Origin: an uncultured Bacteroidota bacterium
Lineage (GTDB): Bacteria; Bacteroidota; Rhodothermia; Rhodothermales; UBA10348
Direction: 5' to 3'
DNA length: 64,000 nucleotides
Assembly (NCBI GenBank): GCA_937876355.1
Contig: CALFHN010000145.1
Location: 55,195-119,194 of the forward strand
Each line of letters begins with the position of its first letter. Positions within the stretch are counted from its first letter, which is position 1. A program made the translations under genes and the position numbers. This document shows, one piece after another, positions 1 through 64,000 of the stretch. The notes beneath the pieces were generated by a model. The model did no database searches. It saw nothing but the letters and a program-made list of their open reading frames with translations, and was not told the DNA's origin.

Positions 1-441
1 TCTCTCTGCAATTGCTTTCAGGAAAGTACCATCCGATTGTGTGATCTGAAAAGAGAATCGTGAAATGAATTCCTGGCTGCGATTTTTCGAATCGTCCCAC
101 TCGAACGACGAAATACCTTGAAGGTGCTCAATAACGTTGCGTCGGCCCAGTTGAATGCTGTCTATGACACTCGAAAGAGACTCCATGGAAGCATCAGGCG
201 CAGTAGCGCCTCCTAATTCAGATACATGGACGCTCCATTCTTTCCTTGCCATTTCAACGTACATCTCGAGAAGAGAAGGTGCTGAATCCATCGGCTTCGC
301 CTCAATCTGGACCTGTGGGATGCGCATAAGCCATGGTCGCTCTGCCTCTAATTCATCGAGGAGATAGGATAGTTGATCCAGTATCTGATCTCTATTTGAA
401 CTAGCTGGTTGACTCGGTGATGGAGGGCCGGCAGAAGTCAT
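1..441 (-). CDS. hypothetical protein, possibly DinB-like helical fold (partial, runs off the window edge)
   Basis: Not in the ORF track. ATG at 441, 3 nt past the nuoI stop, opens MTSAGPPSPSQPASSNRDQILDQLSYLLDELEAERPWLMRIPQVQIEAKP..., with no stop before position 1. Confidence 0.6.
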   Translation of the reverse strand, partial: MTSAGPPSPSQPASSNRDQILDQLSYLLDELEAERPWLMRIPQVQIEAKPMDSAPSLLEMYVEMARKEWSVHVSELGGATAPDASMESLSSVIDSIQLGRRNVIEHLQGISSFEWDDSKNRSQEFISRFSFQITQSDGTFLKAIAER

Positions 442-444
442 GCT

Positions 445-1074
445 CTAGTGTTTTGCTTGGCTTTCCATATCCCGGGCTAGACCGGCTAAGAATGCACTGT
501 CTTTGAGCGAGTGTCGATTGTTAGAGCGCTGGTAATCCCAGGTTTCATTGCCAAACTGTGGATTCTGACGGGTGTGAAGGAAATCCAACCTGTCTGCTAG
601 TCGCTCTTTCGGCACAAGCAGCCTGTCCATTCCGAAAATGGCCTCGTCACGGTTCTGAAATGTCATATCGTATTCTTTTGACATGACAATAGCTTCTTCA
701 GGACACACTTCTTCGCAGAAACCACAGTAAATGCAGCGAAGCATATTAATTTCAAACCACTGTGGTTCACGCTCTTTTGGCCCCTCCATTTCCTGAGATT
801 GCATAGAAATGGCCATCGGTGGGCATGCTCTAGCGCAAAGATTGCACGAAACACATCTCGCCTTGCCATCTTCTTCAACCAAAACGGGCCGTCCGCGATA
901 GGAATCTGGTGGGTACCACTGCTCCTCTGGATACTGAAACGTATACATCGGCTCCTTGATCATCTTACGAAAAGAGTATCCAAGACCCTTAAACACTTCA
1001 GGAAGATACATTCTTTCCCAGAAGTTTAGAGTGCGCTCATTTTTTCGAGCCGTATTTACAGGAGTTCCAGCCAT
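445..1074 (-). CDS. nuoI: NADH-quinone oxidoreductase subunit I
   Basis: Two 4Fe-4S motifs ([24 protein letters not shown]); N-terminal ERMYLPE...TFQYPEE...YRG. Confidence 0.92.
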
Positions 1075-1173
1075 GGATTTTCTAATCTTAAGTCGACTTT
1101 ACAGGAAACGAAATATAGGACATTTGAAGCGTCCTGAATTGCGGAGGAGTTAATTCAACAACAGTTCAAGAGG

Positions 1174-2475
1174 CTACTTTTGCTTAAATACCATTTTGAT
1201 CGGTACTCCTTCAAACGAATACCAAATTCTGAGTTGATTTTCCAAATATCGCTGGTATGATTCCGCTACCCCTTTTGCGTAGTTCGTAAAGAAATTAAAT
1301 ACCGGAGGCGCGGTGCGTACTTGGGTTACAAATTTGATCTTCACCCGTTGATTACGATACAACGGCGGGGCATGGCGCTCGACCACGGTGGCTAAGAATT
1401 CATTGAGTTCCGAAGTAGAAATCCGCTTGTGGCGCTCCTTTTCGACATGAAGAACTTTGTCTAGGAGCTTATGAACCCGTTGTTTGGTAAACGCCGAAAT
1501 GGTAACGATCGGCACATAGTCTAGAGTTCTGAGGCGGTCTTTGACCATTGCCTCGTATTCCAGGACGGAATTTGTGTTCTTTTCGATCAGATCCCACTTG
1601 TTGATGGCAACGACCAATCCCTTTTTCATTTGTTCGGCCTGAGCCAACACTTTGATGTCTTGGGATTCCAAAGGCTCCGTTGCATCCAACATCAGCACCG
1701 CAACATCGCACGTTTCAATGGCCCGTTCCGTGCGTAAATAGGCGTAGAATTCAACGTTTTCTTTGACTTTTGCCCTTTTTCTAAGTCCCGCCGTATCGAC
1801 GAGAACCACTTCTTGTCCGTGATATTTCATGACGGAATCGACCGAATCCCTGGTCGTACCGCTTATTTCCGTTACTATTGAACGTTCCGTGCCTAATAAT
1901 GCATTCGTTAAAGAGGATTTTCCAACATTTGGCCGGCCAATAATGGCGATCCTAGTCCGAGAATCCTCTACTTCAGGTTCACTTTCCGGCAATAACTTAT
2001 TAACCGCATCAAGAAGGTCGCCGGTGCCCATTCCGTTAATTGAGCTCAGCGCATATACATGGTCGAATCCTAGTTCGTAAAGCGAATGCGCGTCCCAGCG
2101 CCTCTCGTCGTTATCCGCCTTATTTCCTACTACCAACACCGGACGATCGGACTTTCTCAATACCGATGCCATTTCTTGATCCAGATCAGTAACCCCTGTT
2201 GTCACGTCATTGACGAATAAAATCAGGTCTGCTTCTTGGATGGCCAAGTGAACTTGTTCTCGGATGGCGGCCTCAAAACGATCGGCCGAGTTGGGAACGA
2301 ACCCACCCGTATCCACAATGGAAAAAACGCGCCCTCCCCACTCAACATGGCCGTATATACGGTCCCTGGTTACCCCAGGCTCGTTGTGTACGATGGAATG
2401 GCGTTCTTCAGTTAGACGATTGAAAAAGGTGGATTTGCCCACATTAGGGCGACCCACAATAGCGACAAGTGGCAT
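1174..2475 (-). CDS. der: ribosome biogenesis GTPase Der (EngA)
   Basis: Two GRPNVGKS P-loops, DTGG/DTAG and NKAD/NKWD motifs, KH-like C-terminus. Confidence 0.97.
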   Translation of the reverse strand: MPLVAIVGRPNVGKSTFFNRLTEERHSIVHNEPGVTRDRIYGHVEWGGRVFSIVDTGGFVPNSADRFEAAIREQVHLAIQEADLILFVNDVTTGVTDLDQEMASVLRKSDRPVLVVGNKADNDERRWDAHSLYELGFDHVYALSSINGMGTGDLLDAVNKLLPESEPEVEDSRTRIAIIGRPNVGKSSLTNALLGTERSIVTEISGTTRDSVDSVMKYHGQEVVLVDTAGLRKRAKVKENVEFYAYLRTERAIETCDVAVLMLDATEPLESQDIKVLAQAEQMKKGLVVAINKWDLIEKNTNSVLEYEAMVKDRLRTLDYVPIVTISAFTKQRVHKLLDKVLHVEKERHKRISTSELNEFLATVVERHAPPLYRNQRVKIKFVTQVRTAPPVFNFFTNYAKGVAESYQRYLENQLRIWYSFEGVPIKMVFKQK

Positions 2476-2516
2476 TCGAATGCTTGCGATGATTCAGCCC
2501 GGAGGCCGTGATTGAG

Positions 2517-3332
2517 CTAGAGGCGCTCTTTACGCTCAATATACAGCGCGCGGAACAGCATAAATGCGGTTTCAGCAGTTTCTGTTGTGAACCAATAGTT
2601 GATTCCGGCACCAATTGCTGCTCCAGCGATAGGAATCATCTGGGCGATCTTCCTTCCACCGATATTTTTTGCAATTTCGCGAGGTAAATGACGATTCTGA
2701 TCTCTAAATGTCCCGCTTACGCGGCCTTTATAATCCGAAGAGTGCGCTAAAGCCGCTGCTGCCACCGTAATTTCACGCAAAGATGCGTTTTTAGACTCTC
2801 TTGATCCTGACGCCGCGACGTTAAATATGGATAAAACCAATGGGCCATGTGCTGGGCCACTTACGTCGAAACCGTACGCCGCTCCAATTTGTTGAATCAA
2901 ACGTAGGTTAATTCCAAATAAAAGTGGAATATCCGCTGCAATCAAAACGGCTCCACCGAGTCCTGTTCCTCCGCCCTCGACCGCGGCCATTATGGCATTT
3001 TCGGAAAAATAACTTTTGGAAAGCCCATCTAAAGTAGCTAGGTCGGCGCTTTGCAAGTCCGCAATGGTCTTTACATCAACGCCCCTTGCCTTGGCCGATT
3101 TAAGCACTTCAATGGGATCGTACGTCCACGTGGAGCCTTCATTTAATAGGGACAAGAATTTTGAGATCGATCTATCTACTTGATCGATAACCTCGTCCGG
3201 TACAACTCGCTCAATTACCCAATCCATCGGAGCCATGGCCCAGTTCATGGCCTGCGCCACTAACGAGGCATCGCCGTGCTGCCACTTTTCAATATCTCGT
3301 TGAACAGATCGTTCGTATTCAGTCAGTCGCAT
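2517..3332 (-). CDS. EcsC family protein
   Basis: EGGGTGLGG...ADIPLL...IGAAYGFD and IPIAGAAIGAGIN motifs. Confidence 0.8.
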   Translation of the reverse strand: MRLTEYERSVQRDIEKWQHGDASLVAQAMNWAMAPMDWVIERVVPDEVIDQVDRSISKFLSLLNEGSTWTYDPIEVLKSAKARGVDVKTIADLQSADLATLDGLSKSYFSENAIMAAVEGGGTGLGGAVLIAADIPLLFGINLRLIQQIGAAYGFDVSGPAHGPLVLSIFNVAASGSRESKNASLREITVAAAALAHSSDYKGRVSGTFRDQNRHLPREIAKNIGGRKIAQMIPIAGAAIGAGINYWFTTETAETAFMLFRALYIERKERL

Positions 3333-3397
3333 TGAGCGCTCCCTCTTTGAGTGTCAAGAAACGTGGGAGTTTACTTCGCTGAAAATGAGCTCAGGGG

Positions 3398-4888
3398 TTA
3401 ATCCATAATATCGAACTTTCGCAGTAATCGATACATGGTGGCTCTTCCGATCCCAAGCTCAACAGCCGCACGATCCACGTTGTGATCGCAAAGCCGATAT
3501 GCACGCTCCACAGCGCGCTGCTTAAGTTCTTCAAGCGATACGATGCCCCCATCGCCGTCTTCCAGAGAAATGTCTTCTTCGTCAAAGTCGTTTCCGGAAT
3601 AGGGTGTACTTACTGAATGGGATTCAGGTTGCGTCTTTTCGACTCGAGGTGCAGAGAAACTGGTTTCTGCCGCTTGCGCGAGTGTCATTCGTTCCGACCA
3701 AGGCGATATCGTGCCAAGATCAGATATCATTAAATCTGTTGCGCTTACTTCGGCTTCGTCGCTCAATAGGATTGCCCGTTCGATGGCGCTTTTCAGTTCG
3801 CGAATGTTTCCTGGCCAAGAATGGGCTGCAATAGCTCTTCTTGCTTCCGTTGAAAGTTTTTTACCTTTGAATTCGGGGTGCGATTTGGTGAATTCGCGGA
3901 AAAAATAATTGGAAAGCAGCAGCAAGTCTTGTCCTCGTTCCCGCAGTGGAGGTAACGGAACGGGAAACTGAAACAGCCGATAATACAGATCTTCTCTAAA
4001 TTTGTGTTCGCGAATCATCTGAACCACATCTTTATTTGTGGCGCTGATTACGCGTGCGCTAAAATCAATAGTGTCGCTTCCGCCGACCCGTGTAATTTCT
4101 CCCTCTTGTAGCGCTCGTAACAATTTGGCTTGGAGGTCGAGGTCCAATTCGCCAATTTCATCTAAAAAAATGGTGCCCCCATCGGCCTGTTCAAATTTGC
4201 CGATCTTTCGGGCATAGGCGCCCGTAAAGGACCCCTTTTCATGTCCAAAGAACTCGCTTTCCATCAAATCTCGTGGAATTGCTGCACAGTTCACAACCAC
4301 AAATGGGCCGCGCTTACGTCCTGAGGCGTAATGAATGGCTTTGGCTACTAATTCCTTACCCGTTCCACTTTCACCCTGAATTGCCACCATCAGGTCTCCC
4401 CGAGTGGCCTTTTCGATCATTCGATAGACATTGGTAATCGAAGGTGATTCGCCAATCATCCCACCAACTTGATATTTTTCACTCACTTCGGATCGAAGAC
4501 TGTCGACTTCTCTTTCCAAAGACACCTTCTCTAAGACATTCCGAACGATTGAATCGAGCTTAACCAAATCATCCTGACCCTTAGTGATATAGTCATAAGC
4601 GCCAATTTTCATTGCTTCCACGGCGGTGTCAATTACACCCTGTGCCGAAACCATGATAACGGGAATTTCTGGATGACGAGTCACCATTCGACGAAGCACT
4701 TCAACCCCATCAATGCCTGGCATCATGATGTCTAGAAGCATCAAATCTGGTTTTTCATCCAAACTTTTGAGCACTTCGTCTCCGCTGTGAAATACCTTTA
4801 CATGGTAGTTCGCATTTTTATCCAGTCGGTAGCTGAGCATTCGAGCATAATGCCTGTCATCGTCAACTACGAAAATGCGATATTTCAT
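3398..4888 (-). CDS. sigma-54-dependent NtrC-family response regulator (REC-AAA+-HTH)
   Basis: VVDDD / LLDIMMP receiver, GESGTGKE Walker A, GSFTGA, FLDEIGE, WPGNIREL, C-terminal Fis HTH (LGIGRATMYR). Start placed at MKYRIF (4888). Confidence 0.93.
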   Translation of the reverse strand: MKYRIFVVDDDRHYARMLSYRLDKNANYHVKVFHSGDEVLKSLDEKPDLMLLDIMMPGIDGVEVLRRMVTRHPEIPVIMVSAQGVIDTAVEAMKIGAYDYITKGQDDLVKLDSIVRNVLEKVSLEREVDSLRSEVSEKYQVGGMIGESPSITNVYRMIEKATRGDLMVAIQGESGTGKELVAKAIHYASGRKRGPFVVVNCAAIPRDLMESEFFGHEKGSFTGAYARKIGKFEQADGGTIFLDEIGELDLDLQAKLLRALQEGEITRVGGSDTIDFSARVISATNKDVVQMIREHKFREDLYYRLFQFPVPLPPLRERGQDLLLLSNYFFREFTKSHPEFKGKKLSTEARRAIAAHSWPGNIRELKSAIERAILLSDEAEVSATDLMISDLGTISPWSERMTLAQAAETSFSAPRVEKTQPESHSVSTPYSGNDFDEEDISLEDGDGGIVSLEELKQRAVERAYRLCDHNVDRAAVELGIGRATMYRLLRKFDIMD

Positions 4889-5064
4889 TAAACTAGTCCT
4901 TGAAAGTTCGGTTGGATGGTTTTGACATCCGAATGCATAGTTCACCCTCTGTGAATGGCATCCACAACCGTTATCGGGCGCTGAAACGGAACCTTAAGGG
5001 AAAATTATCAAAATGAGACAGAGAGTTTAAAGAGGTTGGTAGCTTGCAACCTTGGATCTTGGTC

Positions 5065-5877
5065 CTAAAGTAAAGCCAGACCCAATCCACCGACTAAAAA
5101 ACAGTAGAAAGCGAAGTATTGAAGGCGACCGCGGCGGACAAAGTCCAGCACGAGACGAATTGCTGCAATCCCAGAGACAAAAGCAATCAATGTCCCTAAT
5201 AATAAGATAGCCCAGTCCGCAACGGCCGCTGCAGAAAATGCATCGGCAATTTTAAAAACTGTAGCGCCTATAACCACTGGGATTAACATCAGGAAAGAAA
5301 AATCGGCTGCTTTCTCCGGATCCACGCCTTGATAAAGCGCGGCACAAATCGTCGATCCAGATCTGGAAATCCCTGGAATCATGGCAAAAGCTTGGGCGCA
5401 TCCGATCACAAAACTTTTGGGCGCGGTCACTGCTCCCGTGGGCGCTTTAACCAGTCTAGTCAAAATGAGTAGGACACCCGTCACCAAAAGCATTCCTGCG
5501 GCCAAACGCGGAGAAGAAAAAGCGGCCTCAATTGCACCGCCCCAAATGGCATAAACGGTAAAGGTTGGAATCATCGTAATCAGAATGTGAATGCCCATTC
5601 GAAAGTGTTCTTCTGATTTATACGCCTTTTCCCAGTCCGTGGGATGAATGGCACTTTGGACAAAACCTTGAACTAGATTCAGAATCCGTGAGCGGTACAC
5701 CCACAAAATGCTCATAATGGTTCCGAAATGAACCATCACCTCAAACAAAACATCAGAATCAGCGGCATCAAGACCCAAGAAATGTTGGGCCAGAACAAGG
5801 TGCCCGGACGAGGATACCGGGAGAAACTCGGTAATTCCCTGTATTAAGCCCAGTAGAATGGATTCCCACCAAGTCAT
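5065..5877 (-). CDS. uppP: undecaprenyl-diphosphate phosphatase
   Basis: QGITEFLPVSSSGH and PGISRSGST motifs; polytopic membrane protein. Start placed at MTWWES. Confidence 0.95.
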   Translation of the reverse strand: MTWWESILLGLIQGITEFLPVSSSGHLVLAQHFLGLDAADSDVLFEVMVHFGTIMSILWVYRSRILNLVQGFVQSAIHPTDWEKAYKSEEHFRMGIHILITMIPTFTVYAIWGGAIEAAFSSPRLAAGMLLVTGVLLILTRLVKAPTGAVTAPKSFVIGCAQAFAMIPGISRSGSTICAALYQGVDPEKAADFSFLMLIPVVIGATVFKIADAFSAAAVADWAILLLGTLIAFVSGIAAIRLVLDFVRRGRLQYFAFYCFLVGGLGLALL

Positions 5878-5908
5878 AAGATCATGTTTTGCGTGTTTGA
5901 AAGAAGGA

Positions 5909-5916
5909 CAAAGGTA
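5909..5916 (-). promoter_or_regulatory. Bacteroidota-type -7 promoter element (TAnnTTTG) for uppP
   Basis: TACCTTTG on the minus strand, about 30 nt upstream of the uppP ATG. Confidence 0.5.
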
Positions 5917-6032
5917 CAAAGCCAGCCGTTATCTGCTACGTCAATCAAGCCCAATTTGTCGTAAATCTTACGGAAGAATGACCTTTTCATTCAATTCTAT
6001 TTAACTGTTTCCTCAGATAAACCGATATTAGT

Positions 6033-6054
6033 TTTCGGACTTATTACTCTTCTT
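6033..6054. promoter_or_regulatory. putative operator shared with the second nirK upstream region
   Basis: TTTCGGACTTATTACTCTTCTT; 18/22 identical to 9259-9280. Confidence 0.5.
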
Positions 6055-6112
6055 TCTTTTACGCGACGGAGTGAATGTCCTTACAAAAATTATGTACCTA
6101 ACCTAGACGGTC

Positions 6113-7120
6113 ATGCGAAATATCGCCCTTGCCACTCTTTTTTCGCTGAGTCTTGTACGTTGTGACACGATAATTGGAGGCGATCACCCAGCGTCTTTTA
6201 AGGGAGACGAAACGGCAGTCCTAACCCACGCGCCTGCTGTTCCAGATTCTATTCGCCGAGACTACGGCACTACAGTGCATGTAAAATTGGATGCCATCGA
6301 GAAATTTGGATTACTCGATACCGGAGTTCAATATCGCTTTTGGACCTTTGGTGGAGAGGTACCGGGTCAATTCATTCGAGTACGTGAAGGCGATCAAATT
6401 GAATTTGAGCTGCATAACCATGCTGACAATTTCTTCATCCACAATATTGACCTTCATGCAGTCACTGGACCTCATGGAGGTGGAAAGGCCTCAGTCACAC
6501 CCATAGGCGAAACTAGTTCGTTCACTTTTACAGCCCTTCATCCGGGTCTATACGTTTATCACTGTGCAACCGCGCCAGTAGGAATGCATATTGCCAACGG
6601 CATGTACGGGTTGATCTTGGTTGAACCTAAAGGTGGGCTTCCAAAAGTTGACAGAGAGTATTACGTGATGCAGGGTGAATTCTACACGACTGGACCATAT
6701 GGCCAGCAAGGATTTCAGCCGTTTAGCATGACAAAAGCACTCTCCGAAGATCCAGAATATGTCGTTTTTAACGGGTCTGTTGGTTCTATGACTGGTGAAA
6801 AAGCACTAAAGGCAAAAGTTGGTGAGACGATCCGATTGTTTGTAGGAAATGCCGGCCCAAATTTGATTTCATCGTTTCACATTATTGGAGAAATGTTTGA
6901 CGTGGTCTACGGCGAAGGGGGGCCATTCCCTACTCATGAAACGATACAAACAACCCTGATACCAGCGGGTGGGGCTGTGATCGTGGAGTTAAAAGTGGAA
7001 GTACCCGGCACGTATATGTTGGTAGACCACTCTATTTTTCGAGCAATGAATAAAGGCGCTCTTGGCATGCTGGAAGTGACAGGAGAACCCTCCATTGACA
7101 TTTTTTCGGGTAAAAACTGA
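6113..7120 (+). CDS. nirK: copper-containing nitrite reductase (AniA/NirK-type lipoprotein, no cytochrome c domain)
   Basis: [33 protein letters not shown] and VDHS copper-ligand/catalytic motifs; signal peptide ending in Cys. Confidence 0.93.
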
Positions 7121-7132
7121 CCTGAAAGAGTC

Positions 7133-8722
7133 TTATTCCGGAAGTTTGGGGGCAACCAAGACTACTTTTTCGCGCTCAACTAAGACTGCGCCAGGAAGGG
7201 CTTTTCGCGGTTTTCGGACGTATTTGCGCTCGACAACAATAACAGGGACAAGTGCACTAGGGCGAGCCTTGCTGTGCCACGCTGCGATGGCAGCTGCTTG
7301 TTCTATGATCTTCTTGGAAGGTTTATCCTCTCGGCCTCGAAGCCTAAGAATGGTATGAGAGCCCGCCACACCACGGGCATGGAGCCACAAATCATACTTC
7401 CGTGAGTCTCGCAGGGTCAATTGGTCGTTTTGTTTTGCATTTCTTCCGACCCACACCTCGTACCCGTCATCCAAGACATAACGTCGATAAGGGACGATAT
7501 CTGGATCATCGGGACTTGCTCGAAGTGCTCTCAACCAGGTTTCATGTTTTGTTTGGAACTTCGTTACGTTTTCTACGGTGTCTAAATGTAACGCCTCATC
7601 TAACAGTTTTTCGAGGTCGGCAGCCGTTTTTTGCAAAGACTGTAGTCGCTCCAACGACACTTCCCGAGCCGCGCGTGCTGCTTTGGCTTTTTCATAGTAG
7701 CGGCCAGCGTTCTCAATTGCGGAACGATTGGGGTCCATTACGATCAACACGTCCGGGCCTTCAGAAATTATATCTGGTACGGTAACGTGAAGGCTGCCGG
7801 GGGTATACAGTCTAGGCTGCGCCATGAGTAAGTGGCCCATTTTTTCATGCAGGTCAGCTCGACTGGGCTTGTCCAATTCCAAAACTACCTTGCCAAGGCT
7901 CTTCCGAGCTCCCACCGCTCTAACCTTGATAGATTTAAGCAAGGGATCATACAACCCTGAGAATCGCGTGACGGCCATTTTCCGCCGTGCACAGACACAA
8001 ACAGCCTGGTCGACCGATTCAAATTCTTCCGGTTCAAGACCTAGAGAACTCAGAAATATGGTTGAAAAAAATGGAATGCGCCCCTCACCCCAATAAACCA
8101 ATGATTTGGGACTATCAAGCTCATCCAACATTTGTAGAATCGAAGCGGACAGAATCTGAGGATCCTCTATTGGGCCTGTCCTGCTCCACAACTCTTCAAT
8201 TAGTGCCTTAGGGAAAAGTGGGACCAATGTTTTTAAATGTTTTCCCTTGGACAGATGCGCCTCGATTTCCTCAGGTGTTGGTGGTGGGGGCGCGATTCTC
8301 AATTCCGGTATCGCAGCATTCGAACCTCGAAATGACGAAAGAGTCTTATTTGGGCCATGCCTAAAAAAAACATTGGCACGAGGTCCGTAAATGGCAAAAT
8401 GGACTGAATCTCCTGAGGTTAGCCTGAGAATGACCATTCGGTCCCTCTGCGCCAATTCTATTCCCGCCACTTGCTGATTCCGAAGTGGCGCAAAAACGTC
8501 TACAACGTTTTTGCGCCATCGATTGGATCCCGAATACATGAACAAGTGTCTGAGCGGTGCCTGTACAGAAGCATTGAGTGACCACTGGGCCCCCTCTGAG
8601 GTTTCGAATACCAGAATCAAGCTTCCTTTGTGTTGGGAATACCCTTCTACGACAACAGCGCCAGCGAGACGGGGGCCCCACTCTTCGATAAGAGCGCGAA
8701 GTGTGTAATAATTGGTGAGCAC
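7133..8722 (-). CDS. rqcH: NFACT/Rqc2 (RqcH) ribosome quality-control protein
   Basis: ENAGRYYEKAK, VGRNAKQNDQLT, WLHARGVAGSH and AAAIAAWHSKAR motifs; GTG start. Confidence 0.88.
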   Translation of the reverse strand: MLTNYYTLRALIEEWGPRLAGAVVVEGYSQHKGSLILVFETSEGAQWSLNASVQAPLRHLFMYSGSNRWRKNVVDVFAPLRNQQVAGIELAQRDRMVILRLTSGDSVHFAIYGPRANVFFRHGPNKTLSSFRGSNAAIPELRIAPPPPTPEEIEAHLSKGKHLKTLVPLFPKALIEELWSRTGPIEDPQILSASILQMLDELDSPKSLVYWGEGRIPFFSTIFLSSLGLEPEEFESVDQAVCVCARRKMAVTRFSGLYDPLLKSIKVRAVGARKSLGKVVLELDKPSRADLHEKMGHLLMAQPRLYTPGSLHVTVPDIISEGPDVLIVMDPNRSAIENAGRYYEKAKAARAAREVSLERLQSLQKTAADLEKLLDEALHLDTVENVTKFQTKHETWLRALRASPDDPDIVPYRRYVLDDGYEVWVGRNAKQNDQLTLRDSRKYDLWLHARGVAGSHTILRLRGREDKPSKKIIEQAAAIAAWHSKARPSALVPVIVVERKYVRKPRKALPGAVLVEREKVVLVAPKLPE

Positions 8723-8743
8723 GACGCGCCTATTCGAAAATGA

Positions 8744-9073
8744 TTACTTCTTTTTTTGAGGGCGGCTTTGAGATTCTGCGATCGTGGAAAGAATCCAGAT
8801 TGCGGCCCAACCAATAGCAGCGTAGACAAAGGAAGAGTACAGCAATAGAGCCACATTAACGCCGTATAAGACATGATAAAACCAACTAGGTACACTATCC
8901 GCTTTTCTTTGAACGTTTGACGCAGCACCTGAAAGTGCGAACACCTTCAATAGAAGCATAAGCGGTGTATATATGGCGATAATCCACCACCCCCAAATCG
9001 CGGTTGTAAAAGCGTACGCTAAAATAACGGCCGTTACTGCGATATCAATAAATGCATTCTTTATCCAAGACAT
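8744..9073 (-). CDS. small membrane protein (about 4 TM), hypothetical
   Basis: 109-aa hydrophobic ORF with a basic tail, co-oriented with and 21 nt upstream of rqcH. Confidence 0.75.
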   Translation of the reverse strand: MSWIKNAFIDIAVTAVILAYAFTTAIWGWWIIAIYTPLMLLLKVFALSGAASNVQRKADSVPSWFYHVLYGVNVALLLYSSFVYAAIGWAAIWILSTIAESQSRPQKKK

Positions 9074-9258
9074 AGATATTTGCCAACTTTAATGTCATGA
9101 GGGAATCATCGTCCAACTTTCTTCCTGACGGTAATTTGCAGAAAACTATGCTAACATACCACCTTCTGATCTGTAATTGAATACATTCACCAGTGTAGGG
9201 TAATCCCTCGCTTGAATGGTAAGACAAAACCGACCTCCGAGTGAGGGATACCATTATA

Positions 9259-9280
9259 TTTCGGAGTAATTTGTCTTCTT
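9259..9280. promoter_or_regulatory. putative operator upstream of the nirK-cytochrome c operon
   Basis: TTTCGGAGTAATTTGTCTTCTT; 18/22 identical to 6033-6054. Confidence 0.5.
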
Positions 9281-9376
9281 ATTTTTATCCTATCTCGCCG
9301 ATTGCAGGGTTTAAATCACCACTGCAATTTCGCTGGGTAACAAAGAGTCCATTCAACCCCACTTTCAGAAGACATC

Positions 9377-10801
9377 ATGACTTACTTTCAATCAATTATC
9401 GGCCGAAGCGTGCTTTTGCTATTTATGGCCTTCGCTTTTTCAGCTGTTTCAGGTTGCCAATCTGAAACGCTGAAAGGTGAGGAAAACGCAATCTTGACCC
9501 ACGCGCCGGTAGTTCCGACGCCTATCGCTCGTAATTACCCAACAAAGGTGATTGTTGAGTTAGAAACTAAAGAAGTCGTTCGGCGCCTCGCAGACGGTGT
9601 AGATTACACATTTTGGACGTTTGGTGGCGAAGTCCCGGGTAAGTTTATTCGAGTTCGCGAAGGCGATCAGGTGGAATTTCATCTGAACAACCACCCAGAC
9701 TCAAAAATGCCGCACAATATTGACTTGCATGCCGTTTCAGGCCCAGGTGGTGGCGCTGCCTCTTCATTTACTGCGCCAGGGAAAGGTACTGTGTTTTCAT
9801 TCACGGCTTTGAATCCCGGTCTTTATGTTTATCACTGCGCGACTGCACCGGTAGGAATGCACATTGCCAACGGCATGTACGGGCTCATCTTGGTTGAACC
9901 GAAAGAAGGTTTACCCCCAGTCGACCAAGAATACTATGTCATGCAGAGTGAGTTTTACACTCAAGGCGCATACGGCGCTGCCGGATTGCAACCATTTGAT
10001 ATGTCAAAGGCCCTGCTTGAAACGCCTGACTACGTCGTCTTTAACGGATCTGTCGGGAGTACAACAGGCGACAAAGCGCTAACTGCTAACGTGGGAGACC
10101 GCATTCGCCTTTATGTTGGTAACGGTGGTCCAAATTTGGTGTCTTCCTTCCACGTAATCGGTGAAATATTTGACCTTGCGTACCAAGAAGGCGGATCAAT
10201 TGCTAACAAGAATGTGCAAACTACTCTAGTTCCTGCTGGCGGATCGGCTATGGTTGAATTCACCGTAGACGTTCCAGGTACTTTCATTATCGTTGACCAC
10301 TCTATTTTCAGAGCCTTCAACAAGGGCGCCTTGGCTATGATCACCGTCACCGGCGATGCCAAGCCTGAAATCTATTCTGGGCTTCAATCTGAAAGTGTTT
10401 ACTTACCCGAAGGTGGTGGTATTCAGGACATCGACGGGGATGCTCCTGCAGCCTTAGTTGCGCAGAACAAAGCAGAACGAATGGTAGAGGGAAGTCGCAT
10501 TTTTGCTGCCAATTGCGCCGCTTGTCACCAGGCCGATGGGAAAGGAATTGCTGGAGTTTTTCCTCCACTTGCCGAATCTGACTTTCTCATGGCAGATCCT
10601 AATCGAGCTGCAAACGTTGTGATCAACGGTAGATCTGGCCCGATTGAAGTGAATGGAGTGACCTACAATGGCGTTATGCCCGGCGTGAATCTTTCCGACG
10701 AACAAATTGCCAACGTATTAACCTATGTCATGAATTCCTTTGGCAACGAAGGGACTGAAATGACTCCCGCTCAAGTTGCAAAAGTTCGGTCACAACATTA
10801 G
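9377..10801 (+). CDS. nirK: copper-containing nitrite reductase with C-terminal cytochrome c domain
   Basis: Same copper motifs ([33 protein letters not shown]), lipobox VSGC, C-terminal CAACH heme motif and GVMP axial Met. Confidence 0.95.
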
Positions 10802-10821
10802 TTGAATAACCGGACTACTAG

Positions 10822-11622
10822 TTGAAATATTGCAACACGATATTGTGGATGGGGCTGCTGATGGTTTTACCATCAGCAGCCCTTTATGCTAGACAAACCG
10901 CGAGGACTGTCGTCCCCGACGGAATGGTCTTGATTGCAGCTGGCAAATATCAAGCGCTGTATGATAATGGAGGAGACGTAGACGGAGTGGCCGTTTCAGC
11001 GTTTTTCGTCGACGAAAACCCTGTCACAAACGGAGAATTTTTGACATTCGTAATGGCGCATCCTAAATGGCAGAGGTCCTATGTTTCTCCCTTATTTGCT
11101 GAGTCCTCATACCTCATAAACTGGGCAGGGGATACCGATTTGGGTACAGTTGGTGTAGATCAACCCGTAACCGGAGTCTCTTGGTTCGCCGCAAAAGCCT
11201 TTGCAAAATCAAAAGGAAACCGGCTGCCCACTGTGGCTGAGTGGGAATACGTAGCTGGTGCCGGCCAAAACTCGCCTCGGGGCAAAGACGAAGAGGACTT
11301 TGAACGAAACCTCCTAATTCTCACAAATCAACCCCAACCAAACCCATTGCCAAAAGTCGGTCAATCTGAAGGGAATTATTGGGGAGTTCGTGATCTTCAC
11401 GGACTCGTTTGGGAATGGGTGTTAGATTTCAATTCAGCACTAATCACTGGAGAATCAAGAGCTGACGCCAATTTGGAGCGCAAATTGTTTTGCGGAAGTG
11501 GCGTTGTAGGAGCTTCCGATTTCACTGATTATACTGCCTTTATGCGCTTTGCCTTTCGGGGTAGCATCAGCGCCTCATATTCCGGCTCTAACCTAGGTTT
11601 TCGAACTGTAAGGTCTTTATAA
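10822..11622 (+). CDS. formylglycine-generating-enzyme (SUMF1/NirV-like) domain protein
   Basis: PVTNGEF, PVTGVSW, RLPTVAEWEY, DLHGLVWEW and NLGFR motifs; directly follows nirK. Confidence 0.88.
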   Translation: MKYCNTILWMGLLMVLPSAALYARQTARTVVPDGMVLIAAGKYQALYDNGGDVDGVAVSAFFVDENPVTNGEFLTFVMAHPKWQRSYVSPLFAESSYLINWAGDTDLGTVGVDQPVTGVSWFAAKAFAKSKGNRLPTVAEWEYVAGAGQNSPRGKDEEDFERNLLILTNQPQPNPLPKVGQSEGNYWGVRDLHGLVWEWVLDFNSALITGESRADANLERKLFCGSGVVGASDFTDYTAFMRFAFRGSISASYSGSNLGFRTVRSL

Positions 11623-11623
11623 A

Positions 11624-12241
11624 ATGCGTTTTTTAATTGTAACTCTGATTAGTCTTTTCTCCATTTCATGTTCTGAAAAAGAATCTCATGATGCCTCCCA
11701 GCATGATTCCATGCCGATGGTTTTGGAATCGGACGCTCCAGGCGCAGGTGATTATTCGATTTATCAAGTAGAGTCCAATTGGCACAATCAAAATGCTACC
11801 GCTCTGAATTTGTCGGCCTTGGTAGGACGTATCCAGGTGGTTGCCATGACTTATACGTCCTGCGAAATGTCTTGCCCGAGGATAGTCGCTGCGATGAAAG
11901 AAATTGAGAAAAAAGCGAACGGACAAATCGGATTTGTACTCGTGTCCATCGATCCCGAAAGGGATGATGTATCCACTCTGGCGGCATATGCAACGAAAAT
12001 GAACCTTGCAAAAAGCAACTGGAATCTGTTAACGGGCAGCAGCGACGACGTACTCGAAATAGCGGCCCTGTTAGGAGTTAGGTATCAAAAAATGCCCGAC
12101 GGAGAATTTGCTCATTCCAACATTATTACTGTCCTGAATGAGGAAGGAGTTATAGTGCATCAACAGAATGGAATAGCCGTCGATCTAACCCAACAAACCA
12201 GCGACATTGTCCAAAAACTGTTAGAGACCACCGCTCGCTAA
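11624..12241 (+). CDS. SCO family copper chaperone (lipoprotein)
   Basis: YTSCEMSCP (CxxxC), SIDPERD and AHS conserved His; lipobox ISC. Confidence 0.92.
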   Translation: MRFLIVTLISLFSISCSEKESHDASQHDSMPMVLESDAPGAGDYSIYQVESNWHNQNATALNLSALVGRIQVVAMTYTSCEMSCPRIVAAMKEIEKKANGQIGFVLVSIDPERDDVSTLAAYATKMNLAKSNWNLLTGSSDDVLEIAALLGVRYQKMPDGEFAHSNIITVLNEEGVIVHQQNGIAVDLTQQTSDIVQKLLETTAR

Positions 12242-12379
12242 GGCCAATCCCCACCACACTTCTTGACCGCTTTCCAACTTTGAAGGGCGACGTTTGTGCT
12301 TTTGCTAAACCCCTTCACAAGTTCTTCGCATGTGTGAGAACTTTTTTGTACCATTCGGTCAGGCGGACCATGTTCCGCG

Positions 12380-12739
12380 ATGCTCATCCATCGGAGAATC
12401 GAATTGAAAAAGGTCATTGCCGCACTCGGCACCATTGTTTTCCTGCTTATCCTGCTGATAAAGCCTTTTGATTTTGCTGAGGTTTACTCTGTCCACGCAG
12501 GCAAAATGGTTAAATCTATTTCGACAAATACGACCTCCGAAGACGTATCGGCAGCCAACATGGCTGAGCGTGAAGCCACGACCGATCGGCAAGTCATGAT
12601 CGGGATTTCAAATGCTGCTCAGGAAGTCTCCGCGTTTAAAACAGCTGCTTGGATGGTTTCTCTTCTATTGATTGCCGCCATAACTGTGGCAGCTGCCGCC
12701 CGACGTAAACGTATTAATCACCCTATTGACGATTTGTAA
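12380..12739 (+). CDS. hypothetical membrane protein (2 TM)
   Basis: 119-aa ORF with N- and C-terminal hydrophobic helices followed by RRKR; start uncertain. Confidence 0.55.
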   Translation: MLIHRRIELKKVIAALGTIVFLLILLIKPFDFAEVYSVHAGKMVKSISTNTTSEDVSAANMAEREATTDRQVMIGISNAAQEVSAFKTAAWMVSLLLIAAITVAAAARRKRINHPIDDL

Positions 12740-12782
12740 TCGAACCTGGGTCTGATTTTTCCAAAGTAGTGGGTGGCGCTAA

Positions 12783-13235
12783 TTAATCGGTCAGCATGTT
12801 AAGCTGCCATAAGTCTTGGCCGGACCATTTATGAATGGGTTCGATGGCAAGCAAACCCGTTTTACCTATCGCTTTTTCTAAGTAGCGAAGTTCAACAAAC
12901 TTGGCATCTAAGGACTCGTCCGGCTTGGGCTCAAATCCAGCTTCTCTCATCATTAATACCCCTTTTGCCCGAACAGATAGCTCGATGCGAATTCGAATCA
13001 GGCAAAACATGTCGGCTACGATAGTACCGTCAAAATGGTCTTTTAGGGTCGTGAGATAATTTCCGATTTTCGACTGAGAGAATTCTCCTCCCATCAACAA
13101 CCCAAGCAATTCCTGATCCGTATCAAATCCAGTTCCGAGCCACGCCCTTGTATGTTTTTCACTTTGGGCAAAAACAACAGATACCAGGACTGGAGACGAG
13201 AGGACCAGAAACCCAGTCGATAAAAGTGGCGAACG
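12783..13235 (-). pseudogene. C-terminal remnant of a PrsW-family membrane protease
   Basis: SPLLST...VFAQSEKHTRAWLGTGFDTDQELL...VADMFC...ELSVRAKGVLMMREAG...ELRYLEKAIGKTG resembles the C-terminus of long PrsW proteins. No start codon of its own and no catalytic EE region. Confidence 0.6.
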
Positions 13236-13713
13236 CCTTTTCGGATTGGACCACATCCAAGCGCCCGCTTAACCGAATGGAATTAGGTGCGTCTTGTACT
13301 ATTTCAAGCATTGTTTTGAGATTTTTTACCAGCCTAATGCTGGTTTTTCTGTCTTTATACTGATAACTCACCTCATCCATAAACCGTTTTACGAGGTGAA
13401 TTCCGAGCCCTCCGGGCTTTCGGTCATGCAACGAGGCGTCTATATCTACTTCGGCCCGATCAGCGTAATTAAATGGCTTGGAGTCAAAGTCGACTAATTG
13501 GATGATTACAGATTCTGCATCTGTTTCAACCCCAATCAAGATGTCGCCCCTACCGTCTCCATTGTATTTCACCATGTTGGTATACAATTCTTCAACGGCC
13601 ATATTCACAAAAAACGTAGTTTTAGCATCAAGACCAAGTTGAAGAACCGCACGTTCTAAAAACGAGACAATGGCCTCCAACTCGTTAATATGTCTGCCAA
13701 AATGTTGCTCCAT
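13159..13713 (-). CDS. RsbW-type anti-sigma/serine kinase (HATPase_c) running in frame into a truncated STAS domain
   Basis: EELYTNMVKY (N box), DFDSKPF and PGGLGIHLVKRFMD (G box), then MLEI...IRLSGRLDVVQSEK (STAS start), which breaks off. Confidence 0.8.
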   Translation of the reverse strand: MEQHFGRHINELEAIVSFLERAVLQLGLDAKTTFFVNMAVEELYTNMVKYNGDGRGDILIGVETDAESVIIQLVDFDSKPFNYADRAEVDIDASLHDRKPGGLGIHLVKRFMDEVSYQYKDRKTSIRLVKNLKTMLEIVQDAPNSIRLSGRLDVVQSEKAFATFIDWVSGPLVSSPGICCFCPK

Positions 13714-13788
13714 CTACTTAAAATAGTAAATGACAACCTGCAGTTTGTGAAAGAATTAGCCGATGCTCCAAAATCTAAACTAGAGCAC

Positions 13789-13825
13789 AAAAAAAGGCGG
13801 CTTCCCATTCGGGAAGCCGCCTTTT
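13789..13825 (-). terminator. intrinsic terminator of the sigma factor gene
   Basis: Perfect stem AAAAGGCGGCTTCCC-attc-GGGAAGCCGCCTTTT with a T7 run on the minus strand. Confidence 0.85.
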
Positions 13826-13840
13826 AAATCCGAAGACCAC

Positions 13841-14680
13841 TTAGCCGATGTGCATTTGCAACTCTTCTCTGCGATGTTTCTGTCGCAGTTTGCGAAGGGC
13901 CTTTTCCTTGATCTGACGCACTCGCTCCCTGGTTAAACCGAACCGTTGTCCAATTTCTTCGAGCGTTAATGGGTGTTCTCGACCAATTCCAAAATAGAGT
14001 CGTGTAATTTCAGCTTCCCTAGGATGCAACAGATTTAAGGCCCGCTCAATATCAATCTTGAGCGACTCATCCATCAGGGAATCGTCTGGTTTGGTGTCTT
14101 CATCATCAGGAAGGACATCCAACAAACTGTTATCGTCATCCTCGTTGAACGGAGCATCCATAGACAAATGGCGACCCGTGTGCTGCATAGCCTCACGAAC
14201 CTTTTCCACATCCACTTCCAATTCAATGGCCAACTCTTCAATATTGGGCTGGCGCTCGTGGGTCTGAGCGAGACGAGCACTTGTTTTGCGAATTTTGGAA
14301 ATCGTTCCAATTCGGTTCAACGGTAATCGAACTACCCGACTTTGTTCAGCCAAAGCCTGCAGGATAGCTTGGCGAATCCACCAAACGGCATACGAAATAA
14401 ATTTAAAACCACGCGTTTCGTCAAACCGCTGGGCCGCTTTGATGAGGCCGTAGTTTCCTTCATTTATCAAGTCGGCGAGAGTTAGCCCCTGACCTTGATA
14501 CTTCTTTGCAACAGAAACGACAAAACGTAAGTTTGCACGCGTAAGGCGATGCAAAGCGTTTTGGTCGCCGGACTTAATAGCCTGTGCGAGTGTGACCTCT
14601 TCCTGCGGAGTCAACAATTGGATTTGACCAATTTCCTGCAGGTACTGGTCCAGCATGCGTTGCTGGCGTGGGACGTACAT
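13841..14680 (-). CDS. RNA polymerase sigma-70 factor, RpoD/SigA family (short Bacteroidota type)
   Basis: [37 protein letters not shown] and TLEEIG...TRERVRQI; 279 aa without region 1.1. Confidence 0.93.
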
Positions 14681-14857
14681 ACTCCCCTTCCTCTATCTGA
14701 ATTCGTGGTAGCTTTTCGGTAAGCGTTAGCTTTTACTAGATCTATCACTTGTAAACGGGATACGAGTGACAATGCCCGGGTTAACGGCCCTCATGCACGA
14801 GGAAAGGTCGGTGGTTGTTCCCCTAGCATGTGGTTCTAAACACTTTATATCCTCTTG

Positions 14858-16402
14858 TTACGTATTGTTTCCCGAAATTTTCAGAAGGGCATCAGCAATT
14901 TCTCTTTCTTCGCTCATTCTTGGGACTTTAGTCTGAGCACTAACCATTTTTTTCGTTGATTTGAGCCAACTATGGAACGTTCCTGCCTGGAGAGGTGAAA
15001 TAGTGGGACTTCGAAATGCCCCCGCCTCCCGGCGAATGACATAATGTCGATTAACCGCTTGAAGATGATCGTCAATTACTCCAGAGAAAACATCAAGATC
15101 GGTTGGTTCAGATTCAAATTCGATTAACCATTCGTGGCCGGGGAGGGAGGCAGCGGAAACCGGAAGAGAAGTGATATGAAAATTAGAAAACTGTGCTCCA
15201 GTAGCTTCACACGCTTTACCCAAGGCAGTTCGGGCCTCGTCTCCGTAAACGGCCTCACCATATTTATCCAGCATTTCATTCGTTCTGCCTGCCACAACCA
15301 TTCGGTGTGGTTTGATCGAAGTAAATCTGACTACATCTCCTACTTCATATCCCCAAAGACCGCTACAAGTGGATACGAAAATTCGATATTTAACCCCGGT
15401 TTCTACTCCATCAATCGACACCCGGGAACCCGATCCGTCGATGGGTTCAAATTCGAAGTACACGCCCGAATTTAGGTGTACCAACATATCGGTAGAGCGA
15501 GGATCGTCCTGGAAGGATACATATCCCTCCGATGCGCCATAACTCTCCATAAAGTCGAGAGGTCCTCCAACTTGGTGCTCAAGCAAAGCTCGATATGACG
15601 ATAAGGCTACGCCCCCCGAAAAGAACACCTGAAGATTAGGCCATATTTCTCGAACGGTAGAAGCACTATTACCCGTTGCAACATTGTGCGCCGCAATCAA
15701 CTTTTTGAAAAGCACGATGGCCCATGACGGGACCATAGCAATAGCCCGAACATCCGTATTTAGAGTATGCTGGACCATGGCATCCAATTTCTTATCCCAA
15801 TTCGGTAAAAAAAGGATCTCCTGCGGAACGGCCTGATAAAATTTCTTGATCGCCCAGGGAGCAAATAAAAACTGTAATCCGCTGACCTCACCTATCATGG
15901 TTCCAGGATGAAGAGGATCCTCTTCTATTCGGCCCGGGATGGATAATAACTTCCCCATGAAAAAAGAAGGGTCGGTGGTTGCTTCGAAATAAGAGAGAGC
16001 CACTGACAGGGTAAAACGCCTATTAATGTTGAGCATCTCGACAGACAGCGGAATGATTTTGCCAGTCGAGGCTGTTCCGGATGAAATGGCAAAGTGCTGA
16101 AAGGTACCCGGCCATGTAATATCACTTTCGCCGTTTCTAATTCGTCCAATATCAGTACGAAAGGCTTCATACGAGTTGATGGGCATCCGCTCTCGATACA
16201 CCTTCATGGGATCGTTGGTCTCAGCCACCTCGGCAAAGTGGTAACGTTTTCCCCATTCAGTATGGGCAGCACGGGCAAGTAACCCCCGAAGAACCGCCAC
16301 TTGAGTACCCACAGGATTTGCCTTGAAATCCCGTATTACCGTTAGAGGGCCTAAGGCCGGAGGCCATCTGGTTTCGCTATTTCGGGGAAAACGGATCGGC
16401 AT
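14858..16402 (-). CDS. GH3 auxin-responsive-promoter family acyl-adenylate ligase
   Basis: FAISSGT...KIIP, ESYGASEG, GLWGYEVGDVV and QTKVPRMS motifs. Confidence 0.88.
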   Translation of the reverse strand: MPIRFPRNSETRWPPALGPLTVIRDFKANPVGTQVAVLRGLLARAAHTEWGKRYHFAEVAETNDPMKVYRERMPINSYEAFRTDIGRIRNGESDITWPGTFQHFAISSGTASTGKIIPLSVEMLNINRRFTLSVALSYFEATTDPSFFMGKLLSIPGRIEEDPLHPGTMIGEVSGLQFLFAPWAIKKFYQAVPQEILFLPNWDKKLDAMVQHTLNTDVRAIAMVPSWAIVLFKKLIAAHNVATGNSASTVREIWPNLQVFFSGGVALSSYRALLEHQVGGPLDFMESYGASEGYVSFQDDPRSTDMLVHLNSGVYFEFEPIDGSGSRVSIDGVETGVKYRIFVSTCSGLWGYEVGDVVRFTSIKPHRMVVAGRTNEMLDKYGEAVYGDEARTALGKACEATGAQFSNFHITSLPVSAASLPGHEWLIEFESEPTDLDVFSGVIDDHLQAVNRHYVIRREAGAFRSPTISPLQAGTFHSWLKSTKKMVSAQTKVPRMSEEREIADALLKISGNNT

Positions 16403-16537
16403 AAATATAAAGAGGCCGCAGTGCTCAAAAGTTGCACTGGATTGATGTCTTTGAATTGTATGGATTTAATGCCTGTTTTCGCACATGGATCCAGAATTTG
16501 ATCGCTATCTTTTGCCTATCATTGTATTCGTGCAATT

Positions 16538-17515
16538 GTGATGCAAAAAAAGCATGACCCGTACATTCTTAGAAACCGAGACCACGTTTTGGATTGTCGC
16601 ACTCCTGTATTAGGAGGGGCGCACATAATGGGCGTGCTCAATGTTACGCCTGACTCTTTCTCAGACGGAGGGAAGTATTTGGATGTGGCGCGCGCTACCG
16701 CGCGCGCCAATGAAATGAGTCAAGAAGGAGCGCGGCTCATTGATATCGGCGGTGCGTCTTCCAGGCCAAAAGGAACGATCTATGGGACAGGAGCTGAATT
16801 GGTATCGCTTGAAGAAGAATTGCGACGAGTCGTACCGGTTGTTGTTGAAGTCGTAAAGTCTCAACCACATGTCTGGATATCTGTGGACACTTTTCGAAGC
16901 GAAGTAGCCCATGCCGCTCTCGAGGCGGGCGCTCACATGATTAATGATATCACATCACTTCGTTTCGACCCAAAATTGGCTGGAGTCTGTGCAACGTTTA
17001 ACGCACCATTGATCTTAATGCATTCAGTGGGTCTTCCAGGGGACATGCCCCATGTGATCAACTCAACTGGGATTACCAACGACATGGCTCCAGGAGCCGA
17101 CAAGCCTTCAACCTCACATGACGCATCGGAGCTCGATATCGTTGAGGTAGTTTTCCGAGATCTAAAACATGCTGCAGAAACAGCCCAAAGAAGTGGGTGT
17201 ACCCAACTCATTTTGGACCCTGGATTTGGTTTTGGCAAAAATGTCAATGACAATTTGAGGCTGATATCCGACTTGAATCACTTTCAATCGTTGGGCTGGC
17301 CGCTAATGATCGGAGTATCCAGAAAGAGCACGATCGGCGAGATCCTTTCCGAAAATGGGGACATTCCTCCTCCTAACCAACGCCTTCTTGGAGGACTAGG
17401 GGTAACAGCCGTGGGTATCGCTTCTGGTGCTTCCTTGGTGCGAACTCATGATGTTTACGAAACAAAGCAGTTCCTTGGCGCTCTCGACGCAACTAGACGT
17501 ACCTCAAAGTTGTAG
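16538..17515 (+). CDS. folP: dihydropteroate synthase
   Basis: MGVLNVTPDSFSDGG, DIGGASSRP, DPGFGFGK, GVSRKS and RTHDV motifs. Confidence 0.96.
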   Translation: MMQKKHDPYILRNRDHVLDCRTPVLGGAHIMGVLNVTPDSFSDGGKYLDVARATARANEMSQEGARLIDIGGASSRPKGTIYGTGAELVSLEEELRRVVPVVVEVVKSQPHVWISVDTFRSEVAHAALEAGAHMINDITSLRFDPKLAGVCATFNAPLILMHSVGLPGDMPHVINSTGITNDMAPGADKPSTSHDASELDIVEVVFRDLKHAAETAQRSGCTQLILDPGFGFGKNVNDNLRLISDLNHFQSLGWPLMIGVSRKSTIGEILSENGDIPPPNQRLLGGLGVTAVGIASGASLVRTHDVYETKQFLGALDATRRTSKL

Positions 17516-17565
17516 ATGACGTATTATAGAATGAGAATCAACCAAATCAATCAGCCTGAACGGCC

Positions 17566-18369
17566 TTGACACTATTTAATTGGGTCATACCGATACGTGT
17601 TGTCGACCTCGTAGAGATCGGGTTGGTGGCGTACGTCCTATACAAACTTTACCAGTTGATGCGGGGTACGATTGCCGTTCAGCTTTTTGCGGGAATCATT
17701 GCCCTGTATATCGTCCAGTTATTGGTAACTGCCGCCGATATGACGATTCTAAAGGCGCTCTTTGGCTCCATTTCAAAAGTGTTTGTCCTCGCCGTCATTA
17801 TTCTGTTTCAACCTGAAATACGACGGCTTTTACTTCTACTCGGTCTGAATCCACTAGTAAGACGTTTCATGCGTTCCCCGGCGCAACAAGTGAGAATCGA
17901 AGAAATTGTTTTGGCGATCGAAGACCTTAGCACGCGAAAAATCGGAGCTTTGATCGCGTTTGAGCGCTCCACGGGTCTTCGTAGTTACATCGAAACAGGT
18001 GCACAGCTCAATGCCCAAATTAGTAGGGACCTTTTGGTAACTATTTTTTATGCCCAAAACCCACTTCACGATGGCGCTGTGATCATTAGGGACACCCAGA
18101 TTGAAGCAGCTCGCTGCATTTTACCGGTTTCAACCAGCATGAGACTTAGTAGCAAACTAGGGCTGCGTCATCGCGCTGCGGTTGGCCTTACCGAGTTAAC
18201 GGACGCATTTGTGATCGTAGTATCAGAAGAAACTGGTCAAATAAGTATAGCTAGCAACGGGGTTTTGAAATCAGATATAAGTCTTAGTCTTCTAGACGAG
18301 TATATTTTGGAGGCGCTAGCACCTAGCTTGGCAGCCGATGCCGACACCATTCCGCCTGCCAAAGCTTAG
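17566..18369 (+). CDS. cdaA: diadenylate cyclase CdaA
   Basis: Three N-terminal TMs, FQPEIR, PLHDGA, GLRHRAA and VSEETG motifs. Confidence 0.94.
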   Translation: MTLFNWVIPIRVVDLVEIGLVAYVLYKLYQLMRGTIAVQLFAGIIALYIVQLLVTAADMTILKALFGSISKVFVLAVIILFQPEIRRLLLLLGLNPLVRRFMRSPAQQVRIEEIVLAIEDLSTRKIGALIAFERSTGLRSYIETGAQLNAQISRDLLVTIFYAQNPLHDGAVIIRDTQIEAARCILPVSTSMRLSSKLGLRHRAAVGLTELTDAFVIVVSEETGQISIASNGVLKSDISLSLLDEYILEALAPSLAADADTIPPAKA

Positions 18370-18386
18370 CCTAAGCCATATTCCCC

Positions 18387-19049
18387 ATGAACGAAGATTG
18401 GAAATTTGAACGCAGACGAAACCGACTCGTTATTGAGCTGCGTGAAAAGGGAATTGTGGATGAAAGAGTGTTGGCCGCCATTAACCGAGTTCCTCGTCAC
18501 ATGTTTGTAGATCAGGCTTTTCACGCCCGGTCGTACAACGACGAGGCCCTGCCCATTGGTCTTAAACAGACCATTTCGCAACCGTTCACGGTTGCCACGC
18601 AGAGTCAAGCTCTGGCGCCCAAACGTGATGAACGGATTCTAGAAATCGGAACAGGAAGCGGTTATCAGGCGGCAGTCCTGTATGAAATGGGGGCAAAGGT
18701 GTTTTCCATTGAACGAATGAGAGCCCTGTACGAACGCACTAACCCACTTCTCAAAAGTCTGGGTTACAGAATTGTGACCATGTTCGGAGACGGCATGCAA
18801 GGCTGGAGTTCGATGGCCCCTTTTGATGGTATCATCGTTACGGCTGGTGCCCAAGAAGTCCCGGAAGTACTCCTTCAGCAATTGAAATTGCCCGAAGGGA
18901 TGAAGAGTGGCGGGCGAATGATTATTCCGGTGGGCCCCAGAGAAGAACAGATCATGACCCATGTAGTTCGGACCGGCGAAAGCACCTTTGAATCGGTCGA
19001 ATTGGATTCATTCCGCTTTGTGCCATTGTTAGGCAGTACGGTTGGATAG
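18387..19049 (+). CDS. pcm: protein-L-isoaspartate O-methyltransferase
   Basis: VPRHMF, QTISQP, LEIGTGSGYQAA, APFDGIIVTA and RFVPL motifs. Confidence 0.96.
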   Translation: MNEDWKFERRRNRLVIELREKGIVDERVLAAINRVPRHMFVDQAFHARSYNDEALPIGLKQTISQPFTVATQSQALAPKRDERILEIGTGSGYQAAVLYEMGAKVFSIERMRALYERTNPLLKSLGYRIVTMFGDGMQGWSSMAPFDGIIVTAGAQEVPEVLLQQLKLPEGMKSGGRMIIPVGPREEQIMTHVVRTGESTFESVELDSFRFVPLLGSTVG

Positions 19050-19071
19050 AATGGCTAGGGCGTGCGGCGCT

Positions 19072-19365
19072 CTACCGAGAATGAGGCTTCCATGACCCAT
19101 TTTTGTGATCTACCTGGTCAACAACGCCTACAATCGTGGCATCTGCAGGAATCATCTTGGGCTTGAATGGAATGGTAGCTTCTGTCGAACTTACATAGAT
19201 TACGGTATCCCCGACGCCTGAATCAACGGTATCGAGTGCTACAATTTTCCCTCCAACGTCCGCTCCTGAAAATGTCATTGGCTGAACGAAAAGCATCCGT
19301 TGGCCAATGAGTGACTCCGTTTTTGGGGTCGCCCAAATATTTCCGATTACCCGACCAATATTCAC
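19072..19365 (-). CDS. EutN/CcmL family microcompartment vertex protein (BMC-P)
   Basis: GRVIGNIWATPK...VALDTVDSGVGDTV...PADATIVGVVD; start overlaps the upstream paralogue's stop (GTGA). Confidence 0.9.
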   Translation of the reverse strand: MNIGRVIGNIWATPKTESLIGQRMLFVQPMTFSGADVGGKIVALDTVDSGVGDTVIYVSSTEATIPFKPKMIPADATIVGVVDQVDHKNGSWKPHSR

Positions 19366-19640
19366 GATTGGTTTCCTTCTATGTCCATTTTATCAACAAT
19401 CGCCACGATTACAGCGTCAATCGGTTTGTTTTTTGTCACTTCTGTTTGCCGGGCGCTTGATCCCTGGACGAACAAAACCGTTTCCCCTACTCCCGCACCG
19501 ACACTATCTACGGCAACAATCACTTTGTCTTTTTGTGTACCGTCAGGATCTAGTTCACACACCATTTGGAGTTTTAGACCGCGCAATTGTTCGTCTTTAC
19601 GTGTTGCCCAGACCGTACCAATTACTTTTCCCAGTATCAT
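19362..19640 (-). CDS. EutN/CcmL family microcompartment vertex protein (BMC-P)
   Basis: MILGKVIGTVWATRK...VAVDSVGAGVGETV...GSSAR...PIDAVIVAIVD. Confidence 0.93.
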   Translation of the reverse strand: MILGKVIGTVWATRKDEQLRGLKLQMVCELDPDGTQKDKVIVAVDSVGAGVGETVLFVQGSSARQTEVTKNKPIDAVIVAIVDKMDIEGNQS

Positions 19641-19714
19641 GCTATTTCTCGAAATGGGAGGTTAAAGGAATTGCGATAAATCATTTTCATGAGCTTGACT
19701 AGATCCGTTAAAAG

Positions 19715-20875
19715 CTAAAAAGCCGTGCCTTCACTTTGAAAGGCGACTCTAAAATAGGAGGCCACTGTGGCTGCATGGTCCGCAAAAGTAGAACGCGTTC
19801 CCAACGAGCCAACTTCGGACACGCCATAATACAACAACGGAACGAATTCCCGGCTGTGATCTGAACCTGGAGTTGTAGGGTCGTTTCCATGATCTGCAGT
19901 AATAACTAATCGTGCGTCTTCGGGAAGGCTTCCCAATAATTCAGGGATAGAACGATCAAATTCCTCCAAAGACGAGGCAAATCCTTTTGGATTATTTCGA
20001 TGACCATACTCCTGGTCGAAATCGATTAGGTTGATCCAGATAAAAGTGCGCTGATTCGATTTTACAGCTCGTTTTATGGCTTGGATCGTTTGATCAATCC
20101 CAATGGAGTTTGTCCCTGTTTTGATAGTTTCGTCAAAACCAACGCCACCGAACAAATCTGCAACTTTTCCAATCGACACGGTACGAATGCCCCCTTTTTG
20201 CAATGTCTCCTGAAGGGTAATGCGGTGTGGAAGCCTAGAAAAGTCCTTTCTTTTAGTCGACAACCTATGAAATGCCCCTGGAATGCCTTCGAACGGTCTC
20301 GCTATGACTCGGCCCACATTGTGGGGTCCAACACAAATGGTGTTTCTTGCGATTTCGCACCACGTATATAACGTTTCTAACGGCACTTTCTCAACGTGGG
20401 CAGCGATTTGAAAAACGCTATCTGCAGATGTGTAGACTATCGGCATTCCACTTTTTAGATGTTCTTCCCCACATTCCTCAATGATTGTTGTGCCTGACTC
20501 GGGTCGATTTCCCAACACGCACCTAACATTGGTCGCTCGGCAAAAGGCGGAGATGAGATCGGCCGGAAAACCACTTGAATATGTTGGAAAGGGCTCGTCA
20601 AGAAGAATTCCTGCCATTTCCCAATGCCCGGTTGTAGAATCTTTGCCAGCTGAGCTTTCGGTCATTTTCCCAAAGCTAGCAGTTGGTTTTGGATTGGCGT
20701 TCATCGACGTAAATGGCCTGATGCAACCCAATCCCATCCGCTCAAGGTGAGGCAGGGTGGGCCGTTCTTGCTCAAGTACATGACCTAGCGTGTCGCTACC
20801 CTGATCCCCATAAGCACCGGCATCTGGCTGTTCGCCGATCCCTACTCCATCCAATACAATAGTGACAAAAATCAT
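19715..20875 (-). CDS. deoB: phosphopentomutase
   Basis: IVLDGVGIG, GKDSTTGHWE, YTSADSVFQIAAH, RVIARPF and TADHGNDP...DHSRE motifs; AAGGAG upstream of MIFVTIV. Confidence 0.95.
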   Translation of the reverse strand: MIFVTIVLDGVGIGEQPDAGAYGDQGSDTLGHVLEQERPTLPHLERMGLGCIRPFTSMNANPKPTASFGKMTESSAGKDSTTGHWEMAGILLDEPFPTYSSGFPADLISAFCRATNVRCVLGNRPESGTTIIEECGEEHLKSGMPIVYTSADSVFQIAAHVEKVPLETLYTWCEIARNTICVGPHNVGRVIARPFEGIPGAFHRLSTKRKDFSRLPHRITLQETLQKGGIRTVSIGKVADLFGGVGFDETIKTGTNSIGIDQTIQAIKRAVKSNQRTFIWINLIDFDQEYGHRNNPKGFASSLEEFDRSIPELLGSLPEDARLVITADHGNDPTTPGSDHSREFVPLLYYGVSEVGSLGTRSTFADHAATVASYFRVAFQSEGTAF

Positions 20876-20886
20876 GTCGCTACTCC

Positions 20887-22200
20887 TTATTCGACAATGA
20901 TACACTCACCGGACTGAAACGCCTCTTGAAGAGCAGCTGTGACGTCAGAACGCAGTTCGTCGGCGTTTTGGTGCCGATCATTCATCACAGCTACCCCAAC
21001 GCTCACGCCACCAGGAAAGGACTCATGATCTTTTGGAAAACCTTCTTGAATTCGACTAGCCCACGCCGCTATTCCAGGATTGGCGCCGTGGTAAAAAACG
21101 CCGTATGTCAATTCACCAAATCGCTCGACTCTAGCATCGACTGCAACATTTTTTAACCGAGTGTAAAAAGCACTTTCAAGCTCAGAAACATCTTCTGAAC
21201 CATCTTCCCCACTGTTGAAATGCACCAATGCTAACGAAAGAGGATGATGCTCAGAACGCGCCCTTTCCATTTCTTCGGTAATGATTTCTCGCCGAGGTTT
21301 TAATGGAAGCGTAGCATCGAGGTCGGCCAATCCACCTTCCGCTTCTGTATCTAAAATGGTTGAAACCAAACGTGCATATTGTTCGAGTAAGACTCGTACA
21401 GAAGCGGCTTCAAGACCTACATCATTCATTGTATCCACCAACAAAATGAAAAGGTCGCCAAACTTCTTGGGTACCACCGGCACCATTGCGACTTGGCGGA
21501 CATTAATTTTTTCGTGGTAGTATCCTAGCTTCGTTTTGGGGAAACCGTTTGGACCTACTCTTGGATACACGACCGGTACCAAGGCTCTGTGTCCGGCCAA
21601 CATCGGCTCCTTAGCCGCATACGACCCTCCGTTTCGGGCATAGGAATTCTGGCTAATCATCACTTCGATATGGTATCGAAGGGGTATATCTTCCTGACGA
21701 AGCAAACATACGGTGTTGGCATCGATGGAAGCGCGTAGAGAATGCAAGGCGGGAATTAAAACGTCTGCGAACGACTGCGACGATGCCTCTGAGACCATAA
21801 TTCGGGACCGGGGCGCCATCGTCCTAGGTTTGCCAATTACGGGTGACTCAGCAGATCCAATGGGAATATCAGTCGGATTGGAGCTGAATTCATACGAATC
21901 GCCAACGGTGAAATCATCGAAGTCACCGTCAATTCCTTCCGTTTGTTTAGGGCCTCCTGAAGCCGAGTGGGCGGGCTTGATATCTACAATCCCAAGCGAG
22001 GCAAGGTCTTCCTCAGGTTGCTCTGGAGCGCGCATATATGCTCCTGGGGCATCTTTGTGACGTCGCCTCATTTTTGCAGTAATCACTGCCGCAGCCGCAA
22101 CAACAAGCACTACAGCTAAAACGTAAAGCCTCCAATCTCCCAGGACAATGGCCAATGAGACAGATACTATTGCTAGAATGATAAACAGAACGCGGAGCAT
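20887..22200 (-). CDS. membrane-anchored GAF-like plus degenerate GGDEF-like domain protein
   Basis: Two N-terminal TMs, acidic linker, GAF-like middle (QVAMVPV...ILLVD), C-terminal PLSLALVH...ERFGELTYGV...VSVGVA without a GGDEF motif. Confidence 0.6.
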   Translation of the reverse strand: MLRVLFIILAIVSVSLAIVLGDWRLYVLAVVLVVAAAAVITAKMRRRHKDAPGAYMRAPEQPEEDLASLGIVDIKPAHSASGGPKQTEGIDGDFDDFTVGDSYEFSSNPTDIPIGSAESPVIGKPRTMAPRSRIMVSEASSQSFADVLIPALHSLRASIDANTVCLLRQEDIPLRYHIEVMISQNSYARNGGSYAAKEPMLAGHRALVPVVYPRVGPNGFPKTKLGYYHEKINVRQVAMVPVVPKKFGDLFILLVDTMNDVGLEAASVRVLLEQYARLVSTILDTEAEGGLADLDATLPLKPRREIITEEMERARSEHHPLSLALVHFNSGEDGSEDVSELESAFYTRLKNVAVDARVERFGELTYGVFYHGANPGIAAWASRIQEGFPKDHESFPGGVSVGVAVMNDRHQNADELRSDVTAALQEAFQSGECIIVE

Positions 22201-22405
22201 CCGAGGTCCAAAAAGGATAAATGAATGACAAAATCTGCAGTCTTCGCAAGCTATTGGCGCCCATAGCAAAAGTCAATTAAACCTTAAATAGATATTGACT
22301 CTCTTTGATACAAATATCTCACTTTAATTGATATTCCTCTCACATTTGGGATGGGAAAACATCATTTGAACCATTTTACACGGTTTTGTGCAAAAATACG
22401 AGTTT

Positions 22406-22422
22406 TGGCACGGCATTTGAAA
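22406..22422 (+). promoter_or_regulatory. sigma-54 -24/-12 promoter-like element (P1)
   Basis: TGGCACGGCATTTGAAA: matches TGGCACG-N4-TTG with A in place of C at -12. Confidence 0.65.
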
Positions 22423-22431
22423 TAGTTGGAA

Positions 22432-22595
22432 ATAACAATTGAGATCGAGACATCGTGGATTATGAAATCCTCCTTGGTTACTCCCACGATTTCACTGATC
22501 TGTCTTAATTGTCCTTGATATGTCGTCTGGACGCCTCTCTAGATGGCTCTTGAAAATCCCCCTCGAAGTGGTTATTCGGGGGGGATTTTCGCTTT
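22432..22595 (+). ncRNA. candidate structured small RNA
   Basis: Lies between P1 and a terminator-like hairpin; three consecutive stems, two with G-U pairs that form only on the plus strand. Confidence 0.45.
22552..22595 (+). terminator. terminator-like hairpin
   Basis: GAAAATCCCCCTCGAA-gtggtta-TTCGGGGGGATTTTC followed by GCTTTT. Confidence 0.7.
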
Positions 22596-22651
22596 TACCG
22601 TCTCCTTCGTGCCCTTTCGAAACGTTTGGGTCGCTTAGTTCAAAATGAGAC

Positions 22652-22668
22652 TGGCACGGCTTTTGAAA
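22652..22668 (+). promoter_or_regulatory. sigma-54 -24/-12 promoter-like element (P2) for the T9SS protein
   Basis: TGGCACGGCTTTTGAAA; 16/17 identical to P1. Confidence 0.65.
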
Positions 22669-22803
22669 GACGCTATTCGCTTGTGCAAAAAAGCGCAAGA
22701 CCTTACCAAAACTACTTCCATAATGCGACACAACTTGACTCCCTCACCATTTGATCACGCTTTTACAAGCGGTACCAAACAGCTCAAGTCTGTCGAAATC
22801 ACT

Positions 22804-25800
22804 ATGCGTTCTATCATTCCCGTTTTCGGAAATATGTTCAAATTTGCCTCTTTCCTGGTTGTTTTGGCCTTTATTCTGGCAGCCCTACCGGCTGAATCAG
22901 AATCCACAACCTATGAAGCGCCTATCGTGGCGTGTAAGTTGGAAGGCGCAGCAATTGGCGTAAATGGTTCTACCGTTGTTGTCAACGGAGTCACCATCAC
23001 ATTCTCAAATTGGATTCCCAAAGTGGGATCGCCTGGGGAATTTGTGGGATTCACGATTGATAAATCAGGTTATACATTTACTGTAAAAGCAGGAAATGAA
23101 CTATTATCTGGAATGGGTACGACATGGAGTAACCCAAACGGTACCTCTGGTTCAACCGTAAACGCCATCTCGAATGTCAGTTTCTGTATGAACGACGGAG
23201 ATCCGAATGACGAAGCGCTTTGCTACCTGATTGCGGACAACGATGGTTTTGGAAACAACAGCCCAGATGGTCTAACAAAGCTAAATGAAGTGTTTACAGA
23301 ACTATCAATTGGTCTGACAGGGACGGATCATATTGAAGCTCTTACACAAGACACTTCTACAGGTATTTTATACGGTTCTGATGACAAACGTTTTGGTAGT
23401 CTCAACATTTCAACCGGTGCCTTTACATTTATTGGCAACTTTGGCTCAGGCAACGGCGCTCAAGGAAGTATCGATTTCTTGGATATCGATGGACTCGCTT
23501 ACGACCCGTTTACAAAAAAAATGTATGCTGCGGTTCGTCGTGTCGGAAAGGACGATGTGCTGATTCGGGTTAACATTGCCACAGGAGCAGCGATTGTCGA
23601 CGCCTTCGGACCTGGTAATACCTATGTCGTAGTTGAGAAAATAAACGGCCTACAGGATATTGACGATATCGCCATCTCTACTCGAAATGGTGTGATGTAT
23701 GCGATACAAAATAATGATGGTAACGACTCGCGCCTCATCACTATTAACAAAGCTACCGGAGCCACTACCGACATTGGAGACCTAGACGTACCAAACGTTG
23801 AAGGTCTTGGCTTTCATCCCGACGGCCGCTTGCTTGGCGTTAATGGCGACTCGCACCGCTCTGTAATGCAGATTCCGATTGACCCCTTTACAGGCGTTAC
23901 GATTCCAGTATCTAGCTTGGGAATTAACGGATGGCTAGACTACGAAGGCATTTCATGTTTGACCGAGACCGACAACAAGATTCAAGGAACGGTCTTAGTT
24001 CAGCCTGACTACATCGATCTTATGTTGGATAAAGATGCCGCCGTTACGGTTGATGCCAACTCAGACCAAATTCAATACACTGTTACGGTAACTAATGACA
24101 ATACTCATCCTGTTGTAGGTCCAAATGCTCCAGCCGGAACTGGACTCGCAGGCGTAACCGTTAAATTGTACCGTGACAACAACATCGTTGGTGTATATGA
24201 TGGGAACGACGACTTTCTTGCATCAACCGTTACGGGGCCAGGTGGAACGTATGAATTCCCAATCTCGGCCAACGGAGACTTTATTGTCACGGTTGATCTA
24301 AACGATAATACAGACTTTTTGTACGCAGCCGCCCACGGTGGTGTCCAAGTGTACGATGGTGCACTATGGTCAACCGTTGGAGCCGGATCTAATCCGTTCA
24401 TCGGAGAGCAAGTACTTGCTGTTGTGTTTGATGAAAACAACAACCGAGTCTTTGCAAGTTCTGCAGCATCTGGGATTCAGAAATTCCAGGGTGGGATTTG
24501 GACGGCTGTAAATTCAGGCTTACCAACTGGTAAGATTAATGAACTATTCCGCGGTCCCAACGGCGAAATTCTGGCTGGAACCAATTCGGATGGTGTTTAC
24601 ATCTTCGGCGGAGCCACATGGGCTCAATTTGGAACCGGGCTGGACAACGAACCAATCGAAAGCCTTGGTTCTGGTCCAAATGGTGAGTTGTTGGCTGGAG
24701 CCCGTGAGTCGGGTGCGTATTTCTACAACTTCATCACCAACGCTTGGGTATCCATTGGAAATCTGCCAATCTTTACCGTTGCGTCTATGACGGCTGGTCC
24801 GATGGGCGAAATTTATGCTGGCGCTCCTGGCGAAGGGATCTATGTGATTACCGACACCAATTTCGACGGCATTCCAGACGTTGCTTACCAAGTAGCTAAC
24901 TTCATGACGAGTGCAGTAATTCAGGACATCGTAGTAGCTCCGAATGGCGACATGTGGGCCGCTACCTACGGTTACGGAATTCTGTATTCAAATGATGGTG
25001 GTCACTGTTGGACACGCATGAACCGCGGATTGAACAACCTCTGGACGTTTGCTATCGAACGCGCTTCGGATGGCACCCTATTCATCGGCATTTGGGCCGA
25101 CGGAAAAGGCGGTATTTGGCGCTCACGTGACGGTGCACGCAATTGGGAATTCCTCGCGCTTCCGACGCGTCAGATCATTGCTTTGGCAATTGATCCCAAC
25201 AATGAGAACGTCATCTACGCTGGTGCAAATATTGCCGGCGAAGGCGCGCTCTTCCAGTCTACTGATGGAGGAGATACCTGGCACTCACAGGGCCAATTCA
25301 TTCAGCCTGTTTGGTCGGTAACCATCGATCCAGACAACTCTGACCACATCTTGGTTGGTACGCTAGGCGATGGTATCCACGAATCATTTGATACTGGCTT
25401 TACATTTGCCCCAATGGGCGGTCCGGTCAATGGTTTGGCCAATCCATATGTGTTTGACATGGCATATGCACCATTCGGTACACCTTATGCAGGACAACTG
25501 TTTGCGGCCACCGATTCGGGTATGTACCGTTACGATGTGTTCACGAGCACGTGGTCATTATTCGGTATCGGTAGCGAGGCATTCCAATTCCGTACCATGG
25601 CGTTCTCAGGAACGACTATCTTTGGAGGTACTTGGAACGCAGGTGTTATTGAATACGATGCATTGACCAATGAATGGAGCGACTTCGGTCTCTCAGACAT
25701 GCCGGTTATTGCATTTGCAGTACATCCTCAAAGCCAGACTTTGATAATTGGAACGAGCGGATCAGGTGTCTTCTTGTCAACCAACTTCCGCGTCTCGACT

Positions 25801-26100
25801 GCTATCGAAGACGAAATTGTTGGAAGTGAAATCCCAACAAGCTTCAGCTTGGAGGCCAATTATCCAAACCCATTCAATCCTCAGACCACAATTCCTTTCA
25901 GCGTACAAACTACGGGTCAAGTTCGCCTTGCCGTCTACGACATGCTGGGACGCGAAATAGGACTGTTGATTGACGGAGCACTCGCCGCAGGACAGCACCA
26001 AGTTACTTGGGAAGCTGGCGACCGTCCGAGCGGGTCCTACTTGGTCCGCATGGATGCCGGTGGTCAGACCTTCACACGGACCATGGTACTTCTCAAGTAG
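22804..26100 (+). CDS. large secreted beta-propeller / Ig-like protein with T9SS type A C-terminal sorting domain
   Basis: Signal-peptide-like N-terminus, repeated DGLAYDP/DDIA/EGLGF blades, BNR/Asp-box repeats (SNDGG..W, SRDGA..W, STDGG..W), C-terminal NYPNPFNPQTTI...YDMLGRE...MVLLK. Start moved downstream of P2; alternatives are 22723 and 22834. Confidence 0.88.
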   Translation: MRSIIPVFGNMFKFASFLVVLAFILAALPAESESTTYEAPIVACKLEGAAIGVNGSTVVVNGVTITFSNWIPKVGSPGEFVGFTIDKSGYTFTVKAGNELLSGMGTTWSNPNGTSGSTVNAISNVSFCMNDGDPNDEALCYLIADNDGFGNNSPDGLTKLNEVFTELSIGLTGTDHIEALTQDTSTGILYGSDDKRFGSLNISTGAFTFIGNFGSGNGAQGSIDFLDIDGLAYDPFTKKMYAAVRRVGKDDVLIRVNIATGAAIVDAFGPGNTYVVVEKINGLQDIDDIAISTRNGVMYAIQNNDGNDSRLITINKATGATTDIGDLDVPNVEGLGFHPDGRLLGVNGDSHRSVMQIPIDPFTGVTIPVSSLGINGWLDYEGISCLTETDNKIQGTVLVQPDYIDLMLDKDAAVTVDANSDQIQYTVTVTNDNTHPVVGPNAPAGTGLAGVTVKLYRDNNIVGVYDGNDDFLASTVTGPGGTYEFPISANGDFIVTVDLNDNTDFLYAAAHGGVQVYDGALWSTVGAGSNPFIGEQVLAVVFDENNNRVFASSAASGIQKFQGGIWTAVNSGLPTGKINELFRGPNGEILAGTNSDGVYIFGGATWAQFGTGLDNEPIESLGSGPNGELLAGARESGAYFYNFITNAWVSIGNLPIFTVASMTAGPMGEIYAGAPGEGIYVITDTNFDGIPDVAYQVANFMTSAVIQDIVVAPNGDMWAATYGYGILYSNDGGHCWTRMNRGLNNLWTFAIERASDGTLFIGIWADGKGGIWRSRDGARNWEFLALPTRQIIALAIDPNNENVIYAGANIAGEGALFQSTDGGDTWHSQGQFIQPVWSVTIDPDNSDHILVGTLGDGIHESFDTGFTFAPMGGPVNGLANPYVFDMAYAPFGTPYAGQLFAATDSGMYRYDVFTSTWSLFGIGSEAFQFRTMAFSGTTIFGGTWNAGVIEYDALTNEWSDFGLSDMPVIAFAVHPQSQTLIIGTSGSGVFLSTNFRVSTAIEDEIVGSEIPTSFSLEANYPNPFNPQTTIPFSVQTTGQVRLAVYDMLGREIGLLIDGALAAGQHQVTWEAGDRPSGSYLVRMDAGGQTFTRTMVLLK

Positions 26101-26130
26101 TCTCGTCGTGTGTGCGATATTCGATTTTAG

Positions 26131-26165
26131 GTGGGTTCCTGCCGAGAGGCAGGAGCCCACTCTTG
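26131..26165 (+). terminator. terminator-like hairpin after the T9SS gene
   Basis: GTGGGTTCCTGCC-GAGA-GGCAGGAGCCCAC (GNRA loop); weak U tract. Confidence 0.65.
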
Positions 26166-26218
26166 AATCCCTCCCGACCTAGGATTAAGAACACACTTTT
26201 AGCTCTAACTCGTTCAGA

Positions 26219-26440
26219 ATGAAAATTGGGGTGATTGATATGTTTGACAGCTTGCCAGTTTTAGGACCAAGGACCAACTACTCCCCAACCAGCGCCACGA
26301 TTTATGCCGTCCAACAGCGTCAAGTTGTTGAAAATGGAGAAAAAGGCACCGGCGAACGAAAATCCAAGCCATTCAAAGCAGACAAACCTGCTCAGCGGAA
26401 AACACGTCGTAAAAATCGTAGCTCAGTTTCGGCCTATTGA
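26219..26440 (+). CDS. small basic hypothetical protein
   Basis: 73-aa ORF filling the space between two hairpins; no recognisable motif. Confidence 0.4.
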   Translation: MKIGVIDMFDSLPVLGPRTNYSPTSATIYAVQQRQVVENGEKGTGERKSKPFKADKPAQRKTRRKNRSSVSAY

Positions 26441-26499
26441 GGTGAACAAGAGCCATTCCGGCTTAGCGGAATAGACACAAAATTTGAGAGGGTCGGTTC

Positions 26500-26548
26500 G
26501 CGGCGGCTGGATTGGGTTTTTACCCAACCCAGCCGCCGCTTCCATTTT
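26500..26548. terminator. hairpin between convergent genes
   Basis: GCGGCGGCTGGATTGGGT-tttt-ACCCAACCCAGCCGCCGC followed by TTCCATTTT. Confidence 0.7.
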
Positions 26549-26570
26549 TACCAGAGATCCTCTCACCCGG

Positions 26571-27701
26571 TTACTTTACAAAGGAATCCATTTCCGGAAG
26601 CCCTATTGGGACTTGCCCAGGTAGCGGGGCTTCGTTCATTTCGACCCAAATATCGCCACGGGTGGATTTCATAACTACCCCTTCGGCGTTGCGACCCAGC
26701 ACATAGTCGCGAGTTAGGGGCACTTTGCCAAAGGGCGTATCAAGAACATATTTCGGAATCGCAAAACCGGTTAGCCGACCCTGTAGTTCGTGCATGATGT
26801 GCATTCCGACTTCGATGGGCGTGCGAAGGTGCGCCGTTCCTCCAATAAGTTGGGCCTGATACAGATAATATGGCCTGATGCGCATGCGAACGAGGCCCTG
26901 ACAAAGTTCGCGCATCGTTTCAACCGAATCATTGATACCCTTAAGCAACACCGTTTGGTTACCAACCGGAACTCCAGCCCTGAGCAACCTGTCGATGGCC
27001 GCGCCCGCCTCTGGGGTCAGTTCATTTGGGTGATTGAAGTGGGTATTGAACCAAATTGGATGGTGTTTCGACAACACCTCACAAAGCTCGGGAGTAATGC
27101 GTTGTGGCAACTTGACGGGCATTCTCGAACCGATCCGGATTAGGTCGACGTGAGGAATAGCCCGAAGTTCAGTCAGGAGCCAATCAATGTTTGCGTCGCC
27201 AAGCGTTAGTGGATCGCCGCCGGTAAGCAGAACGTCTCGAATCTCGGAATGGGCCGCAATGTAGGCTATGGCCTCACGTAATTCGCCTTTTCGCATCATG
27301 AATTCGGCCTCGCCGACCATCCGTTTACGAAGGCAATACCTACAATAAATGGCGCACTGACTGGTCACACAAAAAGCGACCCGATCTGGATAGTTATGAA
27401 TTAAATTTTTGACCGGAGAATGGGCCACCTCCTCTAGCGGATCTTCCATTCCCACCACATCGGGTGCCAGTTCATCCATTAATGGCACAACTTGGCGACG
27501 AATCGGGCAGTTTGGATCCGATGGATCCATCAATGAAGCATAGTAGGGGGTGATGGACCACTGAAAAACGTCTTTTGTGGCCTCAATGGCCTCGGATTCC
27601 GTCTCAGAGGGTTGGATATACTCCCTCAAGGCCATCTCGGAATCAATCCGATGCCTCATGTGCCAACGCCAATCATTCCACTGTTCCGCCGTGTATTTCA
27701 A
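26571..27701 (-). CDS. KamA-family radical SAM/PLP amino-acid 2,3-aminomutase (substrate uncertain)
   Basis: WNDWRWH, ITPYY, YPDRV, CAIYCRYC, LTGGDPL, THFNHP, NQTVLLKGIND and PYYLYQ motifs; TTG start overlaps the upstream stop. Confidence 0.92.
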   Translation of the reverse strand: MKYTAEQWNDWRWHMRHRIDSEMALREYIQPSETESEAIEATKDVFQWSITPYYASLMDPSDPNCPIRRQVVPLMDELAPDVVGMEDPLEEVAHSPVKNLIHNYPDRVAFCVTSQCAIYCRYCLRKRMVGEAEFMMRKGELREAIAYIAAHSEIRDVLLTGGDPLTLGDANIDWLLTELRAIPHVDLIRIGSRMPVKLPQRITPELCEVLSKHHPIWFNTHFNHPNELTPEAGAAIDRLLRAGVPVGNQTVLLKGINDSVETMRELCQGLVRMRIRPYYLYQAQLIGGTAHLRTPIEVGMHIMHELQGRLTGFAIPKYVLDTPFGKVPLTRDYVLGRNAEGVVMKSTRGDIWVEMNEAPLPGQVPIGLPEMDSFVK

Positions 27702-28684
27702 GCCACAACCCTTTGAAACGCTTCCTTCAGTACACCAGCTAAAAATTCAGAGTACGGGACACCCTGTAATTCCGCCATTATAGCGAATGTCCCGTTTGGC
27801 GCAAAGGTTGGCAGAGGGTTAATCTCCAAAAACCACTCTTTCCCTTTTGAATCGACTCGAAAATCGATTCGGGCGAAATCTTTGCACTCCAATTTGTGAA
27901 AGATGGTTAGTGCCGAGGCTTGAAGTCGGGCTTCTAATTCGGAAGTCAGCACTCCGGGTAAGCTGAACGAGTAGTCCTGCTCAGGTAGGCCTTTTCGGTC
28001 TAGGACATGAAGTCCGATTCCCGTATCTGTTTCTATGGCTCTTTGGATGACGGGCAGTGTACGCGCCGGATTGTGACCAATTACCGCAACCGTATACTCG
28101 CTACCTTCAACAAATTCTTCAACCAAAACATCCTGACCGTAATTCGAAGTGATGTCACTTACTTGGTTACGTAACTCCTGAATCGACTGCACTTTGCTGG
28201 CTATCGTTAGTCCTTTTGCAGAACCCTCGTACCTAGGCTTCACAAAAAGCGGAAATCTGCGCGGAAGGCGTAAACAATCAACTTCTTCATTTTCACAAAA
28301 AACGGCATAGTTAGGTGTGAACAAACCAGCACTGACGGCCAAATCTTTGGTCCAGACTTTGTCTAAACTCAGCGACAACGTGAGCGCATCCGAACCAATA
28401 AAAGGGACCCCCATCATTTCCAATAACGTTGGCGCTTCTCCTTCTCTATTACGTCCCCGTCCTCCTTCTGCAATATTGATGGCTACGTCAAAATCCGGAT
28501 TATCCATGCGAGACAATAGGTTACGGGCCGGACCTACGCGAAGAGGTTCGTGATTTAAGGCTCTAATAGCAGACTCGAGAGCCAGCACGGTCTCTTCCGG
28601 TTCGTTTTCTACGTCTGCATCGAACGCCTCGCCTTGGATCCAAGGGTAATCTTCAAATAAATCGTATATCAGTCCGACTCGCAT
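27698..28684 (-). CDS. D-Ala-D-Ala-ligase-like ATP-grasp amino-acid ligase
   Basis: NIAEG...RE, PFIGSD...LDK, FVKPRYEGSAKG, VEEFVEG, ARIDFR and LEINPLP motifs. Start placed at MRVGLIYD. Confidence 0.88.
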   Translation of the reverse strand: MRVGLIYDLFEDYPWIQGEAFDADVENEPEETVLALESAIRALNHEPLRVGPARNLLSRMDNPDFDVAINIAEGGRGRNREGEAPTLLEMMGVPFIGSDALTLSLSLDKVWTKDLAVSAGLFTPNYAVFCENEEVDCLRLPRRFPLFVKPRYEGSAKGLTIASKVQSIQELRNQVSDITSNYGQDVLVEEFVEGSEYTVAVIGHNPARTLPVIQRAIETDTGIGLHVLDRKGLPEQDYSFSLPGVLTSELEARLQASALTIFHKLECKDFARIDFRVDSKGKEWFLEINPLPTFAPNGTFAIMAELQGVPYSEFLAGVLKEAFQRVVA

Positions 28685-28818
28685 GGTTCTAATCGTCGAA
28701 AAATGATCTCTGTTGTAGAAATAAATGATCCTGAGCCATACTACGAACACTGGTTCTTTTTGTGCGAACCATCTATACTCTCTATCTACAATTCACCAAG
28801 GTCTTACAACATTCTGAA

Positions 28819-29664
28819 ATGGCACCCTTCTCAAATATTCAGCCCAACCTCGGGTCCTCCTCCAGCATCGCCGTATTGTTGGTGATGGCTTTTGCCATCA
28901 CCAGCTGCAATCAGCAACAAGGACCGGCTTCACTTTCATTTCCTGAGGGCTCCTTGGTAGATATGTCGTACGCGTATAATGAAAACACTATCTACTGGCC
29001 AACGGCTCCGGGTTTTGTCAAATCGACCGATTTTGAAGGTGTAACTGAAGGAGGTTTTTACTACACCGCGTATTCATTTAGCTCCGCTGAACATGGTGGG
29101 ACACATTTGGATGCGCCAGTTCACTTTGCCGAAGGGAAACACTCGAATGATCAGATTCCGTTAGAGAGCTTGATGGGAAACGCAATAGTAATCGATGTCC
29201 AGGTGCAAGCTGCCGAAAATCGAGATTATCTGATTTCAACTGCTGACATCGCAACGTGGGAGGCTGAAAATGGGGCGATACCAGATGGCTCTATCGTTTT
29301 ATTCCGAACAGGATTTGGGAAGTTCTGGCCTGATCGCGAATCGTATATGGGCACCGCAGTACTCGGAACAGAAGGGGTCGCTCTGCTGCATTTCCCAGGA
29401 ATTGACCCGTCTGTGGCAACTCTACTTGCCACCGAACGCACTATCAAAGCCGTCGGAATCGATACACCAAGCATCGATTTTGGTCAGTCTACCCTATTTG
29501 AGACCCATCAAAACTTATTTAGCGCCAACATTCCGGCATTCGAAAACGTTGCCAATTTGGATAAATTGCCTGTCACCGGTGCCTTGGTTATCGCGTTGCC
29601 GATGAAAATCGAAGGGGGCAGCGGCGGCCCACTCCGAATGGTAGGAATCATTCCAAATAACTAG
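28819..29664 (+). CDS. cyclase family (kynurenine-formamidase-like) metal hydrolase, lipoprotein
   Basis: EHGGTHLDAPVHF, HFPG, GIDTPSID, FENVANL and GGSGGPLR motifs; lipobox ITSC. Confidence 0.9.
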   Translation: MAPFSNIQPNLGSSSSIAVLLVMAFAITSCNQQQGPASLSFPEGSLVDMSYAYNENTIYWPTAPGFVKSTDFEGVTEGGFYYTAYSFSSAEHGGTHLDAPVHFAEGKHSNDQIPLESLMGNAIVIDVQVQAAENRDYLISTADIATWEAENGAIPDGSIVLFRTGFGKFWPDRESYMGTAVLGTEGVALLHFPGIDPSVATLLATERTIKAVGIDTPSIDFGQSTLFETHQNLFSANIPAFENVANLDKLPVTGALVIALPMKIEGGSGGPLRMVGIIPNN

Positions 29665-29713
29665 AAATCACTCTCATCCGGAGTAGGTGTTCAATTAAAC
29701 CTCATTTAGTTCG

Positions 29714-29744
29714 TAGCAATTTTAGTCCCTAGCAATTTTAGTCC
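29714..29744. repeat. two-copy direct repeat (16-bp period) at the cusA stop
   Basis: TAGCAATTTTAGTCC at 29714-29728 and 29730-29744. Confidence 0.85.
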
Positions 29745-32700
29745 GCCGCAATTGGCTGTGGAATGTCAGCAGTTTTTAATCCAATTTGTCGTTCCCGCCA
29801 GACGTAATAGATAACGGGGATAACAATTAGAGTAAGCACCGTCGATGATATCATTCCCCCAATCATCGGGGCGGCTATTCGTCGCATTACTTCAGAGCCC
29901 GTGCCGTGTCCCCACATGATGGGAAGCAGCCCCGCCATAATCGTGACTACGGTCATCATTTTGGGCCGGACTCTTTCAACTGCTCCGTGTACCACGGCAG
30001 CATATAAGTCCTTGACTCCTGTCATGGCACCGTTCTTTATTCCGGCTTTATACGCTTGGTCGAGATAAATCAACATGATCACACCGGTTTCGGCCGCCAC
30101 GCCCGCTAGAGCAATAAACCCGACCCCAACGGCCACACTAAGATTGTACTCCAACAAATAGATCAACCAGACACCACCGACCGCGGCAAATGGCACTGAA
30201 AGCATCACAATCAAACTTTCTTGTACGCTACGGAAATTTAAATAGAGGAGCATAAAAATGACAAATATGGTAAACGGGATGACCAATTTTAACCGTTCTT
30301 TGGCTCGCTCCATATATTCGTATTGACCACTCCAAACCAAGGAATATCCGGCTGGCAACACGATGTTCTGAGAGACGACTTCTTTCGCCCCATTCACATA
30401 GGTCCCGATGTCAATATCCCTGATATCCACGTAGACCCAGGCCGTACGACGTGCGTTTTCGCTTTTGATCACGGACGGACCCTTGGTTAATTCCATTTTG
30501 GCCACGTAACTAAGAGGAATTTGATTGCCTCTCGGCGTAGCAATTAAGACCCGTTCAAGTTCGACCAAATTATCCCTGGTCTCGCGAGAATATCGGACAT
30601 TGACAGGATATCGCTCAAGCCCTTCAACCGTTTGGGTCACGTTCATCCCTCCGATGGCAGACATAATGACGTCTTGCACATCCCCAACCGTTAGCCCGTA
30701 CCGGGCGGCTTCAAGTCGATCAATTTTCCAATCCAAAAAATTACCACTTACAGGCTTGTCTGGAAATGCGCTCAGTGTACCTGGAACGTCTGCCAGTAAA
30801 ACGGCAACATCCGACGTAAGCTTCGACAATACCTCTAAATCTGGCCCCATAATCTTGATTCCAACCGGCGTCTTAATACCAGTAGAAAGCATATCAATGC
30901 GTGTTTTGATCGGCATGGTCCATGCATTGGTCAAGCCTGGAAATTGAATCGCTGCGTCTAATTCATCGATTAATTTTTCTACGGTCATTCCGTCACGCCA
31001 TTCCTCTTGTGGCCGGAGCATAATGGTGGTTTCCATCATTGATAGAGGAGCTGGATCTGTGGCCGTCTCGGCACGACCGACTTTTCCAAAAACGTGATGA
31101 ACTTCCGGAAACGTCATCAGAATCCGGTCGGTTTGTTGAACTAATTCGCGCGCTTTTGTGATACTAATGCCCGGGTCCGTGGTGGGCATGTACAGGATGT
31201 CGCCTTCGTTCAGCGCTGGCATAAACTCAGATCCCAGCTTAGAAAGGGGCCAAAAGGTTACTAAAAGTACTACTGTAGAAAGGGCGATAGTCCACCATTT
31301 AAATCTCAGAGCGACTTTGATACAAGGATTGTAAATCCGTTGAAAGAAAAGATTAATTGGGTTTTTCTTTTCTGGAATTATCCGTCCTTTAATGAAGTAT
31401 CCCATGAGCACTGGGACCACCGTGATGGCCAACAATGCGGCAGCAGCCATTGCGTAGGACTTGGTGTAGGCCAATGGCTTGAACAGCTTGCCCTCCTGAC
31501 CCTGAAGAGAAAATACCGGTAAAAACGACAGGGTGATGATTAAAAGGGAATAGAACAATGCGGGTCCTACTTCTTTGGAAGCGTCAATCACGATCTGCCA
31601 GTGGTCCTTTTTACCAGCGTCGACTTCTAGATGCTTGTGCATGTTTTCTATCATCACAATGGCAGCATCAACCATCGCCCCAATGGCTATAGCTATCCCC
31701 GCAAGGGACATGATGTTGGCGCTTAATCCTTGGGAGTACATGATTATGAAAGCAATCAGTATGCTCATGGGAAGAGAAAAAACAGCTACAAAAGCGCTTC
31801 GGAAATGAAGGAGAAACAACAACACTATCAACGTGACTACAATTATCTCCTCAAGCAATTTATTTTTCAAATTGTCGATTGCTCGGTGAATTAAGCTGGA
31901 GCGGTCATATGCTGATTTGATGGTCACCCCTTCCGGAAGACCAGCTTGCAATTGCTCTAATTTCCGCTTTACACCTTCGATGGTCGCTAGTGCGTTTGCA
32001 CCGTAACGCATTACCACGATTCCACCGACCGCCTCCCCTTCGCCATTCCATTCCACCAATCCTCGCCTGAGTTCAGGGCCTATGTGTACATTTGCTACAT
32101 TTTTTATGAGAATGGGTGTCCCCGTTCCATCAACTCCAACAGGCACGTTTTCGATATCTTCGATCGATTTGATATATCCCAAGCCGCGAACCATGAATTC
32201 GGTTTCTCCCATCTCAACTAATCTGCCGCCAACGTCAGCATTAGATCTAGTGAGCGCTACTCGCACCTTGCTCAGCGGAATACCATAAGCTTGAAGTCGA
32301 TTGGGATCGACTTCCACTTGATATTGTTTGACATATCCTCCAATAGATGCGACTTCAGAAACGCCTGGAACGCTGGTCAACTCGTACCTTAAAAACCAAT
32401 CTTGAATCGTTCGAAGTTGTTGCAAATCGTATTTATCCCCACCATCCAGCACGTATTCGTACACCCAACCTACTCCGGTGGCATCGGGGCCCAACGACGG
32501 AGTAATCCCAGCCGGCATTCTGCCAGAAGCGAAATTCAGGTACTCTAGTACCCGACTCCGAGCCCAATACATGTCCGTGCCTTCCTCAAAAATGATGTAG
32601 ACAAAAGACAATCCAAACATGGAATACCCCCGGACCGTCTTGGCAAACGGGACAGAAAGCATGGCCGTTGTAAGCGGATATGTAACTTGATCTTCAATGA

Positions 32701-32878
32701 CTTGCGGTGCTTGGCCCGGAAATTCTGTGAAGATGATGACTTGAACATCTGATAGATCGGGAATAGCGTCGACAGACGTATTCATGACGGCATACCATCC
32801 TACCAGTGCCGTAAGGCCGGCCAAAACCAGGACCATGATCCGATTGTGGACTGAAAATTCAATAATTCGTTCTAACAT
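29738..32878 (-). CDS. cusA: CusA/CzcA heavy-metal RND efflux pump (CusA-like)
   Basis: DAIPDLSDVQVI, GPDATGVGWVYEY, LYMPTT, PAPLSMMET, AWTMPIKTRIDML and RVRPKMMT; Met ligands typical of Cu/Ag pumps. Confidence 0.95.
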   Translation of the reverse strand: MLERIIEFSVHNRIMVLVLAGLTALVGWYAVMNTSVDAIPDLSDVQVIIFTEFPGQAPQVIEDQVTYPLTTAMLSVPFAKTVRGYSMFGLSFVYIIFEEGTDMYWARSRVLEYLNFASGRMPAGITPSLGPDATGVGWVYEYVLDGGDKYDLQQLRTIQDWFLRYELTSVPGVSEVASIGGYVKQYQVEVDPNRLQAYGIPLSKVRVALTRSNADVGGRLVEMGETEFMVRGLGYIKSIEDIENVPVGVDGTGTPILIKNVANVHIGPELRRGLVEWNGEGEAVGGIVVMRYGANALATIEGVKRKLEQLQAGLPEGVTIKSAYDRSSLIHRAIDNLKNKLLEEIIVVTLIVLLFLLHFRSAFVAVFSLPMSILIAFIIMYSQGLSANIMSLAGIAIAIGAMVDAAIVMIENMHKHLEVDAGKKDHWQIVIDASKEVGPALFYSLLIITLSFLPVFSLQGQEGKLFKPLAYTKSYAMAAAALLAITVVPVLMGYFIKGRIIPEKKNPINLFFQRIYNPCIKVALRFKWWTIALSTVVLLVTFWPLSKLGSEFMPALNEGDILYMPTTDPGISITKARELVQQTDRILMTFPEVHHVFGKVGRAETATDPAPLSMMETTIMLRPQEEWRDGMTVEKLIDELDAAIQFPGLTNAWTMPIKTRIDMLSTGIKTPVGIKIMGPDLEVLSKLTSDVAVLLADVPGTLSAFPDKPVSGNFLDWKIDRLEAARYGLTVGDVQDVIMSAIGGMNVTQTVEGLERYPVNVRYSRETRDNLVELERVLIATPRGNQIPLSYVAKMELTKGPSVIKSENARRTAWVYVDIRDIDIGTYVNGAKEVVSQNIVLPAGYSLVWSGQYEYMERAKERLKLVIPFTIFVIFMLLYLNFRSVQESLIVMLSVPFAAVGGVWLIYLLEYNLSVAVGVGFIALAGVAAETGVIMLIYLDQAYKAGIKNGAMTGVKDLYAAVVHGAVERVRPKMMTVVTIMAGLLPIMWGHGTGSEVMRRIAAPMIGGMISSTVLTLIVIPVIYYVWRERQIGLKTADIPQPIAAD

Positions 32879-32908
32879 TGGAAAACTCCGGATTCAGATC
32901 GACTAAAA

Positions 32909-34333
32909 TTAGTGGTCGTGCGCTTGAGTGGCGCCTTTTGTTGAGTCAGGGGGTGAAATCGGCTTGATCTCCATTTCTGACATCTCCTTTTCTGACATCT
33001 CCGTTTTTGAGTGGTCCATTTTGGATACATCGCCGGGTACACTTCCAGAAACACCGGCCTGATTGCTTCTCATTTTTTGAATCGCTTCCTGCAATCGACT
33101 TTCAGACGCAATCAAAAATTGCGCGGACGTCACGACTTGCTCGCCAGCCTCTAAGCCGCTGACAATATGAGTCAAGCCGTTGCCTGGCCCACCTTCGCTC
33201 CCGATCTGCACCGCTCGAGGTTCAAACGAGCCATTCTCGGAGGTCACGAATACTAAAGAGCGTTTGCCAGATCTGATGATTGCTTCTGATGGAACCACCA
33301 CCACATTTTTTAGCGTTTTGCCTGTGAGCTGCACGTTGGCGAACATACCAGGTTTAAGCTCCCTATCGGAATTCGAAACTACAATTCGGACATGAACATC
33401 CCTGGCTTGGTCTCTCAACACTGGATATATGTAGGACACGACCCCCTTATAAACTCTGCCTGGCAGGTAGCTAAGTTCTACCTCTACGGACTGCCCGAGA
33501 TTTATCCATGGAAGTTCATAGTCGTAGAAACTAGCATGGACCCATACCTGACTTAGATCAGCGATGCGAAATACATTGCTCCCTTTATTGATGAATCCGC
33601 CCTCTATGATGTCTTTTTGCAATACAATGCCAGACACGGGCGCAGAAACCGTGACAGCCTGTTGGACTTTTCTGGTGTGATTCAAATGTTCTACTATTTC
33701 AGGCGAAATTTCCCAGTTTAAGAGGCGCGTTTTTGAAGCTTCGACGAGTCGCCTCGCCCCTTGTACTACAGTTTCATTTGAGCCATCGGCAAGTGATTCG
33801 AGATATTCCAACGAGCGAATGTACTCCTCTTGCGTGGCCACCAGCTCGGGGGAATAGATATCGAAGAGAGGATCTCCCTTTTTGACAGTCGCTCCTTCAT
33901 AACCAACATGCAGCGTATTCACCCATCCAGAAACGCGGGCATTTACGTTAACCACGGTCTCGTCATTAACATTGATTTCGCCCACCGTTCTAATGAGTCG
34001 ATCTAAATCCATTCTATGAACTTGGCCGTATCGAACACCCATTTGCTGGGATACGACATCGTTGATCATAACACTTCCGGCAGATCGCGCAGGAAGATCT
34101 TCTTCATATACTGGTACCAGATCCATATTCATGCTTGATTTGCCCGGAGCATCGTATATCTCGGTCGGATCCATGGGTGCGCGCCAATACAGAACTTTTG
34201 ATTCAGCATTTGAAGTTTCAGCAACAGGATCTGCAATTTTATTTTCATCCGAAGAGGTGCGGCCCAGCCAATACCCCCCGACGGTAGTCACTAAGATCAG
34301 AGCAACTATATACACGTAATGAATACTTTTCAT
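32909..34333 (-). CDS. cusB: CusB-like RND periplasmic adaptor
   Basis: YWRAPMDP...PGKSSMNMDLVP metal-binding N-domain, IYSPELVATQEEY and LKPGMFA; Met/His-rich tail. Confidence 0.92.
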   Translation of the reverse strand: MKSIHYVYIVALILVTTVGGYWLGRTSSDENKIADPVAETSNAESKVLYWRAPMDPTEIYDAPGKSSMNMDLVPVYEEDLPARSAGSVMINDVVSQQMGVRYGQVHRMDLDRLIRTVGEINVNDETVVNVNARVSGWVNTLHVGYEGATVKKGDPLFDIYSPELVATQEEYIRSLEYLESLADGSNETVVQGARRLVEASKTRLLNWEISPEIVEHLNHTRKVQQAVTVSAPVSGIVLQKDIIEGGFINKGSNVFRIADLSQVWVHASFYDYELPWINLGQSVEVELSYLPGRVYKGVVSYIYPVLRDQARDVHVRIVVSNSDRELKPGMFANVQLTGKTLKNVVVVPSEAIIRSGKRSLVFVTSENGSFEPRAVQIGSEGGPGNGLTHIVSGLEAGEQVVTSAQFLIASESRLQEAIQKMRSNQAGVSGSVPGDVSKMDHSKTEMSEKEMSEMEIKPISPPDSTKGATQAHDH

Positions 34334-34345
34334 GATTTCAGCCAG

Positions 34346-35749
34346 TTAAAATTGTTCTGATATGAGTCTGTTCAAACGACCTGATATGCGATCGAGCATA
34401 AGTTGTCCTGCTCCTAGTCGTTTGAACAATTCAATTCGTTCCATCTCAAGTTGGAACCGAGTACGCTCGGCATCCAATAGGTCCAAAAAGTCCCCTCTTG
34501 CGCTTGAATAGGAAAAAACGGAAGATTCTATCAACGCCTCAGCGGAGGGTAACAAGGATGAATTGATGTGATCAATGGACTTTCGATCGAAAATAGTATT
34601 GGAATTGACTTCAGTGAAAAGGTCCTCGATGGACTGTTTCGATGACTCAATTTGTTCTCCAATTGCCCTTATCTGGAGTTGCGATTCCTCCTTTTTGGAT
34701 CGGTATGAGGATTGACCCAGCGGTATTTTGACAGATACTCCAATAGCTAAGGCGTCTCTGCCATCGGAAGACGCGGGCATGTCGGACTTCACTATTCCAA
34801 TCCAGTTCAGGCTAACCCCAAAATCAGGACGGTTATAGTACTCGATTAAATGTTTTTGTGAAGTAGCTAGATCCAAAGACCGGGAAAGAGCTCGCAAGTC
34901 GCTGCGGCTCTCTAATTCCAGAGTGGCCTGATCAGGACCATCAATTCCCGGATCACCCCTCGGAGCTCCGTCCAAACTCAATCCTGTTGATTCCAATTTG
35001 ATTGGCCGCTGCACCAAGCGTTCAATAAGTAGCTTTTTCGCTTCGATCACTCTTAGAAATTCCAAATTTGATTGGTCTAAGCGGGCCCGCTCCAACTGGA
35101 TTTTTAGTACAGACTGCTGATTGCCCTCCCCAACTTCATATTTTCGAAGAGCCAAATCCTCGTATCCATCCAAGCGCTCTTGAAATCTCCTGTTAACGGC
35201 CCTCAACGCTGTAAATTTATTGATTTCGTTCAATGCCAGTTGACCTTCCAAAATGGCTTCAACTGCAAATGATTGGACTTTATCGGTTCCAATTTCAGCC
35301 TCGATCACGGCCATTTTCCGCATCAACGCCAGTTTTCCAGGATACGGGATCATTTGCTCCACACGTATTCCGAGCACTTGTTTGCCTCTGGCCGTATAAA
35401 CGGGCAAGGGTTGCCCGGTAACCATTAGAGTTGGATCTGGAAATGCCCCGACATAACGCTCTCGCACCATTTGGGCCTCTGCAGAGCTACGGAGCGACTG
35501 AATAGCCTGATTCGACTGCAAAATCGAACGAATCAGATCGTTTTGGGTGGAAATAAGAACGGTGTCAGCGATCGCGGTGTCTGAGGTCGCGGCTTGGAAG
35601 GCGATCATGGCTTGTAAGGCCACGCCCTCGAAACCAGCAACTGGTTCTCGCGGCTCGTCAAGCACAAAAAAGGATGGAGCTGCGAAAACAGGAGAAGATT
35701 GAAGAAGTCCCACCCATAAAAGGGTAAGGAATATTCGAGAAACGGACAT
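34346..35749 (-). CDS. TolC/CusC family outer-membrane efflux protein
   Basis: FPDPTL, EQMIPYPGKL, YEVG, DFLDLLDAER; in an operon with cusBA. Confidence 0.9.
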   Translation of the reverse strand: MSVSRIFLTLLWVGLLQSSPVFAAPSFFVLDEPREPVAGFEGVALQAMIAFQAATSDTAIADTVLISTQNDLIRSILQSNQAIQSLRSSAEAQMVRERYVGAFPDPTLMVTGQPLPVYTARGKQVLGIRVEQMIPYPGKLALMRKMAVIEAEIGTDKVQSFAVEAILEGQLALNEINKFTALRAVNRRFQERLDGYEDLALRKYEVGEGNQQSVLKIQLERARLDQSNLEFLRVIEAKKLLIERLVQRPIKLESTGLSLDGAPRGDPGIDGPDQATLELESRSDLRALSRSLDLATSQKHLIEYYNRPDFGVSLNWIGIVKSDMPASSDGRDALAIGVSVKIPLGQSSYRSKKEESQLQIRAIGEQIESSKQSIEDLFTEVNSNTIFDRKSIDHINSSLLPSAEALIESSVFSYSSARGDFLDLLDAERTRFQLEMERIELFKRLGAGQLMLDRISGRLNRLISEQF

Positions 35750-35848
35750 AAATCTGCACGTGCAAGGAGAAATTAGAGTTTGCTAAGACACGTATTGTCA
35801 AAGCCCTTGGGCCCTCGTCTATAACGAGCGAGGCCGAACAAACTCTTT

Positions 35849-36313
35849 TTACAAGCGCAGAACAGAATGTAGATCTGGGGGAGAGGCTGAAGGTTTAGAC
35901 GAATAGAATTGCCTGGAAGGCGGCTCAGAAGTGTCCTTTTTCCATTCGGGCAAATATTTCACTGCCGCTTGGTCTTTCACCGAAATTACCGAGGGCACCA
36001 TACCAAAGGGTGAAGGACCTTCTTCCATGAAACAACTCGAGCACATATCTAACGATTTTTCGCTAGTAAAACATGAAGGACAGTGCCCGTTTTGGCAATC
36101 GTTGGGCAGCAATTCCGTACCGGAAAAATGGCCTTTCCAACTTATGGAATCTGACACAGGTGAAGCTTGGTCGTTTGAACTGTCCGCCGTTACTGCAACT
36201 GACGAACCATGATTCCCATGCCCAGAGTGTAGTGACTCGGTTGCCTTCACCGATGGCACCAACACGACTAGAGAGGCCATAAATATGGCAGATATGACGA
36301 AAATTTGCTTCAC
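35849..36313 (-). CDS. exported His/Cys-rich hypothetical protein upstream of the cus operon
   Basis: Signal peptide, HSGHGNHG, CQNGHCPSC and CSSC, C-terminal PP..LHSVLRL. Confidence 0.6.
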   Translation of the reverse strand: MKQIFVISAIFMASLVVLVPSVKATESLHSGHGNHGSSVAVTADSSNDQASPVSDSISWKGHFSGTELLPNDCQNGHCPSCFTSEKSLDMCSSCFMEEGPSPFGMVPSVISVKDQAAVKYLPEWKKDTSEPPSRQFYSSKPSASPPDLHSVLRL

Positions 36314-36366
36314 AAATAGAACATAAGGTCGATTTTTCTTAAATCCACTATCAGCGCGTTGCGTTT

Positions 36367-37242
36367 TTAGTAAAGAGATACATTACGCAAAAAGCGTCGA
36401 ACAGCGTTTTCCGACCCAATCCATCCCAAAAGTACGCCAGATAGAATCATAGCTGTTCCAAAAGAAGCTATAGAAGCAAAGTCTGGAGTTCCGAGCTGGG
36501 GCACGTAGGCCACGACAACAACATGGATCACCCAAATAATGAAAAGGGCCAGCAAGGAGGCAATAAGACCCTGGATTATTCCTTCGACGATGAACGGTTG
36601 CCGTATAAATGAATCTGTGGCTCCAACCAATTTCATGGTTCGAATCATTAGCCGGCGTGCATAGATGGCTAGCCTTATTGTGTTGGCCACTAAAAAGATA
36701 GATGCCAGGAGCACCAATAGACCGACTGCCCCGCCTATCAAACCTAACAATCGAAGATTTCCTTGTACTTTGACCAATAGGGGCCTATTAAACACGACCT
36801 CGTCAACCCGATTCCACGACGAAAACTCAGCTACGAGAACATTTAAACTATCCGAATTAATAAAGTCTGGTTCAACTCGAACCTTAATCGAAGCAGGAAG
36901 AAAAGTGTCTTCAAAAAAAACAGTCGCTTCATCCCCAAATTCCTGCTGAAATATTTCTCGCGCTTTCTCCTTACTTACATACTCGGCTTCGACAACACCA
37001 GGAGTGGATTGGGCCCTCAGATATAACGATTGGGCTACTGCTTCAGTGGTATCGTCTAGGAATATTTCAACCTCACCAACACGCTGTTTAAGCCAATCAG
37101 AGACCTCGTTGGCCTGCCACATCATAATGGCTATCAACCCAACCAAAACAAGCGCGACGGTCATAGCACTCGTGGCTGCCACCGAGGAAAAAGTGGACCG
37201 TCTGAATCCGGAAAGACCTTCTTTGATAGAATACGGTATCAT
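36367..37242 (-). CDS. ftsX: cell division permease FtsX
   Basis: YVSKEKA, LPAS, NTIRLAIYARR..IRTMKLVGATDSFIRQPFIVEG. Start placed at MIPYSIKEG. Confidence 0.93.
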   Translation of the reverse strand: MIPYSIKEGLSGFRRSTFSSVAATSAMTVALVLVGLIAIMMWQANEVSDWLKQRVGEVEIFLDDTTEAVAQSLYLRAQSTPGVVEAEYVSKEKAREIFQQEFGDEATVFFEDTFLPASIKVRVEPDFINSDSLNVLVAEFSSWNRVDEVVFNRPLLVKVQGNLRLLGLIGGAVGLLVLLASIFLVANTIRLAIYARRLMIRTMKLVGATDSFIRQPFIVEGIIQGLIASLLALFIIWVIHVVVVAYVPQLGTPDFASIASFGTAMILSGVLLGWIGSENAVRRFLRNVSLY

Positions 37243-37297
37243 TCGGGAAGTACCCAAGACCCGGCGACATGTTGCAATCAAAAGGAGAACGCTACAA

Positions 37298-38806
37298 TCA
37301 ACGAATTACGGTCAGCTGCCTCGATTCTCGTTTATTTCCTACTTCCATCGTCAACATGTAAACACCACTAGGAAGACTCTCAGTGGATAGGGTTACCTGT
37401 TGGGTGCCAATGTGGTCTGGAGTGATTTTTTGGTTTTTTATTTCTCTTCCCAAGAGGTCATACCAAGCAATCGTTAGAGTAGACGTAGTTTGGGTATCAA
37501 ACTTAACCTCCACAGTATGCGAGGTCGGATTGGGCCATATACTGAAGTTAAAAGCAGGGATTTCAGCCGGCGTATCTAGTGCTTGAACCAGAGGTAAAAC
37601 AAATCCTCTGCTACGAAAGGTATCCCTAATGACGGCATTGTATTGGCCAGAGAAAAAAACCTGATCTGCCCAAAGTATATGCTCAACAGCATCCGTAAAA
37701 TCCGTTTCTAACGTGTGGTTTTGGACGGCTTTCAAAGCCAATTGATCTACGATTTGAGGTCCCAGTTGAATCCGAAGATCCCACCATGCAGCAGACCAAA
37801 TCATCCCCCAGACATAACGATTTGCAAAGTTATTGTAGGACGCTTTGCATTTCCCATCGCCGGTGTGGTAGCGCAAACAAAATCCGTATTCCAAATCAGA
37901 ACTTGGAAACCCAAATTTCCAGTTCCAAATATCACTGTCCAATACTAGGGACCGGAGCTCTTTATCGTTTGCAGGCCCAACACAATTTTGGCGGTCCGGA
38001 CACGTGACAACCCATTCTCCAATCTGGGGATCATTGGTATATGTTGCCGTGAAATAATCAGCATATCCTTCTGACAACGCTCTAGTTTGGTCACTTTGAA
38101 TTGACGTGGGGAAAAAACCCAATCGTGCGGCTACCAGATGGGCATATTCATGGTATATGATATCATCAGACAAGGCTGCATTTTTCATAAAAATGTCTCC
38201 CAATCTGAACTTCAGCACATTTTCAGGAGCTGTAGCAAAAGCCCCGTCACCTCCGACGTGGACTTTTACATCGACCTGAAAATCGATGTTAACACCCAGT
38301 TGCTCTACCCAAAACTTTCTGGCGAACTGATCAACATGGTAGTACGCGTTGACCGCATCGAAGCGAGAACACTCCGATATGACGGTATTACAGGGAAGTG
38401 CCACGGTAGTGTCTGGCAAAAAACGGAAGTCCGCTCCATCCGCACTGGACGCGGCTTCAAAAAATCCATCCAGACGTTCGCTGCCCGCTCGCACATAGGT
38501 GCCTTCTAATCGGGTCCCGTCTCCAATTAATCCGGGGAGTACCACTTCTACAAAACTAGGGTCTCGGGGATCGTGCCGAAATACGTTCGCCAGGGCGTCC
38601 GTTTGCAGTTGAGATCTAAAATAAACAGGATTCGTCGTAGAATAAGGTAACCCTGGTTGAACCGTACGGACAAAAGCAATCGGTGTGGTATCCTCAAATT
38701 GTGCAATTTGATTTACCCACTCTATTGGACACAGGTTTTGCGCCCCAGCGGTGATCACCCCCGTGCCAAAGAACAGCAACCATATGATGTTTTTGAAATT
38801 CATCAT
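37298..38806 (-). CDS. secreted zinc metallopeptidase (M4/M36-like gluzincin) with T9SS C-terminal domain
   Basis: VNAYYH, IIYHEYAH, ALSEGYADYF, GMIWSAAWW; C-terminal IWPNP...YDLLGRE...SGVYML. Confidence 0.85.
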   Translation of the reverse strand: MMNFKNIIWLLFFGTGVITAGAQNLCPIEWVNQIAQFEDTTPIAFVRTVQPGLPYSTTNPVYFRSQLQTDALANVFRHDPRDPSFVEVVLPGLIGDGTRLEGTYVRAGSERLDGFFEAASSADGADFRFLPDTTVALPCNTVISECSRFDAVNAYYHVDQFARKFWVEQLGVNIDFQVDVKVHVGGDGAFATAPENVLKFRLGDIFMKNAALSDDIIYHEYAHLVAARLGFFPTSIQSDQTRALSEGYADYFTATYTNDPQIGEWVVTCPDRQNCVGPANDKELRSLVLDSDIWNWKFGFPSSDLEYGFCLRYHTGDGKCKASYNNFANRYVWGMIWSAAWWDLRIQLGPQIVDQLALKAVQNHTLETDFTDAVEHILWADQVFFSGQYNAVIRDTFRSRGFVLPLVQALDTPAEIPAFNFSIWPNPTSHTVEVKFDTQTTSTLTIAWYDLLGREIKNQKITPDHIGTQQVTLSTESLPSGVYMLTMEVGNKRESRQLTVIR

Positions 38807-38841
38807 GGATATGTTGTCACATCTGTTCCGTCGATAAGTGA

Positions 38842-39348
38842 CTATTTTGGCTTTTCAAAGTTAGTTAACTTTTCAAATCGATTTTCGTCTCTATTCTTGC
38901 GCACCATTTCCGGATCGAATATTTGACCGTTCATGGCGATATATACACCCGCCACCAGTGATTGCACTGCTCCAACGGCCACCCCAATATTAAATTCGGC
39001 ATCGGATTCCCTGAACCGCGCAGGTGCCAATGATCCCACGATCACAATTGTTTTGCCAGGAACGTGCTGTTTCAATTCCAATGCAGTTTCAACCATAGTA
39101 TCCGTGCCATGCGTTACAATGATATGCGAGGCATCGGTTTGCAGGATATGATCGACTATGGATTGCCTGTCCTCATCGGTTATATCTAAACTGTCTTTCT
39201 GAAAAATTTCGATCACTTCGTAATCAACAGTGGCTCCCACGCGGCCCAAAATGATCTTTATTTGTGGATCACCTACGTGATAATCACTTTTTGCATCGAA
39301 ATAAACCTTGTCAATGGTTCCTCCAGTTGTGAATATGGCAATTTTCAT
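38842..39348 (-). CDS. short-chain L-asparaginase
   Basis: TTGGTIDK, KDSL and THGTDTM motifs; only 168 aa. Confidence 0.88.
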   Translation of the reverse strand: MKIAIFTTGGTIDKVYFDAKSDYHVGDPQIKIILGRVGATVDYEVIEIFQKDSLDITDEDRQSIVDHILQTDASHIIVTHGTDTMVETALELKQHVPGKTIVIVGSLAPARFRESDAEFNIGVAVGAVQSLVAGVYIAMNGQIFDPEMVRKNRDENRFEKLTNFEKPK

Positions 39349-39390
39349 TCAGGGGCAGGATTATTTGAATTAGGTTGTTAAACCTGAAAG

Positions 39391-40650
39391 TCAATTTTGT
39401 TGATAGACGGCAACTCCATCTATCCATGTTTTTGCACAGGAGTTGGATTCAAAATGATACAACCAATGATCGACATCCGGTACTTGTAACTCAGCGAAGT
39501 TTGCACGCTTTCCAACTTCTATTGACCCATATTCGTGGTCCTTTCCAATTGCTTTAGCAGCAAGTAATGTGGCGCCTTTCAGCGATTCCGCAGGCGTCAT
39601 TCGGCTCATCGTGCAAGCCAACATCATGGCCAGCGGCAAATCATAACTTGGCGCAGATCCTGGATTAAAATCTGTTGCAACAGCAACCCCTACTCCAGCG
39701 TCAAGGAAAGCCCGGGCTTGCATTGGAGGCTGATTTAAATACAATGAAGCGAAAGGTAAACAAACGGCCGTAACGCCTGACGCTGCCATCGCGGCAATGC
39801 CTTCTGGTGAAGTATACTCAAGATGGTCCGCGGACACGGCGCCCACCCGTGCGGCTAACTCGCCACCGCCCCCGTCGCTGAGCTGGTCTACATGCAGCTT
39901 TGGAATTAAACCAAAGGTCAGCCCTACTCCTAGGATGTGCTCTGCTTCCTCAGCCGTGTACGCTCCCTGTTCGACAAAAATATCATTAAAATCGGCAAGT
40001 CCTTCTTCCGCCACTCGAGGAATCAATTCTTCGCATATCATTTTTATGTAACAATCACGATTACATTTATCATCAGGAGGCACAACATGAGCGGCTAATA
40101 GTGTGGAAACCACATCTAAGGGCACTTTATGGCTTAATTTTCGGTAAACTCTAAGCAATTTTAACTCCTCTTCAAGGGAAAGACCATATCCCGTTTTGCA
40201 CTCTATTGCAGTAACTCCAAGCTGCAAATATTTTTGTGCGTAACCAAGACAGTGTTCAAGTAAGGCCTCTTCTGTCGCCATTCTGGTTTGCCGCATGGTC
40301 TTACGAATTCCTCCCCCTGCGGCAGCGATATCCAAATATCCTTTCCCTTCAATTCGCATTCGAAACTCGTCCGCCCGCCATCCACCAAAGGCGAGATGGG
40401 TATGGCAATCAACTAAACCTGGAATAACCGTGCGCCCCCCTGCCGAGGTCCGTTCAAGGTTGCTGTACCTAGACGGAATTTGTTTTTCTTCCCCAACCCA
40501 AACAATCCGGCCACTGGCAAAAGCAACTGCGGCATTCAGTATCGGATGTATGTGAGCTTGGCTACCTCCACCCGCGCATGTGGCCAGAAGACCAATGTGA
40601 TGTAGAACCCCGGAATTAAGCAAGGATACACCCCTCTGCTTCAACCACAC
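39391..40650 (-). CDS. hutI: imidazolonepropionase
   Basis: PGLVDCHTHL, ECKTGYGL, HVDQL, SADHLE and ATDFNPGS motifs. Confidence 0.95.
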   Translation of the reverse strand: MWLKQRGVSLLNSGVLHHIGLLATCAGGGSQAHIHPILNAAVAFASGRIVWVGEEKQIPSRYSNLERTSAGGRTVIPGLVDCHTHLAFGGWRADEFRMRIEGKGYLDIAAAGGGIRKTMRQTRMATEEALLEHCLGYAQKYLQLGVTAIECKTGYGLSLEEELKLLRVYRKLSHKVPLDVVSTLLAAHVVPPDDKCNRDCYIKMICEELIPRVAEEGLADFNDIFVEQGAYTAEEAEHILGVGLTFGLIPKLHVDQLSDGGGGELAARVGAVSADHLEYTSPEGIAAMAASGVTAVCLPFASLYLNQPPMQARAFLDAGVGVAVATDFNPGSAPSYDLPLAMMLACTMSRMTPAESLKGATLLAAKAIGKDHEYGSIEVGKRANFAELQVPDVDHWLYHFESNSCAKTWIDGVAVYQQN

Positions 40651-42118
40651 TTTGAAGCGCTGAAGATTGAATGATTTGGAGGCTGGGCGTTAGGTCGTCC
40701 TGAAAGAGGTAGTCTTTCTCGCGATGCGGGATACGGGATCGCACAAACGAATGAGCCGCCGCCACACCTTTGCCCGGCTTTAGGGGAAGTCGATAGTCCA
40801 AGGCTTGCGCGGAAGTAAGAAGTTCGATCGCGAGAACATATTCCAAATTTTTCAAAACTTGTAACAGCTTGACCGCGCTTATACTTCCCATCGATACATG
40901 ATCTTCCTGGCCGAGAGAGGTAGGAATTGAATCCACTGATGCTGGATGACAAAGCACTTTGTTTTCTGAAACGAGCGCTGCGGCCGTGTACTGAGGGATC
41001 ATGAACCCAGAGTTTAGGCCCGTCTCGGTCATTAACAAACGAGGCAATCCATCGTGCCCTTCAAGTAATAGGTAGATTCGGCGCTCAGAAATTGACGCCA
41101 ATTCAGCCAATGCAATTGCTGCATAGTCCATGGCCAACGCCAAAGGTTGACCGTGAAAATTGCCGCCACTAATCACGTCCCCATCCTCAAACACTAACGG
41201 GTTATCCGTAACTGAATTCAGTTCAGTCTCGATCATTTCTAAAGCATGGGAAAGTGCGTCTCGGCTTGCACCGTGGACCTGTGGCACACATCGAAGGCAA
41301 TATGGATCCTGCACTTTCCCGCAATCTCTATGAGATTCTAAAATTTGGCTGTTGGCCAACAAAGATCGAATGTTATCTGCTACAGCTTTTTGGCCTTTGT
41401 GAGGTCGTAATGCATGAACCCGGGCATCAAACGGCCTGTCACTTCCTTGAAGGGCTTCCAAACTCATGGCAGCAAGCGTGTCGGCAGTTCGAACTAAATT
41501 TGATGCGCGATTCAAAATAAAGGCGCCGTACGCAGCCATAAATTGAGTTCCATTAATCAAACTCAGTCCATCTTTGGCCTGAAGTTCGATAGGCTGAAGT
41601 CCGGCTTTTGCCAAAACGTCGATCGCTGGAATGGGCTTGTCATCATCGCCCCAAAAATGTCCCAGACCGATCAAGGGGAGAGACATATGAGCTAGAGGAG
41701 CAAGATCGCCGGAGGCTCCTACGCTTCCTTTCGAAGGCACAACGGGCACCCAGTCGTTCTTGGCCATGGTCAACAATCGACCAAATGTCTTAGGGGAAAC
41801 TCCGGAATATCCCAACCCGAGCGCCTGAACTTTTAACGCCAGCATAATTCGGGTGATTTCCTTGGGCATTGGATCCCCTACTCCCACCGCATGACTCACC
41901 AACAGATTGCGTTGAAGCTGGCTCAGGTGTTCTTGACCTATTCTCTTGTTCGCCAGCTTACCAAAACCAGTATTAACTCCGTAGACCACCTCTCCGCCCG
42001 ATATCGCCTTTTCCAAGGTTTTTCGGGACCTTTCGACGGCCGAAGAATCTGCTGCAAGGCCATTTAGCATGGCCTCGATATCTTCGTACAAATTTTTGAC
42101 TGAAATATGGTGCCTCAT
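40616..42118 (-). CDS. hutH: histidine ammonia-lyase
   Basis: [22 protein letters not shown] (MIO), [15 protein letters not shown] and QEDHVSMG motifs. Confidence 0.96.
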
Positions 42119-43779
42119 CCATTCACCATAGGTAAATCGACACCGCGTTCATTGGCGGTATCAACGGCCACATCATAACCAGCGTCTGCGTGTCGCATTA
42201 CACCCGTTCCTGGATCGTTCGTAAGAACACGTTCAAGTCTTCGATCAGCCATTTCGGTTCCATCTGCCACACAGACCATCCCTGAGTGAATCGAATATCC
42301 AATTCCCACTCCACCGCCATGATGAAGGGAAACCCAACTCGCACCAGAAGCTGTATTGAGCATCGCATTTAAGAGAGGCCAATCTGCAATGGCATCGGAC
42401 CCGTCCTTCATGTTTTCGGTTTCGCGATTCGGCGATGCGACCGAACCACTGTCCAGGTGATCGCGCCCAATCACAATCGGCGCTTTAACCTTGCCGTTTT
42501 TAACCATCCAATTGAATTTTAATCCCATTTCGGCCCGCTCCCCGTATTCCAACCAACATATTCTGGCCGGTAGACCTTGAAAATGTACTTGCTCGCGGGC
42601 CTTGTGAATCCATCTGGCTAGGGCCTCTTTTTGCGGAAAAGTTTCCAATACCGCATCATCTGTGACTTTAATATCCTGAGGGTCTCCAGAGAGGGCCGCC
42701 CACCTAAATGGGCCAGAACCCTTGCAGAACAACGGCCTAATGTACTCTGGCACGAACCCTGGAATGTCAAACGCTTCTGTCATGCCCCGATGATCTGCTA
42801 CTTGACCTCGAAGATTATTACCATAATCGAAAACGATGGAGCCGGCTGCTTTGAGATCCAGCATGGCCTGAATGTGCGCTTGCATGGCGTCCAATACGGC
42901 CGACTTATAGCCCACAGGATCCTTCATTCTAAACTCTTCGGCGCTTTCGGTTGTATATCCTATCGGCAAATACCCCAGTTCCAGGTCGTGAGCGGATGTT
43001 TGATCTGTAACTATGTCAGGTACAATTCCTCTTCGGATCAATTCTGGAAGAACTTCAGCAATGTTTCCTAATAGCCCTATCGATAGCGCCTCTTTTCGAG
43101 CCACTGCATCAGAAAGCCGATCAAGTGCCGAGTCCAGGTCTTCACTCATTGCATCACAATATCCAGTTTCAACACGCCTTCGAATGCGAATAGGATCAAC
43201 CTCGACGCACAAACACGCTCCGCCGTTCATTGTTGTTGCCAAAGGTTGTGCGCCACCCATTCCGCCGAGTCCAGCGGTGACCACCAATCTGCCAGCCATG
43301 GAACCGTCAAAATGCTGGTTGGCGCATTCGGCAAAGGTCTCATACGTTCCTTGGAGGATACCCTGGGTACCAATGTAGATCCACGAGCCGGCTGTCATTT
43401 GACCATACATGGTAAGCCCCAGCGCTTCTAGCCGCCGAAATTCGTCCCAATTCCCCCACCGAGGGACCAAATGAGAATTGGCTATCAAAACACGGGGGGC
43501 TTCTTCATGTGTCCGAAAAACGCCAACAGGCTTTCCGGATTGGACTAATAAGGTTTCATCGTTTTCTAACCGTTTCAGCGTTTCCACGATGCGGAAATAA
43601 CTCGGCCAATCCCTAGCTGCTTTGCCGCTTCCCCCGTAAACAACTAAATCTTCGGGGCGCTCGGCCACAGCGGGATCTAGGTTATTCATTAACATGCGCA
43701 TGGCAGCTTCTTGATGCCAACCTTTACATGATAGAATGGACCCTCGTGGTGCAGAAATAGCTGTTTTAATCAGCGACAT
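42115..43779 (-). CDS. hutU: urocanate hydratase
   Basis: [37 protein letters not shown] and HHGGGVG motifs. Confidence 0.97.
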
Positions 43780-43877
43780 ATCGTTTGGTTTATTATTCTC
43801 AGCAGGACAGTTCCTGAAAAATTTTTAAATTGGTTTTTGGTCGATGAGGATCCAGTGGTGTCCGGATGCACACTACG

Positions 43878-44528
43878 TTATTCAAACTGATTGCGAAATG
43901 CCTCAAATTTTTCTTCGAGGCCTGATAATCGAGTTCGCATTTCTTCCAGTTCTTCCCTAAGCCCGGCTACCGCGCCCACCGAAAGACCAACTCCACCTGA
44001 CGCCCCGGCTGCAATTAATGCTTCAATGGCACCAGGTCCTTCCAACAAATGCGCAAACCGTTCTCCTTTCTGGCCCGGTAATCGTCCAATGGATACGACC
44101 AATGGCTCATCGCGTGTTGCCAACTGGTCTAACCGCTCCGAGACCTCCTCAATATCTTCAAACTCGGCCATTCGGGAGGTACGAGCTCGTAGTTCTCCGA
44201 CGGTTTGTGGCCCCCGGAGCATCAGGCTGGCCATGATAGCCATCTCTTTGGTGCCCAGACTCCAGTATTGGGCGGAAGCGTGCCTAAATTTTTCCGATCG
44301 GCTACCAGCAACCGAAGCATGCCCAACCAAGCGAAGCCTCTGTAATTCGTCCAAATATTCTCTTATTTGGAATTCGCCATATTCGACAACCGGGTTTCGG
44401 TTGGACTTCTGATTACATCCGTTCACCAACGCGTTGAGCGTCATGGGATAGTATTCAGGCGTACTTAATTCCTTCTCTATTAATACTCCGAGAACGCGAA
44501 CCGCTTCGGGACTCACATACTTTTCCAT
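43878..44528 (-). CDS. YceH/DUF480 family protein
   Basis: RVLGVLIEK..TPEYYPMTLNAL..GCNQKSNR.PV and LMLRGPQTVGELR motifs. Confidence 0.9.
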   Translation of the reverse strand: MEKYVSPEAVRVLGVLIEKELSTPEYYPMTLNALVNGCNQKSNRNPVVEYGEFQIREYLDELQRLRLVGHASVAGSRSEKFRHASAQYWSLGTKEMAIMASLMLRGPQTVGELRARTSRMAEFEDIEEVSERLDQLATRDEPLVVSIGRLPGQKGERFAHLLEGPGAIEALIAAGASGGVGLSVGAVAGLREELEEMRTRLSGLEEKFEAFRNQFE

Positions 44529-44625
44529 GTTCTGTGCCTAGATCGGGGATCACATCCCCATTAAAAAGACGAATCCTGAACACTTCCGGGCAGGTCATAG
44601 AAGAAACGACAGATCCGCTCCCGGA

Positions 44626-45846
44626 TCAAATTCCTGATGCAATCAATAGTTCAATATCTCGATGCGGCATCCCAAACATCATGGCCAGGCTCTTTTTAGT
44701 AAGATGCTTTCGATACGTATACGTTCCATTTCTAAGCCCAACATCGGTCCACAGCGCTTCGTTTACGGAACTAGCGTCTCCAATTTTGATGACATAGGGC
44801 ACCAGCACATTGGTCAAGGCATACGTAGCCGTACGGGCTGCATTGGATGGCATGTTAGGTACTGCATAATGAATCACTCCATGGCGCCTAAAAGTGGGTT
44901 TCGAATGGGTCGTGGCCTTGCTCGTCTCGACGCAGCCTCCTTGATCGATGACCGTATCTACGATGACCGATCCTGCCCTCATCGATGCAACCATATCTTC
45001 TGTGACAATTACGGTGGCTTTTTGTCCAGCCGTTAACATGGCTCCGATCACAACATCCGCAGTTAACAAAGCTTGAGAAATGTACTGTTCGGTGGCCATA
45101 GCCGTGGTAACTCCACGTCCGAGATAGTGCTCAATAGATCTTAGCGCACCAAGGTCATTGTCCAACACAATTACGTGTGCACCGAAACCAAGAGCCGTCT
45201 TGGCCGCCCATTCGCCCACCACACCAGCCCCTAAAATAACCACATTTGAAGGGGGGACACCGGAAATTCCACCCATCATCACACCTTTGCCGCCTTCTGC
45301 ACTTTCGAGGAGCCGGGCAGCCGTCTGAACGGACATCGTACCCATGATTTCGTGCATCATTCGGACAATCGGAAGAGTACCATCGGAGTCTCGGATAAAT
45401 TCAAATCCAATTCCTGTCACTCCCAAATCTATCAGCCGCTTTAAAAAAGTTGGGGACGTTCCACCAAGATGAAGAGCCGAAATCAACACTTGCTTTTCAT
45501 GCATTAGGCCAACTTCGGAGTCGGTCGGAGGCCCAACCTTCACGATGAGATCGCTTGTTGAATACAGCTCCGAATCGGATGCAGCGATTTGGCCGCCCGC
45601 TTCTGAATATTCAACATCTGAAAAATGAGCACCTTCACCCGCTCCTTTTCCGACTATCACTTCATGGCCATTGGCAATCAGAACCGCAACACCGGAAGGA
45701 GAAATAGACACCCGTCTTTCTTCATTCGAACTTTCTTTGGGCAGCCCAATTCGAATGGAATTACTCTTAGCGTCAACCTCTTTTTGCTTTTCTTTGGTAA
45801 GAATGCCGTGCTCAAGCCCTAATCCATGTAGTGAAGGTACTTCCAT
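44626..45846 (-). CDS. ald: alanine dehydrogenase
   Basis: IGLPKE...ERRV, GAGVVG, IDQGGCVETS and HYAVPNMP motifs. Start placed at MEVPSL. Confidence 0.9.
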   Translation of the reverse strand: MEVPSLHGLGLEHGILTKEKQKEVDAKSNSIRIGLPKESSNEERRVSISPSGVAVLIANGHEVIVGKGAGEGAHFSDVEYSEAGGQIAASDSELYSTSDLIVKVGPPTDSEVGLMHEKQVLISALHLGGTSPTFLKRLIDLGVTGIGFEFIRDSDGTLPIVRMMHEIMGTMSVQTAARLLESAEGGKGVMMGGISGVPPSNVVILGAGVVGEWAAKTALGFGAHVIVLDNDLGALRSIEHYLGRGVTTAMATEQYISQALLTADVVIGAMLTAGQKATVIVTEDMVASMRAGSVIVDTVIDQGGCVETSKATTHSKPTFRRHGVIHYAVPNMPSNAARTATYALTNVLVPYVIKIGDASSVNEALWTDVGLRNGTYTYRKHLTKKSLAMMFGMPHRDIELLIASGI

Positions 45847-45946
45847 GAGAATACGCTCAATTCCTGATGAATAGGACAAGTGAAAAAATAAGCCCGCTAA
45901 GATCAATGAATATACGATCTTAACCCAATTGATTCTAGATATCGGC

Positions 45947-46717
45947 TTAATTCCAATGCGACATCAAAATACTCCCCGCTATGGCAGCATTAAGCGATTC
46001 TACCCCTCTAGAATGATCTTCACCCGGAATCGAAACCGTTCCTGAGCAAGCTGCTCGAACCGCCTCAGAAACTCCGTGAGCCTCACTTCCAATTACAATC
46101 ATGGAATTTTCGCTTGGCTTCCATTCTCGAACTGACAACCCATTCATATCTGCAATTCGGACGTCTACGCCAGCTCGCACGTTGGTCGCAATAAACCCCG
46201 GGAGGTATTCCACCTGTTCCAATACAAGGTCCCATAAGCCGCCCATGCACGAACGGACTGTCTTCGGAGCGAAAAAATCGGCGGTGCCTGGTCCCGCAAC
46301 CACTGCTTCAATCCCAAACCAAGCAGCTGAGCGGATCAACGTACCGACATTACCAGGATCCTGAACACCATCGAGTATCAACACGCGCCGCATGCAGGAA
46401 ATACATTTTGTCGTTGGCTCGGGCATGCGAGCCACACCAAGAACTCCAGAGGGAGAAGAAGTATCTGAAAGTTTTCCCATCACCCTATCTGAAACGATCG
46501 TCATAGGACAATTCTGGCCTTTCAGTGCGCGACTCAGCCTTTCGTCTTCCGAAAGGTCCGGCGTCACAAACAAATCCACAAATGGAACGCCTGCCCCAAG
46601 TGCCGATTCGACACTCCGAAGCCCTTCTATGATATACGAATCGAGCTCATCACGACCCTTTTTTCGCTTCATAGACACGATTTCTTTGATACGACGATCT
46701 GTTGGTCCAGCTTTCAT
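45947..46717 (-). CDS. TrmH/SpoU family RNA methyltransferase
   Basis: DGVQDPGNVGTLIRSA, GSEAHG and ESLNAAIA motifs. Confidence 0.93.
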   Translation of the reverse strand: MKAGPTDRRIKEIVSMKRKKGRDELDSYIIEGLRSVESALGAGVPFVDLFVTPDLSEDERLSRALKGQNCPMTIVSDRVMGKLSDTSSPSGVLGVARMPEPTTKCISCMRRVLILDGVQDPGNVGTLIRSAAWFGIEAVVAGPGTADFFAPKTVRSCMGGLWDLVLEQVEYLPGFIATNVRAGVDVRIADMNGLSVREWKPSENSMIVIGSEAHGVSEAVRAACSGTVSIPGEDHSRGVESLNAAIAGSILMSHWN

Positions 46718-46923
46718 ACGAAAAGAGCGCCCAGAAACGAATGATAAGTGAAGAATGGAATAGAATGGAGGAAAAGATCAATAGATAAAGCTACGGCAGT
46801 GGTACCTTCCTGCGAAACGGAATCTATGACACCATCATGGTTTCCAATGTATCATTTTACAAGTTACCAATCAGTGCCTTACTTCCTGGAAGCGCTTTTC
46901 CTGGTAGGGACCCAACATAAGCG

Positions 46924-48228
46924 ATGCAGTTCAACGATCCGTACAAAAAAGCCATTTACCGCGAACCTTCTCCAATGCCAAACGAAGATAATCCGTTTGA
47001 GGCGATGGTTGAGCGCTTCGATGTTGCCGCAAAAATCCTGGATCTAAATCCGGGGTTTTACGAATACCTCGTTACTCCCGCTCGAATCCACATCACTGCT
47101 ATTCCCGTGATGATGGATACTGGCCTTATCAAGATGTTTGAAGGATACCGCGTAATTCACAGCGACATTTTGGGTCCTTCCAAAGGTGGTATTCGGTACG
47201 CACCTGACGTGAATCTGGATGAGGTGAAAGCATTGGCGGCTTGGATGACGTGGAAATGTGCCATTGTCAACGTGCCATTCGGCGGCGCCAAAGGAGGTGT
47301 TGTGTGCGATCCAAAACAACTTAGCCGTGGGGAATTGGAGCGCCTTACTCGCCGCTACGCCGCCAACTTGGCAGACGTTTTCGGTCCGGACAAAGACATT
47401 CCGGCTCCTGACATGAATACGAATGAGCAGATCATGGCCTGGATCTTGGATACGTATTCTATGCGCGAGAAGAGAACCGTGCCTGCCGTGGTAACCGGAA
47501 AACCAATCCTGCTTGGCGGTTCAGAAGGCAGACGTGAAGCAACGGGTAGAGGCGTTATGACCGTCACGTTGGCTGCCATGGAACGGCTGGGAATGCGTGC
47601 TGCAACGAGCACCGTTTCTGTACAAGGATTTGGCAACGTTGGATCGGTCGCGGCGGACCTGTTGTCTCAGCAAGGTTGCACGGTAGTTGCCGTTTCCGAC
47701 GTTTCGGGCGGTTACTACAACAAAAAGGGATTGGACATCCAAGCCATGATCGAATATTCAAGCACGCACGGAAACAGCTTGGAAGGATATGAGGATGCCG
47801 AACCGATCTCTAATGAAGAGTTGTTGACGCTCGATGTCGATGTATTGGCTCCTTGCGCAAAAGAGGACCAAATTACCTCGAGAAACGCTACCAAAATCAA
47901 AGCAAAAATCATCGCAGAAGGCGCAAATGGTCCGACGACCGCAAAAGCCGATGCCATGTTAAGCGACAACGGCTGTACCGTAATTCCGGACATTTTGGCA
48001 AACGCAGGTGGCGTTACCGTATCCTACTTTGAGTGGGTGCAAGATCGTCAGGGATATTTTTGGACGTTGGACCGCGTAAATCGCCGATTGGATCGAATGA
48101 TGCGTGCAGCATTCGATTCGGTATACGACAAGGCGCAAGAGCATGATACCACTCTTCGGATTGGAGCCTATGTTTTAGCAGTCAAAAAAGTGGCAGACGC
48201 CTTGCGTTTGAGGGGGATTTACGCCTAA
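46924..48228 (+). CDS. gdhA: Glu/Leu/Phe/Val dehydrogenase (glutamate dehydrogenase)
   Basis: GPSKGGIRY, PFGGAKGG, DIPAPD, QGFGNVG, EGANGP and NAGGVTVSYFEW motifs. Confidence 0.93.
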   Translation: MQFNDPYKKAIYREPSPMPNEDNPFEAMVERFDVAAKILDLNPGFYEYLVTPARIHITAIPVMMDTGLIKMFEGYRVIHSDILGPSKGGIRYAPDVNLDEVKALAAWMTWKCAIVNVPFGGAKGGVVCDPKQLSRGELERLTRRYAANLADVFGPDKDIPAPDMNTNEQIMAWILDTYSMREKRTVPAVVTGKPILLGGSEGRREATGRGVMTVTLAAMERLGMRAATSTVSVQGFGNVGSVAADLLSQQGCTVVAVSDVSGGYYNKKGLDIQAMIEYSSTHGNSLEGYEDAEPISNEELLTLDVDVLAPCAKEDQITSRNATKIKAKIIAEGANGPTTAKADAMLSDNGCTVIPDILANAGGVTVSYFEWVQDRQGYFWTLDRVNRRLDRMMRAAFDSVYDKAQEHDTTLRIGAYVLAVKKVADALRLRGIYA

Positions 48229-48246
48229 ACAGCCACCTGGTTGTAC

Positions 48247-48254
48247 TATCTTTG
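48247..48254 (+). promoter_or_regulatory. Bacteroidota-type -7 promoter element
   Basis: TATCTTTG (TAnnTTTG) ahead of the 48357-52905 gene run. Confidence 0.45.
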
Positions 48255-48356
48255 CCCGTCCATTGCCAGCTTGCAGATTATAGTTTGCAGATTGAGGCCT
48301 TCGGCTTTTCGGTCTGACTGATATTTATTGATCTGGTTGATCTTCCACCAGATCGG

Positions 48357-49034
48357 TTGCATCTTGGGGTCTCAGATATGTATCAAATATCCCGCATGGC
48401 TCGAAATCAAACATTTAGGTTGATGAAGTGGATTCTGCTGTCATTGACAGTTGGAATTTCACCGTCGTTCGGCCAAATGACACATCGTAACGTCATGGCA
48501 GACATAGCGTTATCATGTTTCGAGTCTGCCCTGCCAACCCCTTCTGTATTGCAGCTTGAGGGATCGGGCATGGCGGCGATTGTGACTCCTAGTATTGAAA
48601 ATGGTCTACTCTCCCGAGGCTTCAGGCTTTCAGAGGACGATAGCGCCCTCCGATTGACCTACAATGTTGAATTGGCCAAGGTGGACCTCTCCAGAAAAGG
48701 CCGAAAACAGTTGACCAGGCGGGTCAGTTTAGGTCTTTCCTATAAGATTTTAGGTGGCTCCAAAGGTGCTCATATGGACGAATCGGTGCCAACGGATAGC
48801 CTGGCAGGGGAATCTCTGGTGGACGCTGGAACCTGTAGTGACACGAGAACAGATGTAATAGATCGCGAAATCGCACCAGAATTAGGGTACGAGGGGTTTC
48901 CAGCCACTAATCCCTCTATTCCACCAAAGGGGGGCATACTCCGATTTATCCAACCCCTCGTTTTGGTAGCCGCCACTGTTGTGGGCACCTATCTCTTCTT
49001 CAACTTACGGAGCCGACGGGCCGACGGCGGGTAA
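48357..49034 (+). CDS. hypothetical protein with C-terminal membrane anchor
   Basis: C-terminal TM ending YLFFNLRS; stop overlaps the next start (TAATG). True start may be 48378 or MKWILL. Confidence 0.7.
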   Translation: MHLGVSDMYQISRMARNQTFRLMKWILLSLTVGISPSFGQMTHRNVMADIALSCFESALPTPSVLQLEGSGMAAIVTPSIENGLLSRGFRLSEDDSALRLTYNVELAKVDLSRKGRKQLTRRVSLGLSYKILGGSKGAHMDESVPTDSLAGESLVDAGTCSDTRTDVIDREIAPELGYEGFPATNPSIPPKGGILRFIQPLVLVAATVVGTYLFFNLRSRRADGG

Positions 49035-50746
49035 TGAAAAGGATACTATTTGCATTTTTCTGTGGACTACCTCTGGCCTGTGCGGTACCGGTGCCACCAA
49101 CCGGCGGCCCAGCGGACGCAACTCCTCCGTCCATTGTACGAAGTGTTCCAGAGAATGGAATGACACTTTTTTCGAGTCGAGATCTTGTATTTGAATTCGA
49201 TGAAGCGGTGGACCTACGCTCATTTACGTCGGCTTTTTCTATTTCACCCGACTTAACTGGAATTCCTGAAATTTCAGGATCAGGACGCCGAATCCGTGTT
49301 CGATTACCAGAAGATCCTCGGGCCGAAACCACATACATTGTGTCCCTTGAAGCCACGCTTCGAGATGTCCATAATATTACGTTGGAACGTCCCATCACAA
49401 TCGCTTTTTCAACGGGCGAAAGCATTGACGCCGCCAAAATGAAGGGCCGGGTGGTTCGAAGTCTGGACGGGAATCCGGTGGCTGGGATAGATGTTTTTGC
49501 CTTTGCTAATGACGACTCGTCTTCAACAGCGGGTAAGCCCCTTTACCGAACGCAAACCGGCAAGGCAGGCGAATTTGTTTTTGAGCACGTTGTGGCCCGA
49601 GCTTATTATGTAGTTGCCATTCAGGATCGCAATCGAAATCGTTTGCTTGATCCTGGTGAGCCTTTTGGCGTCCCGCCAGTTCACTATCTGACGGCCGACA
49701 CCGTCGCGGTGGCCCCAAAATTCCCGTGGATTGTAGCAACCAGAGATACAACTCCTCCTACATTAGAACGGGTTCGACACGTATCGCCCCGTGATTTAGA
49801 ATTGCGTTTTTCAGAACTTTTGAGTCTAAAACTGAATGATCAACCGTTTTCAGAACAGCATAATCTGGGGCAGATTGCTGTGTTCGACTCTCTGGATACG
49901 CTTGCCTCAGACCTAGAATTGTACTTTTTGGAGGATAACCCTCGTGCCATTTTTGCACGAGGCGACTCACTTCCAGAGGGATCCTATTCTATTCGGGGAA
50001 GCGTTGCTGTTACCGATTCCAGCTTAAATGTGGCAACGAATATTTCAGCACCATTTATTGTTTCTACTGAGGCGCTGCCTTCAAAAACAGCCTCCTTTTT
50101 GGGATGGATGCCAGATACTGCGGTGGTTTCAATAACGATTCCTCGTACTATTTGGCCAACAGAAACATTTGGTTTTCGTACAACTGCTCCAGTCGATTCC
50201 GTCTTTTCTGCAACCATTCGGGACACCACAGGAACGATCTACCCTGCACTTTTCAAACGAGTCGAATCGACTTTTTTCGCGTTTCAAAAATCTTCCTCCT
50301 TTTCCTTTAATCAACCCTTTTTCTTAGATATCAATCAAAAAGATTTTGGGGGACAAGATTCAGTGATCACCGGTTTTTTTCAATACGCAACGGAGCGAAA
50401 GTTAGGATCACTTTCGTTCGTAGCCGAAAGGCAACCAGGTGCTGACAGGCTCAACTTTATTGTTGAAGGAATGGATTCAGCGAATCAAGCCAAGCGCATT
50501 TTCAGAGTAGTAGAACGTGTAAAAAACACTATCGTGATTAAAGAAATTCCCGGTGGAACGAGAGCTTTTCTGCGCGTATTTCAAAGTGCTCAAAACAATT
50601 GGTTTTCAGGTGAACTATCTCCATGGTCTCCGGCGGAGCCCATTGCCTGGATCAAGGTAAATGACCCTATCCGGGCCCGATGGGAGACGGCCCTTCCAGA
50701 TACTGTTAAATTTGGTGAATGGCCTCTTCCCCCACCCAGACAGTGA
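49034..50746 (+). CDS. Ig-like (Big_5) domain lipoprotein
   Basis: Lipobox LAC followed by PPTGGPADATPP, FEFDE, AFSTG and DRNRN. Confidence 0.82.
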   Translation: MKRILFAFFCGLPLACAVPVPPTGGPADATPPSIVRSVPENGMTLFSSRDLVFEFDEAVDLRSFTSAFSISPDLTGIPEISGSGRRIRVRLPEDPRAETTYIVSLEATLRDVHNITLERPITIAFSTGESIDAAKMKGRVVRSLDGNPVAGIDVFAFANDDSSSTAGKPLYRTQTGKAGEFVFEHVVARAYYVVAIQDRNRNRLLDPGEPFGVPPVHYLTADTVAVAPKFPWIVATRDTTPPTLERVRHVSPRDLELRFSELLSLKLNDQPFSEQHNLGQIAVFDSLDTLASDLELYFLEDNPRAIFARGDSLPEGSYSIRGSVAVTDSSLNVATNISAPFIVSTEALPSKTASFLGWMPDTAVVSITIPRTIWPTETFGFRTTAPVDSVFSATIRDTTGTIYPALFKRVESTFFAFQKSSSFSFNQPFFLDINQKDFGGQDSVITGFFQYATERKLGSLSFVAERQPGADRLNFIVEGMDSANQAKRIFRVVERVKNTIVIKEIPGGTRAFLRVFQSAQNNWFSGELSPWSPAEPIAWIKVNDPIRARWETALPDTVKFGEWPLPPPRQ

Positions 50747-50831
50747 CGCAAACCAGGCACACAACCTAGCCCGAAATGGACAAAAACCCATTCTTCAACA
50801 AGCCTCCGCACTAGCGAAATCGGCATTTCAC

Positions 50832-52496
50832 ATGAGTTTACTTTCTCAAATGACCCCTGTTTTATGCGCTGCTTCCATGCGGAGGGCAGACCAGATCACA
50901 ATCGAACAAATCGGAATTCCCGGATTTACCCTTATGGAGTCCGCCGGCCGGGAAGCTGCCGAAGTTGCTCAAGAAATGATTGAAGTCATTTGTGGTTCGG
51001 AATCTGATGCTGACCTAGGCTGGAGCGGCCGAGACTGGACGGAGAAGGATACCCTAGCTATACCCGCACCTTCAGCGCACATTGTCTGCCTATGTGGCAA
51101 AGGAAACAATGGAGGAGATGGACTGGTGATGGCCCGGTATCTTTCAGGTTATGGACATCAGGTCACGGTACTATTGTTTGCACAAAAAGCGGAATATTCT
51201 GGTGATGCAGCTTTAAATCTTGGCATTCTTGAAAAGGTGGCTGAGAAGCAATCTATTTCCATTACAACGTTTTCAGACATATCGTCCTTGTCGGCGTTGC
51301 CACCATCAGACCTTGTGATTGATGCGTTGGTTGGGACGGGTCTTAATTCCACTATTCGGCAACCACTTTCAGACGTTATATCTTGGGTCAATGCTCAAAC
51401 TGCTCCCGTACTTTCGGTCGATATTCCCTCAGGCTTATCGTCAGATTCCGGTAAAGTTTTGGGGGCGGCCGTCCATGCCCATGTCACCGTGACTTTGGCA
51501 TCGTTAAAACCCGGTCTATTGATTGAAGATGGGCCGGACTATGTTGGGGCCCTTCACGTTGTGGATATCGGCATCCCGCCATTTGTGATTGATTCTAACT
51601 GCCAAGGAGCAGACGAAATCCGGGTGTCCAATGTCTCGTTTGTACGGTCGTGTCTTCCAGAAAAAACGAGAAAGGACCACAAATATTCACACGGACCAAC
51701 TCTCGTTGTGGCCGGTTCAGCTACATTTCCGGGGGCTCCCGTACTGGCTTCTCTAGCAGCCGCAAAGGTTGGGAGTGGGTATGTGGTCTGTATGGGACCG
51801 GCGAACATCCGAACTCTACTTGAAGAAAAACTGACCGAGATCACCGTAGAATCGTGGGAGACCAGCTCGGATTCGGCTGCGCTTCAAGACCTGATCGACA
51901 GGCTTGATTCCAGATGGAAGAAGGCTAAGTCTATGTTGGTAGGGCCAGGCTTGGGACGAGATAAAAATGTTACCCAGCTCGTCAAATTTATGTTGACTTC
52001 GTTTCCAGGGCCCTCAGTTGTCGATGCAGATGCTCTTTATGCCCTTCGAAACGAACAAGAATGGGTCCGCGCGAATTCCTTTGGACGTTGGATATTCACC
52101 CCACACGACGGAGAATACGCTCGGCTTCAAGGATCTGAGGCTAAAAACCCCGATATGAGGCAGGACAGGATTGAAGCGGCCCGTGTATTGGCAAAAGAAT
52201 GGAATGTAATCGTTTTGCTCAAGGGTCAACCATCCATTGTCGCCAATCCAACAGGCCAAGTTGTCATTAACCCGACCGGCAACCCTTCTGTTGGCACCGC
52301 TGGATCCGGCGATGTTTTAAGCGGAATTATTGCGGGGCTTCTAGCGCAGGGAGTTGCACCTTTTCAAAGCGCGATATGCGGAATTCACATCGCAGGAACT
52401 ACTGCTGACCTTTTCGTTGAAGAACACGCTTCCGGCACTTTAATGGCAGGAGATATTGTTCAATTGTTGCCCCGTGCCATGGCTTTATATCGATAG
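50832..52496 (+). CDS. nnr: bifunctional NAD(P)H-hydrate epimerase/dehydratase
   Basis: LMESAG, CGKGNNGGDG, VDIPSG, VGPGLG, DADAL, TPHDGE and TAGSGDVL motifs. Start placed at MSLLSQ. Confidence 0.94.
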   Translation: MSLLSQMTPVLCAASMRRADQITIEQIGIPGFTLMESAGREAAEVAQEMIEVICGSESDADLGWSGRDWTEKDTLAIPAPSAHIVCLCGKGNNGGDGLVMARYLSGYGHQVTVLLFAQKAEYSGDAALNLGILEKVAEKQSISITTFSDISSLSALPPSDLVIDALVGTGLNSTIRQPLSDVISWVNAQTAPVLSVDIPSGLSSDSGKVLGAAVHAHVTVTLASLKPGLLIEDGPDYVGALHVVDIGIPPFVIDSNCQGADEIRVSNVSFVRSCLPEKTRKDHKYSHGPTLVVAGSATFPGAPVLASLAAAKVGSGYVVCMGPANIRTLLEEKLTEITVESWETSSDSAALQDLIDRLDSRWKKAKSMLVGPGLGRDKNVTQLVKFMLTSFPGPSVVDADALYALRNEQEWVRANSFGRWIFTPHDGEYARLQGSEAKNPDMRQDRIEAARVLAKEWNVIVLLKGQPSIVANPTGQVVINPTGNPSVGTAGSGDVLSGIIAGLLAQGVAPFQSAICGIHIAGTTADLFVEEHASGTLMAGDIVQLLPRAMALYR

Positions 52497-52533
52497 GCCT
52501 CCATTATTCGTTTTTTCAGCTTTCCAGCGCCCT

Positions 52534-52905
52534 ATGTCGTTTCGAATTAGACCTCTTACGTTGGCCATTTTATGGACCATCTTTATTATGGTGTTACTTA
52601 CGATCCCGGGAAAATCAATTCCCAGCGTGTCAATTTTCGAATTTGACAAGTTGATTCATGCTGGGTTGTTTTTTGTTTTAACAGTCGCCTGGCTACGGGC
52701 CGTAGCGGGTAGGTATGTTTACAAGGCCGTTCAAGTTGTTGGGGCCATCCTCATTTTTTCATTTGTTTCAGAGTGGTTTCAGGAAGTGTTGCCGATCGGA
52801 AGAACAGCCGATGTTTTTGACGCCGTTGCCGACTCGATTGGGGCCTTAATCGGTCTTGCCACGTGGAGCATTTGGGGCTTTTTCCAAGGGAAGCCAAAAG
52901 AATAA
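52534..52905 (+). CDS. VanZ family protein
   Basis: DKLIHAGLF, SEWFQ and GRTADVFDAVAD motifs. Confidence 0.88.
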   Translation: MSFRIRPLTLAILWTIFIMVLLTIPGKSIPSVSIFEFDKLIHAGLFFVLTVAWLRAVAGRYVYKAVQVVGAILIFSFVSEWFQEVLPIGRTADVFDAVADSIGALIGLATWSIWGFFQGKPKE

Positions 52906-53037
52906 ATTTGAAAGCGTTGGCAACTTGATCGCGTTCTATAGGTCTTTATTGTGAACGTGAGGTTGAGAAACGAAAAAATTGCCATTTATAATCGATGGCA
53001 CGTCGTTTTCACTTTCGATTTCACTAGAGTTGACGTA

Positions 53038-53045
53038 TAATTTTG
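53038..53045 (+). promoter_or_regulatory. Bacteroidota-type -7 promoter element for tonB
   Basis: TAATTTTG about 67 nt upstream of MALRK. Confidence 0.4.
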
Positions 53046-53111
53046 CCTCAGTCTAAATTTTGGACCGATGCTCACGCCAATGGCGACCTAACTAGCGCCC
53101 ACAACAGAAAT

Positions 53112-53771
53112 ATGGCACTTAGAAAAACAGATAAAGCCGATCTTCGAAAAAGGTATCCGCTTTTTGTTCAATCAGGATTGCTAATCGCATTAGTCTTACT
53201 GATTGTCGCGTTCCGTCTCGACTTGAGAGTGAACGAAACGTTTGAAGTAAATCTCTCTGATCAAGAAGTTGTTCAGATGGAAGAAATGGTTCAAACTCAA
53301 CAGGTTGAGAAACCACCCCCACCTCCTCGTCCGCCGGTCCCTGTAGAAGTACCAAACGACGAAGTTTTGGAAGATGATGTGTTGGACCTTGATATGACAC
53401 TCGACATTGACGTCGTACCCGATCTACCACCTCCTCCTCCCCCAAAACAAGACGTAGTAGAAGAAGAACCTGAAATTTTTGTGATTGTAGAGCAATCACC
53501 GGAGCTAATTGGTGGTCTTCCTGGTCTTCAGAAAAAGATCAAATACCCTGAAATTGCGAAAAAAGCCGGAGTGGAAGGCCGCGTATTCTTGCAGTTTGTT
53601 GTTGATGAACAAGGAAATGTACATGACCCGATCGTCACCCGTGGTATTGGAGCCGGTTGTGATGAAGAGGCCATAAAGGCCATTTTGCAAGCCAAATTCA
53701 AACCTGGTAAACAGCGTGGGAAAGCGGTAAAAGTTAAAATGTCGCTTCCAATCACATTTCGCTTGAAATAA
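53112..53771 (+). CDS. tonB: energy transducer TonB
   Basis: N-terminal TM, Pro-rich linker, YPEIAKKAGVEGRV and FKPGKQRGKAV. Start placed at MALRKT. Confidence 0.93.
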   Translation: MALRKTDKADLRKRYPLFVQSGLLIALVLLIVAFRLDLRVNETFEVNLSDQEVVQMEEMVQTQQVEKPPPPPRPPVPVEVPNDEVLEDDVLDLDMTLDIDVVPDLPPPPPPKQDVVEEEPEIFVIVEQSPELIGGLPGLQKKIKYPEIAKKAGVEGRVFLQFVVDEQGNVHDPIVTRGIGAGCDEEAIKAILQAKFKPGKQRGKAVKVKMSLPITFRLK

Positions 53772-53793
53772 TAGCGATTCAGATTGAACAGCT

Positions 53794-53833
53794 TTGGGGT
53801 CGGCGAGCAAAGCTCGCCGACCCCAATTTGTTT
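53794..53833 (+). terminator. intrinsic terminator after tonB
   Basis: TTGGGGTCGGCGAGC-aaa-GCTCGCCGACCCCAA followed by TTTGTTT. Confidence 0.85.
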
Positions 53834-53926
53834 AACGCTATGACGAAATACCTGATTTTTCTCGTATTCAAAGGTGAGTAGGCCGCCTTCCAACTCATTG
53901 ACTTAAACATTGCCGGATCCGTTCAA

Positions 53927-54157
53927 GTGGAACCAAAAAAACAAACAGAGCACTTTGATGCGGTTGTCGATCAATTATTGAGAGACAAAGACTTCTTGTT
54001 GGCACAAGAAATAAAGCACAAGGCAGACGAAATCAATCAACTCCTAGTCCAGGCGCAACGCCAGAAGTTGAAAGTTGAGGCGACGATCTCAAAGCTTGAA
54101 CCCAGTCCCGGAAATACGGTGTCATGGATTGACGTGAAGATATTTAAAGAGATTTAA
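53927..54157 (+). CDS. small hypothetical protein
   Basis: 76-aa helical-looking ORF with GTG start; stop overlaps the convergent gene's stop. Confidence 0.6.
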   Translation: MEPKKQTEHFDAVVDQLLRDKDFLLAQEIKHKADEINQLLVQAQRQKLKVEATISKLEPSPGNTVSWIDVKIFKEI

Positions 54158-55407
54158 TTGTCTTTTCGAAAGACTTCCCCGTCTTTCATTACGAAAACAA
54201 CGTTCCATACTGCTTTGATATCTTGGTCAGGCTTTCCCGTAACGGCCACGAGGTCCGCCAAAAGCCCAGGTTTGATGCTCCCAACACGATCACTAACGTG
54301 AAACGTGCGTGCGTTAACCGATGTGGATGCCCGTAAAACCTGTAAAGGGCTCATCCCGTATTCCACTAGCAGCTCCATTTCTAAAGCATTCTTTCCGTGC
54401 GTGTAAACGCCAACGTCCCCTCCCATTCCGATAGTTACTCCTTCCTCCATAGCCACTTTCATTACCGCTTTTTTAATAGCTATACGTTGGGGTTCGGGGT
54501 CAACTCCCTTTTTCCATCCGGAATACGATGAAATAGACTCAACTGCGGCCAAAGTCGGATACCATACGACACCCCGCTCGGCCATCAATTTAAATACCTC
54601 GCGCGTTCCGCCATCTCCGTGCTCAATGGTTTCCGCCCCGGCCAGAATAGCTCGTCGCATCCCTTCGGCCGTTCCAGCATGGGCCACCATCGGACGCCCA
54701 CTGCTGGCAGCCGTCTCTCTAATTAAAGTTAGTTCGTCAATAGAAAAGGTAGGCATGGCTTCGCCACCCGGTCCCCATCGATAGTCTGCGTAGACCTTGA
54801 TTACGTCGGCTCCGTTGCCAATTTGGTCTCGTGTCACGCGGATTAAATTATCAACTCCGTCAGCTTCTTCGGCGCCTAACGGCACATCAAAGTCCGGATC
54901 AAAACCAGATGGACCGTAACTACCGGTTGCCACCATGGCCTTTCCAGCGACAAGCATTGTGGGTCCGGGAATGATCCCTTTCCGAATTGAAATTTTTAGC
55001 CCTACATCGGAGTAGCCCGCCCCCTCGGATCCTAAATCTCGAACGGTGGTGAACCCAGCCCAAAGGGTCTCTCTTGCGTGCACCGTTCCCCTTGCTACCC
55101 GTTCCGCCTTAGACTCCCTAAGAACTTGATCATTCCACGACGTTTCATTGTAAGGATGTAATAAAAAGTGGGAATGTCCCTCGATAAATCCAGGGGAAAG
55201 TGTAGTCCCAGAAAGACGTATAGTCACATCTCCTTTTAGCGTCGAGACTGGTCCTAATGCCGTTATTCGACGCCCTTCGACAACAACGCCCCATCCTTCG
55301 TGGACATTTTCACCGTCGAAAACACGGTCAGGTACCATTAACGTTGACTGCCCAAACACCCCAGCAGTGATAAATAAACATCCTGCCAGAAAGAGTAATT
55401 GTTTCAT
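54154..55407 (-). CDS. secreted amidohydrolase (Xaa-Pro-dipeptidase-like)
   Basis: PGFIEGHSH, GFTTVRDLG, IKVY, AH, IEHG and GLLADLVAV; signal peptide from MKQLLF. Confidence 0.9.
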   Translation of the reverse strand: MKQLLFLAGCLFITAGVFGQSTLMVPDRVFDGENVHEGWGVVVEGRRITALGPVSTLKGDVTIRLSGTTLSPGFIEGHSHFLLHPYNETSWNDQVLRESKAERVARGTVHARETLWAGFTTVRDLGSEGAGYSDVGLKISIRKGIIPGPTMLVAGKAMVATGSYGPSGFDPDFDVPLGAEEADGVDNLIRVTRDQIGNGADVIKVYADYRWGPGGEAMPTFSIDELTLIRETAASSGRPMVAHAGTAEGMRRAILAGAETIEHGDGGTREVFKLMAERGVVWYPTLAAVESISSYSGWKKGVDPEPQRIAIKKAVMKVAMEEGVTIGMGGDVGVYTHGKNALEMELLVEYGMSPLQVLRASTSVNARTFHVSDRVGSIKPGLLADLVAVTGKPDQDIKAVWNVVFVMKDGEVFRKDN

Positions 55408-55439
55408 TAAAGGTGGTACCTGCGGGTTTTGTAAACAAA

Positions 55440-56066
55440 TCAATCCATTTTATGGGATTGCGGTTTTGCTCCTTCCTGACCGTTCATTTTGCGATTTTTC
55501 ATGCCCTGCATATCCTTCATGCCCTGCATATCCTTCATGCCCTGCATATCCTTCATGCCTTGCATACCCTTCATGCCCTGCATACCCTTCATGCCCTGCA
55601 TACCAGGCATTTCCCCTGGGCCATCGTCGGGAAGTAACGTTAAAAGATACGTAATTACAGCTGATCTTTCCGTTTCCGTGATGGTCAACGGCGGCATTAA
55701 TCCATGTTCTTTAATGGCTTGAGCTGGAAGTAAAGATCGCTCGATTTCGGGTTTGGTCAACCATGAATCAAGTGCGCTTTTTAGCTCCTCAGGAGTGCCA
55801 TATTTCATTGAATAGTGACGAAGAATCATTTTCATGGGTGGGGCAATCGGTTTGCCATTTTCCATTGAAGCCGGAGGATTCAATTGATGACACGTATTGC
55901 ACACCTGATTAAACACGCGTTCTCCTTCGTCAACGGCCCCCATGGGAGGACTAGATTGCCGAAATGCACTTAGAAGCAGCATTGCCAAGAGGGCTACTAA
56001 CAGCACGATCGCAAATCGTATGGAGCCCCCTTTCGGCATGGTTTGATGATGATGAGATACATTCAT
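55440..56066 (-). CDS. monoheme cytochrome c with Met-rich repeat tail
   Basis: Signal/TM, CNTCH, APPM and GLMPP; C-terminal (GMQGMK/DMQGMK) x6. Start is 56066 or 56039. Confidence 0.85.
   Translation of the reverse strand: MNVSHHHQTMPKGGSIRFAIVLLVALLAMLLLSAFRQSSPPMGAVDEGERVFNQVCNTCHQLNPPASMENGKPIAPPMKMILRHYSMKYGTPEELKSALDSWLTKPEIERSLLPAQAIKEHGLMPPLTITETERSAVITYLLTLLPDDGPGEMPGMQGMKGMQGMKGMQGMKDMQGMKDMQGMKDMQGMKNRKMNGQEGAKPQSHKMD
55498..55605. repeat. 18-bp coding tandem repeat x6
   Basis: TTCATGCCCTGCATA(T/C)CC units at 55498, 55516, 55534, 55552, 55570 and 55588. Confidence 0.95.
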
Positions 56067-56369
56067 AATAGTAAGCCCTCTACATATTTTAACGCTTTGG
56101 CCCAACTGTCTGCGGACTTCTAGTGCCCGCAATGCCCTTATTTCTGGGAAGGGTTGCCTATCGTTGTGCCAAGGTTAAATTAACCAAGTCCTTACCTTCA
56201 AACGTTAGGTTCTCGGCCAGGAATCGTGAAGTGGATTACCCTGCAAGGCCGCTCTGATTCAATATCTGCAAGGGGAAATGTCGTGGATTTCCTCGCAAAC
56301 CTGTTTTGTTGAAGCAATCTTAATCTGAGATGCCGTAGATTTCAAAACTCCTAAGTAAAAAGCTAGCTC

Positions 56370-57620
56370 ATGAAGTACGACATTAATCGCGTCAGGACCG
56401 AATTTCCATCTTTATCTGTAACGGACAATGGTGTAGAGCGAGTCTATTTTGACAATCCAGGGGGAACTCAGGTCGCCAAACGAGTCATGACTCGGATGAT
56501 GGACTATTTCACCACGATGAATACGAATGGTGGTGGTGCCTTCATTACCTCTCGACAGTCAGACAACCTACTGGACGAAGCCCACGCTGCCATGGCGGAC
56601 CTAGTTGGGGCGTCAGATCCTGGTGAAATAATATTTGGTCAGAACATGACCACACTTACCCTTCACCTATCTCGCTCCATAGGGAAATCGCTTAAAGCCG
56701 GGGATGAAATTATAGTCACTCGGATGGATCACGACGCCAACATTAGTCCGTGGCTCTTGATGGCTGAGGATCACGGATTAGTCATAAAGTGGCTCGACTT
56801 TAGCCCAGAAACGTATCGCTACGACCTTACTTCGTTGGATGAAGTTTTAAGTTCAAAAACGAAGCTTGTCGCAGTAAATTATGCGTCCAATGCGACTGGA
56901 ACGGTGAACGATGTCAAGGCCATCACAAAAATGGCGCATCAATTTGGAGCTCTGGTGTTCGTCGATGCGGTTCAATTAACGCCACATTTTGTAACCGACG
57001 TGGCAGAAATCGAATGTGATTTTTTAGCTTGCTCCGCGTATAAATTTTACGGGCCGCACCAAGGTTTATTGTGGGCCCGCAGGCCTCTTCTCGAAAAGCT
57101 AAGCCCGTACAAAGTACGCCCGGCTTCGGCGGAACTGCCCCACGCCTATGAAACAGGGACGCAATCTCACGAGGGCATGGCCGGAACGTTGGGCGCCATT
57201 GAACACATGGAGTGGATTGGAATGGAGATGGGAACTGGTGGAGCGACTCGGCGAGACCGAATCGTTTCAGGCTTCAACGCGGTGGCAACATACGAGCGGA
57301 AAATTTGTGAACGATTAATACGAGGGCTAGAAAGTATACAAGGCGTTACTGTACATGGACTTACGGCTGGAAGCGATCTGAATGACCGAGTCCCAACCGT
57401 GGCCATAACAAAAGAAGGTGCTCATCCTAGAGCAATGGCTGAGTCCCTTGGCAAGGCCAACATCTTTGTTTGGGATGGCAACTACTACGCGATCGAGATT
57501 ATCGCTCGATTGGGGCTAACTGACAAAGGTGGGATGCTACGAATTGGCCTAGGACAGTACAATACAGAGGCTGAGGTGGACATGATACTAAACCATCTAG
57601 ACCGGAGATCTTCCTTCTAA
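56370..57620 (+). CDS. cysteine desulfurase-like class V aminotransferase
   Basis: YFDNPGGTQ, DHDAN..PW, VDAVQ, CSAYKFYGPH and ETGT motifs; no obvious catalytic Cys loop. Confidence 0.9.
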   Translation: MKYDINRVRTEFPSLSVTDNGVERVYFDNPGGTQVAKRVMTRMMDYFTTMNTNGGGAFITSRQSDNLLDEAHAAMADLVGASDPGEIIFGQNMTTLTLHLSRSIGKSLKAGDEIIVTRMDHDANISPWLLMAEDHGLVIKWLDFSPETYRYDLTSLDEVLSSKTKLVAVNYASNATGTVNDVKAITKMAHQFGALVFVDAVQLTPHFVTDVAEIECDFLACSAYKFYGPHQGLLWARRPLLEKLSPYKVRPASAELPHAYETGTQSHEGMAGTLGAIEHMEWIGMEMGTGGATRRDRIVSGFNAVATYERKICERLIRGLESIQGVTVHGLTAGSDLNDRVPTVAITKEGAHPRAMAESLGKANIFVWDGNYYAIEIIARLGLTDKGGMLRIGLGQYNTEAEVDMILNHLDRRSSF

Positions 57621-57911
57621 TTAGAGTGAAATCACGCCTTCTATGGCTCCGGCTTGCAGATAATACGATACTATTTCGTCGCTGGACTTTACTTTCACGC
57701 GAGAAGTGATGCTCTGATATTTACCTTTGGATGATGCTTTGATATCCATGTCGTGGCCTTCAAACAACGCTACTAATTTTTCAATTTGCTGCTTTGGGGC
57801 AATAAATTTAAACACATATTCTCCTGGCCAATCATTGTTGTCATCCAGCAATTTCTTAAAATTGTCCCACCATTCTTTAGCTTCGGCTGAAGGGTATTTT
57901 GTCAAGGCCAT
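57621..57911 (-). CDS. DUF493 (YbeD-like) family protein
   Basis: WPGEYVFKFI...SSKGKYQSIT...IEGVISL. Confidence 0.88.
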   Translation of the reverse strand: MALTKYPSAEAKEWWDNFKKLLDDNNDWPGEYVFKFIAPKQQIEKLVALFEGHDMDIKASSKGKYQSITSRVKVKSSDEIVSYYLQAGAIEGVISL

Positions 57912-58053
57912 TTCTGATTTTCGGGTTGCTTAGATGCAGTGCCAATTGTTCTTGGCAAATGCGGGCTTCGCAACCGGGTTCCCCCTTTTGACGTACTTGG
58001 CGAACGTGCGGCGAGACTAGCCGCACACTTACATTAAAAAACGACCACCCATT

Positions 58054-59247
58054 ATGTCGATTTTACCAGATTGGGCACCAAATGTGCACCCCCTGATTGT
58101 CCATTTTCCAATTGCTTTACTTTTTGTCGCGGCGCTCGTCGATACCATTGGATTGGCTTTTAAGGGTGAGTCCATGTGGAAAAACACCGCTTTTTTATTG
58201 TACATGTTTGGCACTCTAGCGGCCGTGGCTGCTTTTTTTGCTGGAAAACAAGCTGCCGATTCGGTCTTTTTGGCTACCGAGGCAAACGCCGTTCTGACCA
58301 ATCATGCAAATATGGCACATTATCTGGTATACTTTTTCGGAGGATACACGGTACTTCGGACGATTTTCTTCTTTTCTAATTTGGAGGGCCGCACCGGAAT
58401 TAGGGCCGTCATGTACCTTCTCGGAGTTGGCGGACTCGTTTTAGTGTGGTCAACTGCGGACCGCGGGGCTGAATTAGTATTCAAATATGGGGTTGGCGTT
58501 GCAGCGGTGGGCGAAGCCGGCACTGAAGTACTTCCGACGTCCGGTTCATCGGAAACCTCCGCTCCTCTGAACAATCAAAAAGGTGGTTGGACTTGGAAAC
58601 CAACGCGCGCAGCGGCTTGGAAAAGCTCGTTATCGACCTACGGAACGGATGGTGGCCTGAACACTTCCATCCAGGACGGAGGAGAATATGGTGATGTGCT
58701 CGCCCTAACCACGACCGGTGATCCGACAATTTTAACTTTTGATTTCCCAATGCAGACCGTTCAAATGGACGCTCGGTTGAACCTAGATGGATTTACCGGA
58801 TCGATTATGTTCGTGCATCACGTTGTCGACGCTGAGAACTACAACTTTGTATCGGTGTCCCATGAAGAGATGAAAATTGGCCGGAGCGAAAATGGGGATA
58901 TGTATCTGCTAGAGAGCAAGCCGTTTAGCCCCAACGGATGGAACAGCTACAGAGTTGTTGCCGACCAAACCCATTTCCGAGCATATGCCGATCAGCTGCT
59001 CGTTACCCACGGACACGGCGATGACCCGGGCTCAGGATGGGTTGGAATCCGGCTAAACGGAACCGGTACGGTACTTTTAGACTTTGTTCAAACGGTTTCT
59101 CTCCGCGGAGAAGGAATGACTGAGGGCATGGGCGAGCCACAAACAGACAAAGAAACACCGTCAGCCACCGGCGCAGCGGCGGCTGCAAAAACACCGGCGG
59201 ATTCAGGCGCATCGGCGGCCGCAGATTCCACGGTCCACGATCACTAG
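58054..59247 (+). CDS. DUF2231-type membrane protein with C-terminal beta-sandwich domain
   Basis: HPLIVHFPIAL, four TMs, TADRGAELVFKYGVGV; beta-rich soluble domain, Ala-rich tail ending HDH. Confidence 0.8.
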   Translation: MSILPDWAPNVHPLIVHFPIALLFVAALVDTIGLAFKGESMWKNTAFLLYMFGTLAAVAAFFAGKQAADSVFLATEANAVLTNHANMAHYLVYFFGGYTVLRTIFFFSNLEGRTGIRAVMYLLGVGGLVLVWSTADRGAELVFKYGVGVAAVGEAGTEVLPTSGSSETSAPLNNQKGGWTWKPTRAAAWKSSLSTYGTDGGLNTSIQDGGEYGDVLALTTTGDPTILTFDFPMQTVQMDARLNLDGFTGSIMFVHHVVDAENYNFVSVSHEEMKIGRSENGDMYLLESKPFSPNGWNSYRVVADQTHFRAYADQLLVTHGHGDDPGSGWVGIRLNGTGTVLLDFVQTVSLRGEGMTEGMGEPQTDKETPSATGAAAAAKTPADSGASAAADSTVHDH

Positions 59248-59286
59248 TGGCCATTTGAGGTTTTCCGACCTTTTGTCTGTGACTTT

Positions 59287-59366
59287 GGCGCGTCGGTACC
59301 TGGGCACGTCGGTACCTGGGCACGTCGGTACCTTGGCACGTCCGTACCCAGGTATCTAGGTACCAA
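59287..59366. repeat. intergenic tandem repeat, 16-bp unit x4 with 8-bp sub-period
   Basis: GGCGCGTCGGTACCTG, GGCACGTCGGTACCTG, GGCACGTCGGTACCTT, GGCACGTCCGTACCCA, then degenerate GGTATCTA GGTACCAA. Confidence 0.9.
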
Positions 59367-59554
59367 CTTGCAAACGCATCGGAGCGAACGTGCGAACGAA
59401 TCGAAAAATCGTTCCTCCTGTCATCCTGACACGAAAAGTAGATTGGTATGCTTTTCGTATAAGCCTACAATGAGTAATTCCAAGAGAGTTACTGTCATTT
59501 AGTCGTAGGTTGTACGGTAAGGACCAAAAGCGATTATCATCGGATGAGGGACAC

Positions 59555-62197
59555 ATGAATCTCCAGAATTTTACTATTAAAGCACAAGAAGCTGTTAAAA
59601 CAGCTTCGGAAATCGCGGCCTCACACAACCATCAAGGTGTAGAGCCTCCGCACCTAATGAAGGCTTTCCTGGGAGATGTTTCTGGAATCGTGATGACAAT
59701 GCTGACCAAACTCGAGGCCAGTGTCGACCTACTTTCAGCAAAAACAGATCAGGCCTTGGAAAAACTTCCACTGGTCACAGGAGCCTCCGTTTCGGGCCAA
59801 TATGTCGGTTCTGAGGCGAAAAAAATATTCGACCGAGCTTTGGCGGAATCGAAACTGCTGAAAGATGAATATGTAGCTACGGAACACCTACTCCTCGGAT
59901 TGTCCACTTCCAAAAACGAAATTGGAGAAGCGCTTCGTCATCAAGGTGTCACAAAAGAACAAATTTTAAAGATCCTTAAGGATGTTAGGGGAAGTCAAAC
60001 CGTAACGGATCAGCATGCGGAGAGTCGCTATCTGGCTCTTGATAAGTACACCCGCAACCTAAATGATCTGGCAAACAAAGGAAAAATTGATCCGGTTATT
60101 GGGCGAGACGACGAAATTCGACGGATTCTCCAGATTCTTTCCCGGCGAACTAAAAACAATCCCATTCTTGTGGGTGAGCCTGGAGTCGGGAAAACAGCAA
60201 TTGCTGAGGGTTTGGCGATTCGAATCGTTCAAGGCGATGTACCCGAAGGACTTAAAGGAAAACGGATCCTTGCTCTTGATATGGGTTTGTTGATCGCTGG
60301 CGCCAAATACCGGGGTGAATTTGAAGATCGCCTAAAAGCAGTAGTTCGGGAAATTATTGAATCCGATGGTCAGATTGTATTGTTCATCGACGAAATTCAC
60401 ACCCTGGTTGGGGCCGGCGCAGCAGAAGGTGCCATGGACGCCGCCAATATCCTCAAGCCGGCCCTCGCGCGCGGCGAGCTGCGCGCAATTGGCGCCACTA
60501 CAATTGACGAATACCGGAAATACCTCGAAAAAGACAAGGCCTTAGAGCGGCGTTTCCAGCTTGTACGCGTCGAAGAACCCTCGGTGGAGGATACCATTTC
60601 GATTCTTCGCGGAATTAAGGAGCGCTATGAAGTACACCACGGAGTCCGCATCACGGATGGCGCCCTCGTTTCTGCCGCAGAACTGAGCCATCGTTACATT
60701 ACTGATCGATTTTTGCCGGACAAGGCTATCGACTTGATCGATGAATCCGCAGCCAAATTGCGTATTGAAATCGACTCTATGCCAGATGTTTTAGATCAAC
60801 TTGAACGGCAAATCCGACAGCTCGAAATCGAACGGGAAGGAGTAAAGCGGGAAAAAGACACTCAGAAACTGACCCAAATTGCGGAGCAGTTCGCCAACTT
60901 GGACGAAAAGAGAACGGCGCTCCGTGTGCGCTGGCACCAAGAAAAAGATCTCATCCAGACCATTCGCAAAGCCAAAGAAGACATTGAAAACCTGCGTTTA
61001 GAGGCTGAAAAGCTCGAACGCTCCGGCGATTATGGCCAGGTAGCCGAGCTGCGATACGGACAGATTCCTGCGCTTGAGGAGTCCATTGTCGATACCACAC
61101 GAAAACTGGAAGAGGTTCAAAAGCAAGGCGCGCTACTTTCAGAAGAAATTGATTCCGAAGACATTGCAGCCATTGTTGCTCGGTGGACCGGAATTCCAGT
61201 TAGCCGAATGCTCGAGAGCGAACGCGCCAAGCTCCTTCGCCTCGAGGAGACGCTTGAAAAACGAGTGGTAGGGCAGCCCGAAGCGCTGGCCGCCGTAGCA
61301 AACGCCGTCCGGCGTGGCCGGGCTGGCCTTCAAGAAAACACGAGACCTATTGGGTCATTTATATTTCTGGGCTCAACCGGCGTAGGGAAAACTGAACTGG
61401 CAAAAGCATTGGCAGAATTTTTGTTCAACGACGATAATGCTCTGGTGCGCATTGACATGAGCGAGTATCAAGAGCGCCATACAGTAAGCAGGCTCGTCGG
61501 CGCACCTCCTGGATATGTGGGATATGAAGAAGGCGGGCAGCTCAGCGAACAGGTTCGACGAAAACCATATTCGGTGGTTCTTTTAGACGAAATCGAAAAA
61601 GCCCACGCCGAAGTTTTTAATATCCTCCTACAGGTTTTGGATGATGGTCGCCTAACAGATAACAAAGGTCGCGTTATTGATTTCAAAAACACGATCATCA
61701 TAATGACGTCCAATCTAGGTGGCGAAATTATTCAAGCCCGCATGGACCCACAAAATGGCGAATTCTCAGCCCAAGACGAATCGAAATTGGAAACTGAACT
61801 TTTGGGTTTGTTAAAACAGCGTCTCCGTCCTGAATTTCTAAATCGCATCGACGACATTGTCACTTTTCATCCTCTTGGAAGAAAACAAATCCGCCAAATT
61901 GTGGATATCCAATTTGAGAACGTTCGCCGATTGGCCCTCTCAAGCAATTCGTTGGAAGTTGAACTAACCGACGCGGCCCGAGACTTCATTGCCGATACGG
62001 GTTACGATCCTACTTTTGGTGCGCGTCCGCTAAAGCGGGTAATTCAGCGTGAGATCACCAATAAATTGGCGGAGGAAGTTCTCTCAGGCTGGATCGAACC
62101 CGGAGACACCATTAAAATCGGTGTTGCCCCTAAAGGTGAAGGTCTGACATTTGAAACAATGTCTACTAAAGGAAAAAAAACAGCACGATCGACCTAG
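59555..62197 (+). CDS. clpB: ATP-dependent chaperone ClpB
   Basis: GEPGVGKT and GSTGVGKT Walker A motifs, coiled-coil middle domain, [13 protein letters not shown] and FGARPLKR. Start placed at MNLQNF. Confidence 0.97.
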
Positions 62198-63999
62198 TCT
62201 TGGCGCAGGAGTGTATCAACTTCAGCAAGCCGATCTGCAAATCGGGTGGGGTCCGTTTCGAACACGGATTTGGCTTGATCTAGAAGCCTAATTGCCTCTT
62301 CTTTTTTTCCGCGGATCAACAGAATCCTTCCTAAGCGTACCTGGGCCACTGCGAGGTGGTGAGGCTCAAGATCGGGCACAGATTCATACGATTGGACAGC
62401 CAGACGATATGCCCGTTCAGCCTCGGCCAAACGATTCAAAGATTCGAAAAGCTGGCCCATTTCCCCTTGAATTTGAATAAATACGGGATGGTCCAAACCA
62501 CTGCTTATGCGAATTACAGTTGCTGCTTTCAGGTAATATTCGACTGCTTTATCGAAATCACTTTTGGTTTCGTAAAGATTGGCCAACACTTGAAAATCCC
62601 GTCCGACTACAAATGAAGTCTCTCCACTTTGCTCAATATGTATCTGAGTAGATAACAAAAATAATCGTTCAGCTTCGACCAACGTACCTCTCGCCACATT
62701 CAGCCTGCCCAAGTAATTGATCGACCTGGCCGTGTCCTCATGACGTTCGCCAAAAATCGTCGTTCGAAGCTCAATGGCCTCTTTCAGCATAATTTCGGCT
62801 TCGTCAAACGCTTCGACATCGATAAGCATGCTGGCAAAATTATGTAGATTTGAAGCGTAATCGGGGCTGTTTTCGGCATCCATATCCCGGAGCATGGACA
62901 GTGCATCCCGATAAAATTGTTCTGCTTTGCCATATTCCTCCAAATCGGTATAGACCGCGCCAAGATTTGAAAGTGACTCAACTAGATTTTTGTGTGGTGA
63001 TTTTAGCAGTGACTTTCGAATGTCATATGCCTGTTGCCAAACAACCAGGTTTGAATCTGCATTGCCAGTCCAGTACAGCGCCACTCCCGCTTCGTTTAAA
63101 CTTTTGGCCACTAGTAGATTTTGTTCGCCAAACAAACGTCTTCGCATCGCCAAGGCCCCGGCATGATATTTTTTAGCCTGCTCAACCTCGCCCGCTTCAT
63201 CCAATATGTACCCCATCGCATACATTCTGTGGGCTAAGTCAGGAGAATCTACTTCGCCCAACGATTCTTGCAACTGAAGGGCTTGTTCGATCAGGGGCAG
63301 CCCCTCTTCTGCTTCGCCCAAATCAGAATAAACCATTCCGAGGACAGTCAACATTTCGCTTAACACTTCGGGCTGGTTGACCAGTTCCAACTTCATTTCG
63401 GCAGCACTCTGATCAATCAGTTCGCGAACCGAGATATCCCGGCCCCTGGAATAATTTGGATTCGCCCTTTCAAATAATCCCAAAACCAATGACTTTACTT
63501 CTTCTGACTTCTGAACTTCTAAAGCAATCTGATCCCGTTGCCGAGCCGTAATTGTTGCATATGTGAATGACACAATACTCACCGTAACCAAAGCCAAGAA
63601 TACTACAAGTCCGGCTGCAACACCGAGCTTGTTTCGCTGAATAAACCGTGTTGAACGATATTTAAACGTATCGGCTTGGGCAATTACTGGCCGGCCAGCC
63701 CGATAGTTTTCAAGGTCCTTCAGAAGTTGATCTGCAGACTGGTACCGCCTATCGGTTTCCTTGCGCAGTGCCATCAACACAATATGATCCAAATCGCCCG
63801 ATAATTGTTTTCGCAATCTATCGAGTGGCGTCCTGCGTTGGTGGGACACCGTTTCTGGATTTAGCGTTTTTTTGGGCTGAGTTTCAATTCTGGAAATCAT
63901 GGTAGAGGGCTTTTCAGGCGGCACCTCTAGAATAATTTTTTCAATTTCGCCACGTGCCTTCGTCTCAAACGTAAACGGCCTGTGCCCAGTCAGCAACTC
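62194..63999 (-). CDS. Ser/Thr protein kinase with TM helix and TPR repeats (partial, N-terminus outside window)
   Basis: LLTGHRPF...GDLDHIVLMALRKETDRRYQS kinase C-lobe, one TM, multiple TPR-like repeats. Confidence 0.9.
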   Translation of the reverse strand, partial: ELLTGHRPFTFETKARGEIEKIILEVPPEKPSTMISRIETQPKKTLNPETVSHQRRTPLDRLRKQLSGDLDHIVLMALRKETDRRYQSADQLLKDLENYRAGRPVIAQADTFKYRSTRFIQRNKLGVAAGLVVFLALVTVSIVSFTYATITARQRDQIALEVQKSEEVKSLVLGLFERANPNYSRGRDISVRELIDQSAAEMKLELVNQPEVLSEMLTVLGMVYSDLGEAEEGLPLIEQALQLQESLGEVDSPDLAHRMYAMGYILDEAGEVEQAKKYHAGALAMRRRLFGEQNLLVAKSLNEAGVALYWTGNADSNLVVWQQAYDIRKSLLKSPHKNLVESLSNLGAVYTDLEEYGKAEQFYRDALSMLRDMDAENSPDYASNLHNFASMLIDVEAFDEAEIMLKEAIELRTTIFGERHEDTARSINYLGRLNVARGTLVEAERLFLLSTQIHIEQSGETSFVVGRDFQVLANLYETKSDFDKAVEYYLKAATVIRISSGLDHPVFIQIQGEMGQLFESLNRLAEAERAYRLAVQSYESVPDLEPHHLAVAQVRLGRILLIRGKKEEAIRLLDQAKSVFETDPTRFADRLAEVDTLLRQD

Positions 64000-64000
64000 A

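Follow-up and report, generated by a model that had tools for sequence, protein, structure and literature searches.

The locus lies on the reverse strand of the window, that is, the whole 64,000-nucleotide stretch of DNA analysed here, and comprises two genes, a Ddl-like ATP-grasp ligase (27698..28684) and, behind it, a KamA-family radical-SAM/PLP 2,3-aminomutase (26571..27701). The ligase, the first gene of the pair, encodes 328 residues from the ATG at 28684; its longest open reading frame spans 27698-28750 on the same strand, but the homologues start at this ATG. The aminomutase encodes 376 residues from a TTG start. The ligase stop codon TGA (27700-27698) and the aminomutase TTG (27701-27699) overlap within the four letters TTGA (27698..27701), as the preliminary description had reported, an arrangement read from the sequence that points to translational coupling. 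The TTG is the earliest possible start in its frame, and it is required because a conserved WxDWRW motif (residues 8-13) precedes the next ATG, which encodes M14. Ligase and aminomutase genes also overlap or abut in three further loci (L003, L004 and L008).

An 18-bp hairpin with one G-U pair and an AAAA loop, also read from the sequence, lies at 26500..26539 on the reverse strand, 32 nt past the aminomutase stop. It probably forms the end of the transcript, a predicted function, and is missing from the consensus terminator scan because it carries no T tail. The pair stands alone, as had been claimed, with no lysine-fermentation, GNAT, efp or epmA gene among its neighbours, which are a PF04199 cyclase-like gene, a CusA/CzcA efflux operon, a T9SS cargo protein, a 460-aa protein without an assigned family and a metalloenzyme. 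Specifically, no GNAT gene occurs within about 7 kb, so the AblB-type neighbour of an AblA/AblB pathway is lacking. DNA of the locus is present in seawater metagenomes.

The aminomutase aligns with the Clostridium subterminale lysine 2,3-aminomutase (PDB 2A5H) over residues 7-351 (E 3e-112). This alignment confirms the intact CxxxCxxC motif and its following Arg together with three motif differences from the lysine enzyme, all previously described from the sequence: HRYPDR reads HNYPDR, YQCD reads YQAQ, and the PLP-lysine loop DAPGGGGK reads DTP--FGK, two residues shorter. The enzyme also retains the GGD motif and the PLP lysine. A Ser occupies the position of an aligned Cys of the zinc site in 2A5H, and the C-terminal tail lacks Cys; in the lysine enzyme these Cys residues serve zinc binding. 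The combination of HNY, YQAQ and DTP--FGK defines the group referred to here as class 1, in which C116, C120, C123 and K326 are invariant. Across 35 aligned clade members there is likewise no variation at Q282, Q284, D321, T322, P323, G325 and K326, and at least 90% of them share N103; the motif changes are therefore a family trait rather than noise. In class 1 the PLP loop, short by two residues, most often contains an aromatic residue (F/Y/H).

According to section 18 of PMC3965090, the lysine enzyme binds lysine through two aspartates, whose places are taken by Lys and Asn in glutamate 2,3-aminomutase; this backs what the preliminary description had stated. In the present aminomutase these sites are Gln and Asp, not the glutamate-type Lys and Asn: the first lysine-binding Asp has given way to the invariant Gln284 and D321 corresponds to the second, leaving the two-Asp signature of lysine 2,3-aminomutase incomplete. 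The predicted side-chain pocket matches neither lysine, arginine nor glutamate enzymes.

Model scores place the protein within the family and outside its curated specificities. Of the models compared (KamA, Lys, Arg, Glu and EpmB), only the generic KamA family model TIGR00238 is passed (342.2 bits, cut-off 199.2). The arginine 2,3-aminomutase model TIGR04468 is the highest-scoring equivalog and lies below its cut-off (451.8 vs 600 bits), as do the lysine model TIGR03820 (443.6 vs 525.4), the glutamate model TIGR04368 (441.4 vs 650) and the EpmB model (253.3 vs 369.3). Tree anchors were proteins passing the curated cut-offs, namely P0123 and L023 for arginine, P0124, P0127, P0133, P0134 and L024 for lysine, and P0144 for glutamate; none of six EpmB candidates passed the EpmB cut-off. 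In the careful tree, on which the statements on aminomutase clades rest, class-1 aminomutases form their own clade (support 99/96), with the arginine 2,3-aminomutases as a moderately supported sister (86/74); the query lies outside the clade of the arginine anchors P0123 and L023, as sister to it. The enzyme thus sits inside no characterised clade and below every equivalog cut-off. Support along the backbone of the family tree is weak, and AU tests reject none of the trees joining class 1 to the Arg, Glu or Lys clade. Relative to the quick free tree, the likelihood is highest for the tree joined to Arg (+29 lnL units), followed by Glu (+12) and Lys (-15); the quick free tree is suboptimal, since constrained searches gave better ones. 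The earlier claim that the pocket fits neither the lysine nor the glutamate pattern is supported by the separate clade, while its further suggestion, an alternative substrate that the ligase would join, is one we continue to infer.

The ligase matches Pfam Dala_Dala_lig_C (2.3e-30) and shares with Ddl the ATP-grasp fold and the core Lys, Arg/Asp and Glu/Asn motifs. However, its score against the Ddl model TIGR01205 is 144 bits, below the cut-off of 245.65, and it falls under every Ddl cut-off. The true Ddl is encoded elsewhere in the genome (C120:14329-15432, 266.9 bits against the same cut-off). Compared with this protein, the ligase has DAxxENEPEET where Ddl has the N-terminal GGxSxE-type motif and AEGxRxRNRE where Ddl has HGxxGE, and it also diverges in the loop and in the substrate motifs of the C terminus. 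On these motifs and scores, the ligase is distinct from the D-Ala-D-Ala ligase of the cell. Its homologues are 324-340 residues long and align from residue 1. Moreover, aminomutase-linked ligases form a clade with the query ligase (support 99), and the ligase partner clades mirror the aminomutase classes (support 99, 95 and 99). The ESM Atlas returns generic 'Ddl family' clusters only, and a complex prediction in which the two proteins were each given as an alignment scores 0.00, counting neither for nor against an interaction.

The pairing is conserved in relatives, the opposite of an outcome that the preliminary description had named as refuting its reading. Across 82 surveyed loci, a ligase is adjacent in 18 of 24 class-1 loci, whereas all 34 canonical D/D-pocket loci are without a ligase neighbour; in three genomes where no ligase stands beside the aminomutase, it is found elsewhere. 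In a sample of 151 genomes of the host's class, with adjacency tallied by hand, the class-1 aminomutase occurs in 52, and 51 of those carry the ligase, which is found in none of the 99 genomes lacking the aminomutase. Spacing in the 51 genomes is below 0.5 kb in 35 and 0.8-3 kb in 4, and the genes are unlinked in 12. Full-length aminomutase matches in this sample are 62-89% identical to the query. Gene order is reversed in G107, G115 and 17 class-3 loci. Fusions are also observed: a genome of the host's own family (G136) encodes ligase then aminomutase in a single 844-aa frame, and 8 of 25 long representatives carry a Dala_Dala_lig_C domain, N-terminal in three and C-terminal in five, with the fused representative P0149 belonging to the class-1 clade. 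A further representative, P0185, joins KamA to an S66 LD-carboxypeptidase. The pair is not found in the families f9 (0/17), f12 (0/8) and f18 (0/66), a distribution in keeping with an accessory role of some kind. Collectively, the two genes are tightly coupled and evolutionarily conserved, with strict co-inheritance.

No further gene follows the distribution of the pair, so that no transporter, regulator or acetyltransferase hints at its role. The divergent cyclase-like neighbour (28762-29664) adjoins the pair in 10 of the 22 loci of a first set (21 loci and the window), but is rejected as a partner because its distribution is unlike that of the pair: it occurs in 59 of 151 genomes, is present without the pair in f9 (12/17) and f18 (15/66), and is not found in the pair-bearing families f3, f5, f8 and f14. 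The downstream 460-aa protein (20887-22269), which has no Pfam match and no PDB sequence match, is syntenic in many genera; it is rejected as an obligate partner, being encoded in 70 of 151 genomes, including families without the pair, and not found in the pair-bearing families f14, f16, f19 and f20. A phosphodiesterase beside unlinked ligases (L092 and L094) is homologous to neither gene downstream in the window and was likewise set aside. MscS channel genes abut the pair in 3 of 24 class-1 loci, upstream on the same strand in L005 and L006 and also in L020, and the MPG synthase and OtsA families are not found in the 92%-complete genome. These features and the seawater occurrence are weak hints of an osmotic role.

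Several characterised systems share parts of this architecture. Lysine 2,3-aminomutase (KamA/AblA) has the same fold and cofactor motifs and presumably performs the same radical/PLP 1,2-amino shift, but the present gene has no fermentation genes or GNAT nearby. AblA/AblB, which makes the compatible solute N-epsilon-acetyl-beta-lysine, is likewise a two-gene unit of an aminomutase and an amide-capping enzyme; here the second enzyme is an ATP-grasp ligase rather than a GNAT, and the pocket is not of the lysine type. The arginine 2,3-aminomutases (TIGR04468), which include BlsG of blasticidin S biosynthesis, have a PLP-lysine loop equally short by two (TTP--LGK vs DTP--FGK), and their Anaerolineae members also adjoin a related ATP-grasp gene. 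In contrast to class 1, they keep the first Asp (YHCD) and have Thr at the second site, where the present enzyme has Gln and then Asp; they read HKY and CTRKY/F in place of HNY and CLRKR, and the two clades are separate (support 100 and 99). Uncharacterised modules of KamA and Ddl-like ATP-grasp proteins, adjacent or fused, are found more widely, in many phyla, but mostly have D/D (lysine-type) pockets and often two ligases plus a GNAT, whereas class 1 has one ligase, no GNAT and a pocket not of the lysine type. Class 1 is one class of this wider module family, and the pair is therefore less singular than the preliminary description suggests. Literature searches on the pairing of an aminomutase with an ATP-grasp or alanine ligase found no account of such a pair among the papers listed, and those on beta-arginine, blasticidin and BlsI found nothing on a ligase.

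On balance, it is fairly probable that the operon encodes a dedicated small pathway, in which a beta-amino acid is made and then amide-linked by the ligase. By homology, a free L-amino acid would be bound as a PLP aldimine on Lys326, the [4Fe-4S] cluster held by C116, C120 and C123 would generate the 5'-deoxyadenosyl radical from SAM, and the alpha-amino group would be shifted to C3, yielding the beta-amino acid. The ATP-grasp enzyme would then activate a carboxylate as an acyl phosphate and form an amide containing the beta-amino acid; the end product would probably be small and soluble. Retention of one Asp and the sister position of the arginine 2,3-aminomutases make a basic amino acid other than lysine, for instance arginine, ornithine or a similar compound, the likeliest substrate, which is no more than a guess. 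Gln together with one Asp could still bind lysine. The leading idea for the role of the product, by analogy with AblA/AblB, is that it may be a compatible solute in this marine bacterium.

Four other readings bear on this pathway. The enzyme would be a true lysine 2,3-aminomutase, and the pair would make a beta-lysine amide like the wider modules that keep both Asp, if the near-equal Lys and Arg model scores (444 vs 452 bits) and the one retained Asp are given precedence; a tree that unites class 1 with the Lys clade survives the AU test (p-AU 0.35), and class-3 aminomutases of Dehalococcoidales set D/D pockets beside related ligases. We regard this as rather unlikely, because both Asp are kept in all 34 canonical loci and in every anchor over the Lys cut-off, while Gln284 is invariant in class 1, the score falls under the Lys cut-off, and the tree forced with the Lys clade is 15 lnL units worse. 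Additionally, a second KamA-like gene, this one with a D/D pocket (locus L002), lies elsewhere in the genome and is followed by a GNAT_ablB gene near its cut-off (186 vs 205.1 bits), and lysine-to-beta-lysine chemistry is therefore plausibly covered already. A reading in which the neighbours are unrelated and the ATP-grasp gene encodes a spare cell-wall D-Ala-D-Ala ligase is scarcely credible: the ligase stays under every Ddl cut-off in a genome where a different gene passes, its N-terminal and loop motifs are unlike those of the genome's own Ddl, and the two genes co-occur strictly even when unlinked, with fusions besides. These observations outweigh the alignment of its ATP-grasp core motifs with Ddl and the label 'D-alanine--D-alanine ligase' in public records.

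The remaining two readings accept a joint function and alter its target or its order. Attachment of the beta-amino acid to a macromolecule, whether a protein (EpmA/EF-P-like, or RimK-type tailing) or a cell-envelope precursor, instead of release as a small solute, is unlikely. ATP-grasp enzymes do modify proteins, P0185 couples KamA to an LD-carboxypeptidase, and the aminomutase is highly conserved at 62-89% identity in the class sample. Against this, the best match to the EpmA model in the genome, in a 523-aa frame, stays below the cut-off (239.9 vs 286.9 bits), and with the EpmB score also short of its cut-off the marks of EpmB/EF-P beta-lysylation are wanting; EF-P is present in the genome, yet the pair is not found in 99 of 151 class genomes, and the 44 class-1 loci examined share no envelope gene next to the pair. 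A reversed order of steps, in which the ligase first builds a side-chain conjugate with a free alpha-amino acid end and the aminomutase, whose pocket would be larger and carry less charge, moves the amino group on that conjugate afterwards, is quite improbable. The ligase gene does come first in the operon, and the short loop and the Asp-to-Gln change could fit and hydrogen-bond an amide-bearing side chain, but the genes stand in the opposite order in G107, G115 and the 17 class-3 loci, and we know of no KamA-family enzyme that acts on a conjugate.

The pathway that makes a beta-amino acid and then ligates it therefore remains the preferred reading, and it bears on annotation and on the family. 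The public names, 'D-alanine--D-alanine ligase' for the ligase and lysine or arginine 2,3-aminomutase for its partner, are unsupported here. Records from cultured genera (Rhodothermus, Rubrivirga, Longibacter and Rhodocaloribacter) list homologues, so the question is directly testable. The curated substrate specificities of the 2,3-aminomutase family number only three. A tentative extension, which we hold to be less likely than not, is that class 1 may be a fourth substrate class after lysine, arginine and glutamate, making a beta-amino acid new to primary metabolism (for example beta-ornithine, or the beta counterpart of some other basic or amide amino acid) that would be ligated into a new dipeptide-like compatible solute of marine and saline Rhodothermales and some Balneolales. 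The invariant, different pocket and the obligate ligase partner together make class 1 a well-defined target in the search for a beta-amino acid and a natural amide that are both new, the latter possibly an osmolyte.

The ATP-grasp ligase gene (27698–28684, minus strand, ATG at 28684, 328 aa) and the KamA-family aminomutase gene (26571–27701, minus strand, TTG start, 376 aa) meet in a shared TTGA, where the ligase TGA overlaps the aminomutase TTG, as the preliminary description had claimed. No earlier start codon is present in the aminomutase frame, and the coupled TTG start is considered real because the conserved WxDWRW motif (residues 8–13) precedes the next ATG. An 18-bp hairpin (26500–26539) begins 32 nt past the aminomutase stop; it lacks a T tail and is absent from the consensus scan output. 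Divergent from the pair lies a PF04199 "putative cyclase" (kynurenine-formamidase-like) gene (28762–29664, plus strand), whose homologues align only from about residue 35–45, so that translation probably begins downstream of the GTG at 28762 (GVG...). Also flanking the pair is a CusA/CzcA-type RND heavy-metal efflux operon (29738–35749, minus strand) for an outer-membrane factor, a membrane-fusion protein that bears a heavy-metal-binding domain, and a permease that scores 1227 bits on TIGR00914. The 460-aa protein encoded at 20887–22269 (minus strand) is hydrophobic at its N terminus and matches nothing in Pfam or, by sequence, in the PDB; in many Rhodothermales genera its gene is immediately downstream of the aminomutase gene, and identity across families is 38–40%. 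The other flanking genes encode a T9SS cargo protein and a metalloenzyme, and the pair indeed stands alone, with none of its neighbours belonging to lysine fermentation, to acetylation or to the modification of EF-P. The genome that includes the contig is 2.9 Mb in size and 92% complete, its close relatives are labelled Rhodothermales or Bacteroidota, and the window DNA is present in seawater metagenomes.

The aminomutase aligns over residues 7–351 with the solved Clostridium subterminale lysine 2,3-aminomutase (LAM; 2A5H) at E 3e-112, retaining CxxxCxxC, the Arg after it, the GGD motif and the PLP lysine. All three proposed pocket differences are seen in this alignment, namely HRYPDR to HNYPDR, YQCD to YQAQ, and DAPGGGGK to DTP--FGK. 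In addition, Ser occupies the position of the Cys of GVNDCVH, and the short C-terminal tail lacks Cys; in LAM, Cys residues at these places form the zinc site. Across 35 aligned relatives, with identity down to 41%, residues Q282, Q284, D321, T322, P323, G325 and K326 are invariant. The generic KamA model is passed (342 bits, cut-off 199), and the equivalog cut-offs are missed for arginine (452/600), lysine (444/525), glutamate (441/650) and EpmB (253/369 bits). According to the SFLD paper (PMC3965090), two Asp bind lysine, Lys and Asn replace them in glutamate 2,3-aminomutase, and unannotated clusters exist in this subgroup.

The pocket motifs of 82 loci, two from the window's genome and the other 80 from species-representative genomes, sort into discrete classes. 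Class 1, to which the window enzyme belongs, accounts for 24 loci (HNY, CLRKR, YQAQ or YQAN, DTP--xGK). The canonical class holds 34 (HRY, Y[QN]CD, DAPxGGGK), class 3, from Dehalococcoidales and other Chloroflexota, 18 (FQCDEV, DLxxGGGK), and the arginine type five (HKY, YHCDN, TTP--LGK); the last locus is the second copy in the window's own genome. Pocket diversity in the KamA family is large, since 150 representatives at 50% identity hold many further variants. With the Arg, Lys and Glu clades marked by anchors over curated cut-offs, a careful tree (45 rows, LG+C20 PMSF) recovers class 1 as one clade (support 99/96), which also takes in the representative proteins P0122, P0177, P0162 and the fused P0149, and places the arginine clade as its sister (86/74). 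A quick tree of 72 rows gives identical clades with an unresolved backbone, and AU tests reject union of class 1 with none of Arg, Glu or Lys, the best likelihood being with Arg. By tree and model cut-offs, the aminomutase therefore lies outside all characterised clades, its nearest characterised relatives being the arginine 2,3-aminomutases, which share the short loop of class 1 but carry their single Asp at the opposite pocket site.

The ligase lies immediately upstream in 18 of the 24 class-1 loci. Of the remainder, one has a ligase fragment at a contig edge and one has no upstream room; three genomes encode the ligase elsewhere (44–47% identity), and it was not found in one 2.3-Mb genome. 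The ligase is downstream in 17 of 18 class-3 loci, the last of which stops about 100 nt beyond the aminomutase match, upstream in three of five arginine-type loci, and a neighbour in none of the 34 canonical loci. In an evenly drawn class sample of 151 genomes (aminomutase E ≤ 1e-60, ligase E ≤ 1e-50), the aminomutase occurs in 52 and the ligase in 51, all among those 52 and in none of the 99 genomes without a class-1 aminomutase; such linkage and co-occurrence counts are descriptive, as related genomes are not independent. The single genome without a ligase match is a 220-contig assembly. A hand count gives 35 genomes with adjacent genes, four with the genes 0.8–3 kb apart and 12 with them unlinked, and by family the pair is all-or-none (for example, f1 13/14, f2 5/5 and f8 8/9 versus f9 0/17, f12 0/8 and f18 0/66). 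In G136, a genome of the window genome's family, ligase and aminomutase are encoded in one 844-aa frame, joined by a linker of about 20 residues. Aminomutase/ligase fusions make up eight of 25 long representatives, with the ligase first in three and last in five; others carry GNAT (three), an S66 peptidase (one) or an intein (one). The intein of P0186 (Intein_splicing, LAGLIDADG) sits within the CxxxCxxC radical-SAM cluster motif. P0185 joins a KamA-family domain to an S66 LD-carboxypeptidase, with both Pfam halves present, which hints that some family members may work on peptide or muropeptide-like substrates. The pairing is thus conserved in relatives, and its co-inheritance even when unlinked, together with the fused forms, argues strongly that ligase and aminomutase constitute one pathway.

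The ligase carries the Ddl C-terminal ATP-grasp domain and is named "D-alanine--D-alanine ligase" in public sources, but scores 144 bits on the Ddl model, under the cut-off of 245.65, whereas another gene of the genome reaches 266.9 bits and is the true Ddl. Relative to it, the ligase retains the nucleotide and Mg core motifs, but its N-terminal, central and loop motifs, which serve substrate binding in Ddl, are swapped for ones common to aminomutase-linked ligases. Ligase partner clades correspond to the aminomutase classes (support 99, 95 and 99). Separately, the locus L085 (G000:C104:2012-5812) encodes a 633-aa class-I SAM methyltransferase and Ddl-like ATP-grasp fusion under the Ddl cut-offs (433–2334, plus), followed by a Na+/H+ exchanger that bears a TrkA-N domain (2359–3801, plus).

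In several genera, synteny extends to the cyclase-like neighbour and to the 460-aa protein; the remaining neighbours differ between loci. Both were rejected as a third partner: the class-wide distribution of the cyclase-like gene differs from that of the pair, its synteny being in the window's family, and the 460-aa protein occurs in 70 of 151 genomes, including families without the pair. At three loci, which represent two lineages, a gene for an MscS-type mechanosensitive channel directly adjoins the class-1 pair (L005:131-820(+), L006:4077-4901(+) and L020:6905-7945(-)); the L005 gene has the same orientation as the ligase gene and lies 35 nt upstream of it.

Collectively, we infer that the pair makes a β-amino acid other than that of the lysine module and then links it through an amide. 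The retention of one Asp and the sister position of the arginine enzymes make a basic substrate more likely. Lysine itself may be the substrate instead; a lysine-type module is already present in the genome, given the KamA-like gene and AblB-like GNAT of its second locus, L002 (G000:C126:7851-11906). The divergent 510-aa KamA-like protein there (1255–2787, plus) keeps YQHD and DAPGGGGK and scores 260 bits to AblA and 234 to the KamA model; the GNAT (2802–3710, plus) follows after 15 nt and reaches 186 bits on GNAT_ablB, whose cut-off is 205.1, and a membrane protein gene comes next, so that L002 is probably an AblA/AblB-like acetyl-β-lysine module. Alternatively, the ligase may act before the aminomutase, or the target may be a macromolecule, although no EpmA over its cut-off is present in the genome. 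For the product of the amide-linking pathway, an osmolyte role is weakly suggested by the MscS neighbours, the marine habitat and the failure to find MPG synthase or OtsA in the 92%-complete genome.

A full-text literature search found no published aminomutase/ATP-grasp pair. The present analysis contributes a defined non-lysine pocket class, placed beside the arginine enzymes and strictly co-inherited with its own ligase clade, which coexists with an AblA/AblB-like pair.
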